From the NCBI GenBank assembly GCA_934148985.1, contig CAKPDO010000004.1:1-58664 (forward strand): a stretch of 58,664 nucleotides of DNA, in the 5' to 3' direction. Under the pieces are notes generated by a model, which worked only from the letters and a program-made list of their open reading frames with translations, was not told where the DNA came from and searched no databases. This document shows positions 1-58,664 of this stretch, one piece after another. The position numbers and the translations under genes are program-made. The stretch's first letter is position 1; each line of letters opens with the position of its first letter. The stretch is from an uncultured Clostridia bacterium. GTDB lineage: Bacteria; Bacillota; Clostridia; TANB77; CAG-508.

Positions 1-558
1 ACAGGAATTCCAGCAGCACCAAGAGGAGTACCACAAATAGAAGTTACATTTGATATAGATGCAAATGGTATAGTTCATGTTTCGGCAAAAGATATGGCTA
101 CAGGAAACAGCCAAAATGTTGCAATTACAGCATCAACAAATTTAACAGACGAAGATATCGAAAAAGCTGTTAAAGATGCAGAAGCTCATGCTGAAGAAGA
201 TAAAAAGAGAAAAGACGAAATCGAAGTTAAAAATAATGCTGAAAGCTTAGTATATAATAGCGAAAAAACATTAAATGAACTTGGAGATAAAATCAGCGGA
301 GAAGAAAAAGCAAAAATTGAAAACGAAATAGAAGCAACTAAAAAAGCTCTAGAATCAAACGATACTGAAGCAATTAAGGAAGCAACAGAAAAATTAACAA
401 AAGTATTTTATGAAATGAGTGAGCAACTATATAAGAATGCAAATCCAAATGCAGGAGCTGAGGGAGCAAATCCAAATACTGATGCAACAGGAAACAATGC
501 TGGAGATAATGGAAATGTATATGATGCTGATTACAAAGTTGAAGATGACAACAAATAA
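1..558 (+). CDS. dnaK: Molecular chaperone DnaK (Hsp70), C-terminal part; 5' end is outside the window
   Basis: Frame 1 is open from base 1 ([31 protein letters not shown]...). This is a typical Hsp70 substrate-binding/lid region with an acidic tail, followed directly by dnaJ. Confidence 0.95.
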
Positions 559-673
559 TTGTAAAAAATAAGTTAGCGAGGTTGGAAGTGAAAAAAAGTC
601 CAACCTCAAACTTTGATAAAAGAAAAATCAAAAATTCGATATATAAAGTAGTATTTACAATAGAAATTTTTGG

Positions 674-1849
674 TTGGAGGTGAAAAAAGTGGCAGAGAAA
701 AAAGATTATTATGAAATATTAGGTGTAAGTAAAACAGCAACAGATGAAGAACTAAAAAAAGCATATAGACAAATGGCAAAAAAATACCATCCAGATGCAA
801 ATCCTGATAATAAAGAGGCGGCAGAAGCTAAATTTAAAGAAGTAAATGAAGCATATGAAGTTCTATCAAACCCACAAAAAAGAAAAATGTACGACCAATT
901 TGGAACGGCAGACCCTAGTGGAGCAGGATTTGGTGCTGGTGGGCCATTTGGCGGTGGAAATTATTACCAGTATACATCATCTGATTTTGGCGACTTCGGA
1001 GATTTAGGAGATATATTTTCATCATTCTTTGGTGGTGGATTTGGTGGGCAAAGAACAAATGCAAGAAAAAATAATGGACCACGTAAAGGTGAAGATTTAA
1101 ATATAAGTATAGATATATCTTTTGAGGAATCTTTTTTAGGAGTAGAAAAAGAGATTGTAGTTAATAGACAGGAAACTTGTAGCGAATGTAATGGAACAGG
1201 TGCGAAAAAAGGAACAAGTCCTATAAAATGTCCAACGTGTAACGGAACAGGAAGTGTAACTACTTTCCAAAACACAATTTTAGGAAGAGTTCAAACAACA
1301 AGGCCATGTTCAGAATGTAGGGGAACTGGTGAAATTATAAAAGAACCATGTGAAAATTGTCATGGTAAAGGAACAATTAGAAAATCACCAAAAGTTAAAG
1401 TTAAGATTCCAGCAGGAATAAATGATAATCAAACAGTTGTACTTAGAGGACAAGGAAATCCTGGAATAAAAGGAGGTCCAGCAGGAGATTTATACATAAC
1501 TGTTATGGTTAGAAAAAGTAGCATTTATAAGAGAGATGGAAACAATGTATATTGTGACATTCCTGTAACAATTACACAAGCAACATTAGGTGCTGAACTT
1601 GAAATTCCTATGGTAGATGGAACTAAAGAAGTTTATAGAATACCAGATGGAACTCAGACTGGAACACAATTTACTATTCGAGCTAAGGGATTTAAAAGCT
1701 TAAATTCTACAGTTCAAGGCAATTTTATTTTTAGAGTTGTTGTTCAAACTCCTAGAAGACTTACTAAGGAACAAAGAGATTTAATGGTAGAACTAGCTAA
1801 GACTATGAATGAGCAACCTCCAGTGAAGAAACGCGGGTTGTTTGGGTAA
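674..1849 (+). CDS. dnaJ: Co-chaperone DnaJ
   Basis: J-domain with HPD (KKYHPDAN), a G/F-rich region, four CxxCxGxG zinc-finger repeats and the DnaJ C-terminal domain. The likely true start is GTG 689, downstream of GGAGGTG (675-681). Confidence 0.95.
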
Positions 1850-1926
1850 TTTATGAAAAGAATTAATATAATTCCTAAAAGCAGACGAAATAATAAAAAT
1901 GGTGGACGGGTTTGTGGAAGAACTAT

Positions 1927-1955
1927 TTGACAAGATTGACATAATGTGGTATAAT
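1927..1955 (+). promoter_or_regulatory. Near-consensus sigma-70/SigA promoter (TTGACA-17 nt-TATAAT with TGn extension)
   Basis: TTGACA at 1927-1932, a 17-nt spacer ending in TGG, TATAAT at 1950-1955. No protein-coding ORF follows for ~770 nt. Confidence 0.7.
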
Positions 1956-1961
1956 TAGTTG

Positions 1962-2465
1962 TATTAAGCCAAAGGAGGTTTAAAATGCGTTTAAAAACGT
2001 GCTGTTGAAAAAATGCCGATGGTGGGCATGAATAGAGAAAAAAGCTTCTGCATATCCAAGCCGTCAAAAGTACGAAGAATTTGGAATGCAAAAAGTATAT
2101 CTTGTATTTGTGTTGGGCCACCTAGGAAGACTTTCCAACATTTATTTCTTATTGATATCGTTGGTGAGCCTATGTTGCTTATATAGGACATAGAATTCTG
2201 ATGCTCTGGAAGTAAAAAGCCATTTGAGAGGCAAAAGGTCCTTCCCTAGGAACATTGTGAATTTAGACTGATGAAATTGGGCAATAGAGTTGACCACCTA
2301 TTGCTAAACCATATGCGGTAAATCCAATTCGAATAAATTTTGTCCCGTCAATGTACGTAGTGGTAAAATAATCTTTCGAAGGATGCGCGAGAAAATATGG
2401 ATGGGCCTAAATAACAGTTGGGCTAAAAATACGCCGAGGTAGATTGTTACTTCGGCGTATTTTTG
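1962..2465 (+). ncRNA. Candidate ~500-nt non-coding RNA of unknown class (promoter-to-terminator unit with no ORF)
   Basis: Bounded by the consensus promoter (1927-1955) and an intrinsic terminator (2429-2465). No + strand ORF of 60 aa or more. GC is clearly above the flanking backbone. Several local hairpins are present (ATGCC..GGCAT ~2022-2036, CCTAT..ATAGG ~2170-2188, GCAATAG..CTATTGC 2281-2305), plus possible long-range pairing of CCTAGGAAG (~2120) with CTTCCCTAGG (~2241). Class not recognised by eye. Confidence 0.45.
2429..2465 (+). terminator. Intrinsic terminator
   Basis: ATACGCCGAG / CTTCGGCGTAT 10-bp stem (one G-U) with an 11-nt loop, followed by TTTTT. An A-run upstream makes it potentially bidirectional. 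Confidence 0.75.
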
Positions 2466-2482
2466 CGTGTGCAAATTTTTGA

Positions 2483-2511
2483 TTGCAAAATTTACGGATT
2501 TGTGATAAAAT
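2483..2511 (+). promoter_or_regulatory. Candidate promoter of the AAA+/vWA operon
   Basis: TTGCAA (2483-2488), 17-nt spacer with TGn, TAAAAT (2506-2511). It would give a ~220-nt leader before the 2732 ATG. Confidence 0.5.
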
Positions 2512-2731
2512 ATATTATATCGTGAGGAGTAATATTTTATAACAAAATGGTCTTTTTCGTTTTGTTGATATTTAGCTATGTATAGCTGAGTAAGAGAACA
2601 TATTACTTATATTATTAAAAAAGAGAAAGGAGAGTTCCCTATCTGCGCCTCACACAGACAGCTTAGTTTTAACAACTGGGGACAAGATGACTCAAAAAGA
2701 GTGGACTTGTATGGAACATTGAAAAAATAAT

Positions 2732-3823
2732 ATGACACAGAACACAACGCAGATTGCTCAGGCAATTGTAAAGGCACTCGATGACAATTTCGTATTCGTT
2801 GACGATGTAAAGGCAATTTTGCCTTTAGCATTTGTTGGCGGAAAGAATGTAATTCTTTTCGGACCTGGCGGACATGCTAAGTCCAAAATGCTGGAGAAAG
2901 TCATTGAAGCACTTGATGCTAAAGATGAAACCTTTGTCCAGTTTTTTGGAGAAGGTATGGATGAGGCGCGCATTTATGGTGGGCTGAATTTCGAAAAGCT
3001 CGAAAAAGAGCACGTTTTGGAGTATTATCCAGAACGTAGTTTCCTCAATTATCGCATAGCGATTTTTGAAGAGCTTTTCGACGCACCCGCTAACGTTCTG
3101 TTGGCTCTCAAAGATGTTCTTACATCTAAAGAGCTGAGAAACGGAGCACAGCGGTTCCCTATGCGTACAGAGGTAATTGTTTGCCTCACAAATAAGGAGC
3201 CAGCTGAAATTGCTGACTTAGGTCCAGCAGCTGAAGCACTTATTGAGAGATTCCCTTTGCAGCTAAATGTAAAATGGGATAGCTATGACAAGGCTGCTTA
3301 TGAGGCTTTGTTCAAAAAGACTTGCCAGAAAATGACAGGACCAAGTATGACAAAGTTTCAGGGCATCTTAGCAGAGGTCTTGGCAAACGCGACAGCATCC
3401 GGAAACTTTGTTTCCCCACGTACTGCAGTACATGCCTTTCAGGTATGCCAGACTGCGGCAATGGTCGCAGGACGCGACGTGGTAGCTAAGGAGGACTTGG
3501 TTAATCTTCGTTTCCTTCCTGGACTCGAAGTATTAGCAAAATCTCTCCAAGCTGACATCGAAGCAGCAATGGAGAGAGAGAAGGGTGAAAAGGCTCTTGC
3601 TGGTTATAAAACAGAGTATAGCGCTCTGTATGAAACCATGGAAGGTGAGCATCGTCCAATTCAGCTACTCCAAGTCAGCAAAAAGGCTACAGAACTTCTG
3701 GATCGAGTATCCACATTAAAAGTTCCAGACAGCCTTGTGTCTGAAAGAAAGGAGCTGAGAAACAAAGTGTCAGATTTGAGTGCTGAAGCCCAGACTAAGG
3801 CTCTCAATTTGACAAGAATTTAA
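2732..3823 (+). CDS. MoxR/RavA-like AAA+ ATPase (363 aa)
   Basis: Walker A GPGGHAKS (the GxPGxAK[ST] form typical of MoxR/RavA) and a Walker B-like IAIFEELFDAPANVLLALKDVLTSKE that aligns with RavA VFLDEIWKAgpaiLNTLL. GC-richer codon usage than the backbone. Contains an in-frame CGG (3152) read as Arg. Confidence 0.8.
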   Translation: MTQNTTQIAQAIVKALDDNFVFVDDVKAILPLAFVGGKNVILFGPGGHAKSKMLEKVIEALDAKDETFVQFFGEGMDEARIYGGLNFEKLEKEHVLEYYPERSFLNYRIAIFEELFDAPANVLLALKDVLTSKELRNGAQRFPMRTEVIVCLTNKEPAEIADLGPAAEALIERFPLQLNVKWDSYDKAAYEALFKKTCQKMTGPSMTKFQGILAEVLANATASGNFVSPRTAVHAFQVCQTAAMVAGRDVVAKEDLVNLRFLPGLEVLAKSLQADIEAAMEREKGEKALAGYKTEYSALYETMEGEHRPIQLLQVSKKATELLDRVSTLKVPDSLVSERKELRNKVSDLSAEAQTKALNLTRI

Positions 3824-3907
3824 GCCGAAAAAAAGAAAGGAGGCTCCTCGGGGAAATCAAGTCTTTGTACTTGCATTTCTCTCTGGCACAACTAGGAGTG
3901 AGATGAT

Positions 3908-5254
3908 GTGTTCAGCATGTACTTACTAGAGGAAAATAGCATGGAAATATTTAGAACTACAACAGAGGGCTATCTTGCTCCCTCTAGGGAAGAAATGCGA
4001 GAGGCTGCTGAAAGAGTAGGACTACGGTCATATTCTAGAGATTTAGCCACAGATTTGGCTAATCTGGCAGCTGGAGGAAGGGTTAATCCACCTTCTAAAT
4101 ACTCAGATGCAGTAATGCAGAGAGTGGTAGAAAGGTTGGAAAAACCCAATGGCTATGGTGAATGGAAACTATCCGATGGTAATTGGACCAAGGAAAAGAC
4201 CAAAATTGTGGCAGATCGCCATAAAAGCCAAATGGCATACCACCAGAATGTCTGTGATTTTCTATCTGAGATAGATATGAGCAGATTTGAAGGTGAAACG
4301 CCTTTGGAACAGGCGATGAACTGCTTGAAACTCCTTTCAAAGATGAAAGGGGGAAATGGTGGCGGCGAAGATGGCGAACCGTTACCTATTTTTCAGGATG
4401 GTTCTCCTGAAGGAGTAGCACATCAGCTTCATGACAGTATCGATAGTGTTGATACACTTTCTGAAACTGAAAAAGAACTGATGGGTGAAACTCCTGAAAT
4501 GTCCAAGCGAGAAATCGCAGAGGACATGATGGGGGATAAATCCATTTGGTTATCAATTTCGCGCCAGTTGGATAGTTTGTCCAAAATGCAGGTGCGAAAG
4601 TGTAAGAAGCAAGAAGCAGATCCAAATGGAGAAGAGGTAATAACTCGCTCTATTAACGGATTTGATGAGCTTTCAAAGCTTTCAAAATCTGAGTGGGCAC
4701 ACTATCAGACTAACCGCTCTTACTTTTGGTATAGAGTGGCTAGTAAGCAGGCGAGAGTTCGAGAAAGAGTGGTCAATATTGAAAAAAAGCAATTGCTTTT
4801 TATCATCGTTGATTGCTCCGGTTCAATGGATTCGGGAAAACGCATTGCAAAAGCATGTGGAATTCTAATGAACCGCCTGAAAGCGGTCATCACCGGAGAA
4901 GCAGAGTTATATTTCTCTTTTTTTGACACTGAACTTCTTGAAGTTTATAGTGTCAAAACTCCAGAAGAAGCTAAGTCTTTGATGGAAACTTTGAGAAATA
5001 AAAACTTTTCCGGAGGTTCTACAAGCATTGATAGTGCTATGAAGCAGGCCAAAGCAGAAATCGATAAGATTATTGCAGAAGGTTCTACTTATAGACCAGA
5101 GCTTGTGGTAATCACGGATGGCGATGACAGTATTTCTTCAACAGCAAAAGATTTTGCTGGTACGAAAGTACACGCTTTTGTGGTTGAAGAAAGTAATACT
5201 ATGTTAACTGACCTTGCTAAGGCAACTGGTGGGGTTGGCATAAATAAGTTCTGA
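3908..5254 (+). CDS. ViaA-like protein with C-terminal von Willebrand factor A (vWA) domain (448 aa)
   Basis: MIDAS motif DCSGSM in LLFIIVDCSGSMDSGKR, and later VVITDGDD. The N-terminal ~290 aa are unassigned. GTG 3908 lies 9 nt after AGGAG; an alternative ATG is at 3941. Adjacent to the MoxR-like ATPase, the classic AAA+/vWA pairing. Confidence 0.8.
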   Translation: MFSMYLLEENSMEIFRTTTEGYLAPSREEMREAAERVGLRSYSRDLATDLANLAAGGRVNPPSKYSDAVMQRVVERLEKPNGYGEWKLSDGNWTKEKTKIVADRHKSQMAYHQNVCDFLSEIDMSRFEGETPLEQAMNCLKLLSKMKGGNGGGEDGEPLPIFQDGSPEGVAHQLHDSIDSVDTLSETEKELMGETPEMSKREIAEDMMGDKSIWLSISRQLDSLSKMQVRKCKKQEADPNGEEVITRSINGFDELSKLSKSEWAHYQTNRSYFWYRVASKQARVRERVVNIEKKQLLFIIVDCSGSMDSGKRIAKACGILMNRLKAVITGEAELYFSFFDTELLEVYSVKTPEEAKSLMETLRNKNFSGGSTSIDSAMKQAKAEIDKIIAEGSTYRPELVVITDGDDSISSTAKDFAGTKVHAFVVEESNTMLTDLAKATGGVGINKF

Positions 5255-5344
5255 AAAAGAAAGGAGGAGCTTCCAATAATTAATATTCTTACGAATCGAC
5301 GTGAGCATATAGAACGGAAAAATTTTAGATTTTTAAGTTGCTAT

Positions 5345-5959
5345 ATGGGAAGCACAGAAAAAATGAACAGCAACAGAAAAAACAATGGCAGCAGCAACAA
5401 TAGTTACCCTTTCATGCCTTGGACCTATAAGTATGAGCTTACAGGCCATGAACAGAAGAAATTGACAAGAGAGGGATTGGTTTTCCTTGGAAGAACATTA
5501 GATGGTGTGCCGGTTTATGACCGGTTAAATAGTCATTTTGTCGACCATGGATTTTCAAGTGAAACCATGAAGTCAGCACTATCAAAAATTACACAGGTTT
5601 CCAATTTTGAGAAACATGTCGTAAAATTTGACAGAGTTGTCGGGGAAACCACCTGTGTCAAAGTCGGTGAAAACGACAAAGTAATAATGGTGGTTCGAAA
5701 AAGACGCCAAGGGCCTACTCCAATGGTCATTGGCAGAAAACCGGAGCCGTGTGCTTCTGTGGTAATTATCCTCAAAAAAGCAAGTGATGATGAAGGTGAA
5801 TACTTCATTTTAATCACGGCTTTTGTTGGGGAAAACTCGGAACCGGAACCGTGGGATAAGCAGCTGATCCCAGGATCTAAAGAGCATGCCAAAGCTGTGA
5901 AGTTTTGGAAAAGCCATGCACTCCTGTATGATGAGGAGGTGATTGATTACATCGTATAA
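5345..5959 (+). CDS. Hypothetical protein (204 aa), third gene of the AAA+/vWA island
   Basis: Long ORF with island-like GC and no recognisable motif. Weak SD, so the start is uncertain (alternative ATG 5363). Confidence 0.55.
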   Translation: MGSTEKMNSNRKNNGSSNNSYPFMPWTYKYELTGHEQKKLTREGLVFLGRTLDGVPVYDRLNSHFVDHGFSSETMKSALSKITQVSNFEKHVVKFDRVVGETTCVKVGENDKVIMVVRKRRQGPTPMVIGRKPEPCASVVIILKKASDDEGEYFILITAFVGENSEPEPWDKQLIPGSKEHAKAVKFWKSHALLYDEEVIDYIV

Positions 5960-5998
5960 ATGTAACAACCACAAAACAGAAAGGAGGTTTAGCAGCAT

Positions 5999-6496
5999 AT
6001 GTCTGTTCTGCTTGAAGGGAAAACCTTTATAAGGTTTTTCAAATTAGATCCAAAAAGGGAAACAGATGGATTGTCAGACGAAGCTATATTTAAGTGGCTT
6101 CTCTGGCACCATACGGAAATAACCGAAGCCTTACGAGAGTGGGCTAAGGGTAAATATCCAGATGCGCCCGAAAATTATAAAAATAGCTTTGCAAGCCTTA
6201 TAGCTTGTTTGGCTACAGGGGCATATGGAGGATACCCTACGGAAAACTCCCAAAAAGAGAGGTATGCAGAACATAAAGTCTATGATTTTTATAGGAATAT
6301 GTTAGGTATACTGAAAAAGGAGGAGATGACAATTGCAATAATATATTTTGTTGCAAGTCATTTACTCCAAAAGTCCCCATTAGAGGAGGATACTGAAGAA
6401 AAACTTCAAGAGGCAATAAGGCTTCTTGAAGTATCTAAGAGCAGTTTCAAGTCTAAGCAGATTGCAAAGGCAAGAAAATTGCTTGAAGAAATTTAA
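5999..6496 (+). CDS. Hypothetical helical protein (165 aa), fourth gene of the island
   Basis: ORF preceded by GAAAGGAGG (5976-5984). No recognisable motif. Confidence 0.55.
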   Translation: MSVLLEGKTFIRFFKLDPKRETDGLSDEAIFKWLLWHHTEITEALREWAKGKYPDAPENYKNSFASLIACLATGAYGGYPTENSQKERYAEHKVYDFYRNMLGILKKEEMTIAIIYFVASHLLQKSPLEEDTEEKLQEAIRLLEVSKSSFKSKQIAKARKLLEEI

Positions 6497-6514
6497 TAAA
6501 TAAGTAATAAAAAA

Positions 6515-6553
6515 GGGAATGTTTGGTGTACCAGATGTTCCCTGTTCTCTTTT
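6515..6553 (+). terminator. Probable intrinsic terminator ending the island operon
   Basis: GGGAATGTTTGGT / ACCAGATGTTCCC stem (with G-U pairs) followed by a T-rich tract. Confidence 0.55.
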
Positions 6554-6623
6554 ATTCATAATAAATTTTTATCACTAAAAAATTAAAATCAATATTATTT
6601 AAAAGAAAAAATTCCACAAAATA

Positions 6624-6651
6624 TAGACATATTTTCCTAATATGATATAAT
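6624..6651 (+). promoter_or_regulatory. Candidate promoter of the helicase operon
   Basis: TAGACA, 16 nt, then TGaTATAAT (extended -10) about 30 nt upstream of the AGAGG SD and ATG 6683. Confidence 0.45.
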
Positions 6652-6682
6652 AAACTTATCAAACTGGAAAGAGGTAAAAAAT

Positions 6683-8524
6683 ATGGATACTAATGAAAAT
6701 CAATACAGTAAATACGATCAAAAAGGAGACAATGACATTAAATGGCAACAAGAATGCCTAAAAGAAATATCAGACAAAAGTAATGTAATATTAAGTTCGC
6801 CAACAGGGAGTGGAAAAACGCGAGTATTTTTAGAATGGGCGCTAAAACAATATGAAAGACCGATAATAATAACAGCACCAATAAAAGCATTATCAAATCA
6901 AAGATATAGAGAGCTATTGCAAGCTGGATATACAGTAGGACTAGAAACTGGAGATATAAAAAATGTTCCAGAAAATTGTGACTTTATTTGTTGTACACAA
7001 GAAATTTATACTAATAAATATTGTGATTTAATAAATGTAACATTGATAATGGACGAATTTCATTATATATTTGAAAATGCATCAAGAGCAAGAACATATA
7101 TAGATGCACTAAATAAATCAAAAGCAAGTAATATTTTATTGTGTTCAGCAACATTAGGGGACATTGATAGGTTAAAGGAATATGTTGAGAAAGTATCTAA
7201 AAGAGATTTTTATACATATGAAAATAAATCAAGATTAACATCTTTATCATATAAAGGAGATATTGAGGCAGAAGAAATAAGAGATTCACTAATAGTAACA
7301 TTTTCTAGAAGAAACATCGAGTTCGTACTAGAGCAATTATCAAACCAAAGGGAAGAACAATCTGATGAAAAAATTGAAAAAATAACCCAGATGGCTGAAA
7401 ATGATAAAATAGAAAATGAGGAAATTATCGAAGATGCGAAGCTGGGAATAGCTGGATATTATGGTGCTTTATTACCAAAAGAAAAAATGTTTATAGAAAA
7501 ATGTTTTGAAGAAGGATTAATTGATACAGTAGTTGGAACTGATGCATTGGCACTAGGTGTTAATTTTCCTGTGCAAAATGTAATATTTACACAGTTATCT
7601 AAATATTATGATGGTCCAATAAGCAAAAATTTATTTGAGCAATTAGCTGGTAGAGCTGGAAGAAAGGGATATTTCGATGAAGGATATGTTTATTATTGCT
7701 CGGAATTTGCTAGTGAATTAGAAGCAAATGGATATGATACAGAAGATTTATTTGACATGATTTTAAAAAAGGAAAACGAAGATGTCAAAATATCTTTAAC
7801 TGCCAATATAAAGGATATTTTATTGGGAAAGACTACAATAATAGAAGAAGCGGAATATATGTCTGAATTTTCAACAGAACAAGCTGACACAAAAAGGATA
7901 ATTGAAGTATTATCAGATGTTATACAATATATTAAAAATGAAGCATTTAGGGAAGAAGTAAGACAAATGGTGGATAACAGATACAATTATCAAGGTGAGC
8001 ATTGGGATGAAAAATTAGAAAAATACGTAAAAAATAGAACGGAAGATGAAAGAGAAAAATTTCAAGAAAAATTAATGGCAAAAGAAGGAGAATTCAGGCA
8101 AAATATTGCAAAAGTCTATTTTGATGAATATACTCCTGAAGAGAACTGTCGAATATTTGCAGACATTGTGTGTGGGACAAACCCAGATGTAATTTTGAGA
8201 AAATATGGGATATCTGAAAGTTTTTATAATATGCTTCAATTTAGAAAATATGTAAAATCTTTGCCAAAAGAATATAGAAAAGGTTTAACTAAAATCAATG
8301 ATATAATTCGTGAAATTGACGAAACCGCAATTGATGGATATAGGGGCAGTGTTAGCACTAAAGATATTGGTGAACAATTAAGAGAAGAAAGTAGACTTAC
8401 AGGAAAAAATATAAAACAAATATTACATGAACAAGAAGCAATAAAAAGAATGAGTGAAAAAGCAGAAATTATTGATGAACAGTTAAAAATAGCAAAAGAA
8501 TATGGATTGGAGGAATACAAATGA
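6683..8524 (+). CDS. Superfamily-2 (DEAD/DEAH, Ski2-like) helicase, 613 aa
   Basis: Motif I SPTGSGKT, motif II MDEFH, motif III SAT, motif V GTDALALGVNFP, motif VI QLAGRAGRKG. The C-terminal ~230 aa are unassigned. Confidence 0.85.
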   Translation: MDTNENQYSKYDQKGDNDIKWQQECLKEISDKSNVILSSPTGSGKTRVFLEWALKQYERPIIITAPIKALSNQRYRELLQAGYTVGLETGDIKNVPENCDFICCTQEIYTNKYCDLINVTLIMDEFHYIFENASRARTYIDALNKSKASNILLCSATLGDIDRLKEYVEKVSKRDFYTYENKSRLTSLSYKGDIEAEEIRDSLIVTFSRRNIEFVLEQLSNQREEQSDEKIEKITQMAENDKIENEEIIEDAKLGIAGYYGALLPKEKMFIEKCFEEGLIDTVVGTDALALGVNFPVQNVIFTQLSKYYDGPISKNLFEQLAGRAGRKGYFDEGYVYYCSEFASELEANGYDTEDLFDMILKKENEDVKISLTANIKDILLGKTTIIEEAEYMSEFSTEQADTKRIIEVLSDVIQYIKNEAFREEVRQMVDNRYNYQGEHWDEKLEKYVKNRTEDEREKFQEKLMAKEGEFRQNIAKVYFDEYTPEENCRIFADIVCGTNPDVILRKYGISESFYNMLQFRKYVKSLPKEYRKGLTKINDIIREIDETAIDGYRGSVSTKDIGEQLREESRLTGKNIKQILHEQEAIKRMSEKAEIIDEQLKIAKEYGLEEYK

Positions 8525-8970
8525 AAGATATAAATAAAGATATAAGTTATGAGAGTGCTTATTCAGAAGTAATAGAAGTTTTGAACTATGTTTCAATAGA
8601 TGAATACAATAAAATTCCGAAGAAATTTATAACATATTTAGAAGAAAACTGTGATGAAAATAGTGATTTTACGTATAATATAGCATTACCAATGGATAAA
8701 CAAAATTTATCAGATAAAGCTAAAAATTTGCTAGCTGTTATATATAGGTTGTTTTGGGCAAACAGTGATGAAAAAGAGAAATTAAATGAAGTTGATAGAT
8801 TTATTGAGGAAGAAAATAGAAAAAAATATGATTTAGATAATGTTTTTAAGAACAGACAAGCTAATACGGCAAATGCAGAAAAGGATAAAAAAGAATTAAT
8901 AAAATATGAGGAGAAAAAGTGGTATAAAAAAATTTTTGAGAAAATATTAAAAATCTTTAGTAAGAAATAA
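8521..8970 (+). CDS. Hypothetical protein (149 aa), translationally coupled to the helicase
   Basis: ATGA start/stop overlap with the helicase gene. Lys/Glu-rich, no recognised domain. Confidence 0.55.
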   Translation: MKDINKDISYESAYSEVIEVLNYVSIDEYNKIPKKFITYLEENCDENSDFTYNIALPMDKQNLSDKAKNLLAVIYRLFWANSDEKEKLNEVDRFIEEENRKKYDLDNVFKNRQANTANAEKDKKELIKYEEKKWYKKIFEKILKIFSKK

Positions 8971-8989
8971 GAAAGGGACCAAATAAATA

Positions 8990-11900
8990 ATGCAAATAGA
9001 CGAAGATACACTAAAACAAATAAAAAATGAACTAAAAGACACAGAAATATTTATAATTCAATATATAGATTTTCTTGAAAACATAAGTAACGAAATAAAA
9101 ATATTATGCAAAGATGAAATTATTTTCAATCTTATGCATAGAGATGCACATTTTAAAAAAATAATCTTAGAAAACCTTACAGACGAAATACAAGATGAAT
9201 TTTTCAAAAAATATTTTAATGAAAATAAAACAAGATTTCCAAGAGAACTAGATATGCGGAGATGAGCTCACAAAAATATGGTCAGTTCTAACTTTGAAAG
9301 TACAAGAAAAAAATGGCTATGTATTTGATGAGATTTACAAAACAGCAAAACAATATGGCTATAGATTTATAGAATTTTGGAAAGGCACCAAAAATCAAGA
9401 GAAGCATTTTATGCACATATATGAAGATATATATAATACAAGTGATTGCGAGTCTGAATTTGAAAGAAGAATTATATATCTTTGGAAAGGAACAAATAAA
9501 GAACAACAAGAAAAACACTTGAAAATGATTTTAAAAGAAAATCCAGCAATAACATTTCGTATATTTAGGGTTACAGATAAGGATATTCAAAAAGATTATT
9601 TTGAAAAAAATAAAACAAGATTAGACGAAAGAACGGTAGCAGAGTTATATTGTGGTTTAGATGAAAAAAACAAAAAAGTCTATTTGGATGAGTTTTGGAA
9701 ATTCTTTTATAAATATTTAAATAAAGATGAAAACTTTATATTAAAACTTTGGAATACAATGGAAAAAGACTTTAAAAGAGAAAACTTTATGAAAGTTTAT
9801 GACATTATAAAAAAAGCAAAGATTGATAAAATAGCTTTTTTAAAAGAGACATCATTTGACGATAGTTATTACGAAATAGCAAAGTTCATTCTAAGAGAAA
9901 ATGAAAAAGACATGAATGAATACACAGAAGCTGTAAAATGTATGTTAAGTGTAAAAGGAATAACAGATGAAGCTTTATACATTAAAAGAGAAAGTCTTGA
10001 TGACCAAATAGAAGTATGGAAAGCTTTAGATGGCTTTTTTGAAAAAAAAAGAAACTGGTTTGAAAAAAATATAGAAAAATATGAGGGGGATATTAAGGCT
10101 CTTATAAAAATTTGGGGAAGTATAAGAGGAGACTTTATTCAATATGATTATAAAGGGGTGTTAAAGAACCTTGTAAGTAATGAAAGGCTATCAAAAGAAG
10201 ATGCTATTAAGTTATTTTCAAATACAGAACCTGATTTACTTAGCTTAGGTACAGTCTTAAAATTAATCAAAAAAATAGATATGCAAAATGCATCTGAAAT
10301 GTTTGATAGATATTGCAATTTAAAAGAGTTACATCCTGAAATAAATCAAACTCTTAATTTGGGAATATTAGAAGAAAAAGTTGCAACATTTATTGGAGAA
10401 GACAAATTAGTAAATTTGGCTTGTAATGAACTTTTACAAGATCAAATTCAAAATAATATAAACAATAAAAATTTCATGAAACTCTTAGGTTATATTGCAC
10501 GAAACAGGGAAAATTGGGCACTAGAGATGGATACTATTTGCAAAAATTTTGCACAATATGAGAAATTAATCAATAATATAAAAAGTGTCGATTTGCAAGA
10601 TGAACAATTAAAACAATTATATTTTTGTTTACTACAGAGAAAAAATTGGTTTAAAGTTGAAACCTTGGATGAATTAGAAAATTACGAAAAAAATAGAAAA
10701 GAAATTTGTCAAAATATTTTAGAAGGAAAAGATACAGAAGGAAGATTATCAAAAGAATTTGAGGATTTAACCGAAAAGAAAAAAAGAATATTTGCAATTT
10801 TAGAACTTTCATATGGAATGGATATTGAAAGTGCAAGAAATTTGGTATATAAATATGGAAAAGATATAGATGAAATTTTAAAGGGGCAATATGCAAATGA
10901 AAAAGTAACAAAAGAATTAAAAAATTTAAAAACAATTTTGAATTTGACTAAAGAAGAAGCACAAACTTTATATGACGAAAATAAAAAAACAATCCAAGGA
11001 TGGGAAAATATTGAATATTCTGCAAGTGTGCATATAGAAGAGCAGGCATTGCAGTTATTTGAAAAGCTATATAATGATGAAATAAAATTAGAAGAAACTC
11101 CACTTGAAAGTATAAAATATAATGAAAAAAATGTAGAAGTTTCTGAGATTACAGGTGATTTTAAAGCTTTTTTTAGGGTAGAAGGAGCGTATAACGCAAA
11201 TTGGAGAGAACCGGAAAATTTCAATGATAGTTTTGAAAAAATAGAACCTGTGTGGAAGCGGCAATTGCAAAAGTTTTGCGTCTAATAATCTTTTTGGACT
11301 TGCAAGGCTAAATGGACCTATATACGGATATGTTAAATGTAAAAGGGGTTCTTTACTACTTATGGCACCTTGGGATATTGGTAGTGATGAAGCCAATAGT
11401 TCTTTTGCTCCTTCGGGATCTCCATGGAATTACAATGTTGGAATTGAATTTAGAATTCCGGAAAAAATGATAGACTCAACTAGGTTTGGATACAATGAAA
11501 CAGTAACACAAAAATGGTTTTATAATAATGAGTCTCATAAAATGGAAAAAGACTTTCCGGATTTTGTATTATACGTAAAATATACAAATGAAAAAGATAT
11601 AAAAGAAGATCAAATGTACAAAATGTGTTTGAAAGCAGCAGCACAATTAGGAGTTCCATTAAAAATTTTTAATTTTGAAAAAAATTTGGAAAGAGAACAA
11701 CTCAAAATTGAGAAATATCTTAGGATATTTACAGGTGAAGAAAAAAACGATACAGGATTAACAAATGAAAAAATTTTAGAAAAAATAATTGTTGATATCG
11801 AAAATAATAGGTCTGGACTAAAGTTTGCTGATAGAAGTTTTAAGGAAATTTATTTTACAGACGAAATGAGAGATAAAACTTATGAAAGAATACATAGGGC

Positions 11901-12222
11901 TATTTTAAGGTATAAAGATATTAATGGAGGAGAGTATAAAAAAATATTGTTATGTTTTAAAAATGTATTAAAAGATGAGATATTAAAGCAAGTTTCTACA
12001 ACAGGCGAGTCAGTAAGTGATTTAAAAAACAAGGCCTTTTTTCTAAATCAGCTATATTTATGCAAAGGCAAAAAAATTACAGGACGTCCTGCAAAAAAAG
12101 AAAGAATTGCAAATAGCTTAATTAGTATGTATAAAAATTATGAGGTAACTTTGGAAGACACAAGAAGGGTTGAAGAAGTATTTTCATCTAGAAAAGGAAA
12201 TGATGCAGGGGAGGAAAGATAA
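8990..12222 (+). CDS. Giant uncharacterised protein, ~1,076 aa if ORF segments 8990-9265, 9294-11285 and 11362-12222 are joined at in-frame CGG sites 9257 and 11259
   Basis: Skipping the C of CGG at 9257 reads ..FPRELDM-G-DELTKIWSVLTLKVQEKNGY.. straight into the 663-aa ORF, which otherwise has only a TTG start and no SD. Skipping the C at 11259 reads ..EPVWK-G-NCKSFASNNLFGLARLNGPIYGYVKCKRGSLLLMAPWDIGS.. into the 286-aa ORF. All connecting codons are open. No known domain recognised. Confidence 0.6.
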
Positions 12223-12295
12223 ATGGATGAAAAAGATGAAGTCTATGAAAGAACTCTTGAATTAGAGAAAATGATTGATAATATAATGAAAAAAA

Positions 12296-12325
12296 GGGAC
12301 CAAAAAGAACCGACCCCAATGGGTC
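12296..12325 (+). repeat. Dispersed intergenic repeat unit (AAAAAGAACCGGTCCCAAT family)
   Basis: GGGACCAAAAAGAACCGACCCCAATGGGTC, about 25 nt upstream of the SD of the 12354 gene. Confidence 0.8.
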
Positions 12326-12353
12326 AAATGAGTCAAAGAAAGGAAGATAAAAA

Positions 12354-12869
12354 ATGAGCGAAAAATTAGTAAATGGAATAATAGGTGCATTTGGAGGAAT
12401 AACATCCATAGCATTTGGAAAAGAAATATTAGTATTTATAATATCATTAATGCCGATATTAGAATTAAGAGGAGGTCTTCTTGCGGCATCCCTTTTAGGA
12501 TTAAAACCAATACCAAGCTACATAATAAGTGTTGTAGGAAATTTACTTCCTATACCATTTATATTACTATTGATAAATAAAATTTTAAATTGGATGAGAA
12601 ATAGCAAACACTTTAAGGGAATAGCTGAATGGTTAGACAAGAAGGTTGAAAAACACAAAGGACAGATTGAAAAATTTGGATATTTAGGAATTGTATTATT
12701 TGTTGGAATTCCACTTCCAGGTACAGGAGCTTGGACTGGTTCTCTTATTGCGTCTGTTTTAGAAATGGATAGAAAAAAGACTTTTTTAGCAGTTCTTGCT
12801 GGTGTATTTTTGGCAAGTGTTATTATGATGATTGTTTCGTTTGGACTTGTGGCTAAACTTGTAGGATAA
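12354..12869 (+). CDS. Small membrane protein, probable small multidrug export family (Sm_multidrug_ex-like)
   Basis: 171 aa with 4-5 hydrophobic helices. The LELRGGLLAA...GNLLPIPF pattern resembles that family, recalled from memory rather than searched. Confidence 0.5.
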   Translation: MSEKLVNGIIGAFGGITSIAFGKEILVFIISLMPILELRGGLLAASLLGLKPIPSYIISVVGNLLPIPFILLLINKILNWMRNSKHFKGIAEWLDKKVEKHKGQIEKFGYLGIVLFVGIPLPGTGAWTGSLIASVLEMDRKKTFLAVLAGVFLASVIMMIVSFGLVAKLVG

Positions 12870-12926
12870 AAATATAATTATGGTAATGGTTGGAATTTTT
12901 GATGTTTTGGAAAGGAAATTGATTAT

Positions 12927-13157
12927 ATGAAGCAAAAATATAACCCAGAAATTTTAGAAAAATGTTTACCTCCATATTTAGAAAATGATTTAAAAAATTT
13001 AAAAGAAGGACTGAAAAATAATGTTAGTTACATAGATTGTCTTATAGATGAACTTCAGGGTTCAGTTAACAGTGCTTGGGTTGATGGAGATATTTCAGAT
13101 GAACAATGTGACTATTTATATAAAAAATATATCAGAATGGAGAAAGAAAATGATTGA
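12927..13157 (+). CDS. Small acidic protein (76 aa), overlaps the start of the HipA-like kinase gene
   Basis: The ORF ends 8 nt inside the kinase ORF (ATG 13150 / TGA 13155-13157). No HTH recognised. Confidence 0.5.
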   Translation: MKQKYNPEILEKCLPPYLENDLKNLKEGLKNNVSYIDCLIDELQGSVNSAWVDGDISDEQCDYLYKKYIRMEKEND

Positions 13158-14046
13158 CTTTACAGAATGTGAGAAAAATAATTTTAAATATTATGGTGGA
13201 AAAAATGGTGGAAAGATATGTATTGTATATCAAGAAAATGACTATATGTTAAAATTTCCAGCAATAAATGAGGGAATATCTGAACATGGATATTCAAATA
13301 GTTGTATATCTGAATATATTGCTTGTAATATTTTGAAAACATTAGGTCTAAATGTGCAAGAAACAATTCTTGGAAGATATAGAATTAATGGAGAAGAAAA
13401 GATTGTTGTTGCATGTAAAGATTTTACTACAAATGGAACTATATTAAAACAATTTGCCGAATTTAAAAATAGTCAAATTGAAACATCGAAAAATGGTTAT
13501 GGAACAGAACTAAGCGAAGTAATAGAAACTATAGAAAATCAAAGCATATATGATGGAAAGAAATTATTAGCTTTCTTTTGGGATATGTTTATTGCCGATA
13601 GTTTAGTAGGAAATTTTGACAGACATAATGGAAATTGGGGTTTTTTAATAAATGAAAGTCTAAGAAGAATAGAGATTGCTCCAATTTATGATTGTGCATC
13701 ATGTCTATATCCGCAGCTTACTGATGAAAGAATTGCTGAAATTATAGATAATGACAATGAAATGGAAGCTAGAGTATATATTTTTCCAACTTCAGCTCTA
13801 AAATATAATGACAAAAAAATAAATTATTTTTCATGGATTTCAGGACTAGAAAATGAAGAGTGTAATCAGGCTCTTTTAAGGATTTTTCCAAGGATAGATT
13901 TTGAAAAAATAAATGTAATTATTGACGAAACTCCTTGTATTTCAAACATTAGAAAAGCTTTTTATAAGAAAATATTGAAAATGAGATATGAAATGATATT
14001 AAAAGTTAGTTATGAAATGCTTATTCAAAAGGAAAATAATTTTTAG
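13150..14046 (+). CDS. HipA-like serine/threonine kinase (single-domain, ~298 aa)
   Basis: HipA_C catalytic signature VGNFDRHNGNWGF (compare GNxDxHxKN) and IAPIYDCAS (compare LAPxYD). The ORF-track start at 13048 is an upstream extension overlapping the 76-aa ORF; ATG 13150 is preferred. Confidence 0.7.
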   Translation: MIDFTECEKNNFKYYGGKNGGKICIVYQENDYMLKFPAINEGISEHGYSNSCISEYIACNILKTLGLNVQETILGRYRINGEEKIVVACKDFTTNGTILKQFAEFKNSQIETSKNGYGTELSEVIETIENQSIYDGKKLLAFFWDMFIADSLVGNFDRHNGNWGFLINESLRRIEIAPIYDCASCLYPQLTDERIAEIIDNDNEMEARVYIFPTSALKYNDKKINYFSWISGLENEECNQALLRIFPRIDFEKINVIIDETPCISNIRKAFYKKILKMRYEMILKVSYEMLIQKENNF

Positions 14047-14073
14047 TCCCCAAAAAGAATCGGTACCAGAAGG
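14047..14073 (+). repeat. Degenerate unit of the dispersed repeat
   Basis: TCCCCAAAAAGAATCGGTACCAGAAGG, immediately after the kinase stop and upstream of the SD of the 14093 gene. Confidence 0.6.
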
Positions 14074-14092
14074 ATAGAAAGGAAACCCAAAA

Positions 14093-15691
14093 ATGCAAAA
14101 AGTAATAATAATAGGTGCAGGACCAGCTGGTCTAACAGCAGCAGACAAATTATTAGATGAAAAAGAAAAATATGACGTAACAATTCTAGAAGAAACATTT
14201 GAAATAGGAGGAATATCAAAAACAGTAAAATATAATGGAAATAGAATGGATATAGGTGGACATAGATTTTTCTCAAAAGACCAAGAAGTTATGAAATATT
14301 GGGAAGAATTAATGCCTATTCAAGGAGAAAATTCATTTGATGACGAAGAATTAAAAAGAGAAAAAAAATTAAATATCGGAGGTCCAAATCCTAATATAGA
14401 AGATGAAGTTATGCTTGTAAGAACAAGGGTATCAAGAATATATTTCTTAAAGAAGTTTTTCGATTATCCTGTTAGTTTGAAATGGAAGACACTAAAAAAT
14501 ATGGGCTTAATTAGAACAATAAAAGTAGGATTTAGTTATATAAATGCTGTAGTTTTCAAAAGAAAGGAAAACTCTCTTGAAGATTTTTACATAAACAGAT
14601 TTGGAAAAGAACTTTACGAAATGTTTTTTAAAAACTATACAGAGAGGCTATGGGGAAGAAAAGCCTCAGAAATTTCAGCCGACTGGGGAGCTCAAAGGGT
14701 AAAAGGCGTATCTATAAAAGCAATCATAAAAGATATGTTCAATAAAGTTTTTGGTAGAAAAAATAAAGAAAATACAGAAACATCTTTAATCGAACAATTT
14801 TGGTATCCAAAATTTGGACCAGGTCAGCTTTGGGAAACATTAGCTAAAAGAGTAGAAAATAAAGGTGGAAAAATATTAAAGGGATACAAAGTAAAAAATA
14901 TAAATATTGAAAATGGAAAGATTATATCTGTAGAATGTGAAGTAACTAAAAATGATATAGAAAATGGAGATTTGATATCACAAGTAAAAAAGAAAACAAT
15001 TACAATTGAGGGTGACATATTTATATCTTCAATGCCTGTAAAAGACTTAGTTTGCGGCCTTAATGGAGAAAATATTCCAGAAAGTATGTTAGAGATTGCA
15101 AAAGGTTTGCCATATAGAGATTTTATGACAGTTGGACTTTTAGTAAACAAATTAAATCTGAAAAATGAAACGAATATAAAAACTCTTGGAAATATAGTAC
15201 CAGACTGTTGGATATATGTTCATGAGCCAGAAGCGAAGTTATTGAGAATACAAATCTTCAACAATTGGTCACCATATATGTTAAAAGACCCAAGAAATAC
15301 AGTTTGGATAGGCCTAGAGTATACTTGTAATGAAGGCGATAATTATTGGAACATGAGTGATAGCGAATTTATAGATGTAGCAGCAAATGAATTGATAAAA
15401 ATGGGTATAATAGAAAAAAATAATATTTTAGATTCACATAGAGAAAAAGTGAAAAAGGCATACCCAGCATATTTTGACACATATTCTAAAATGGATGAAT
15501 TGATTAAATATTTAGATAGCTTCGAAAATTTATATTGTATAGGAAGAAATGGCCAACATCGTTACAATAATATGGATCATTCGATGGTAACAGCATTTGA
15601 AGCGGTTAAAAATATAAAAAATGGAACTAAAGATAAATCAAATATTTGGAATGTAAATACCGAAAAAGAATATCATGAAGAAAAAAAATAA
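14093..15691 (+). CDS. NAD(P)/FAD-dependent oxidoreductase (532 aa)
   Basis: N-terminal Rossmann dinucleotide motif [13 protein letters not shown]...ILEE, followed by GGHRFF. Specific substrate not assignable. Confidence 0.7.
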
Positions 15692-15707
15692 AAATGTTTG
15701 CAAAAGT

Positions 15708-15775
15708 ACCCAAAAAGAACCGGTCCCAATGGGTCGATACCCAAAAAGAACCGGTCCCAATGGGTCAAAAAGAAC
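15708..15775 (+). repeat. Two perfect tandem units (31-nt period) plus a partial unit of the dispersed repeat
   Basis: ACCCAAAAAGAACCGGTCCCAATGGGTC twice (15708-15735, 15739-15766), then AAAAAGAAC. Lies just upstream of the polA SD. Confidence 0.9.
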
Positions 15776-15790
15776 AGAAAGGAGAAAGCA

Positions 15791-18524
15791 GTGAAAAAGA
15801 AACTTCTATTAATAGACGGAAATAGTATAATGAATAGAGCATTTTATGGAATAATGGGAAGTAAAATGTTAATGACAAATGATGGTAAATACACAAATGC
15901 AGTATATGGTTTTTTGGCAATATTATTTAAAAATTTGGAAGACCTAAATCCTGAATATATAGCAGTATCATTTGATTTAAAAGCTAAAACAGCAAGACAT
16001 AAGTTATATGAGGGGTATAAAGCAAATCGTCATGGGATGCCAGATGAACTAGCAGATCAAATGCCTGTTATAAAAGATATTTTAAGAGCAATGAATATTG
16101 ATATTGTAGAGAAAGAGGGCTATGAGGGAGACGATATTTTAGGAACATTAAGTAAATTTGGAGAAGCACAAGGACTAGATGTAGTAATACTTTCAGGAGA
16201 TAGGGATACATTTCAACTTGCAAGTGATAATATCACAATTAGAATTCCAAGAACTAAGCAGGGAAAAACAGAAGTAGATGATTATAATAGACAAAAAGTA
16301 TTGGAAGAATATGGTGTAGAGCCAAAGTCATTAATAGAAGTAAAAGGATTACAAGGAGATACATCAGATAATATTCCAGGTGTTTCTGGAATTGGGCCTA
16401 AAACAGCAATAAATCTTGTAAAGAAATATGGTACAATTGAAAATTTATATAAACAAATTGATGCCGGAACAGATGATTTAAAAGGAAAGCAAAAAGAAGC
16501 TATTATAAATAATAAAGATATGGCTTTTATTTCTAGGACACTTGGCGAAATAGATGTAAATGTACCACTTGACGATACTCTAGACACTTTAAAAACTGAA
16601 GAATGGGATAAGGAAAAAGTTTTAGAATTATTTAAAGTTTGCAATTTTAAAAAGTATATAGAAAGATTTAATTTAGATGGACAAGGTGTAGAAAATAATA
16701 GTGAGAGTAAAATTGATTTAAAAAATCTATTTAAAATAAATTCTGAAATATCAATTAATGAGATAGAAGAAAAAATTAATAAATTGAAAAAAATAGTTTT
16801 TTATTTAGGATTAGAAGAAAATCAAAATAGTGAAAATATAATAAAGCAAGATATAATATCTATATCAATTTATAATTCTGAAGAAAAAGAAGTTTATTAT
16901 ATAAAAAAAACAGAACATAAAGATGAATTTTATGACTTTTTAAAGCGAATTTTTGAAGATGGAGAGATAGAAAAATTTGGATATGAATTAGGTAGAGTTT
17001 ATATCTTATTAAAACAAATAGGAATTAATGTAAGAAATTTAAAATATGATATAACAGTTGCAAGTTATATATTAGACCCAACTGAGGGAAAATATGTAAT
17101 AGACAATTTAATAGAAAAATACTTGAATTTGAATATAAATGAATACCTTGAAATTAATGGGGCAAATGAAGAAATGAAGCAAATTACAATGTTTGATATT
17201 AAAGAAAATGGAACTGATAGTTTAAAATATAAAATATCATTTTATGCATATGCTATATATGAATTATCTGAAGCGTTGACAGAAAAATTAAAAGAAATAG
17301 AGGCAATTGAATTATTTAAAAATATAGATATGCCAACAGTTGAAGTTTTAGCAAATATGCAATGGAATGGAATGCATATTGAGGAAAATAAGCTAGTAGA
17401 ATTTGGAAATAACCTAAAAGGTGGAATTGACATATTAACATCAGAAATATATAATTTAGCTGGAGGAGAGTTTAATATAAATTCGCCAAAACAATTAGGT
17501 GAAGTTTTATTTGAAAAATTAGGATTACCATCAAAAAAGAAAACGAAAAATGGATATTCTACATCAGAAGATATTTTAGAAAAATTATTAAATGAACATC
17601 CAATAATCGAAAAAATATTAGAATATAGAAAGCTTTGCAAGTTAAATTCAACATATGTTGAGGGAATGAGGCCTTATATAAATCCTAAAACAAACAGGAT
17701 ACATTCATTTTTCCATCAAACAATAACAGCTACAGGAAGAATAAGTTCAACAGAACCAAATCTTCAAAATATTCCTACAAGAATGGAATTGGGAAAACAA
17801 TTAAGAAAAGTATTTGTTCCAGATGAGGGAAAGATATATATAGATGCAGATTATTCACAAATAGAGCTAAGAGTATTAGCACACATGTCAAAAGATAGGC
17901 ATATGATAGATGCATTTGTAAATGGAGAAGACATCCACAAACAAGCAGCATCAAAAGTGCTTCATAAACCAATAGAAGAAGTAACTAAAGAAGAAAGAAG
18001 CAGTGCAAAAGCGGTCAATTTTGGTATAGTTTATGGAATTAGTGACTTCGGCCTAGCAGCTCAACTTCGGAATTAGCAGGAAAGAGGCAAAGGCATATAT
18101 TGAGCAATATTTAGAGGAATATTCGGGTGTAAATATGTATATGCAAAATATTGTTGAAACGGCCAAGGAAAATGGCTATTCAGCTACTATGTTTGGAAGA
18201 AGAAGATATATAAAGGAATTATCATCAAATAATTATATGGTTAGGGAGTTTGGAAAACGTGCAGCAATGAATACTCCTATTCAGGGAACAGCAGCTGACA
18301 TAATGAAAATTGCGATGATAAAGGTTTATAATGAATTACAAAAACAGGGATTAAAGGCTAAAATTGTTTTACAAGTCCATGATGAAATGATGATTGAGGC
18401 TCCTATCGAAGAAGCTGAAAAAGTGGAACAAATTTTAAAAAGTAATATGGAGTCAGCAGCAAAACTTGATGTGCCTTTGGTAGCTGAGGTTTCTAAAGCT
18501 GATAGCTGGTATGATTGTAAGTAG
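15791..18524 (+). CDS. polA: DNA polymerase I, interrupted by a +1 break at in-frame CGG 18068
   Basis: 5'-nuclease domain (LLLIDGNSIMNRAFYG), a 3'-5' exo-like region and pol motifs (DYSQIELRVLAH, QVHDEMMIE). GTG 15791 follows AAAGGAGAAAGCA. The upstream frame ends ..AAQL-CGG-AAT-TAG; skipping the C gives AAQLGISRKEAKAYIEQYLEEYSGV, continuous with ORF 18135-18524. Confidence 0.9.
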
Positions 18525-18528
18525 GAAT

Positions 18529-18616
18529 TTGTTCTTTTGGGACCGGGTCTTTTTGGTACAATGTTCTTTTGAAACTGATTCTTTGATGGAAAGAAAGAAC
18601 CGATTCAAAAGGTGCA
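18529..18616. repeat. Cluster of the dispersed repeat (one inverted unit plus degenerate units)
   Basis: TGTTCTTTTGGGACCGGGTCTTTTTGGTAC is the reverse complement of GTACCAAAAAGACCCGGTCCCAAAAGAACA. It is followed by AAAGAACCGATTCAAAAGGTGC. Confidence 0.75.
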
Positions 18617-18636
18617 ATGCAAGAAAGGAGAAAAGA

Positions 18637-19215
18637 TTGATTAAACTAACAAAGAAAATAATTATACTAATTGTATTAGTGGTAATAGTGTTATCAATTT
18701 TAGGAATGATAAACTTTAAGAGAATAAAAAATCAGATACTTATGACAACATATAAAACAGAATATTCAGAATATGTAAAAAATTATGCAAATGAATATGG
18801 TGTTGATGAATATTTAATTTATGCAATAATAAAAGCAGAAAGTAATTTTAAACAAGATGCTGTTTCAAGTAGACAAGCAAAAGGTTTAATGCAGCTTATG
18901 TATTCTACGGCAGAAGAAATAAGTCTAAAGGTAAATGTTGAACTAAATGAGGAAAATATTTTAGAGCCAGATATAAATATAAATTTGGGAACGAAGTATA
19001 TATCTATGTTAATAAAAAAATATGATAATATAAATTTGGCTTTAGCAGCGTACAATGCCGGGAGCGGAAATGTTGACGGATGGATAAATAAAGGAATTTT
19101 AAAAGAAGATGGTTCTGATATTGAAAATGTACCATTTAAAGAAACTAATAATTATGTTAGGAAAATTTTAAGGGATTATGAAATTTATAAGGAAATATAC
19201 GAAAATAGTAATTGA
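18637..19215 (+). CDS. Membrane-anchored lytic transglycosylase (SLT domain)
   Basis: AIIKAESNFKQDAVSSRQAKGLMQLM (catalytic ES..., GLMQ) and AYNAGSGNV. TTG 18637 after AAAGGAG is preferred; the ORF-track start at 18511 reads through the repeat cluster. Confidence 0.8.
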   Translation: MIKLTKKIIILIVLVVIVLSILGMINFKRIKNQILMTTYKTEYSEYVKNYANEYGVDEYLIYAIIKAESNFKQDAVSSRQAKGLMQLMYSTAEEISLKVNVELNEENILEPDININLGTKYISMLIKKYDNINLALAAYNAGSGNVDGWINKGILKEDGSDIENVPFKETNNYVRKILRDYEIYKEIYENSN

Positions 19216-19230
19216 TAGGAAGTGATATAA

Positions 19231-19752
19231 ATGGAAGCTCCAGAAGTTACAGCTCTCAAGGCAAATGCTAATGATAAAGCATATGTATTGAATGCAGTAT
19301 CTAATCAAGGAAAGTTATTGGAATGGGCATCAGATAAATTAAGAGATGATGAAGATGTTGTTAAAACAGCCCTAGAAAATGATGGTGAGGCAATGGAGTT
19401 TGCAAGTGATAGATTGAAAGATAACAAAGACCTAATGTTACTTGCAATTAAAGGAGCCCCATGGACGGCATGTTATGCTTCTGATAGATTAAGAGCTGAT
19501 AAGGATGTTATTTTAGCAAGTGTAGAATCTTATGGGCAAACTTTATATTTTGCGAGTGAAGAACTTAGAGATGATTACGATGTTGTTAAAGCAGCTGTTA
19601 GCAATAAAGGTCTTATTGTTAAGTATGCAAGTTTTAGGCTTCGCGATAATGAAGAGATTGCAAAAATTGCTGTTGAGCAAAATAAGGTTGCATATCATTA
19701 TTTGAGTGAGAGAATGAAGAATGATGAGGAAATTAAGAAATTGGTTGAATGA
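19231..19752 (+). CDS. DUF4116 repeat protein (173 aa)
   Basis: Five or six repeats of the type ASDxLRDDxDVVKxAVxxxG. Confidence 0.6.
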   Translation: MEAPEVTALKANANDKAYVLNAVSNQGKLLEWASDKLRDDEDVVKTALENDGEAMEFASDRLKDNKDLMLLAIKGAPWTACYASDRLRADKDVILASVESYGQTLYFASEELRDDYDVVKAAVSNKGLIVKYASFRLRDNEEIAKIAVEQNKVAYHYLSERMKNDEEIKKLVE

Positions 19753-19832
19753 TTTGGAAAATTTGGTATATAATAAAATGTGTGCTATTATAATAGTGCT
19801 TAAGCAAATCGTGCATGAAATGAAACCCAAAA

Positions 19833-19868
19833 AGACTAGGTAATGTCCAAGAAACCTAGCCTTTTTTC
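19833..19868 (+). terminator. Intrinsic terminator
   Basis: GACTAGGT / ACCTAGCC stem followed by TTTTTT. Confidence 0.6.
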
Positions 19869-19961
19869 GTATCTAAAATAGTTAGTTTTTACATTCTGTA
19901 AAACTTTATCAGTAGGATAAGCTAATTTATGCGGGGAAAAATATAGACGAAATGAATAATA

Positions 19962-19991
19962 AAAGAAGCGTAGCTAGAGGCTACGCTTTTT
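19962..19991. terminator. Bidirectional intrinsic terminator between convergent genes
   Basis: AGCGTAGC-TAGAG-GCTACGCT hairpin flanked by an A-run and a T-run. Confidence 0.7.
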
Positions 19992-20019
19992 GGCAACTTA
20001 TTTGGTTAACGAGTCATTT

Positions 20020-20469
20020 TTATCTGTTTTTTAAAAGTTCGTCTATGTCAATTCCATCCGGATTTAGTAATGTACCTCTATCCAGATACATGAAATAGGC
20101 ATCAGCATAGTTGAAATGTTTCACACCATTATTTGAAGTATACCATACTTCAGTAGGTGTCAGGCAGAAATCCTTTCCTGAAAGTAAAAGAATTGCCCCT
20201 TTGGTAGTTTGCATGGCAAATAAGCTATGCTTTGAATCCACACCTACCCAAAAACTATTTGTGTAGAAAGATGAATCAGCCTGTAAAAATGCGCCATTTT
20301 CTACTAAAGAGATATAATCTTCTTCAGTTGAAATATCCTGATAGGATACTTCTGGAGTGGATACGCCTTCAATTGCTGAATATGTGGTTGGCTGCTTGGG
20401 GGTGGTGTATGATGAATTACTTGCAGCAATCGAAACAATAATACTAATGATGATAATTAATTTTGTCAT
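20020..20469 (-). CDS. Small membrane-anchored/secreted hypothetical protein (~149 aa)
   Basis: N-terminal hydrophobic helix MTKLIIIISIIVSIAA. ATG 20469 follows GGAGGA. GC-richer than its neighbours and the only minus-strand gene locally. Confidence 0.55.
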   Translation of the reverse strand: MTKLIIIISIIVSIAASNSSYTTPKQPTTYSAIEGVSTPEVSYQDISTEEDYISLVENGAFLQADSSFYTNSFWVGVDSKHSLFAMQTTKGAILLLSGKDFCLTPTEVWYTSNNGVKHFNYADAYFMYLDRGTLLNPDGIDIDELLKNR

Positions 20470-20597
20470 AATTTTTTCCTCCATATTTTAAATAAAATAA
20501 GTTGCCATTGCACTTGATATTGAAAACTATCAACCACACATTAATTATACAATAAATGGCATAAAAAGTCAAAATTTATGTAAATCAAAATCATCAT

Positions 20598-20685
20598 TTC
20601 CCATTGGGACCGTATCATTTCGCAAAAAAACTGTACCAACGGAAAATGCTCATTTTTATTCACAAAAAAGAACCAGCCCCAATAC
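20598..20685. repeat. Degenerate dispersed-repeat cluster upstream of the ATPase gene
   Basis: TTTCCCATTGGGACCGTATC (inverted type) and CACAAAAAAGAACCAGCCCCAATAC (forward type). Confidence 0.6.
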
Positions 20686-20765
20686 AAAATTTTTGCATAA
20701 AAAATCTCTCAAAAGCATATATAAAAATAGGACAAAGTCCAAAAAACGAAAGGAGAGATAGAAAT

Positions 20766-23405
20766 ATGTGGCATACCAAAAATACATATGAAATAGAAAA
20801 AAGCCTAAAAACAGATATTAAAAGGGGGTTAACAAGTAAAGAAGTACAAGAAAGGCAGATAAAACAAGGCAAAAACAAATTAAACGAAAAGAAAAAAGAA
20901 AATATAGTAATAAGATTTATAAAACAATTCAATGATTTTATGATAATAATTCTAATACTAGCATCAATAATATCAGCAGTAGTATCATATATGCAAGGAC
21001 AAAATGATTACATAGATTCTATAATAATAATTGCAATAGTAATATTAAATGCGGTAATGGGACTGATTCAAGAAGAAAAAGCCGAAAAGTCAATAGAAAG
21101 TTTAAAAAAATTAACTCCTCAAATTGCTAAAGTAATAAGAGATGGAGAGTTAAAAGAAATATTAGCTGAAGAATTAGTTCAGGGTGATATCATAGAACTA
21201 TCAGACGGAAATTATGTTCCAGCAGATTGCAGGATAATAGAAGAATTTAATTTAAAAATAGAGGAATCGAGTTTAACAGGAGAAACGGAGCCTGTTAGCA
21301 AGACAAATAAGATAATAAATAAAGAAGATATTCCACTTGGAGATATGAAAAATATGGCATTTATGGCAAGTATTGTTGTAAGTGGTAGGGGAAAAGCAAT
21401 TGTAACTGAAATTGGAATGAATACCAAAATTGGACAAATTGCGAACATGATAATAGAAGATGAAGCACCAGAAACGCCTATACAAAAAAAGCTTGGAGAA
21501 GTTGGAAAAATTCTTGGAATTGTGTGTTTAGTTATATGTGCAATAATCTTTATAATAGGGATTATAAAGAAAATAGAACCTGTTGAAATGTTTATGACTT
21601 CAGTTGGTTTAGCCGTTGCGGCAATACCAGAGGGTTTGCCGGCAATTGTTACAATAATGTTATCAATTGGTGTAACTAAAATGGCAAAGAAAAATGCAAT
21701 TATTAGAAAATTGCCAGCTGTAGAAACATTAGGCAGTAGCAATGTGATTTGTTCAGATAAAACAGGAACTTTAACACAAAATAAAATGACAGTTGTAAAA
21801 ACGATGGCATCTAGTCCAAAAATGTTGTTAGAATTAGGCTCAATGTGTACAGATTGTATGATAAAAAAAGATGAAAATGGAAGATTGATGGCAGTAGGAG
21901 AGCCAACAGAGGCAGCAATTGTAAATATGGCTTTAAATGAAAGTATAAATAAAGAAGAATTATATAAAAAAATGCCTAGAATTAGTGAACTTCCTTTTGA
22001 ATCAAATAGAAAAATGATGACGACTGTTCACAAAGGACAAAATGGAGCGATTTTGAGTATTACAAAAGGTGCTCCAGATATATTAATAGGGAAATGTAAC
22101 AGAATATATTTAGATGGGAAGATTGAGAAATTAACAAGAGAGAAAATGGAAGAATTAAAAAGACAGAATGAAAATATGGCAGATGAGGCTTTAAGAGTAA
22201 TTGCAGTGGGTTATAAAGAATTAGATTATTTTGGAAAAGCAAATTTTGAATTAGAGGAAAATTTGATTTTTGTAGGGTTAATTGGAATGATAGACCCACC
22301 ACGTGAAGGAGTAAAAGAAGCGGTTATGACATGTCAAAAAGCTGGAATAAAGACCGTTATGATAACAGGTGACCACATTGCAACAGCAACTGCAATAGCA
22401 AAAAATTTAGGAATTTTGAAAACAGGTGAAAAAGCAATAACAGGAAGCGAACTGAATAAGATATCAGATGAGGAGTTAGAAAGAAATATAACAAGTTATT
22501 CAGTGTTTGCAAGGGTTACGCCAGAACATAAAGTTAGAATTGTAAAAGCTTGGCAAAAAAGAGGAAAAGTTGTTGCAATGACAGGTGACGGAGTAAATGA
22601 TAGTCCAGCTTTGAAAAATGCAGATATTGGAATTGCGATGGGAAAAGGCGGAACAGATGTTGCAAAAAATGCATCAGATATGATTTTAGCAGATGATAAT
22701 TTTGTTACAATTGTTGAAGCTGTAAGACAAGGAAGAAAAATTTATGATAATATAAAAAAAGCGATACACTTTTTGATTGCGACAAATATAGGAGAAATAA
22801 CAACAATTTTTATAGGATTACTTTCCGGAATGGAGTCACCTTTGCTTGCAATTCAACTTTTATGGATAAATTTGGTTACAGATTCTTTTCCAGCAATTGC
22901 ACTTGGCCTAGAAAGAGAAGAAAAAGACATAATGAACAGAAAACCAAGAAATTCAAAAGAAAGTATATTTTCTGGAGGTTTATGGGAAAAAATTATTATA
23001 GAAGGTGTAATGCTTGGATGTTTAACTCTATTTGCTTTTTCTCTTGGTACAAGGTTATTTGGACTTACAACAGGAAGAACGATGGCTTTTGTTGCCCTTG
23101 GTATGCTTGAATTAATACATAGTTTTAATGTAAAGTCAGAAGAATCAATTTTCAAAACAGGCCTTTTAGAAAATAAGTATTTGATTGGAAGTTTTATACT
23201 TGGAACTTTGTTACAGGTCATAGTTGTTATTGTTCCTTATTTTGCAAAAGTGTTTGAACTTGTACCACTAAATGGTATGCAATGGCTTTATACTGTAATG
23301 ATTTCGATTGTTCCTATTGTGGTTGTTGAAATTCAAAAGATGGTTAAAAGATTGTTTGAGGGAAAGAAAGTTTATTTGAATTCGAAAAATAGTTTGAATT
23401 ATTAG
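20766..23405 (+). CDS. P-type (P2A, Ca2+-type) cation-transporting ATPase
   Basis: DKTGTLT phosphorylation motif, PEGLPA, MITGDH, TGDGVNDSPALKNADIGIAMG, and ~10 TM helices. ATG 20766 follows AAAGGAGAGATAGAAAT; the upstream part of the tracked ORF reads through repeats. Confidence 0.9.
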   Translation: MWHTKNTYEIEKSLKTDIKRGLTSKEVQERQIKQGKNKLNEKKKENIVIRFIKQFNDFMIIILILASIISAVVSYMQGQNDYIDSIIIIAIVILNAVMGLIQEEKAEKSIESLKKLTPQIAKVIRDGELKEILAEELVQGDIIELSDGNYVPADCRIIEEFNLKIEESSLTGETEPVSKTNKIINKEDIPLGDMKNMAFMASIVVSGRGKAIVTEIGMNTKIGQIANMIIEDEAPETPIQKKLGEVGKILGIVCLVICAIIFIIGIIKKIEPVEMFMTSVGLAVAAIPEGLPAIVTIMLSIGVTKMAKKNAIIRKLPAVETLGSSNVICSDKTGTLTQNKMTVVKTMASSPKMLLELGSMCTDCMIKKDENGRLMAVGEPTEAAIVNMALNESINKEELYKKMPRISELPFESNRKMMTTVHKGQNGAILSITKGAPDILIGKCNRIYLDGKIEKLTREKMEELKRQNENMADEALRVIAVGYKELDYFGKANFELEENLIFVGLIGMIDPPREGVKEAVMTCQKAGIKTVMITGDHIATATAIAKNLGILKTGEKAITGSELNKISDEELERNITSYSVFARVTPEHKVRIVKAWQKRGKVVAMTGDGVNDSPALKNADIGIAMGKGGTDVAKNASDMILADDNFVTIVEAVRQGRKIYDNIKKAIHFLIATNIGEITTIFIGLLSGMESPLLAIQLLWINLVTDSFPAIALGLEREEKDIMNRKPRNSKESIFSGGLWEKIIIEGVMLGCLTLFAFSLGTRLFGLTTGRTMAFVALGMLELIHSFNVKSEESIFKTGLLENKYLIGSFILGTLLQVIVVIVPYFAKVFELVPLNGMQWLYTVMISIVPIVVVEIQKMVKRLFEGKKVYLNSKNSLNY

Positions 23406-23415
23406 TGAATTGGTA

Positions 23416-23444
23416 TTGAATATATTGAAAATTTGTGATAGACT
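23416..23444 (+). promoter_or_regulatory. Promoter of small-ORF cassette 1 (TTGAAT-17-TAGACT, TGn)
   Basis: Part of an ~80-nt block nearly identical to 24598-24671. Confidence 0.6.
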
Positions 23445-23489
23445 TAGAAAATCAAGAGTTAATATACTTTTTTTAAGGAGGGCATTATC

Positions 23490-23762
23490 ATGGAGGAAAA
23501 CCGGATTGCATCAGTCAACAGTTACGAATGTGAAACATCAACAGTTTGTGGAGTAACGACAACATTTATATATTTTTATATGAATGAAGAATATTTTGCA
23601 CAAACTAAGTTAGTAGATGTGAGCCAAACTACGATCGCTAAAGTAAAAGAATATTTAGACGATGTTATTGAGAAAAACAGCAAGGCTGGGCACATAAATG
23701 AGGTAACTTATTTAACTACCATGTTAGTTAAAATCAAGGAAATCAAGAAGTCGTCTTACTAA
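23490..23762 (+). CDS. Small hypothetical protein (90 aa), cassette 1
   Basis: Strong SD AAGGAGGG. Distant paralogue of 24672-24944. Contains in-frame CGG (23502) as Arg. Confidence 0.55.
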   Translation: MEENRIASVNSYECETSTVCGVTTTFIYFYMNEEYFAQTKLVDVSQTTIAKVKEYLDDVIEKNSKAGHINEVTYLTTMLVKIKEIKKSSY

Positions 23763-23770
23763 TGCACAAT

Positions 23771-23799
23771 AGAGGAGGCAAATGTATTTTGCCTCCTCT
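23771..23799. terminator. Bidirectional terminator shared by convergent genes
   Basis: AGAGGAGGCAAA / TTTGCCTCCTCT hairpin. Confidence 0.75.
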
Positions 23800-23811
23800 A
23801 AAACTATGTAA

Positions 23812-24507
23812 TTAATGTTCAGCCAATGAATTTTCTTGTTCGGCTTCATCTTTATTAGGTTCAATTCTTTTTTCAATAAGTTTATTAATTTTAGAAATTC
23901 CATCAGTAATTCCAAGTAAATCTGTTTTATCACTTACTAAAGTAGTCTTAGCTTTAGCTTCGTGTCTGCTATTTTTAGGGCAAACAATAAAACCTTGTTT
24001 TAAACGTTTTATGTAATCCATTGCATCTAAGTCATTTCTACCATTTCCACAGTAAATAGCCATTATAAGTTCATTTAAATCACTTTCCATATAATGTTCA
24101 CACCAATTTAGTACATAATCAGCTTTGCCAAATTTAGCTGTATCAAAGTCCTTTGTATTTACTGGTTCTCTTAAAGGAACAATTCGGTCTCCTGTAAATT
24201 CACTTGAAATCATATCTATATCAGGATAAGCGGCTCCTCCTTCTATGGGATACAACGTGTTTTCCCACTTATTAAGTTTATTAAAAAATGCTATTGTGTT
24301 GTCTATTTGTTTCATGATTTCATTCATTTGTTTTTGGTATACTGGTGAAACAAGATGAAGATGAATTTTGGCTTTTGTTAATTCTTGAAGTTTATATAAT
24401 TCGGATAAAAAACTATACATATCTTTAGGCTCAAATTTTCCATCTGATTCTCTTAAAAGTGTTCCTTCAAGGTCTGAAAATAATAAAATAACTTTTTTCT
24501 TGTTCAT
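23812..24507 (-). CDS. HAD-superfamily (Cof-like, IIB) hydrolase
   Basis: Motif I FSDLEGTLL (DxE variant of DxD) and motif IV GNGRNDLDAM. Confidence 0.7.
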   Translation of the reverse strand: MNKKKVILLFSDLEGTLLRESDGKFEPKDMYSFLSELYKLQELTKAKIHLHLVSPVYQKQMNEIMKQIDNTIAFFNKLNKWENTLYPIEGGAAYPDIDMISSEFTGDRIVPLREPVNTKDFDTAKFGKADYVLNWCEHYMESDLNELIMAIYCGNGRNDLDAMDYIKRLKQGFIVCPKNSRHEAKAKTTLVSDKTDLLGITDGISKINKLIEKRIEPNKDEAEQENSLAEH

Positions 24508-24601
24508 GAAAATCTCCTCCTTCTTTTTTTAGAGTATCATATGCAAAGGAAAAAGTCAATAAAATTAGTGGTTTTATTATACACTTATTCGCGATTGTGT
24601 A

Positions 24602-24630
24602 TTGAATATATTGTAAATTTGTGCTAGAAT
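24602..24630 (+). promoter_or_regulatory. Promoter of small-ORF cassette 2 (TTGAAT-17-TAGAAT, TGn)
   Basis: Same conserved block as 23416-23489. Confidence 0.6.
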
Positions 24631-24671
24631 TATAGAGTAACTGTTAATATACATTTTTAGGAGGGCATGAA

Positions 24672-24944
24672 ATGCAAAATTTTTTAGCTGTTAATGAGTA
24701 TCGGTTTACTTTGGCTCAAAAGGAAGGAAAGTGGAACCTTACGGTAGTCTTCTATAATGGCAACAATGTTATAGATTGGTACCAATGTAGGGATGTAAAA
24801 GGAGATGTATTGAATAAAGTAAGTGAAGTTGATTCATATATACAAAAATCAATACAAAAGAACCTGATGGCCAATAGCATTCGCAAAATCGAAAGAATAA
24901 GTGTTATGGAGGCTAAAATAGAGAAGATACTAAAAACAGAATAA
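24672..24944 (+). CDS. Small hypothetical protein (90 aa), cassette 2
   Basis: SD AGGAGGG and the same length as the cassette-1 ORF. In-frame CGG (24702) as Arg. Confidence 0.55.
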   Translation: MQNFLAVNEYRFTLAQKEGKWNLTVVFYNGNNVIDWYQCRDVKGDVLNKVSEVDSYIQKSIQKNLMANSIRKIERISVMEAKIEKILKTE

Positions 24945-24950
24945 AAAATC

Positions 24951-24987
24951 AAACAGAGGAAGCAGAATTATTTTGCTTCCTCTGTTT
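24951..24987. terminator. Bidirectional terminator
   Basis: AAACAGAGGAAGCA / TGCTTCCTCTGTTT hairpin. Confidence 0.75.
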
Positions 24988-25011
24988 GTATTATTAATTA
25001 AAAGAAAAAAT

Positions 25012-25659
25012 TTATTTATTGATCCACCTATGCCATCTAGCTTTTCCCTCAAGAGCTATAGCTTCAGCAGAAATGCTATAACTTTTTTGCCTAGGCTTTG
25101 GGGTGCAAGCGTTGTAATGTGTACATGAACTTACAACAAAACAGTCTTGCTTTGTATTAAATGTTTCATACCCTCTTTTTATCCAAGGATATTTCTCGAT
25201 ATAAGTTGCTAAATTTCGGACTTTGGCACATCCACCATCAGTATCACTTGCTGCAGAAAGACGTTTGCATTCATGATTAGGTAATGAACACAAGTGAGAT
25301 GAGCCTAAAAGTTTAGCAGCCATAAGATCCAAATTGAAAGGAATAGCCCCATAATAGAGCTTTCCATCAAACTTTACGATAAGAGATGGGTTTTTGCCTT
25401 CTCGATAACGTTTAATTTCCTTTGAATCGACTTCTTCTAACTTGAAGAAGCACATTTCTTGTTCTTTGGAAATTAAAACAGAACTTACTATTCCACATAA
25501 ATGTCCAAGTTTATTTATAGCGCATGTTTGTTCTGTAATAGTGGTTACCTCTAATGCTACTAGTGTCCGAAAATCATCTGTAAGCGTAGGATTTTCATAG
25601 CTTACTGAAGTGATTGTTCTTTTTTTTGTTGGGCCAGTATAGCCATACTTGTAAAACAT
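25012..25659 (-). CDS. Cys-rich hypothetical protein (215 aa)
   Basis: Long ORF with SD GGAGGAAAAATTATG on the minus strand. No recognised domain. In-frame CGG (25569..25567) as Arg. Confidence 0.55.
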   Translation of the reverse strand: MFYKYGYTGPTKKRTITSVSYENPTLTDDFRTLVALEVTTITEQTCAINKLGHLCGIVSSVLISKEQEMCFFKLEEVDSKEIKRYREGKNPSLIVKFDGKLYYGAIPFNLDLMAAKLLGSSHLCSLPNHECKRLSAASDTDGGCAKVRNLATYIEKYPWIKRGYETFNTKQDCFVVSSCTHYNACTPKPRQKSYSISAEAIALEGKARWHRWINK

Positions 25660-25851
25660 AATTTTTCCTCCTAAGTATTTTTGATATGAACAATTTTTTT
25701 CATATCCCTGTTTATGCCAAATACATATTGTATTTCGGAAAATTATATCATATTATGTAAATCTTGTAAATATATATTACAAAATTAATAGAAAAAGTAC
25801 AAAAAACAAAGAAACAGCATATAAATTATATAAATACAAACCAAAAACAAG

Positions 25852-25880
25852 TTGACAATTTTTGCTAAAAAGTATATACT
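25852..25880 (+). promoter_or_regulatory. Promoter (TTGACA-17-TATACT)
   Basis: Upstream of the NlpC/P60 gene. Confidence 0.6.
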
Positions 25881-25914
25881 TGCCTTGTTAAAAAACGAAA
25901 AATAGGAGAAAAAA

Positions 25915-27450
25915 ATGAGAAAAAAGATAAAAATAATGCTAATAATAACAATAGTTATGATATTAGCTATTACCACAAAAGCAAATGCTACAACAGGAAA
26001 AGCCAATCAAGAAACAATAAGAATTAGAAAAGAGGCAACAACAAATTCGGGAATAGTAACCTTAATTTCTTTAAATGAAGAAGTAGAAATACTATCAGAA
26101 GAGGGAGAATGGTACAAAGTAAAATACAAAACATACAGTGGATATATAAGAAAAGACATGTTAAATGTAGAAAATGCTTCACAAAATGTAACCGAAAATA
26201 AAACTACAGAAAACACAAGCATAGAAAATACAAATACAGCAACTGTAGAAAGCGAAAATAATCAAAATACAGAAAATCAAGTAAGTAATGTAGAAGCATC
26301 AAATACAGAAAATACAACAGAAAGTGCACAAAATGAAAATACAGAAACACCAAAAGAAGATAACAGTCAAAATAATGATGAAATAAAAGCAGGTTACACA
26401 GGAAAAATATCATCAAAAATAGAACTAAAAATCATACCAACTATAATTTCAAGTAATATTCATACAATTGATGAAAACACACAAATAACAGTAAAAGACG
26501 TAATGAATAAATGGAGTTACATAGAAACAGAATGCAAATCTGGATGGGTATTAACAAGTCAAATAAAAATAGTAGAAGAAAATAAAACAGAAGAAACAAC
26601 TCAAGAAAATGCAAAAAAAGAAGAAAACAAAGTTGAAGAAACGCAAACTGATAGTAAAAAAGAAGAAAATACGACAAAAGTAGAAGAAAGTAAAACTGTA
26701 AAGGAAGTAACAAAATACGTAACAGCTGAATCACTTAATGTAAGAGAAAAAGCTGAAAATGATGCTAAAATCATAAATCAATTAACAGTAAATACAAAAG
26801 TAACAGTAACAGAAACAACTGGAAATTGGTCAAAAATAAAAGTAAATGGAAAAACAGGTTATGTAGCAAGTAAATACTTATCAGACAAAAAAGTAGATGT
26901 AACATCAAGAAGCGAACAGATTTCAAGAAGCAGCACTGAAACTACAGCAGAAACAGCAACAGTAGCAACAACTTCAAGTAATAATAGTGAGCAGCCAAAA
27001 GAAAGCAGTGAAAAAACAGAAAGTAAGACAACATCATCTCAAGCAAGTTCTTCAAGCACATCAAGCTCTGGAGCAACAGGAAGTAGCATTGTAGAATATG
27101 CAAAAAAATATTTAGGATACAAATATGTATCTGGTGGTTCATCTCCAGAAACGGGCTTTGATTGTTCAGGGTTCACATCATATGTATACAAACATTTTGG
27201 AATAAGTATAAGCAGAACATCAGGAGCACAAGCATCAAATGGAACAGCAGTTTCAAAATCAAATTTACAAGCTGGAGATTTGGTGATATTTAATAATAAA
27301 TCAAACTCATCAGTAGGCCATGTAGGAATATATATTGGTGGTAATACATTCATACATGCAGGAAGTTCGAGAACAGGTGTAATAACAACATCTTTATCAG
27401 ATAGCTATTACTCAAAGAGGTATGTAACAGCTAGAAGAATAATAAATTAA
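25915..27450 (+). CDS. Secreted cell-wall hydrolase: SH3b repeats, low-complexity linker and C-terminal NlpC/P60
   Basis: Signal peptide, SH3b-like segments (EWYKVKYKTYSGYIRKDML, NWSKIKVNGKTGYVASKYL) and an NlpC/P60 core (GFDCSGFTSYVY ... HVGIYIG). Confidence 0.85.
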   Translation: MRKKIKIMLIITIVMILAITTKANATTGKANQETIRIRKEATTNSGIVTLISLNEEVEILSEEGEWYKVKYKTYSGYIRKDMLNVENASQNVTENKTTENTSIENTNTATVESENNQNTENQVSNVEASNTENTTESAQNENTETPKEDNSQNNDEIKAGYTGKISSKIELKIIPTIISSNIHTIDENTQITVKDVMNKWSYIETECKSGWVLTSQIKIVEENKTEETTQENAKKEENKVEETQTDSKKEENTTKVEESKTVKEVTKYVTAESLNVREKAENDAKIINQLTVNTKVTVTETTGNWSKIKVNGKTGYVASKYLSDKKVDVTSRSEQISRSSTETTAETATVATTSSNNSEQPKESSEKTESKTTSSQASSSSTSSSGATGSSIVEYAKKYLGYKYVSGGSSPETGFDCSGFTSYVYKHFGISISRTSGAQASNGTAVSKSNLQAGDLVIFNNKSNSSVGHVGIYIGGNTFIHAGSSRTGVITTSLSDSYYSKRYVTARRIIN

Positions 27451-27458
27451 GGAGGATT

Positions 27459-29942
27459 ATGCTAGAGAAAAGACCAATCTTAATAGCAGTAATCGGATAT
27501 ATTTTAGGAATATTAATGGGGCTATATTGTAAAATCAGTATAGTCCTTTTTTATGTTTTAATATTTCTTGTGTATGTGGTTACCAAAAATGAAAAACGAA
27601 AAAACAAATTTAAACTGTTTTCAATTAGACGATATTCGAGATACGTAAAAATTTTATTTAATAAAAGTGTATTAAAGATAATTATTATATTTTCGATTAT
27701 ATCAAATACAATAGTGTTATTTGAAAATTATAAATATGAAAATTTGTATAGTAATTTAGATGGAAAAAATTGTAAACTAAATGGAATAGTATGTGAAGTG
27801 GAAGAAAAAAGAATTAAAGTAAAAATAACAAACATTAAATATAAAAATACATATGTATATGTTTATAAAGAAACGGAAGAAATTAAGTATGGTGATAAAA
27901 TTGCTTTTGGTGGAATTTTTATGAAACCAGAAAAACGTTCTAATTACAAAGGATTTGATAGATTTGAATATTACAAAACTAAGAAAATATATGGAACAGT
28001 AAAATGCGAGAAAATAATTATTTTAGCTAAAAACACAAGATGGAGTTTTAAAAAATTTACGAACTATATAGCATCAAAAATAAATGAAGAATTTGAAAAA
28101 TCAAATTTAAGTACAGAAGAAAAAGCTATGTTAAAAGGAATGATTTTAGGAAAAAAGGATGATATGGAAGAAAAAACTATAGAAAATTTTAACAAAAGCA
28201 ATATATCATATATTTTAGCTGTATCTGGAATGCATGTTTCATATATAATTTTATTTTCAGAGTTTATATTCAAAAAAATATTTGGAAAACATTACTCAAA
28301 ATTGATGAGCAGCATAATAATTTTAATTTATATGAGTATAGTAAATTTTACGCCATCTATTGTGAGAGCTGGAATTGCTGGTATAATTATGGTTATGTCA
28401 AATTTTGTTTATAGAAAAAATGATACATTTGAAGCATTAAGTATAGCGCTGTTAATAATACTTGTTCAAAATCCGTTTTCTATAAAGGATATTGGATTGC
28501 AGCTATCATTTGGTGCGACAATTGGAATTGTTATATTTCAAGAGCCATTAAAAAAATTTTATGAAATATGGGTTGAAAAAATTAATAGACGAGTTATAAG
28601 AAAGGGTAAAAGAAATTTTGTAATTGATATTTTAAAAAGTAAAATAGTAAAAATTTTTATAGATTCTATAATTTTAACAATTTCAGCATCAATTTTAATA
28701 GTTCCAATTTTAATTTTATCTTTTAATATGTTGCCTTTTTTGAGTTTAATAATAAGCATTATAGCAGGACTTATAGTAGGACCTATAATGATTTTGGGAA
28801 TAATTTTTATTTTTATAAAAATTGAAATAATTAAAATTTTGCTCTCAATGTTAATTAAAAGTTTAATTTTTCTTTCAAATTTAGGTAGTCAAATGCCGTT
28901 AAATCAAATATATATAGTAACACCAAGTATTGGAATAGTTGTAATTTATTATATAGTTATTTTGATATTTAATGTTATGATAAAAATATATTTAGAAAAA
29001 AATCCAAATATGTTTGAACAAAGAATTAAGAATATAAGAAGTCTTATAAAGTATAAAATAAAATTATATTCAAAAAAAATAATATCATTAGTTCTCATAG
29101 TTAGTATATTAAACATTTTTGTGTCAGGTATTCCTAAAAATTTAAGAGTATATTTTGTTGATGTGGGGCAAGGTGATAGTACATTGATTTTAACGCCTAA
29201 AAATAAGTCAATTTTAATAGATGGAGGAGGAAGTGAGAATAAAGACTCTAATTATAATGTTGGAAAAAGTGTATTAATGCCATATTTACTTGATAGAAAA
29301 ATTGCTGTTATAGATTATGTAATTTTTAGTCATATGGATTCAGACCATGCCCAAGGACTACTTTATGTTATAGAAAATATGAAAGTCAAAAACATAGTTA
29401 TCGGAAGACAATTTGAGAATAGTAAAAATTTTGAAAATTTAATAAAAATTGTAAATAACAAAAAAATAAATATTGTAGTTGTAGAAAAAGGTGATATCAT
29501 TTATATTGAAAATAACGTATTTTTCAAGGTTTTGTGGCCTGATAGCAATCAAATGATTTCAGATAATGCTATTAATAATAATTCTTTAGTATGTAAATTA
29601 GAATATAAAAACTTTTCAATGCTTTTTACAGGTGACATAGAAAAAATAGCTGAAATGAAAATACTAGAAATCTATAAAAATAATTTGAATTTACTTAAAT
29701 CTAATATTTTAAAAGTTGCACATCATGGGTCAAAGACATCTTCTTGTTTAGAATTTGTAGAGGCTGTTAAACCTAAAATTTCTCTAATTGGAGTTGGAAA
29801 AAACAATAAATTTGGGCATCCATCAGATATTACTTTGAAAAATTTAGAAGAAACAAAGGTTTATAGAACAGATGAAATGGGGGAAATATCTATTGTAAGT
29901 GATGGAAAGAAATATAAAATAGAAACATTTATTAAAAAATGA
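27459..29942 (+). CDS. comEC: DNA internalisation competence protein ComEC/Rec2
   Basis: Polytopic membrane Competence domain (ILAVSGMHVS) plus a C-terminal metallo-beta-lactamase domain (VDVGQGDS, SHMDSDHAQG, VAHHGS). Confidence 0.85.
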   Translation: MLEKRPILIAVIGYILGILMGLYCKISIVLFYVLIFLVYVVTKNEKRKNKFKLFSIRRYSRYVKILFNKSVLKIIIIFSIISNTIVLFENYKYENLYSNLDGKNCKLNGIVCEVEEKRIKVKITNIKYKNTYVYVYKETEEIKYGDKIAFGGIFMKPEKRSNYKGFDRFEYYKTKKIYGTVKCEKIIILAKNTRWSFKKFTNYIASKINEEFEKSNLSTEEKAMLKGMILGKKDDMEEKTIENFNKSNISYILAVSGMHVSYIILFSEFIFKKIFGKHYSKLMSSIIILIYMSIVNFTPSIVRAGIAGIIMVMSNFVYRKNDTFEALSIALLIILVQNPFSIKDIGLQLSFGATIGIVIFQEPLKKFYEIWVEKINRRVIRKGKRNFVIDILKSKIVKIFIDSIILTISASILIVPILILSFNMLPFLSLIISIIAGLIVGPIMILGIIFIFIKIEIIKILLSMLIKSLIFLSNLGSQMPLNQIYIVTPSIGIVVIYYIVILIFNVMIKIYLEKNPNMFEQRIKNIRSLIKYKIKLYSKKIISLVLIVSILNIFVSGIPKNLRVYFVDVGQGDSTLILTPKNKSILIDGGGSENKDSNYNVGKSVLMPYLLDRKIAVIDYVIFSHMDSDHAQGLLYVIENMKVKNIVIGRQFENSKNFENLIKIVNNKKINIVVVEKGDIIYIENNVFFKVLWPDSNQMISDNAINNNSLVCKLEYKNFSMLFTGDIEKIAEMKILEIYKNNLNLLKSNILKVAHHGSKTSSCLEFVEAVKPKISLIGVGKNNKFGHPSDITLKNLEETKVYRTDEMGEISIVSDGKKYKIETFIKK

Positions 29943-29989
29943 ATAAAACTGAATAAATATGCCAAAATATGTAAAGAGGTGTATTTAAT

Positions 29990-30418
29990 ATGTGGAAAAA
30001 GATTTTGTTTAGTATTATATTGATAATTATTTTTATTGGTGGAATAGAATTTTTTTATGTATCTAAAAGAGAAAAAATGAATGACACAAAAAATATTGTG
30101 GAAAATGAAACAGAATTGTCAAGAAAATATGTTAAGGATGAATGTTTAAATGAGTGGGAGGATTATAGTAAAACTGTTCAAAATGAAATAATGGAAACTA
30201 GCCAAAGCTTAAATGATGAAAATAGGCCTTATATTTTAAGGGAAAAAGATGGTTTTATAAATGTTTATTATATAAATGAAAGTGGGGAAGAGATTTTATA
30301 TAGAGTTACAGACATAAGTGTAAAATTTCTTGGTGAAAATGATATAAAAGAATTGAAGCAAGGAATAGAAGTGATAGGAACTCAAAAATTAAATGAAATG
30401 TTAGAAGACTTTGAGTAA
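29990..30418 (+). CDS. Membrane-anchored hypothetical protein (142 aa)
   Basis: N-terminal TM helix. The C-terminal region vaguely resembles BofC (..LEDFE); not verified. Confidence 0.5.
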   Translation: MWKKILFSIILIIIFIGGIEFFYVSKREKMNDTKNIVENETELSRKYVKDECLNEWEDYSKTVQNEIMETSQSLNDENRPYILREKDGFINVYYINESGEEILYRVTDISVKFLGENDIKELKQGIEVIGTQKLNEMLEDFE

Positions 30419-30490
30419 AATATTTTTATAAATCCATTGATATTTTTTAATATTTATAATAAAATATGAACGAAAGAAAGGGGGATACAA

Positions 30491-32436
30491 ATGAACAAAA
30501 CAAAGAAAATACTGATAGTTCTAATGTTTTTTGGAATATTTATAATACTTGGAAACACAAAGAGTAATGCAGGAAGTCTATATCTAAACAATCTTGATTT
30601 TGATGTACAGATAAATCAAGATGGAAGTATGAATGTAACTGAAACTTGGGACATTTCGGTAGAAGAAACAAACACACTATTTAAAACATTCAAAACAGAT
30701 TCAAGCAAATATTCATCAATATCAAATGTGCAAGTAGTAGAAATTACAGAGGGAACTAAAAAAAATTTTAGTCAAGTTAATTCTATTATGTATCATGTAA
30801 CAAAAGATTGTTATTATGGACTAAAAAATAGTCAGGGAAACTTCGAAATTGCATGGGGCGTAGGAATGGATGATACAAGAGGAACAAAAAAATATCAAAT
30901 ATCATATAAGGTAAATGATGTAATTGCTAAATATCAAGACTATGCTGAATTATATTGGCAATTTATTGGAAGTGATTTTAGGATAAATTGTAATAAAATC
31001 ACTGGAAAAATTTTACTACCTCGAAATGCAACATCTACAGATGAAATAAAAGTTTGGGGACATACTGAGGGATTAAATGGTGAAATTTATGCGACATCTA
31101 CAAATACAATAGAATTTGAGTTAAATAAATTTTATGCCGGAAGATATGTTGAAGTAAGAACATTATTTCCAAAAGAGATGATAAGCTCGACAAAAAGGAT
31201 ATATTCAAAAAATATATTAGATGAAGTTATATCAGAAGAAACTGTATGGGCAGATGAAGCAAATGCAAGAAGGGAAGAAGCAGAAAATGTCGAAAAAATG
31301 ATATTAGCTATATTTGGAATAGGTGTAGCTATAATAGATGTGTTACTTATTAGAAAATCTATGAAAATTTTTAAAGAGGCATCAGAAAAAACAAAGATTA
31401 TGCCATCAATGGAAATGGAGTATTATAGGGAACTACCAAGAAAAAATGCAACACCGGCTCAAGCTGTATACGAACAAGGCGAAATATTAAGCTCAGTTTC
31501 TACAAATCAAATGGGAAATATTTTTTCAGCAACTTTGCTTGATTTAAGTTTAAAAAAATATATAGAATTTGTTGAAAATCCTGGAGATAAGAAAAATATT
31601 ATTATAAATATTCTAAAAAAAGGCCAGGACTCAGACCTTGAAAAAACTGAAAAAATAGTATTTAGGTACATATTAAGAGCTTCTAAAGATGATACACAGG
31701 TAACTGTTAAAGAGATTGAAAAATATATGAAGAAACATTCATCAGGACTAATAGGAATAAAGGAAGATATTGAAAGTTCTACAATAGACGAATTAAAAAA
31801 GAACAAACTTTATGATGAAAAAGGAGCTGAAGAAAAAAGAAAATTCAGCTTAAAAGTTACAATGAATATGTCTTTGGTACTTATCGAAATATTTATCGGA
31901 ATTAGTTTGATAACAACGTTATCTTATTTTGTTAATGAGAAAATATTGATGGTTGGAGTTATAAGTGTAATAGCACTTACAATATTAAAAACAATAGCAC
32001 TTATGAAGTATAATAAAAAAATAACAGTATATACACAAAGCGGTACAGATGAAAAACAAATGTGGATAGGACTAAAAAAATATATGGAAGATTTCTCTAT
32101 GTTAAATGAAAGAGAAATTCCAGAAATTGCAATATGGGAACATTTTTTAGTATATGCAACTGCATTTGGAATTGCTGACAAGGTAATAAAACAATTAAAA
32201 GCTGTATATAAACAACTAGGAAGAAGCTTTGAATTTGATGAATCTTATGGTTATATGTATTTTATGACAAATAACAATTTCTCATCAAGCTTTACAAATT
32301 CAGTGAGTTCAGCATTTTCATCAGCATATTCATCAAACTATTCATCTTCACACTCGTCAGGCTTTGGAGGCGGCGGAGGCTTCTCTGGAGGCGGAGGAGG
32401 AGGCCGGTGGCCGGAGGTGGCGGCGGCGGTCGATAA
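30491..32436 (+). CDS. DUF2207-type membrane protein with poly-Gly tail; two +1 breaks at CGG 32405 and 32412
   Basis: Signal peptide, a large extracytoplasmic domain, TM helices and a Ser/Gly tail. Reading GGC-C|GGT-GGC-C|GGA-GGT-GGC-GGC-GGC-GGT-CGA-TAA gives an uninterrupted Gly run ending at 32436. Without the shifts, the ORF runs into the repeat cluster to 32515. Confidence 0.65.
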
Positions 32437-32440
32437 TTGG

Positions 32441-32566
32441 GGTACATTGCATTGGGTACATTGGGACCGGTTCTTTTTGGGTAATTTTCCCCATTGGGAC
32501 CGGTTCTTTTTGTGACAGACCCAAAAAGACCCAAAAAGACCCAAAAAGAACCGGTCCATTTGTGCC
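32441..32566. repeat. Largest dispersed-repeat cluster: two inverted units facing three forward (two of them truncated) units
   Basis: CATTGGGACCGGTTCTTTTTGGG and CCCCATTGGGACCGGTTCTTTTTGTGAC, then GACCCAAAAA x3 ending AAAAAGAACCGGTCC. GGACCGGTTCTTTTT and AAAAAGAACCGGTCC can form a perfect 15-bp stem. Confidence 0.9.
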
Positions 32567-32589
32567 AAAAAAAGAAAAGAGGTAAAAAA

Positions 32590-33510
32590 ATGAATGTAAA
32601 AATAACAAAAAATATAAAAGAAGCAAATTGTATAACACATGCAGGAACATTTCATGCAGATGAAATATTTGCAACACTTATTTTATCAAAAATAATACCA
32701 GAAATAAGTTTGATAAGATTACCAGAAGTTAATGAGAAAGAAAGAAATGAAGCAAATAAAGATGCAATAATATATGACATAGGTCGCAAGGAGTATGACC
32801 ATCATCAATTAGGTGGAAATGGAGAAAGAGAAAATGGAGTAAAATATGCGGCTTGTGGCTTGATTTGGAAAGCTTTTGGAAGAAAATTATTAGAAAAATA
32901 TGATGTAAAGGAAATTGATTATACATTAGATTATATAGACAGAAATTTAATTCAATTTATAGATTCGAATGATAATGGCCAACTTCCAAAACTACAAACG
33001 AGTTACAGAAATGTACATTTGTCGCACATTATTTCATTGTTTAATCCTAAATGGGACGAAAATGTGGATAGTGATAACAATTTTATGAGAGCATTAAGTG
33101 TATGTGATATTATTTTTGATGAATTTTTGCACGATACTTTTTCAAAAATGAAGGCAAAAGAAATCATTGATAAAGCAATAGAAAATTCAAAAGATGGTAT
33201 AATGGTACTTGATACATTTGCTCCTTGGAAAGAGTTTTTATTAAATTCTAAAAATGAGAAAGCAAAAGATATTAATTTTACTGTTTTCCCATCTTCTAGA
33301 GGAGGATATAATGTTTATGCCGTTCCAATCGAGCTTGGAAGCTTTGAAAATAAAAAGAGTTTGCCTATTAAGTGGAGAGGGCTAAGTAATAGTGATTTAC
33401 AAGAAGTTACAGGTGTTAAAACAGCTAGATTTTGCCACAATGCTGGTTTTATTTGCAGCGCTGATAGCAAAGAAGGCGCTTTGGAATTGGCGGCTATGGC
33501 AAATTCGTAA
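32590..33510 (+). CDS. MYG1/UPF0160 family metal-dependent hydrolase
   Basis: N-terminal THAGTFHADE signature. ATG 32590 follows AAGAGGT; the upstream part of the tracked ORF is translated repeat. Confidence 0.75.
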   Translation: MNVKITKNIKEANCITHAGTFHADEIFATLILSKIIPEISLIRLPEVNEKERNEANKDAIIYDIGRKEYDHHQLGGNGERENGVKYAACGLIWKAFGRKLLEKYDVKEIDYTLDYIDRNLIQFIDSNDNGQLPKLQTSYRNVHLSHIISLFNPKWDENVDSDNNFMRALSVCDIIFDEFLHDTFSKMKAKEIIDKAIENSKDGIMVLDTFAPWKEFLLNSKNEKAKDINFTVFPSSRGGYNVYAVPIELGSFENKKSLPIKWRGLSNSDLQEVTGVKTARFCHNAGFICSADSKEGALELAAMANS

Positions 33511-33607
33511 TTGCTTACATTTTGGGAAAGGGAATTTCGGTGCGAGTGTGTAGCATGGCACAATTGGGGACAGAGTATTTTTGAATAAATAAAAATAATT
33601 AAAACAG

Positions 33608-33636
33608 TTGACATAATTAACATAACGTGCTAAAAT
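33608..33636 (+). promoter_or_regulatory. Promoter (TTGACA-17-TAAAAT)
   Basis: Consensus -35 and a good -10. A 9-bp hairpin TGCTAAAAT/ATTTTAGCA overlaps the -10 and early transcript. Confidence 0.6.
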
Positions 33637-33723
33637 AACCTATGGCAAAATTTTAGCAGTATAGAGTTGCCTAAAACCAAAGAAAGGAAAATGGGATGTA
33701 AAAAAACACCCAAGTAGAAAAAA

Positions 33724-35157
33724 ATGCAAAGTCAAGGTATTTTAATGATTGATTCGGAAATGGATGGATTTGTTGCTGAAGCAATAAAGGCGGCAAATGA
33801 ATCCAAGCTGAAAAAAGAGCAAGAAGCAAAACAGAATAAGTCTGTTAAAACTGAGAATCCAGTGTTCAAAAGAATTACAGATGACAATGGCTTCAAAGAA
33901 AACGACGCGAAAATGCTAGCCATTATGTACGTCGATTTGGCTCCAAACGATGAAGATGGAGAGATCTCAGCAAAAATGATGTCTGAATTCATTAGGGATA
34001 CCATCAAAAAGGAATATCCGGATGAATATGAAACAAAGATTAAGCCATATTATGATATGGAAAATCCTATGCCTGAATTTAAAAAAGAGAAGGCTAAGAT
34101 TTGGGTCAAGAATTTCTGGAAGCGCTTTAGAACTGTGGAAAATGCTTATAAATATTCCAAAAGTTTTAGAGAACTGGCTAAAAGGATTGCACCAAAGTTG
34201 GATGCTCCAACGACAATGGGGGTAGTAGAACGGTGTAAATGGCTGAGGCTTTGGGTGTTTGTGATTAGAGACCAAGCCATGTATTGGTATGATGTTGAAC
34301 ATGGACTGAAGCTTAATATGAGGAGAATCAAAGAATATGATAAAAATCTTGAATTAACTCCAGAGCTGATGGTAAAATATGAAAAAGCATTTTTTTCAAA
34401 AATACCAGAAAATGGTCTGATGCTTGATATGCTTAAAGCTTTTATTTCTATATATCCTGAAAAAATCCAAAAAGACATAAAAGCATTTGCTGAATTTGAA
34501 AAAAATGATGCAAGTGAATTAAATGCAGGATATGTAAGGAAGACGTTGAAAAAAGAGTTATTTCCTTCTATGTGGATTTCTTCAATGTGGTGCTTCTGTA
34601 TGAAAAACGGAGTATGCGAATTTAAAGTGCTGTTGCTTTCAAATGCAGTTGAGGCATTTAAAAAGGGATTAAATAAGTATAATACATTTCTTAATCCGGC
34701 AACTGATCCTTTTAAAGGTTTTTCTACAAGAAACTTCAAGCGCTACAAATTGGGAAGGGTGACCGAAGATGGTATAGAAAAAACATTTGCGGTGACATCA
34801 CAGAACGAACTTCAGATGTATGTTGAGGTTTACAAGTGGCTGTTACTTCACCCTGATTTTGAATTTGGTGTGGGTAGCGAAAAGAAAACCCTTGAAGGCT
34901 ATGGATATGAAAATCTTTTAGTCGATCCTGAAGAAGAACAAAAAGAACTTTTTAGCGAGATGAAGCAGAAAATAGCAGGATCACAGAAAGAGGCAAAGAA
35001 AGTTGCTGAAGCACTTAGGAGAATTAAGATATTTGGAGAGAAGATAGCATCAGAGTCTGACATTAAATATCTGAAATTTTTTAAGTACATGCTGAAAAAT
35101 GAACCAAATGCTTTACCTAAAAATATGGTAAATGTTTATGGAAAAGCATTTATGTAA
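33724..35157 (+). CDS. Orphan hypothetical protein (477 aa)
   Basis: Long ORF, GC-richer than the backbone, no recognised domain, with its own promoter and strong terminator. In-frame CGG (34231) as Arg. Start uncertain. Confidence 0.6.
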   Translation: MQSQGILMIDSEMDGFVAEAIKAANESKLKKEQEAKQNKSVKTENPVFKRITDDNGFKENDAKMLAIMYVDLAPNDEDGEISAKMMSEFIRDTIKKEYPDEYETKIKPYYDMENPMPEFKKEKAKIWVKNFWKRFRTVENAYKYSKSFRELAKRIAPKLDAPTTMGVVERCKWLRLWVFVIRDQAMYWYDVEHGLKLNMRRIKEYDKNLELTPELMVKYEKAFFSKIPENGLMLDMLKAFISIYPEKIQKDIKAFAEFEKNDASELNAGYVRKTLKKELFPSMWISSMWCFCMKNGVCEFKVLLLSNAVEAFKKGLNKYNTFLNPATDPFKGFSTRNFKRYKLGRVTEDGIEKTFAVTSQNELQMYVEVYKWLLLHPDFEFGVGSEKKTLEGYGYENLLVDPEEEQKELFSEMKQKIAGSQKEAKKVAEALRRIKIFGEKIASESDIKYLKFFKYMLKNEPNALPKNMVNVYGKAFM

Positions 35158-35186
35158 GTAACAAACAAGGTAAAAAAACTCTATAC

Positions 35187-35219
35187 CCCCGCTGCGATTT
35201 ATTTCGCAGCGGGGTTTTT
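35187..35219 (+). terminator. Strong intrinsic terminator
   Basis: CCCCGCTGCGA-TTTATT-TCGCAGCGGGG followed by TTTTT. Confidence 0.85.
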
Positions 35220-35334
35220 CAAAATTACGAAAGAAAATTAAAATAATAGAGAAAATTAAATTAGTATAAAAATTTTAAATGCAAAGTAAAAAAAATGGGA
35301 AAATGGAAAAAAATGGAAAAAATAGAAAAATATA

Positions 35335-35363
35335 TTGTAATTTAAAATAAAAAGTGGTATAAT
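35335..35363 (+). promoter_or_regulatory. Promoter (TTGTAA-17-TGgTATAAT) with upstream phased A-tracts
   Basis: Extended -10. The region 35290-35330 consists of AAAAATGG(G)A repeats at ~10-nt spacing (UP-element or curved-DNA-like). Confidence 0.55.
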
Positions 35364-35484
35364 ATCCAATGTTGTTAAGGCAAAAAAAAAGTTCAATTAT
35401 TTGGACTTGTTCACATAATAAAGTTTGATGTCTAAATCAAATTTCATTTTAAGGAAAATTAAGACAATTAAGGAGGACAAAAGC

Positions 35485-36642
35485 ATGGGATACTATGAAA
35501 CAATAATTTTGTTAACAATCGTTTCCATGGGAGTAATGGCAATAGTAGTGGGGACAAGTAAAAACTTTAAAACACGGGCGCAAAGAGGTTTAATTATTTC
35601 ATTTATAATAATTATACTTTGCGCAGCGAGCGAGCTTTTTGTAGTGATTTTAAATGAAAGAAATCTGAAAATGTCGGCTATAAGAGACATTCTGAGACTT
35701 CTTAAATTTATTTTTATGCCAATCATGCCAATAATTGCTTCAAAAGCATTGTTTGGAAAAGTAAAGGAAGACAATTTAACCTTTATTTTAGGTTTGATTG
35801 TAAGAATTTACTTAATGATTGGTGCTTGCTTAGTGGTCGCTGGATGGTTTTGCTTCTCAGTTGGTGGCAGTAGTTTTGCCGAAAGAAGGGATTTCTATGA
35901 AACCATGATGCATAACATATATATTGTTGCATTTTTAATTTCAACTTTATATATGCTTGTACAAGCGATACAATTTAGTAAAGTTTATCAAAACAAAGGC
36001 AGGGAGCAACTTGTAGCTATATGTTGCTTTGTGGTTTTGGGAGCAGTAGTCCAGATACTTAATAGAAAATTAAGAACTGTCTGGATTACAATAGATATAA
36101 CAGCGGTATTTTTGTTTATCTATTATGATGAGCTTATCTTGTGTATAGATGGATTAACGGGGCTGTTAAATCAAAAAAGCCTTGTAAATTATCTAACAAA
36201 CGAAGCAAGTGAGCGGAAAAGATGTATTGTTATAGTCTTTGATGTAAATGATTTTAAGTACATAAATGATGCTTATGGTCATTCGGCAGGAGATGAAATA
36301 TTGATAGCAGTAAGTGATGTGTTGAAAGAGTCTTACAGGAATGTAGGAGAATGCTATCGAATGGGTGGTGATGAATTTGCTGTTATTATGTTAAAAGACA
36401 TAGAAAAAATTCAGCAGATAAATGAGCACTTTATTAAAAATCTTGAAGAGAAGAGAGAGAGTTTAAAGAAAGATAAATTGCCTGAATTGCCACATATATC
36501 GTATGGAACAGCAATTTATGAACCGAGTAATAGAAAAAAGCAAACTTTGCCAGATACACAAAAGCTTGCTGATGCAGATATGTATGCCAATAAAGAGGCA
36601 TACTATCAAAAAAATCCCAAAAAAAACCTTAAAAAAATGTGA
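35485..36642 (+). CDS. Membrane-bound diguanylate cyclase (GGDEF domain)
   Basis: About 6 TM helices, then GLTGLLN...FDVNDFKYINDAYGHSAGDE...RMGGDEFAV. ATG 35485 follows AAGGAGG. Two in-frame CGG (35575, 36214) read as Arg. Confidence 0.85.
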   Translation: MGYYETIILLTIVSMGVMAIVVGTSKNFKTRAQRGLIISFIIIILCAASELFVVILNERNLKMSAIRDILRLLKFIFMPIMPIIASKALFGKVKEDNLTFILGLIVRIYLMIGACLVVAGWFCFSVGGSSFAERRDFYETMMHNIYIVAFLISTLYMLVQAIQFSKVYQNKGREQLVAICCFVVLGAVVQILNRKLRTVWITIDITAVFLFIYYDELILCIDGLTGLLNQKSLVNYLTNEASERKRCIVIVFDVNDFKYINDAYGHSAGDEILIAVSDVLKESYRNVGECYRMGGDEFAVIMLKDIEKIQQINEHFIKNLEEKRESLKKDKLPELPHISYGTAIYEPSNRKKQTLPDTQKLADADMYANKEAYYQKNPKKNLKKM

Positions 36643-36651
36643 ACATCAAAA

Positions 36652-36680
36652 GGCACAGGAGTAATATCCTGTGTCTTTTG
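36652..36680 (+). terminator. Intrinsic terminator
   Basis: GGCACAGGA / TCCTGTGTC stem followed by TTTT. Confidence 0.65.
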
Positions 36681-36773
36681 CTATAAAAAAACAAAAAACT
36701 ATATACAAAACAAGAAAAATAATGTATAATAAAAAGCGTTCAAAAAAGAACCAAAAGAAAGGGATGTAAAGAA

Positions 36774-37472
36774 ATGAAGAAAAAAATATTTATAACTATA
36801 GGAGTAATTGTAGCAATAATAATAGCAATAATTGCGTATATGGTAGTATCAGACATGATACAAGAAAAGAAGTTAAACGAAGAATTTAGTTATGTTGATG
36901 GCTTAGTAGAAAACGAAGAAAGACAAACTGAAGAAATAAAGAACGCTTTAGAAAGAATAGTAACAAAAGGAGATTACGCCAAAGTAGAAACATCGTACAA
37001 AAAATACTTAAAAGACATCTATGAAAACATAGAAAATTTAACTAAAATATTAGAAGATGATGAAATTACAAATAGCTTAACAGCTAAAAATTATCAAGAA
37101 GATGGACCAGAATTCGTAAAAACAAAAGAATATTTAAGTAAAACAAAAAAATCACTAGAAGATGGAAAAAATACATATTATGAATTATTAACTGAAGATG
37201 GAGCAATGAAATATATAAAAACAATGGAATTAGATTCATATTATGAGGATATTTATAAAAATGAAATAAATGGCTATATAAGTGAAGAAGAACATGAAAA
37301 CAAAACAGTTGAAGAATCAATTAATGATGTAATAAGTTTATTGGATACATCAGAAAAAATCATAAATTTTCTAAGTGATAATAAAGACTCATGGACAATT
37401 GAAGATGAATCAATAGTGTTTAATACGCAAAAGTTATCTGATGAATATGAAAAAATGGCAGATGAAATATAA
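36774..37472 (+). CDS. Membrane-anchored hypothetical protein (232 aa)
   Basis: N-terminal TM helix, Glu/Lys-rich ectodomain, no recognised domain. Confidence 0.55.
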   Translation: MKKKIFITIGVIVAIIIAIIAYMVVSDMIQEKKLNEEFSYVDGLVENEERQTEEIKNALERIVTKGDYAKVETSYKKYLKDIYENIENLTKILEDDEITNSLTAKNYQEDGPEFVKTKEYLSKTKKSLEDGKNTYYELLTEDGAMKYIKTMELDSYYEDIYKNEINGYISEEEHENKTVEESINDVISLLDTSEKIINFLSDNKDSWTIEDESIVFNTQKLSDEYEKMADEI

Positions 37473-37566
37473 AAAAAGACTTGTTTGCAAAAATTATTGC
37501 AAGCGAAGTCTTTTTTATATGTGTAATAAATAGATATAAAATAGTAAAAAATAGGAGAGTAAAAAG

Positions 37567-38127
37567 ATGGGAGTATTAGAATTATTATTATTAAGCGTAG
37601 GACTGGCAATGGATGCATTTGCTGTATCAGTATGTAAAGGAATATCAATGAAAAAAATGAACTGGAAAAAAGCCATAATAATTGGCTTATATTTTGGAGG
37701 ATTTCAAGCTTTAATGCCTACAATTGGCTATTTTTTAGGAGCCGCATTCCAAAGTCTAATAACAAGCATAGACCATTGGATAGCTTTTATTTTACTTGGA
37801 ATTATTGGAGGTGGAATGATAAAAGAGTCGTTTGGAGATGACGAAGAAAATAGAAATGATGATGTAAGTTTTAAAATAATGATTGTGCTTGCAATTGCAA
37901 CAAGTATAGATGCTTTAGCGATTGGAATTACTTTTGCATTTTTAAATGTTAATTTAGTTTTGGCCATAAGCTTGATTGGAATTATTACATTTATTTTATC
38001 TGTTTTTGGAACTAAAATAGGAAATAGATTTGGTGATAAATACGAAAAAAAGGCTGAATTTCTTGGTGGAGTTATTTTAGTATTACTTGGAATTAAAATT
38101 TTATTGGAACATTTAGGTGTTATATAA
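37567..38127 (+). CDS. mntP: Manganese efflux pump MntP
   Basis: [13 protein letters not shown] and [12 protein letters not shown] duplicated motifs, 6 TM helices, 186 aa. Confidence 0.8.
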
Positions 38128-38187
38128 AAGTAACCACAAAAAACTTCTTTTCATACAATATAAAAAAGTATGAAAGGAAGTTTTTTT

Positions 38188-38854
38188 ATGGATTATGAAT
38201 TAATGATGAATTCAAATATTAAAATAGGTCAGAAAGCACCAGATTTCACAGCAGTAACTACATATGGAAATAGAAGCCTAAAAGATTATAAAGGAAAATG
38301 GCTTGTTTTTTTCAGTCATCCACGGAGATTTCACACCAGTGTGTACAACCGAGATGATAGCATTTTCAAAAGCATATTCTTATTTCCAAAATATGAATAC
38401 AGAGTTATTAGGGCTAAGCATAGATAGTAATGCATCACATCTTGCTTGGATGAATGACATATTTATAAGAACAGGAATTACATTACAATTTCCGATAGTA
38501 GCTGATAGAAGCGGAGAGATTGCAAGGCTATATGGGATGATATCAAAAGATGTAAGTAATACTAAAACAGTGAGAGATGTTGTTATAATAGACCCAAATG
38601 GAATTATAAGATTAATTTTGACATATCCACTTAATGTTGGAAGAAATATTGCTGAGATAATTAGAACTGTTCAAGCTTTACAAATAGCAGATTGCGAAAA
38701 TGCTTCTACTCCTGTAAATTGGATACTAGGGCAACCTTTAATTGTTCCAGCTCCTAATACTTATCCAGAATTAGTTGAGAGAAAGGAGTTTATTGAGAAA
38801 AATAAAAATGGGGTTAGTTGGTATTTAAGTTTTAGGGAGCCAGAAGAAAAATGA
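38188..38854 (+). CDS. Peroxiredoxin (Prx6/1-Cys-like), interrupted by a +1 break at in-frame CGG 38323
   Basis: The upstream frame reads ..KGKWLVFFSHP-CGG. Skipping the C gives FFSHPGDFTPVCTTE (the peroxidatic Cys motif), continuous with ORF 38303-38854 (..ALQ..TPVNW). Confidence 0.85.
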
Positions 38855-38942
38855 AAATATTACCAATTGTACTGACCTCCCAGTCCAATTACCAACAAAG
38901 AAAAAATATGTTATAAATATACCGGACAAAGGAGGAGGACAA

Positions 38943-40655
38943 ATGACCGAAAAAATAGAAAATCTAAAAGAAATGCTAAAAAAATCCGGTGAAAAATATG
39001 GAGAAAAAGAAGCATATAAAATAAAAATAGAAAAAAATAAATATAAAATATATACACATAAAGAAATAAGACAAATGATAAATTATCTAGGAACAAGATT
39101 GATAGACCTAGGATTAAAAAATAAAAGAATAGCCGTATTAGGTGAAAATAGATATGAATGGGAAATCGCGTATTTATCTGTAGTATGTGGAACAGGGATA
39201 GTTGTACCATTAGATAAATCTTTGCCACAAAATGAATTAGAAAAAGTAATAGAACGTTCAGGAATAGAAGCGATTTTCTATTCTGGTAAATACGAAGAAA
39301 ATCTAAAAGAGATAGTATCAAAAGGAATAGGAAATTTAAAAACATTAATTTCAATGGATTTAGAGGCTCACACTTATGGAATATATTCCCAGAAAGAATT
39401 GATAAAAGAGGGCGAAATCTTAGTAAAAAAAGGCAATAAAAGTTTTATTGATGCAAAAATTGATAGTGAAAAGATGTCAATAATGCTATTTACATCAGGA
39501 ACAACATCAGATTCAAAGATTGTTGCATTATCACATAAAAATTTAGCATCAAATTTAATGGATATAACGTCGAGTCTAGATGATGTAAATTCAAGTGATG
39601 TATTTTTATCATTTTTACCTTTACATCATGTTTTTGAATGTACAGTTGGTTTTTTATTTGCACTATATGTAGGAGCAGAAACTGTATTTTGTGATGGAAT
39701 AAGACATATTGTAGAAAATTTAAATGAATACAAAGTTACTGTAATGGCATCAGTTCCGGCAATTTATGAAAGAATTTTTAAAATAATTAGGAGAGAAATT
39801 GCCGGAAGTGGTAATTTAAACGAAATACTTGAAAATGAAAAAATATATGCAAATGCATCGATGGAAGAAAAGAAAAAAATATTTAAGAATATACATGAAA
39901 TGTTAGGTGGAAATATAAAGCTTTTAATTAGTGGAGCTGCAAGTTTGGATAAAGAAATAGAAGAAAAATACAGAAAATTAGGATTGAATTTAGTTCAAGG
40001 GTATGGACTTACAGAAACATCTCCTGTTATAGGAATAGGAACGAAAAAATATTATAAATTAGGCTCAATTGGTAAAACAATTCCATCTGTTGAGGCAAAA
40101 GTAATAGATTGCAACAGTGAGGGAATAGGAGAATTGATAGTTAAAGGTCCAAATATAATGCTTGGATATTATCAAAATGATGAAGCAACTGAGAAAGCAA
40201 TTATTGATGGCTGGTTTCATACAGGTGATTTAGCTAAAATTGATAAAGATGGATATATTTTTATTTGTGGAAGAAAGAAAAATGTAATCGTTTTGAAGAA
40301 TGGAAAAAATATTTATCCAGAAGAGATAGAAGGACTTATAAATAAAATTGAAGGTGTTGAAGAATCATTTATATATGGAAGACCTCTTTCAAGTGACAAG
40401 GAAAATATAAAAATATATGCAAAAATAGTTTATGATGAAGAAATTATGAAAAATGCATATAAGATTCAAAATGAAAAGGAAATTTTCGAAGAAATTGCCA
40501 AGAAAATAAAAGAGATAAATAGTCTTATGCCTAAATATAAGGCTATAAGGGGATTTTCATTGACAAAAGAGCCTCTTATAAAAACAACAACAAATAAGCT
40601 GAAAAGAGCACAAAATTTGGAAAAAATTTTAAAGGAAGAAAAGGAAAATGTTTAA
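38943..40655 (+). CDS. AMP-dependent acyl-CoA synthetase (long-chain fatty acid-CoA ligase-like)
   Basis: AMP-binding motifs LFTSGTTSDSK, GYGLTET, GWFHTGDL, GRKKNVIVLKNGKNIYPEEIE. Confidence 0.85.
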   Translation: MTEKIENLKEMLKKSGEKYGEKEAYKIKIEKNKYKIYTHKEIRQMINYLGTRLIDLGLKNKRIAVLGENRYEWEIAYLSVVCGTGIVVPLDKSLPQNELEKVIERSGIEAIFYSGKYEENLKEIVSKGIGNLKTLISMDLEAHTYGIYSQKELIKEGEILVKKGNKSFIDAKIDSEKMSIMLFTSGTTSDSKIVALSHKNLASNLMDITSSLDDVNSSDVFLSFLPLHHVFECTVGFLFALYVGAETVFCDGIRHIVENLNEYKVTVMASVPAIYERIFKIIRREIAGSGNLNEILENEKIYANASMEEKKKIFKNIHEMLGGNIKLLISGAASLDKEIEEKYRKLGLNLVQGYGLTETSPVIGIGTKKYYKLGSIGKTIPSVEAKVIDCNSEGIGELIVKGPNIMLGYYQNDEATEKAIIDGWFHTGDLAKIDKDGYIFICGRKKNVIVLKNGKNIYPEEIEGLINKIEGVEESFIYGRPLSSDKENIKIYAKIVYDEEIMKNAYKIQNEKEIFEEIAKKIKEINSLMPKYKAIRGFSLTKEPLIKTTTNKLKRAQNLEKILKEEKENV

Positions 40656-41196
40656 GTTTGGGGAGTATAAAGAATTTCAAGTTTTTCACTATAAAAAGAT
40701 AGATTCTACTCAAAAGGAAATTTGGCGTAGAGTTAAAAATGGGACAATAAAGAATAAGACAATGATTTTTGCTGATATTCAAACAGCAGGAATTGGGACA
40801 CATGGAAGAATATGGCATACAGATGAAGAAAACAATATTGCTTTTTCGGTTTATTTTGACTTAAGTGAAGAACATTGTAATGTAAGTGAACTTGATGGAC
40901 TAACAATAAAAATAGCTAAGAATATTGTTGAAACATTTAAAAATATATATGATATTAATTTAAACATTAAATTTCCAAATGATATTTATTGTAATGGAAA
41001 AAAACTTGGAGGAATACTCACAGAAACTAAAGTTTTAAATGGATTAGTTAAATGTGTTGTTATTGGGATTGGAATTAATACTAACCAAATTGAATTTGAC
41101 GATGAAATAAAGGATATTGCAACTTCAGTCAAACGAGAATTTGGAATTGAGGTCGATAATTTATTAATCATGAAAGAAATTTTAAACTTTGCATAG
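40648..41196 (+). CDS. birA: Biotin-protein ligase (catalytic domain only, no HTH)
   Basis: QTAGIGTHGRIWHT (compare QTxGRGRxGRxW) and GGILTE. Overlaps the preceding gene by 8 nt. Confidence 0.7.
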   Translation: MFKFGEYKEFQVFHYKKIDSTQKEIWRRVKNGTIKNKTMIFADIQTAGIGTHGRIWHTDEENNIAFSVYFDLSEEHCNVSELDGLTIKIAKNIVETFKNIYDINLNIKFPNDIYCNGKKLGGILTETKVLNGLVKCVVIGIGINTNQIEFDDEIKDIATSVKREFGIEVDNLLIMKEILNFA

Positions 41197-41214
41197 AAAA
41201 TCGATTTTAATGTG

Positions 41215-41255
41215 AAGAAACCGAATTTTTTCGCAAAAAGAAACGGTCCCAACCA
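41215..41255 (+). repeat. Dispersed repeat unit(s) upstream of fabD
   Basis: GAAGAAACCGAATTTTTTCGCAAAAAGAAACGGTCCCAACC, about 12 nt before the AGGAGG SD. Confidence 0.7.
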
Positions 41256-41272
41256 GAATATAGGAGGATTTT

Positions 41273-42133
41273 ATGAAAATAGGATTTTTGTTCCCAGGGC
41301 AAGGCTCACAATTTGTAGGAATGGGAAAAGAATTATATGAAAAAGATGAAGATGCAAGGAAAATATATGATAGAGTTAAAGAAATAACTGGAATTGATAT
41401 AGCTCAAATCTCTTTTGAAGGACCAGATGAAGTTTTAAATCAAACAAAATATACACAACTAGCAATTCTTACAAATAGTTTAGCAGAACTTAAGGTACTA
41501 GAAAAACAAGGCATAAAAGCAGATATATCAGCAGGTTTAAGCCTAGGAGAATATTCGGCACTTATATATAGCAAAGCACTTTCTTTTGAAGATGGAGTAA
41601 AACTAGTTCAAAAAAGAGGAGAATTCATGCAAGATTTAGCTCCATCTGGAGATTGGCAGATGGCAGCTATACTTGGAGCGTCTGATGAGGATGTAGAGAA
41701 TTTGTGCAAAAGAGTGAAATGTGGTTTTGTGGTTCCAGTAAATTATAATTGTCCTGGTCAAGTAGTGGTTACAGGTGATAAAGTTGGAATTTGCAATCTT
41801 CAAGAATTAGCAAAAGATGTAGGTATCAAAAAGATAAGAGTTTTAAATACTTCTGGGCCATTTCATACATGTAAATTAGAAGAAAGTTCTAATGCTCTAA
41901 GAAGAGAGCTGGAAAAAGTAAAATTTCATAATTTTGAAAGCACTGTTATAAAAAATATAGATGGAGAACCTTATACATGTGAAGATGATGTAAAAGAAAT
42001 TTTGGCGAAACATATTGTTAGTCCTGTTAGGTTTTCTAAGTGTTTGAAGAAGATGAAAGAATTGGGAGTAGATGAATTTATCGAAGTCGGACCAGGCAAG
42101 ACTTTGAGCGGATTTGTTAAGAGGATGTTTTGA
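41273..42133 (+). CDS. fabD: Malonyl-CoA:ACP transacylase
   Basis: FPGQGSQFVGMG and the active-site GLSLGEYSAL. Confidence 0.9.
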   Translation: MKIGFLFPGQGSQFVGMGKELYEKDEDARKIYDRVKEITGIDIAQISFEGPDEVLNQTKYTQLAILTNSLAELKVLEKQGIKADISAGLSLGEYSALIYSKALSFEDGVKLVQKRGEFMQDLAPSGDWQMAAILGASDEDVENLCKRVKCGFVVPVNYNCPGQVVVTGDKVGICNLQELAKDVGIKKIRVLNTSGPFHTCKLEESSNALRRELEKVKFHNFESTVIKNIDGEPYTCEDDVKEILAKHIVSPVRFSKCLKKMKELGVDEFIEVGPGKTLSGFVKRMF

Positions 42134-42220
42134 GTTTGTGAAATTAGGAATGGTGGAATTTTGTGATGTGAAAATTTTCAAAAAAATGCATCCAAAAGTG
42201 AATAAGAAGGAGGAAGAAAT

Positions 42221-42952
42221 ATGGCTGTAGCATTAATAACAGGAGCAACTAAAGGAATAGGAAAAGCAATTGCATTGAAATTAAGCAAAGAAGGATATGA
42301 CATTGCAATTAATTATAGAAATGAAAATGAAGAATTAAGTGATTTGAAAAAAGAAATTGAAAAAAATAATGTTAGATGTGAATTAGTTCAAGGAGATGTT
42401 TCGTGTTTTGAAGATACGGAAAAGTTTACAAAAGAAACAATTGAAAAGTTAGGTTCGATTGATGTACTTATAAATAATGCTGGTATTACAAGAGATATGT
42501 TACTTATGAGAATGAAACCAGAGGATTTTAAAAATGTTATAGATGTCAATTTGATTGGAACTTTTAATGTTACAAAAAATGTAATTGGTTATATGATGAA
42601 AGCAAGAAAGGGAAATATTGTGAATATTTCTTCTGTTGTAGGAATTTCAGGAAATGCTGGACAAACAAATTATTCAGCTTCTAAAGCTGGAATTATTGGT
42701 TTTACTAAAAGCTTAGCAAAAGAGGTGGCTTCTAGAAATATTAGAGTAAATGCTGTGGCACCTGGTTTTATTGAAACTAGCATGACTGATTGTTTGAATG
42801 ATGATATAAAAGAAGAGATTAGTAAAAATATTCCTTTGAAAAGAATGGGATGTGCCGAAGATGTGGCAAATGTTGTTAAATTTTTGGCATCAGATGAGAG
42901 TTCTTATATTACAGGACAGGTAGTTCAAGTTGATGGTGGAATGTTGATGTGA
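42221..42952 (+). CDS. fabG: 3-oxoacyl-ACP reductase
   Basis: SDR motifs TGATKGIGKAIA, NNAG, YSASKAG. Confidence 0.9.
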   Translation: MAVALITGATKGIGKAIALKLSKEGYDIAINYRNENEELSDLKKEIEKNNVRCELVQGDVSCFEDTEKFTKETIEKLGSIDVLINNAGITRDMLLMRMKPEDFKNVIDVNLIGTFNVTKNVIGYMMKARKGNIVNISSVVGISGNAGQTNYSASKAGIIGFTKSLAKEVASRNIRVNAVAPGFIETSMTDCLNDDIKEEISKNIPLKRMGCAEDVANVVKFLASDESSYITGQVVQVDGGMLM

Positions 42953-42957
42953 AAAAC

Positions 42958-42990
42958 GCCAGCATTCAAAAAGATGAATGCTGGCATTTT
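42958..42990. terminator. Intrinsic terminator inside the fab cluster
   Basis: GCCAGCATTC-AAAAAGAT-GAATGCTGGC followed by ATTTT. Confidence 0.75.
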
Positions 42991-42997
42991 AGAAAAT

Positions 42998-43276
42998 TTA
43001 CATAATGAAATAGTAGAGGTTGGATAAATGCTGCGTGAATTTATGGGGCAATTGCAGTTGTGTGAATATTTTTACAGATGCGTATTCAAACAAATCTTGC
43101 GAATATTCTAAATGTGGTTCGATACAGATTGTTGTAGGAACGATGCCGTTGGATATAAAAAACTGGAAATTTATTTGAGCCAATATATCTAATTCTAAGT
43201 CTTTAAAGAAAGATTCAGAGTTAAACAGTTCCTCCCGCATTTGGTAAATGTTTTTTACTATTTCTTCGTATTTCAT
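42998..43276 (-). CDS. Antisense-oriented small hypothetical protein (92 aa) between fabG and fabF
   Basis: ORF with SD AAGGAGGTATTAGGCAATG on the minus strand. GC-richer than the fab genes. In-frame CGG (43237..43235) as Arg. Confidence 0.45.
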   Translation of the reverse strand: MKYEEIVKNIYQMREELFNSESFFKDLELDILAQINFQFFISNGIVPTTICIEPHLEYSQDLFEYASVKIFTQLQLPHKFTQHLSNLYYFIM

Positions 43277-43387
43277 TGCCTAATACCTCCTTGGTAGATG
43301 TTATGTAAATATGATAACATAAAAAATGGTAAAAATCAATAAATTTTGATAAAGTCTACATAAAAAATAGAGAAAGGAACACCAAAA

Positions 43388-44629
43388 ATGGAAAAACGAG
43401 TTGTAATTACAGGAATAGGTGCAATAACACCGATAGGAAATAATACAAAAGAATTATGGGAAAGCATTTTGCAAAAAAAATGTGGAATAAACAAAATAAC
43501 AAGTTTTAATGCAGATGGATATAAAACATCATTAGCAGCAGAAATAAAAAATTATAATCCATTAGATTATTTTGATGCAAAACAAGCTAAAAGATTAGAT
43601 AAATGTTCTCAATATGCAATAATAGCAGCAAAAGAAGCATTTAATGATAGTAAAATAACCAAGGAAAATACTGATTTTGAAAGAATAGGAGTATTTGTAG
43701 GTTCAGGGATAGGTGGATTAAAAACAATACAGGACCAATGTGAAATAAATTGTACCAAAGGGCATAACAGAATATCTCCAATGTTTATACCGATGTCAAT
43801 ATGTAATATGCCAGCTGGAAATATAGCTATAGAACTTGGGTTAAAAGGAGAGTCAATTTCAACAGTATCAGCATGTAGCTCATCTACTCATGCAATTGGA
43901 GAAGCATATAGGACAATAAAATATGGAGCAGAAGATGTAATATTAGCAGGAGGAACAGAAAGTTCAATTTGTGAAGTTGGAATTGCAGGTTTTGAAAACA
44001 TGAAAGCATTATCTTCTTCAACAGACCCAAATAGAGCAAGTATTCCATTTGATAAAGAAAGAAATGGATTTGTGATGGGAGAAGGTGCCGGAGTTCTTGT
44101 ATTGGAAGAATTAGAACATGCAATTAAAAGAAATGCTAAAATATATGCAGAAGTAATAGGATATGGTGCAACGTCTGATGCGTACCATATAACGTCTCCA
44201 GCTCCAGACGGAAATGGCGGAGCAAGGGCAATGATAAGGGCAATAGAAGATGCAAAAATCAGGCCAGAAGAAATAGATTACATAAATGCTCATGGAACGT
44301 CAACACATTTAAATGATAGCTTAGAAACAGTTGCAATAAAGAAAGCTTTAGGTGAAAATGCAAGTAAAAACGTTATGGTAAGTTCAACAAAATCAAATAT
44401 GGGACATATGCTTGGTGCAGCAGGTGGAGTGGAAGCAATAATTTGTGTGCAAGCAATTAATCAAAAAAAGGTTCCACCAACAATAAATTACTTAGTTAAA
44501 GACGAGGAATGTGATTTAGACATTGTTCCAAATGAAATTAGAGAAGCTGATATGAATATAGTTATGTCAAACTCTCTTGGATTTGGTGGGCATAATGCAA
44601 GTATAATTTTAAAGAAGTATGAAAAATAA
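43388..44629 (+). CDS. fabF: 3-oxoacyl-ACP synthase II
   Basis: Active-site ACSSSTHAIGEA, HGTSTHLND, GHMLGAAG. Confidence 0.92.
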   Translation: MEKRVVITGIGAITPIGNNTKELWESILQKKCGINKITSFNADGYKTSLAAEIKNYNPLDYFDAKQAKRLDKCSQYAIIAAKEAFNDSKITKENTDFERIGVFVGSGIGGLKTIQDQCEINCTKGHNRISPMFIPMSICNMPAGNIAIELGLKGESISTVSACSSSTHAIGEAYRTIKYGAEDVILAGGTESSICEVGIAGFENMKALSSSTDPNRASIPFDKERNGFVMGEGAGVLVLEELEHAIKRNAKIYAEVIGYGATSDAYHITSPAPDGNGGARAMIRAIEDAKIRPEEIDYINAHGTSTHLNDSLETVAIKKALGENASKNVMVSSTKSNMGHMLGAAGGVEAIICVQAINQKKVPPTINYLVKDEECDLDIVPNEIREADMNIVMSNSLGFGGHNASIILKKYEK

Positions 44630-44641
44630 GGAGCAAAATTT

Positions 44642-45100
44642 ATGGAATACGAAAAAATAATACAATTGATAAATGATTTTGGTAATTCAAAACTAGATAA
44701 TCTCAAACTAGATTTTCCAGATGGTACAAAAATTGATATGAGTAAAAATTCTATGAAATGTCAAATTGGCGAAAAATCTATAGAAACAAGAACATTAGAA
44801 AATGTTTTTGAAAGTACTCAAGAAATTAATAAAGAAAAAATTGCTGAAAAAAATGATGAAGTAAAAGGAAAAATTATAACTTCACCAATGGTAGGAACTT
44901 TTTATTTAAAGCCATCACCAAATGCAGAGCCATATGTAGAAATTGGAAAAAAAGTGAAAAAGGGTGATGTGCTTTGTATAATTGAGGCAATGAAGCTTAT
45001 GAATGAAATTGAATCTGAGTATGACGGAATAATAGAAGAAATTTTTGTTAAGGATGCCGAAAGTGTTGAGTATGGCAAGCCTTTGTTTAGGATTTCGTAA
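44642..45100 (+). CDS. accB: Biotin carboxyl carrier protein
   Basis: Biotinyl-lysine motif CIIEAMKLMNEI. Confidence 0.9.
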   Translation: MEYEKIIQLINDFGNSKLDNLKLDFPDGTKIDMSKNSMKCQIGEKSIETRTLENVFESTQEINKEKIAEKNDEVKGKIITSPMVGTFYLKPSPNAEPYVEIGKKVKKGDVLCIIEAMKLMNEIESEYDGIIEEIFVKDAESVEYGKPLFRIS

Positions 45101-45117
45101 ATGCTTATTTGTGAATG

Positions 45118-45177
45118 TCCAAAAAGGACCCGGTCCCAAACGAACAATGTTCACAAAAGAACTGGTCCCAAATGAAC
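45118..45177 (+). repeat. Two-unit dispersed repeat (composite also seen at 47085 and 48911)
   Basis: TCCAAAAAGGACCCGGTCCCAAACGAACAATGTTCACAAAAGAACTGGTCCCAAATGAAC. Confidence 0.85.
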
Positions 45178-45194
45178 ATGAGAAGGAGAGAAAG

Positions 45195-45617
45195 ATGTTA
45201 AATAAAGAAGAAATAAAAAAAATAATTCCACAAAGGGAGCCTTTTCTGATGATAGATGAAGTTGAAAACTATATCCCAGGAGAAAGTGCAATTGCATATA
45301 AATATGTAAATGAAGCTGAATGGTATTTTAAGGGACATTTTCCAGGTAATCCCATAATGCCAGGGGTTTTAATTGCGGAAAGTTTAGCACAAACAGGTGC
45401 AGTTGCAATTTTGAGCTTAGAGGAGAATAAAGGAAAAAATGCACTATTTGGTGGAATTGATAAAATGAAATTCAAGAGAAAAGTTGTGCCAGGTGATAAA
45501 TTAAAATTAGAAGTTGAGATTATTAAAAGAAAAGGACCAATTGGAATTGGAGAAGCAATTGCAAGTTGTGATGGAAAAATTGTAGCAAAAGGAGAGCTTA
45601 CTTTTGCGTTGGTGTAA
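45195..45617 (+). CDS. fabZ: 3-hydroxyacyl-ACP dehydratase
   Basis: PQREPFLMID and HFPGNPIMPGVL. ATG 45195 follows GAAGGAGAG; the tracked start at 45045 reads through accB's 3' end and the repeat. Confidence 0.9.
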   Translation: MLNKEEIKKIIPQREPFLMIDEVENYIPGESAIAYKYVNEAEWYFKGHFPGNPIMPGVLIAESLAQTGAVAILSLEENKGKNALFGGIDKMKFKRKVVPGDKLKLEVEIIKRKGPIGIGEAIASCDGKIVAKGELTFALV

Positions 45618-45635
45618 AATTCAAATGAGCAAAAT

Positions 45636-45709
45636 GGGACCAAAAAGAACCGACCCTAGTGGGGCAAATGGGACCAAGAAGAACCGACCCCAATGTCCCA
45701 AATGGTCCC
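45636..45709 (+). repeat. Two-unit dispersed repeat
   Basis: GGGACCAAAAAGAACCGACCCTAGTGGGGCAAATGGGACCAAGAAGAACCGACCCCAATGTCCCAAATGGTCCC. Confidence 0.85.
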
Positions 45710-45728
45710 GATGAAAAAGGAGTAAAGC

Positions 45729-47070
45729 ATGAATAAAATATTGATAGCTAATAGAGGCGAAATAGCTGTTAGAATAATAAGAGCATGTAAAGAAATGAAT
45801 ATAAAAACAGTCGCAGTGTATTCAGAAGCAGACAAAGATAGTCTTCATACGCGTTTGGCAGATGAAGCAATATGCATAGGTCCGGCGAATTCTAATAAAA
45901 GTTATTTGAATTATAAAAATATAATAGAAGCGGCCTATATAACTGGAAGTGATAGTATACATCCCGGTTTTGGATTTCTTTCTGAAAATAGTCAATTTGC
46001 AAAAATATGTGAAGAATCGAATATTAAATTTATTGGCCCATCATATGAGTTAATAAAACTTATGGGAAATAAGTCAAATGCTAAAGAAATAATGGAAAAG
46101 GCAGGAATTCCGGTAGTTCCTGGCTCTAAAGGAAGCATAAAAAGTATAAATGATGCAAAAAAAATAGCAAAAGAGATAGGATATCCAATAATGCTTAAAG
46201 CAGCAGCTGGTGGAGGCGGAAAAGGAATTCGTATTGTAAATGATGAAAGTGAATTGGAAAATAGCTATAATGTTGTAAAACAGGAAGCAATGATTTCTTT
46301 TAAAGATGACGAAATTTATATGGAGAAGTTTATTCAAAATCCTAGACATATTGAAATTCAAATTTTAGCAGATGAACATGGAAATGTAATTCATTTAGGC
46401 GAAAGGGATTGTACTATTCAAAGAAGAAATCAAAAAGTCATTGAAGAAACTCGGTTCAAATGCTATTGATGAAAAATTGAGAGAAAAAATGGGAGATGTG
46501 GCAATTAGAGCAGCCAAAAAAGTGGGATACACAAATTGTGGTACAATTGAATTTTTGGTAGATAAGGATAAAAATTTTTATTTTATGGAGATGAATACAA
46601 GAATTCAAGTTGAACATGGAATTACAGAGGAAAGAACAGGAATTGACATTGTTAAAGAGCAAATTAGGATTGCAGCAGGAGAAAAAATGAAAATTAAGCA
46701 AAAAGATGTAGTATTTAATGGACATGTAATAGAATGCAGGATAAATGCGGAAAATCCGGACAAAAATTTTAGACCTTGCCCAGGAAAAATAACAGGACTT
46801 ATTTTGCCAGGAGGAAACGGAATTAGAGTTGATACATTTGTGTATGATGGTTATACTATTCCACCAAATTATGATTCCATGATTGCTAAAATAATTGCTC
46901 ACGGAAAAACAAGAAATGAAGCTATAAGTAAAATGAAAAGGGCTTTGGAAGAAACTGTAATTGATGGAATAGATACTAATATTGATTTTTTGTTTAAAAT
47001 TATTAGAAATTCTAATTTTATTAGAGGAAAATATGATACTTCATTTATTGAAAAGGAAATTTTGAAATAA
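45729..47070 (+). CDS. accC: Biotin carboxylase, interrupted by a +1 break at in-frame CGG 46452
   Basis: The upstream frame reads ..[19 protein letters not shown]. Skipping the C gives [38 protein letters not shown], with exactly the spacing of other AccC proteins, then MNTRIQVEH. Confidence 0.9.
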
Positions 47071-47084
47071 AAGACTAAAATTGT

Positions 47085-47142
47085 ACTAAAAAGACCCGGT
47101 CTCAAAAGAACATGTTCGCAAAAGAACTGGTCCAAAAGGTGC
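47085..47142 (+). repeat. Two-unit dispersed repeat
   Basis: ACTAAAAAGACCCGGTCTCAAAAGAACATGTTCGCAAAAGAACTGGTCCAAAAGGTGC. Confidence 0.85.
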
Positions 47143-47173
47143 AATTGTGCAATGAGGCAGAAAGGAAGGAAAA

Positions 47174-48110
47174 ATGCTAGTTGATAAAATCAAAAAAAGA
47201 GAACCAACAGCAAAAAAGAATGTAAATAAAGTTGATATACAAATTGGTAAGTGGGTAAAATGCGCCAAATGCAAAGAAATTTTATATAAAGAAGATGTAA
47301 AAGAAAATTTAAACATATGTCCAGTATGTGGAGCATATTTTAGAATGCATATAAATAGAAGAATTGAGAGCATAATTGATGATGGAACGTACAAAAGATT
47401 TGACCTAAATATTGATAATGTAAATCCATTAGAACTAGAAGATTATCCATCCAAGCTAGAAAAATTAAGACAAAAGACGAAGTTAGAAGAAGCTGTAGCT
47501 TGTGGAACTCGGTAAAATTGGTGGCAAAGATGTAGTAATATGTATAATGGATAGTGGTTTTCTAATGGGAAGCATGGGAACGGTTGTCGGTGAAAAGATA
47601 ACGTATGCGATTGAAAAGGCAATTGAATTAAAATATCCATTAATAATATTTACTGTATCTGGTGGAGCTAGAATGCAAGAAGGCATAATGTCCCTTATGC
47701 AAATGGCGAAAACTACAGCGGCAATTTTTAAGCTCAACAGAGCTGGCAATTTATATATTTCTGTTTTAACAGACCCTACTTATGGCGGAGTTACAGCATC
47801 ATTTGCAAGTATTGCTGATATTGTATTAAGTGAACCAGGTGCAATGATTGGTTTTGCAGGGCAACGAGTTATTGAACAAACTATAGGAGAGAAGTTACCA
47901 GAGGGATTTCAAACAGCAGAGTTTTTAATGGAACATGGCTTTATTGATAAGATTGTAGAAAGACAGGATTTGAAACAGGTTTTGGCAAAATTGATAGAAT
48001 TAAACCAAAGTAAAAAATGTCCCAAAGGGACCGGTTCTTTTTGTGGCAAAGATAAAATGAGTTTGGGCCTAAGTGTGAAAAGTACAAAAAAGACTCGGTA
48101 TTTTTGGTGA
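47174..48110 (+). CDS. accD: Acetyl-CoA carboxylase carboxyltransferase beta, +1 break at in-frame CGG 47510; 3' end ambiguous (may run into accA)
   Basis: Zn-ribbon [20 protein letters not shown]. The upstream frame ends ACT-CGG-TAA; skipping the C gives [33 protein letters not shown]. After the conserved end (..[13 protein letters not shown]) the frame stays open through a repeat unit to CGG 48096. Confidence 0.85.
48020..48109. repeat. One inverted and one forward (degenerate) repeat unit lying inside the accD/accA junction
   Basis: TCCCAAAGGGACCGGTTCTTTTTGTGGC (48020-48047) and GTACAAAAAAGACTCGGTATTTTTGGTG (48082-48109). Confidence 0.7.
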
Positions 48111-48915
48111 AACAGCATGGCAAAAAGTACAGATAGCAAGAGCAAATAATAGAAAAACATCATTAGATTATATAGAAAAAATATTTGATGAATTTATAGA
48201 ACTTCATGGGGATAGAAATTATAGAGATGATAAAGCAATGGTATGTGGACTAGCAAGAATTGGAACGCAAAGTTATACAGTAATTGCAGAGCAAAAAGGC
48301 AGAAATACCAAAGAAAATATTGAAAGAAACTTTGGAATGCCTAATCCTGAGAGTTATAGAAAAGCAATAAGATTTATGGAACAAGCTGAAAAATTTAATA
48401 GACCTATTATAACTTTTATTGATACAAAAGGAGCATATCCTGGAATTGGAGCAGAGGAAAGAGGTCAGGGAGAAGCTATAGCAAGTTCTATGCTTAAGAT
48501 GGCTGGATTAAAGGTTCCTATAATTTCAATTGTTATTGGGGAAGGCTCTAGTGGTGGAGCTTTGGCAATTGGAGTAGCAAATAAAGTATTTATGCTTGAA
48601 AATGCGGTTTATTCTATTTTGTCACCAGAGGGTTATGCAAGTATTTTGTGGAAGGATGCTTCAAGAACGGAAGAAGCGGCAGAAAAAATGAAACTTACAG
48701 CAAAAGACTTGTATGAACTAAAAGTTATTGATAAAATTATTGAAGAACCAAAAGATGGTGAGAATTTTGATTTATTAGTTGAAAATTTGAAAAATGAAAT
48801 AGTATTTAATATAAATGATTTAAATAATTTGACAAAAGAAAAAATAGTTGAAGATAGATATCAAAAGTTTAGAAAAATGGGGGAATACACGAGACTTGAA
48901 CAAAAAATGTCCTAA
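48057..48915 (+). CDS. accA: Acetyl-CoA carboxylase carboxyltransferase alpha; the only upstream ATG (48057) is in the accD frame and needs the +1 break at CGG 48096
   Basis: The conserved [39 protein letters not shown] lies upstream of the first in-frame ATG (48238) and has no start codon in its own frame after the stop at 48076-48078. Joining at ACT-C|GGT gives [24 protein letters not shown].. The core [23 protein letters not shown] is present. Confidence 0.8.
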
Positions 48916-48968
48916 AAAGACCCGGTCCCAAACGAACATGTTCACAAACGAACCGGTCCCAAATGAAC
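48911..48968 (+). repeat. Two-unit dispersed repeat overlapping the accA stop codon
   Basis: CCTAAAAAGACCCGGTCCCAAACGAACATGTTCACAAACGAACCGGTCCCAAATGAAC. Confidence 0.85.
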
Positions 48969-48985
48969 AAAGAAGGAGTGAAAAT

Positions 48986-58664: not shown

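What the first reader, a model, noticed from the sequence alone, without database searches (positions are those of the whole stretch)
15708..15775. Dense, previously unrecognised-looking ~25-nt dispersed intergenic repeat family (approx. CCAAAAAGAACCGGTCCCAATGGG)
Thirteen clusters with roughly 20+ recognisable units occur in 58 kb: 12296, 14047, 15708 (two perfect units, 31-nt period), 18529, 20598, 32441, 41215, 45118, 45636, 47085, 48020, 48911.

The units share an AAAAAGA(A/C)C(C/T)GGTCCCAA core containing the palindrome ACCGGT. A recurring two-unit composite, ...AAAAAGACCCGGTCCCAAACGAACATGTTCACAAA(A/C)GAAC(C/T)GGTCCCAAATGAAC, appears three times (45118, 47085, 48911).

They are confined to short intergenic gaps of the AT-rich backbone, including almost every gap of the fab/acc operon. 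They are mostly in the same orientation as the downstream gene and end 10-30 nt upstream of its Shine-Dalgarno. They are absent from the GC-richer patches.

They inflate several tracked ORFs (polA, ATPase, MYG1, fabZ, fabI, SLT) with artificial N-terminal extensions. Density, position and orientation suggest an RNA-level role rather than a classical transcription-factor operator; this is inference. Candidate roles are operon mRNA processing or stability, a translation-initiation standby site, or the binding site of an abundant protein, possibly a REP/BOX-like element. I do not recognise the sequence as a named repeat family.
Basis: seen in the sequence. Interest (0 to 1): 0.72.

Follow-up and report, generated by a model that had tools for sequence, protein, structure and literature searches.

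The report
REP-like palindromic repeats with cognate transposase
The repeat is real: it is a previously undescribed family of small hairpin-forming "junk" DNA repeats that fills the gaps between genes in a group of uncultured gut Clostridia, and it most likely spreads through a single-copy tyrosine (HUH) transposase whose gene is flanked by the same repeats in related genomes, so it belongs to a known kind of system and is not a new regulatory RNA.

Summary
The window holds 21 units of about 31 nt in 12 intergenic gaps (core AAAAAGAMCYGGTCCCAA: 18 matches against 0.18 expected by chance).

Each unit is a conserved 17-18-nt core flanked by a variable, covarying 7-bp inverted repeat. Units occur as:
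- 31-33-nt tandem arrays;
- inverted pairs, almost only in one polarity (TTGGGACCGGTTCTTTTT…AAAAAGAACCGGTCCCAA; 154 pairs against 8 in the opposite polarity).

The rare opposite polarity forms a hairpin followed by a U-run, like a terminator, and sits only at gene or operon ends.

The family is restricted to a clade of low-GC uncultured gut Clostridia. It is fixed within the species (no indels among 99.9% identical strains). Between sister species it turns over: of 66 orthologous gaps, 23 are filled in one species and empty in the other.

In related genomes a roughly 255-aa Y1/HUH transposase lies at a conserved position between hisS and mutS2. Its best structural match is E. coli RayT bound to a REP hairpin. 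On both sides it is flanked by that species' own variant of this repeat.

This is therefore a REP/REPIN-like ("TIRtron"/TIRYT-type) system, a new member of a known kind.

The parts
12296..12326 (+). Single unit, GAACCGACCCCAA variant, upstream of the small multidrug export gene
   Evidence: PWM score 27.8; covariance model 31 bits, E=1.3e-4
14046..14076 (+). Degenerate single unit that overlaps the stop codon of the HipA-like gene, upstream of the FAD oxidoreductase gene
   Evidence: PWM score 16.4; 3 mismatches to the core
15706..15767 (+). Two identical units in tandem with a 31-nt period, between the FAD oxidoreductase stop codon and the polA Shine-Dalgarno sequence (the stretch the finding names)
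   Evidence: Sequence; PWM score 33.3 for each; covariance model 48.5 and 33 bits
18531..18616 (.). Antisense unit (18531-18561) directly after the polA stop codon, plus a decayed sense unit (18586-18616) upstream of the SLT gene. The orthologous gap in L049 is empty (13 nt).
   Evidence: Covariance model 51.1 bits
20598..20689 (.). Decayed inverted pair: antisense 20598-20628, sense 20659-20689, upstream of the P-type ATPase gene
   Evidence: PWM scores 14.4 and 25.9
32455..32567 (.). Cluster of two antisense units and one sense unit, with a 10-nt GACCCAAAAA x3 microsatellite made of unit fragments. It folds as one long hairpin. The two antisense units are read as the C-terminal tail of the DUF2207 ORF.
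   Evidence: RNA fold -58 kcal/mol, z=-5.9
41229..41259 (+). Single unit, GAAACGGTCCCAA variant, upstream of fabD. The same variant flanks the transposase gene in L252.
45116..45178 (+). Two-unit direct composite upstream of fabZ
45636..45700 (+). Two units of the GAACCGACCC variant upstream of accC
47082..47143 (+). Two-unit direct composite upstream of accD. The orthologous gap is empty in L038 and L048.
48019..48049 (-). Antisense unit between accD and accA, read through by the accD ORF tail
48908..48969 (+). Two-unit direct composite between accA and fabI

Best explanation
The repeats are a lineage-specific family of miniature, non-autonomous palindromic DNA elements of the REP/REPIN kind. 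More precisely, they resemble the 'TIR repeats' of a TIRtron.

**Anatomy**
- The basic 31-nt unit is a conserved 17-18-nt core (AAAAAGAACCGGTCCCAA and variants) between two short arms. The arms vary in sequence but stay complementary.
- Two units in the inverted order TTGGGACCGGTTCTTTTT…AAAAAGAACCGGTCCCAA form a long perfect hairpin, like a REPIN.

**Proposed mechanism (inferred)**
- A single-copy, vertically inherited Y1/HUH tyrosine transposase (RAYT/TIRYT type) recognises these hairpins on single-stranded DNA. It then cuts and rejoins them, seeding new copies without target-site duplication.
- Local slippage or duplication then produces the 31-33-nt tandem arrays and the microsatellites made of unit fragments.
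- In a compact genome only the short gaps between a stop codon and the next Shine-Dalgarno sequence tolerate insertions, so the units pile up there.
- The inverted order that would make a hairpin followed by a U-run (a terminator) survives only at the ends of transcription units.

**Shown versus inferred**
- Shown: the anatomy, the covariation, the arrangement rules, the turnover between species, and the association of the transposase gene with the same repeats in related genomes.
- Inferred: that this enzyme actually mobilises the units, and that the window's own genome carries it.
For: **Family is real and clade-restricted**
- Enrichment is about 100-fold.
- Multi-copy hits occur only in low-GC uncultured gut Clostridia MAGs and gut metagenome contigs.

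**Palindromic unit**
- Nested Watson-Crick covariation links the flanks: G:C 149 / T:A 83 at one pair and A:T 79 / C:G 83 at another.
- It also holds in the 42 singleton units.
- On 130 units chosen without regard to their stems, 68% of cells are paired against 53% in shuffles (0 of 500 shuffles reach it). The covariation score is 0.351 against at most 0.155 for slid controls.

**Doublets**
- Inverted pairs in the '-+' order against the '+-' order: 63 to 5, and 91 to 3 in an independent set of 82 metagenome loci.
- Partners of a '-+' pair share the same arms in 43% of cases, against 10% for random pairs.

**Turnover**
- Of 66 orthologous gap pairs between species, 24 are both empty, 19 both filled and 23 filled in one and empty in the other. 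No target duplication is seen.
- Six conspecific assemblies are 99.85-99.99% identical with no indel over the aligned stretches, up to 21 kb.

**Cognate enzyme**
- L179 7155-7928 encodes a 257-aa protein that matches Pfam Y1_Tnp at E=1.1e-16. Its best NCBIfam model is REP_Tyr_transpos, E=4.7e-17.
- It shares the HUH motif and the Y-x3-NP motif with E. coli RayT.
- The AlphaFold model of its orthologue P0008 has pLDDT 91.3. Its best PDB match is 4ER8, RayT bound to a REP hairpin, E=3e-7, TM 0.73.
- The gene and five orthologues (56-81% identity) lie between hisS and mutS2. Each is flanked on both sides by that species' own variant of the repeat.
- One of these flanking variants is GAAACGGTCCCAA, which also occurs in the window at 41235.
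- A paralogue at 52% identity, at another locus, is flanked by an unrelated repeat. That fits enzyme-repeat specificity.

**Literature**
- REPINs are inverted REP doublets and singlets are their remnants (PMC3116915).
- TIRYT genes are flanked by inverted repeats with the motif GGGGWSAS, and some of these form dispersed families arranged as dimers or clusters (PMC3733652). The repeat here reads GGGGACGG, a 7 of 8 match.
Against: - The transposase gene is not in the window, and the window's genome is not in the genome collection. Its presence in this species is therefore untested.
- In the closest sister species the gene is flanked by the GAACCGTCCCCAA subtype, which has 0 copies in the window. 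The link to the window's GAACCGGTCCCAA subtype rests on L252 and on the relatedness of the subtypes.
- The NCBIfam score of 62 bits is below the curated cut-off of 80.
- Direct tandem arrays (94 adjacent pairs) are as common as inverted doublets. The arms vary more than the core. Both are atypical for classical REPs, in which the palindrome itself is conserved.
- No transposition intermediate or within-species insertion polymorphism was seen.
- The covariation could come from quasipalindrome template-switch correction, not from selection for a hairpin.
Confidence: 0.78

Rival explanations
1. The units are cis-acting RNA elements in 5' UTRs and intercistronic regions, kept by the host for mRNA processing or stability, or as a translation standby or enhancer site.
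For: - There is a modest excess of the sense orientation: 127 to 89 units, and 44 to 25 single-orientation clusters, p=0.03.
- Sense clusters end a tight 9-30 nt before the start codon. Antisense clusters sit directly after the stop codon. The pattern replicates in an independent set and the association has p of about 0.03.
- Inverted clusters fold very stably as RNA, -58 kcal/mol, z=-5.9.
Against: - Units are not conserved at orthologous gaps: 23 of 66 gap pairs are filled in one species and empty in the other, and filled pairs differ in number, orientation and subtype.
- 41% of units are antisense.
- There is no strand-specific G-U against A-C signal in the stems, p=0.19 and in the wrong direction.
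- Sense tandem arrays fold no better than shuffles.
- Rfam has no match.
- The positional pattern follows just as well from decay of one half of a '-+' doublet that spans the gap.
Confidence: 0.1
2. The units are remnants or miniature derivatives (MITEs) of a DDE-type insertion sequence. The 18-nt core would be its terminal inverted repeat.
For: The strong single polarity of inverted pairs, 154 to 8, looks like paired terminal inverted repeats. Some pairs enclose 20-60 nt of spacer.
Against: - No target-site duplication appears at filled against empty sites.
- The 1.15 Mb of clade sequence searched for Y1 transposases held only the single Y1 gene, and the 537-kb subset held no multi-copy transposase. 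DDE transposases were not searched for specifically.
- The gene that is flanked by the repeats is a Y1/HUH enzyme, not a DDE enzyme.
- Single units carry their own covarying hairpin arms.
Confidence: 0.04
3. The units are double-stranded binding sites for an abundant DNA-binding protein (a global regulator or nucleoid protein). They would be maintained by the host and not be mobile.
For: - The 17-nt core is conserved and contains the palindrome ACCGGT.
- The position is often between promoter and Shine-Dalgarno sequence, for example upstream of the transposase gene itself.
Against: - The arms covary instead of being conserved, which protein read-out of duplex DNA does not predict.
- Presence varies between orthologous gaps.
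- Units sit next to unrelated housekeeping genes.
Confidence: 0.05
4. The repeats are selfish or neutral in origin, but part of the family has been co-opted. Pairs in the '+-' order would serve as bidirectional intrinsic terminators, and '-+' hairpins as intercistronic punctuation.
For: - All 8 '+-' pairs lie in convergent gaps or directly after a stop codon, with at least 92 nt to the next start codon.
- Those examined (first set) fold at -22 to -55 kcal/mol and are followed by T-runs.
Against: - There are only 8 cases, and no transcript data.
- The polarity bias can also be inherited from the left-end/right-end architecture of the element (L253).
Confidence: 0.3

Closest known systems
REP/REPIN-RAYT systems (REPtrons) of Proteobacteria: E. 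coli REP/BIME with RayT, PDB 4ER8; Pseudomonas fluorescens REPINs (PMC3116915)
   Same: - Short extragenic palindromic units in high copy.
- Inverted doublets that form long hairpins, plus singlets and higher-order clusters.
- No target duplication seen.
- A single-copy, syntenic, vertically inherited Y1/HUH transposase whose gene is flanked by its cognate repeats.
- The fold is closest to RayT.
- Subtypes differ between species and track the enzyme.
   Different: - There is no GTAG (or terminal CGTC) tag.
- The conserved part is a 17-18-nt core and the short arms vary, whereas in classical REPs the palindrome itself is conserved.
- Direct tandem arrays with a 31-33-nt period are as common as inverted doublets.
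- The enzyme is about 90 aa longer, with a conserved helical C-terminal domain.
- The host is a low-GC, roughly 1.5-Mb uncultured Clostridia lineage.
TIRtrons/TIRYTs (Di Nocera et al. 2013, PMC3733652), corresponding to TnpA-Y1 subclass 2.1 (Quentin et al. 2018, PMC6006769) and RAYT Group 1 (Bertels et al. 2017, PMC5581495)
   Same: - A long Y1 protein with the Y-x3-NP motif and a C-terminal extension.
- The gene is bracketed by inverted repeats. L253 shows two units in one orientation, the gene, then two units in the other.
- The repeat carries GGGGACGG, a 7 of 8 match to the published GGGGWSAS motif.
- The repeats also occur as dispersed singles, dimers and clusters.
- Group 1 is reported in Clostridia.
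   Different: - Published TIR families are described as only 'moderately abundant' and present in few genomes. Quentin et al. found no REP-like sequences next to subclass 2.1 genes.
- Here the density is about 1 unit per 3 kb, which extrapolates to roughly 500 per genome.
- Similarity of the C-terminal domain to Bac_DnaA_C, HTH_23 or HTH_28 was not detected.
- Subclass membership was not tested against reference sequences.
IS200/IS605 elements and their miniature derivatives (PATEs)
   Same: - The Y1/HUH fold (IS608, IS200 and ISDra2 TnpA are the next-best matches).
- Hairpins at both ends.
- No target duplication.
- A miniature '-+' doublet would be the transposase-less derivative.
   Different: - The gene is single-copy and syntenic, not multi-copy.
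- The Y motif is Y-x3-NP, which is RAYT-like.
- There is no tnpB.
Other small dispersed repeats of Firmicutes (pneumococcal BOX/RUP/SPRITE, S. aureus STAR); cited from my own knowledge
   Same: GC-richer short intergenic repeats in an AT-rich genome, often in tandem and often within operons.
   Different: No sequence similarity. As far as I know, those families have no cognate Y1 transposase flanked by the repeat.

Membership tests
REP/REPIN-RAYT (REPtron) | Short (20-40 bp) imperfect palindromes, extragenic, in many copies | tested here: met
   - The 31-nt unit has covarying 7-bp arms.
- 228 of 271 units are intergenic in sequence that is 86% coding.
- The window holds 21 units in 58.7 kb.
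REP/REPIN-RAYT (REPtron) | Units organised as inverted doublets that fold into a long hairpin (REPIN) | tested here: met
   - 154 '-+' pairs.
- Partners share arms in 43% of pairs against 10% for random pairs.
- The cluster at 32440-32580 folds at -58 kcal/mol, z=-5.9.
- Direct tandem arrays are equally common, which is atypical.
REP/REPIN-RAYT (REPtron) | A Y1/HUH tyrosine transposase gene (RAYT) flanked by the genome's own repeat family | tested here: met
   - Met in related genomes: L179, L245-L253.
- The fold is closest to 4ER8.
- Not testable for the window's own genome, because the gene is not in the window.
REP/REPIN-RAYT (REPtron) | RAYT is single-copy and vertically inherited, like a housekeeping gene | tested here: met
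   - One hit in 1.15 Mb of clade sequence.
- Six orthologues at 56-94% identity all lie between hisS and mutS2.
- Whole-genome copy number was not counted.
REP/REPIN-RAYT (REPtron) | A GTAG (or CGTC) tetranucleotide tag at one end of the palindrome | tested here: not met
   - The unit consensus is aTGTnCc-AAAAAGAACCGGTCCCAA-TnGrACA, with no terminal GTAG or CGTC.
- CGTC occurs only inside the GAACCGTCCCC subtype.
REP/REPIN-RAYT (REPtron) | NCBIfam REP_Tyr_transpos model at or above its curated cut-off | tested here: not met
   It is the best-scoring model, but 62.2 bits is below the cut-off of 80.
TIRtron/TIRYT (TnpA-Y1 subclass 2.1) | A Y1 protein longer than RAYT, with the Y-x3-NP motif and a C-terminal HTH-like extension | tested here: inconclusive
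   - The protein is 254-257 aa, with invariant Y121, N125 and P126.
- It has a conserved, confidently modelled helical C-terminal domain of about 110 aa.
- That domain has no significant Pfam HTH or Bac_DnaA_C match.
- No reference subclass 2.1 sequence was compared.
TIRtron/TIRYT (TnpA-Y1 subclass 2.1) | The gene is bracketed by terminal inverted repeats carrying GGGGWSAS | tested here: met
   - L253 has two units in one orientation, the gene, then two in the other. The other loci have palindromic doublets on both sides.
- The motif reads GGGGACGG, a 7 of 8 match.
DDE-type MITE | Target-site duplication and a related full-length IS with a DDE transposase | tested here: not met
   - No duplication appears at filled against empty orthologous sites.
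- No multi-copy transposase occurs among the ORFs of the 537-kb first set. DDE transposases were not searched for specifically.
Curated RNA family (Rfam) | A match to a covariance model | tested here: not met
   0 hits at gathering thresholds in the whole window. Nothing falls on the repeats at E<=1 in 41.0-49.1 kb.
CRISPR array | Direct repeats separated by unique spacers of similar length, usually with cas genes | tested here: not met
   - The start-to-start period of 31-33 nt equals the unit length, so there are no spacers.
- Arrays hold 1-4 units and are dispersed over many gaps.

The most novel reading that the evidence does not exclude
This may be the first abundant, REP-like repeat population tied to a long, C-terminally extended Y1 transposase (TIRYT/subclass 2.1-like), a group reported to lack REP-like partners.

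Its recognition logic would also differ from E. coli RayT. The enzyme, perhaps through its extra helical domain, would read a conserved 17-nt sequence presented either as a hairpin loop (single unit) or as a hairpin stem (inverted doublet), and only the pairing of the arms would matter.

In a roughly 1.5-Mb reduced genome, the population would in addition have been co-opted as gene punctuation: '+-' pairs as bidirectional terminators, and '-+' hairpins between the stop codon and the Shine-Dalgarno sequence.
Probability: 0.25. Interest if true: 0.65.

Novelty: new member of a known kind. Interest (0 to 1): 0.5.

Why it matters
**Gene calling.** The units lack stop codons in some frames. They inflate ORFs at both ends and create spurious small ORFs.

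**Assembly.** Many homologues of the transposase gene sit on contigs of about 1 kb, which is what repeat-induced assembly breaks would produce.

**Evolution.**
- The finding extends domesticated Y1-transposase/repeat systems, studied almost only in Proteobacteria, to an uncultured, small-genome gut Clostridia lineage, at unusually high density.
- It gives a counter-example to the report that long, C-terminally extended TnpA-Y1 proteins have no REP-like partners (PMC6006769).

**Mechanism.** The covarying arms around a conserved core, and the 154 to 8 polarity rule, provide a clean natural data set for asking what a RAYT-like enzyme recognises. They also show how selection against accidental terminators shapes repeat architecture.

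Tried and rejected
- **Rfam.** The gathering-threshold search of the whole window and the lenient search of 41-49.1 kb found nothing on the repeats. One chance-level HrrF hit lies inside accA.
- **Full-text search for the core sequence.** 0 papers.
- **RNA-structure reading.**
  - The wobble test (G-T against A-C mismatches in sense and antisense units) showed no RNA signature.
  - Folding of sense tandem arrays was not better than shuffles.
- **Target-site duplication.** Comparison of filled and empty orthologous gaps found none, and the boundaries are fuzzy.
- **Multi-copy transposase.** An all-against-all comparison of ORFs in the sampled loci found none.
- **First search for a RayT homologue.** A search of the first 537 kb with E. 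coli RayT found nothing. It succeeded only after the metagenome scan doubled the sample.
- **PDB sequence search with the transposase.** No hit. The fold search was needed.
- **Pfam on the C-terminal domain.** Nothing significant.
- **Viral contigs.** 9 contigs each hold an exact match. Only one (L120) looks like this clade, so there is no evidence of a phage link.
- **Cluster look-up to tie the transposase to named MAGs.** It gave no usable accession numbers.
- **CRISPR, operator and DDE-MITE readings.** Considered and rejected; see the membership tests.

Full report
**1. The observation**

The stated stretch, 15708-15775, holds two identical units with a 31-nt period. The core AAAAAGAMCYGGTCCCAA has 18 matches with at most 3 mismatches in the window, against 0.18 expected; 0 of 100 shuffles reach that number. 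Repeat finding groups the copies into families and confirms that the two-unit composite recurs at 45114, 47080 and 48906.

A position-weight scan gives 21 credible units in 12 intergenic gaps between 12.3 and 49.0 kb. A covariance model built later finds 16 of them at E<0.2. The window is about 30% GC, with nearly all genes on the + strand.

- polA, an SLT-domain gene, a P-type ATPase and a MYG1-family gene;
- a fab/acc operon (fabD, fabG, fabF, accB, fabZ, accC, accD, accA, fabI).

**2. Where else the repeat occurs**

A scan of one genome per species found multi-copy matches only in a set of uncultured low-GC gut Clostridia MAGs from human, Hadza, goat and rabbit samples. One of them is a complete 1.55-Mb chromosome. 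Other phyla gave single, chance-level hits.

The window's own genome is not in that collection. The closest loci are 82-88% identical. Exactly the same species occurs in six independent gut metagenome assemblies, at 99.85-99.99% identity and with no indel over the aligned stretches, up to 21 kb. A metagenome scan added 82 further loci from the clade.

**3. Anatomy of the unit**

I aligned 271 units from 537 kb on the core. The flanks have a weak consensus (aTGTnCc … TnGrACA) but strong nested Watson-Crick covariation:
- position -5 with +23: G:C 149, T:A 83;
- position -1 with +19: A:T 79, C:G 83;
- position -4 with +22: T:A 130, G:C 33, A:T 12, C:G 10.

The covariation also holds in the 42 singleton units. 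On 130 units chosen only by their core, 68% of cells pair against 53% in shuffles (0 of 500 shuffles reach it). The covariation score is 0.351 against at most 0.155 when the partner column is slid. A unit is therefore a 7-bp (sometimes 9-bp) variable stem around a conserved 17-nt centre.

Two results bear on whether the pairing acts in RNA:
- **Weak folding.** Sense tandem arrays fold no better than shuffles as RNA, z from -2.6 to +0.3.
- **No wobble signature.** G-T against A-C mismatch counts do not differ between units sense and antisense to genes, p=0.19.

So nothing singles out RNA as the level at which pairing matters. A DNA-level palindrome fits at least as well.

**4. Arrangement rules**

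Adjacent units are of two kinds:
- direct repeats with a 31-33-nt period;
- inverted pairs, almost always in the order TTGGGACCGGTTCTTTTT…AAAAAGAACCGGTCCCAA ('-+').

The counts are 63 '-+' against 5 '+-' in the first data set and 91 against 3 in the independent metagenome set. Partners of a '-+' pair have the same arms in 43% of cases, against 10% for random pairs from one genome. Some pairs are perfect 38-nt palindromes.

The rare '+-' pairs in the first data set fold at -22 to -55 kcal/mol and are followed by T-runs. All 8 '+-' pairs lie in convergent gaps or directly after a stop codon, with at least 92 nt to the next start codon. That is where an intrinsic terminator is tolerated.

Relative to genes:
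- clusters of antisense units followed by sense units span the gap;
- sense-only clusters end a median of 19-22 nt before the start codon;
- antisense-only clusters begin a median of 7-10 nt after the stop codon (association p of about 0.03).

The simplest account is that '-+' doublets insert between a stop codon and the next Shine-Dalgarno sequence, and that singletons are what remains when one half decays. Bertels and Rainey proposed the same for REP singlets (PMC3116915).

Overall orientation bias is modest: 127 sense to 89 antisense units.

**5. Evolutionary behaviour**

Among 66 orthologous gap pairs between species, 24 are empty in both, 19 filled in both and 23 filled in only one. Filled pairs often differ in number, orientation and subtype. 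Two examples from the window:
- The roughly 100-nt gap upstream of the SLT gene is 13 nt and unit-free in L049.
- The gap upstream of accD is empty in L038 and L048, and holds a different arrangement in L008.

No target-site duplication is visible at the boundaries. Unit fragments also expand as microsatellites: GACCCAAAAA x3 at about 32520-32550 in the window, and CCAAATGGT repeated in L052. This is the behaviour of a mobile or rapidly turning-over sequence population, not of a conserved regulatory site.

**6. The cognate enzyme**

A search of the enlarged sample with E. coli RayT hit one ORF, L179 7155-7928. L179 is the locus with the most units.

Properties of the 257-aa protein:
- It matches Pfam Y1_Tnp at E=1.1e-16. 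Its best NCBIfam model is REP_Tyr_transpos at E=4.7e-17, although the score of 62 bits is below the curated 80.
- It shares the HUH histidines and the Y-x3-N-P motif with RayT.
- It has a conserved extra C-terminal domain of about 110 aa with no significant Pfam match.
- An AlphaFold model of the orthologue P0008 is confident, pLDDT 91.3. Its best PDB match is 4ER8, 'REP-associated tyrosine transposase bound to a REP hairpin' (E=3e-7, target TM 0.73), ahead of IS608, IS200 and ISDra2 TnpA.

The gene is bracketed by the same palindromic doublet. One copy lies between its promoter-like TTGACA…TATAAT and its Shine-Dalgarno sequence, and one lies directly after its stop codon.

The family has 225 members at E<=1e-20, nearly all about 255 aa. 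Five further orthologues (81-56% identity) all lie between hisS and mutS2, and each is flanked on both sides by its own species' variant of the repeat:

| Locus | Flanking repeat |
|---|---|
| L248, L250, L251 | GAACCGTCCCCAA doublets |
| L245-L247 | GAAACGTCCCCAA nested doublets |
| L252 | GAAACGGTCCCAA doublets, the variant found in the window at 41235 |
| L253 | two units in one orientation, the gene, then two in the other |

A 52%-identical paralogue at another locus is flanked by an unrelated repeat. This is the REPtron/TIRtron signature: one vertically inherited enzyme gene decorated by the repeat family that populates the genome.

**7. Comparison with the literature**

- REPINs are inverted REP doublets mobilised by single-copy RAYTs (PMC3116915, PMC5581495).
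- Di Nocera et al. (PMC3733652) described RAYT-like 'TIRYT' genes flanked by inverted repeats that share GGGGWSAS. Some of these repeats form dispersed families of singles, dimers and clusters. The repeat here reads GGGGACGG, a 7 of 8 match. That paper mentions no Firmicutes.
- Quentin et al. [quoted passage not shown] They report that no REP-like sequences were found next to those genes.
- The present system has the protein features of that group, although subclass membership was not tested against references. It nevertheless has an abundant partner repeat: about one unit per 3 kb in the window, which would be roughly 500 per genome if the window is representative. That figure is an extrapolation.

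**8. Verdict**

The family is not named or described anywhere I could search. The best explanation is a REP/REPIN-like (TIRtron-type) population mobilised by a cognate Y1/HUH transposase, shaped by slippage and by selection against terminators inside operons.

The RNA-regulatory reading is not excluded for individual copies, but it is not what the family as a whole looks like.

Remaining gaps:
- The enzyme gene has not been seen in the window's own genome.
- No enzyme activity or transposition intermediate has been shown.
- The role of the variable arms and of the C-terminal domain is inferred.

Noticed in passing
window 15791-18076 | 18135-18524 (polA); 45729-46469 | 46441-47070 (accC); 47174-47515 | 47502-48110 (accD); about 48986-49324 | 49266-49760 (fabI): Four housekeeping genes are each split into two ORFs in different frames.
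- The accC, accD and fabI splits are present in all the independent conspecific assemblies that cover them, so they are not sequencing errors.
- accC and fabI are intact in sister species.
- The accD split is shared with L008 and L038, and the polA split with L049. These are either old pseudogenisation or some form of recoding.
   Followed up: partly
window 30491-32515 and 47502-48110: The DUF2207 ORF and the accD ORF have no stop codon before the repeats. They read through antisense units, which adds tails such as …WGTLHWVHWDRFFLGNFPHWDRFFL.
   Followed up: partly
window 49841-51523 and 55393-57075 (upstream regions 49777-49829 and 55328-55380; a weaker copy at 30431-30483): Two 93%-identical paralogues encode an AAA-ATPase_like plus PD-(D/E)XK (PDDEXK_9) protein. 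They have a conserved upstream promoter-like region. A third related fragment lies at 53601-53692.
   Followed up: partly
window about 32519-32550; L052 about 4515-4745: Microsatellites built from unit fragments: GACCCAAAAA x3 in the window, and CCAAATGGT repeated many times in L052. The family evidently also grows by slippage.
   Followed up: no
L179 7030-7150; L248 2380-2500: The transposase gene has a near-consensus TTGACA-17 nt-TATAAT promoter-like site. The palindromic doublet lies between this site and the Shine-Dalgarno sequence, so the enzyme's own 5' leader would be its substrate hairpin. This may allow autoregulation.
   Followed up: no
L120 (IMGVR_UViG_3300045988_138308) 15-64: One low-GC (27%) viral contig carries a '-+' doublet at its very start. 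It may be a prophage boundary in a host of this clade.
   Followed up: no
window 2700-6000: A patch richer in GC (38-45% against about 30% elsewhere) has no units. Its origin was not examined.
   Followed up: no
window 13048-14046: A HipA_C-domain (toxin kinase-like) gene lies just upstream of a degenerate unit that overlaps its stop codon.
   Followed up: no
P0001-P0120: Many homologues of the transposase are known only from contigs of about 0.9-1.3 kb, roughly the gene alone. This is what flanking repeats that break short-read assemblies would produce.
   Followed up: no
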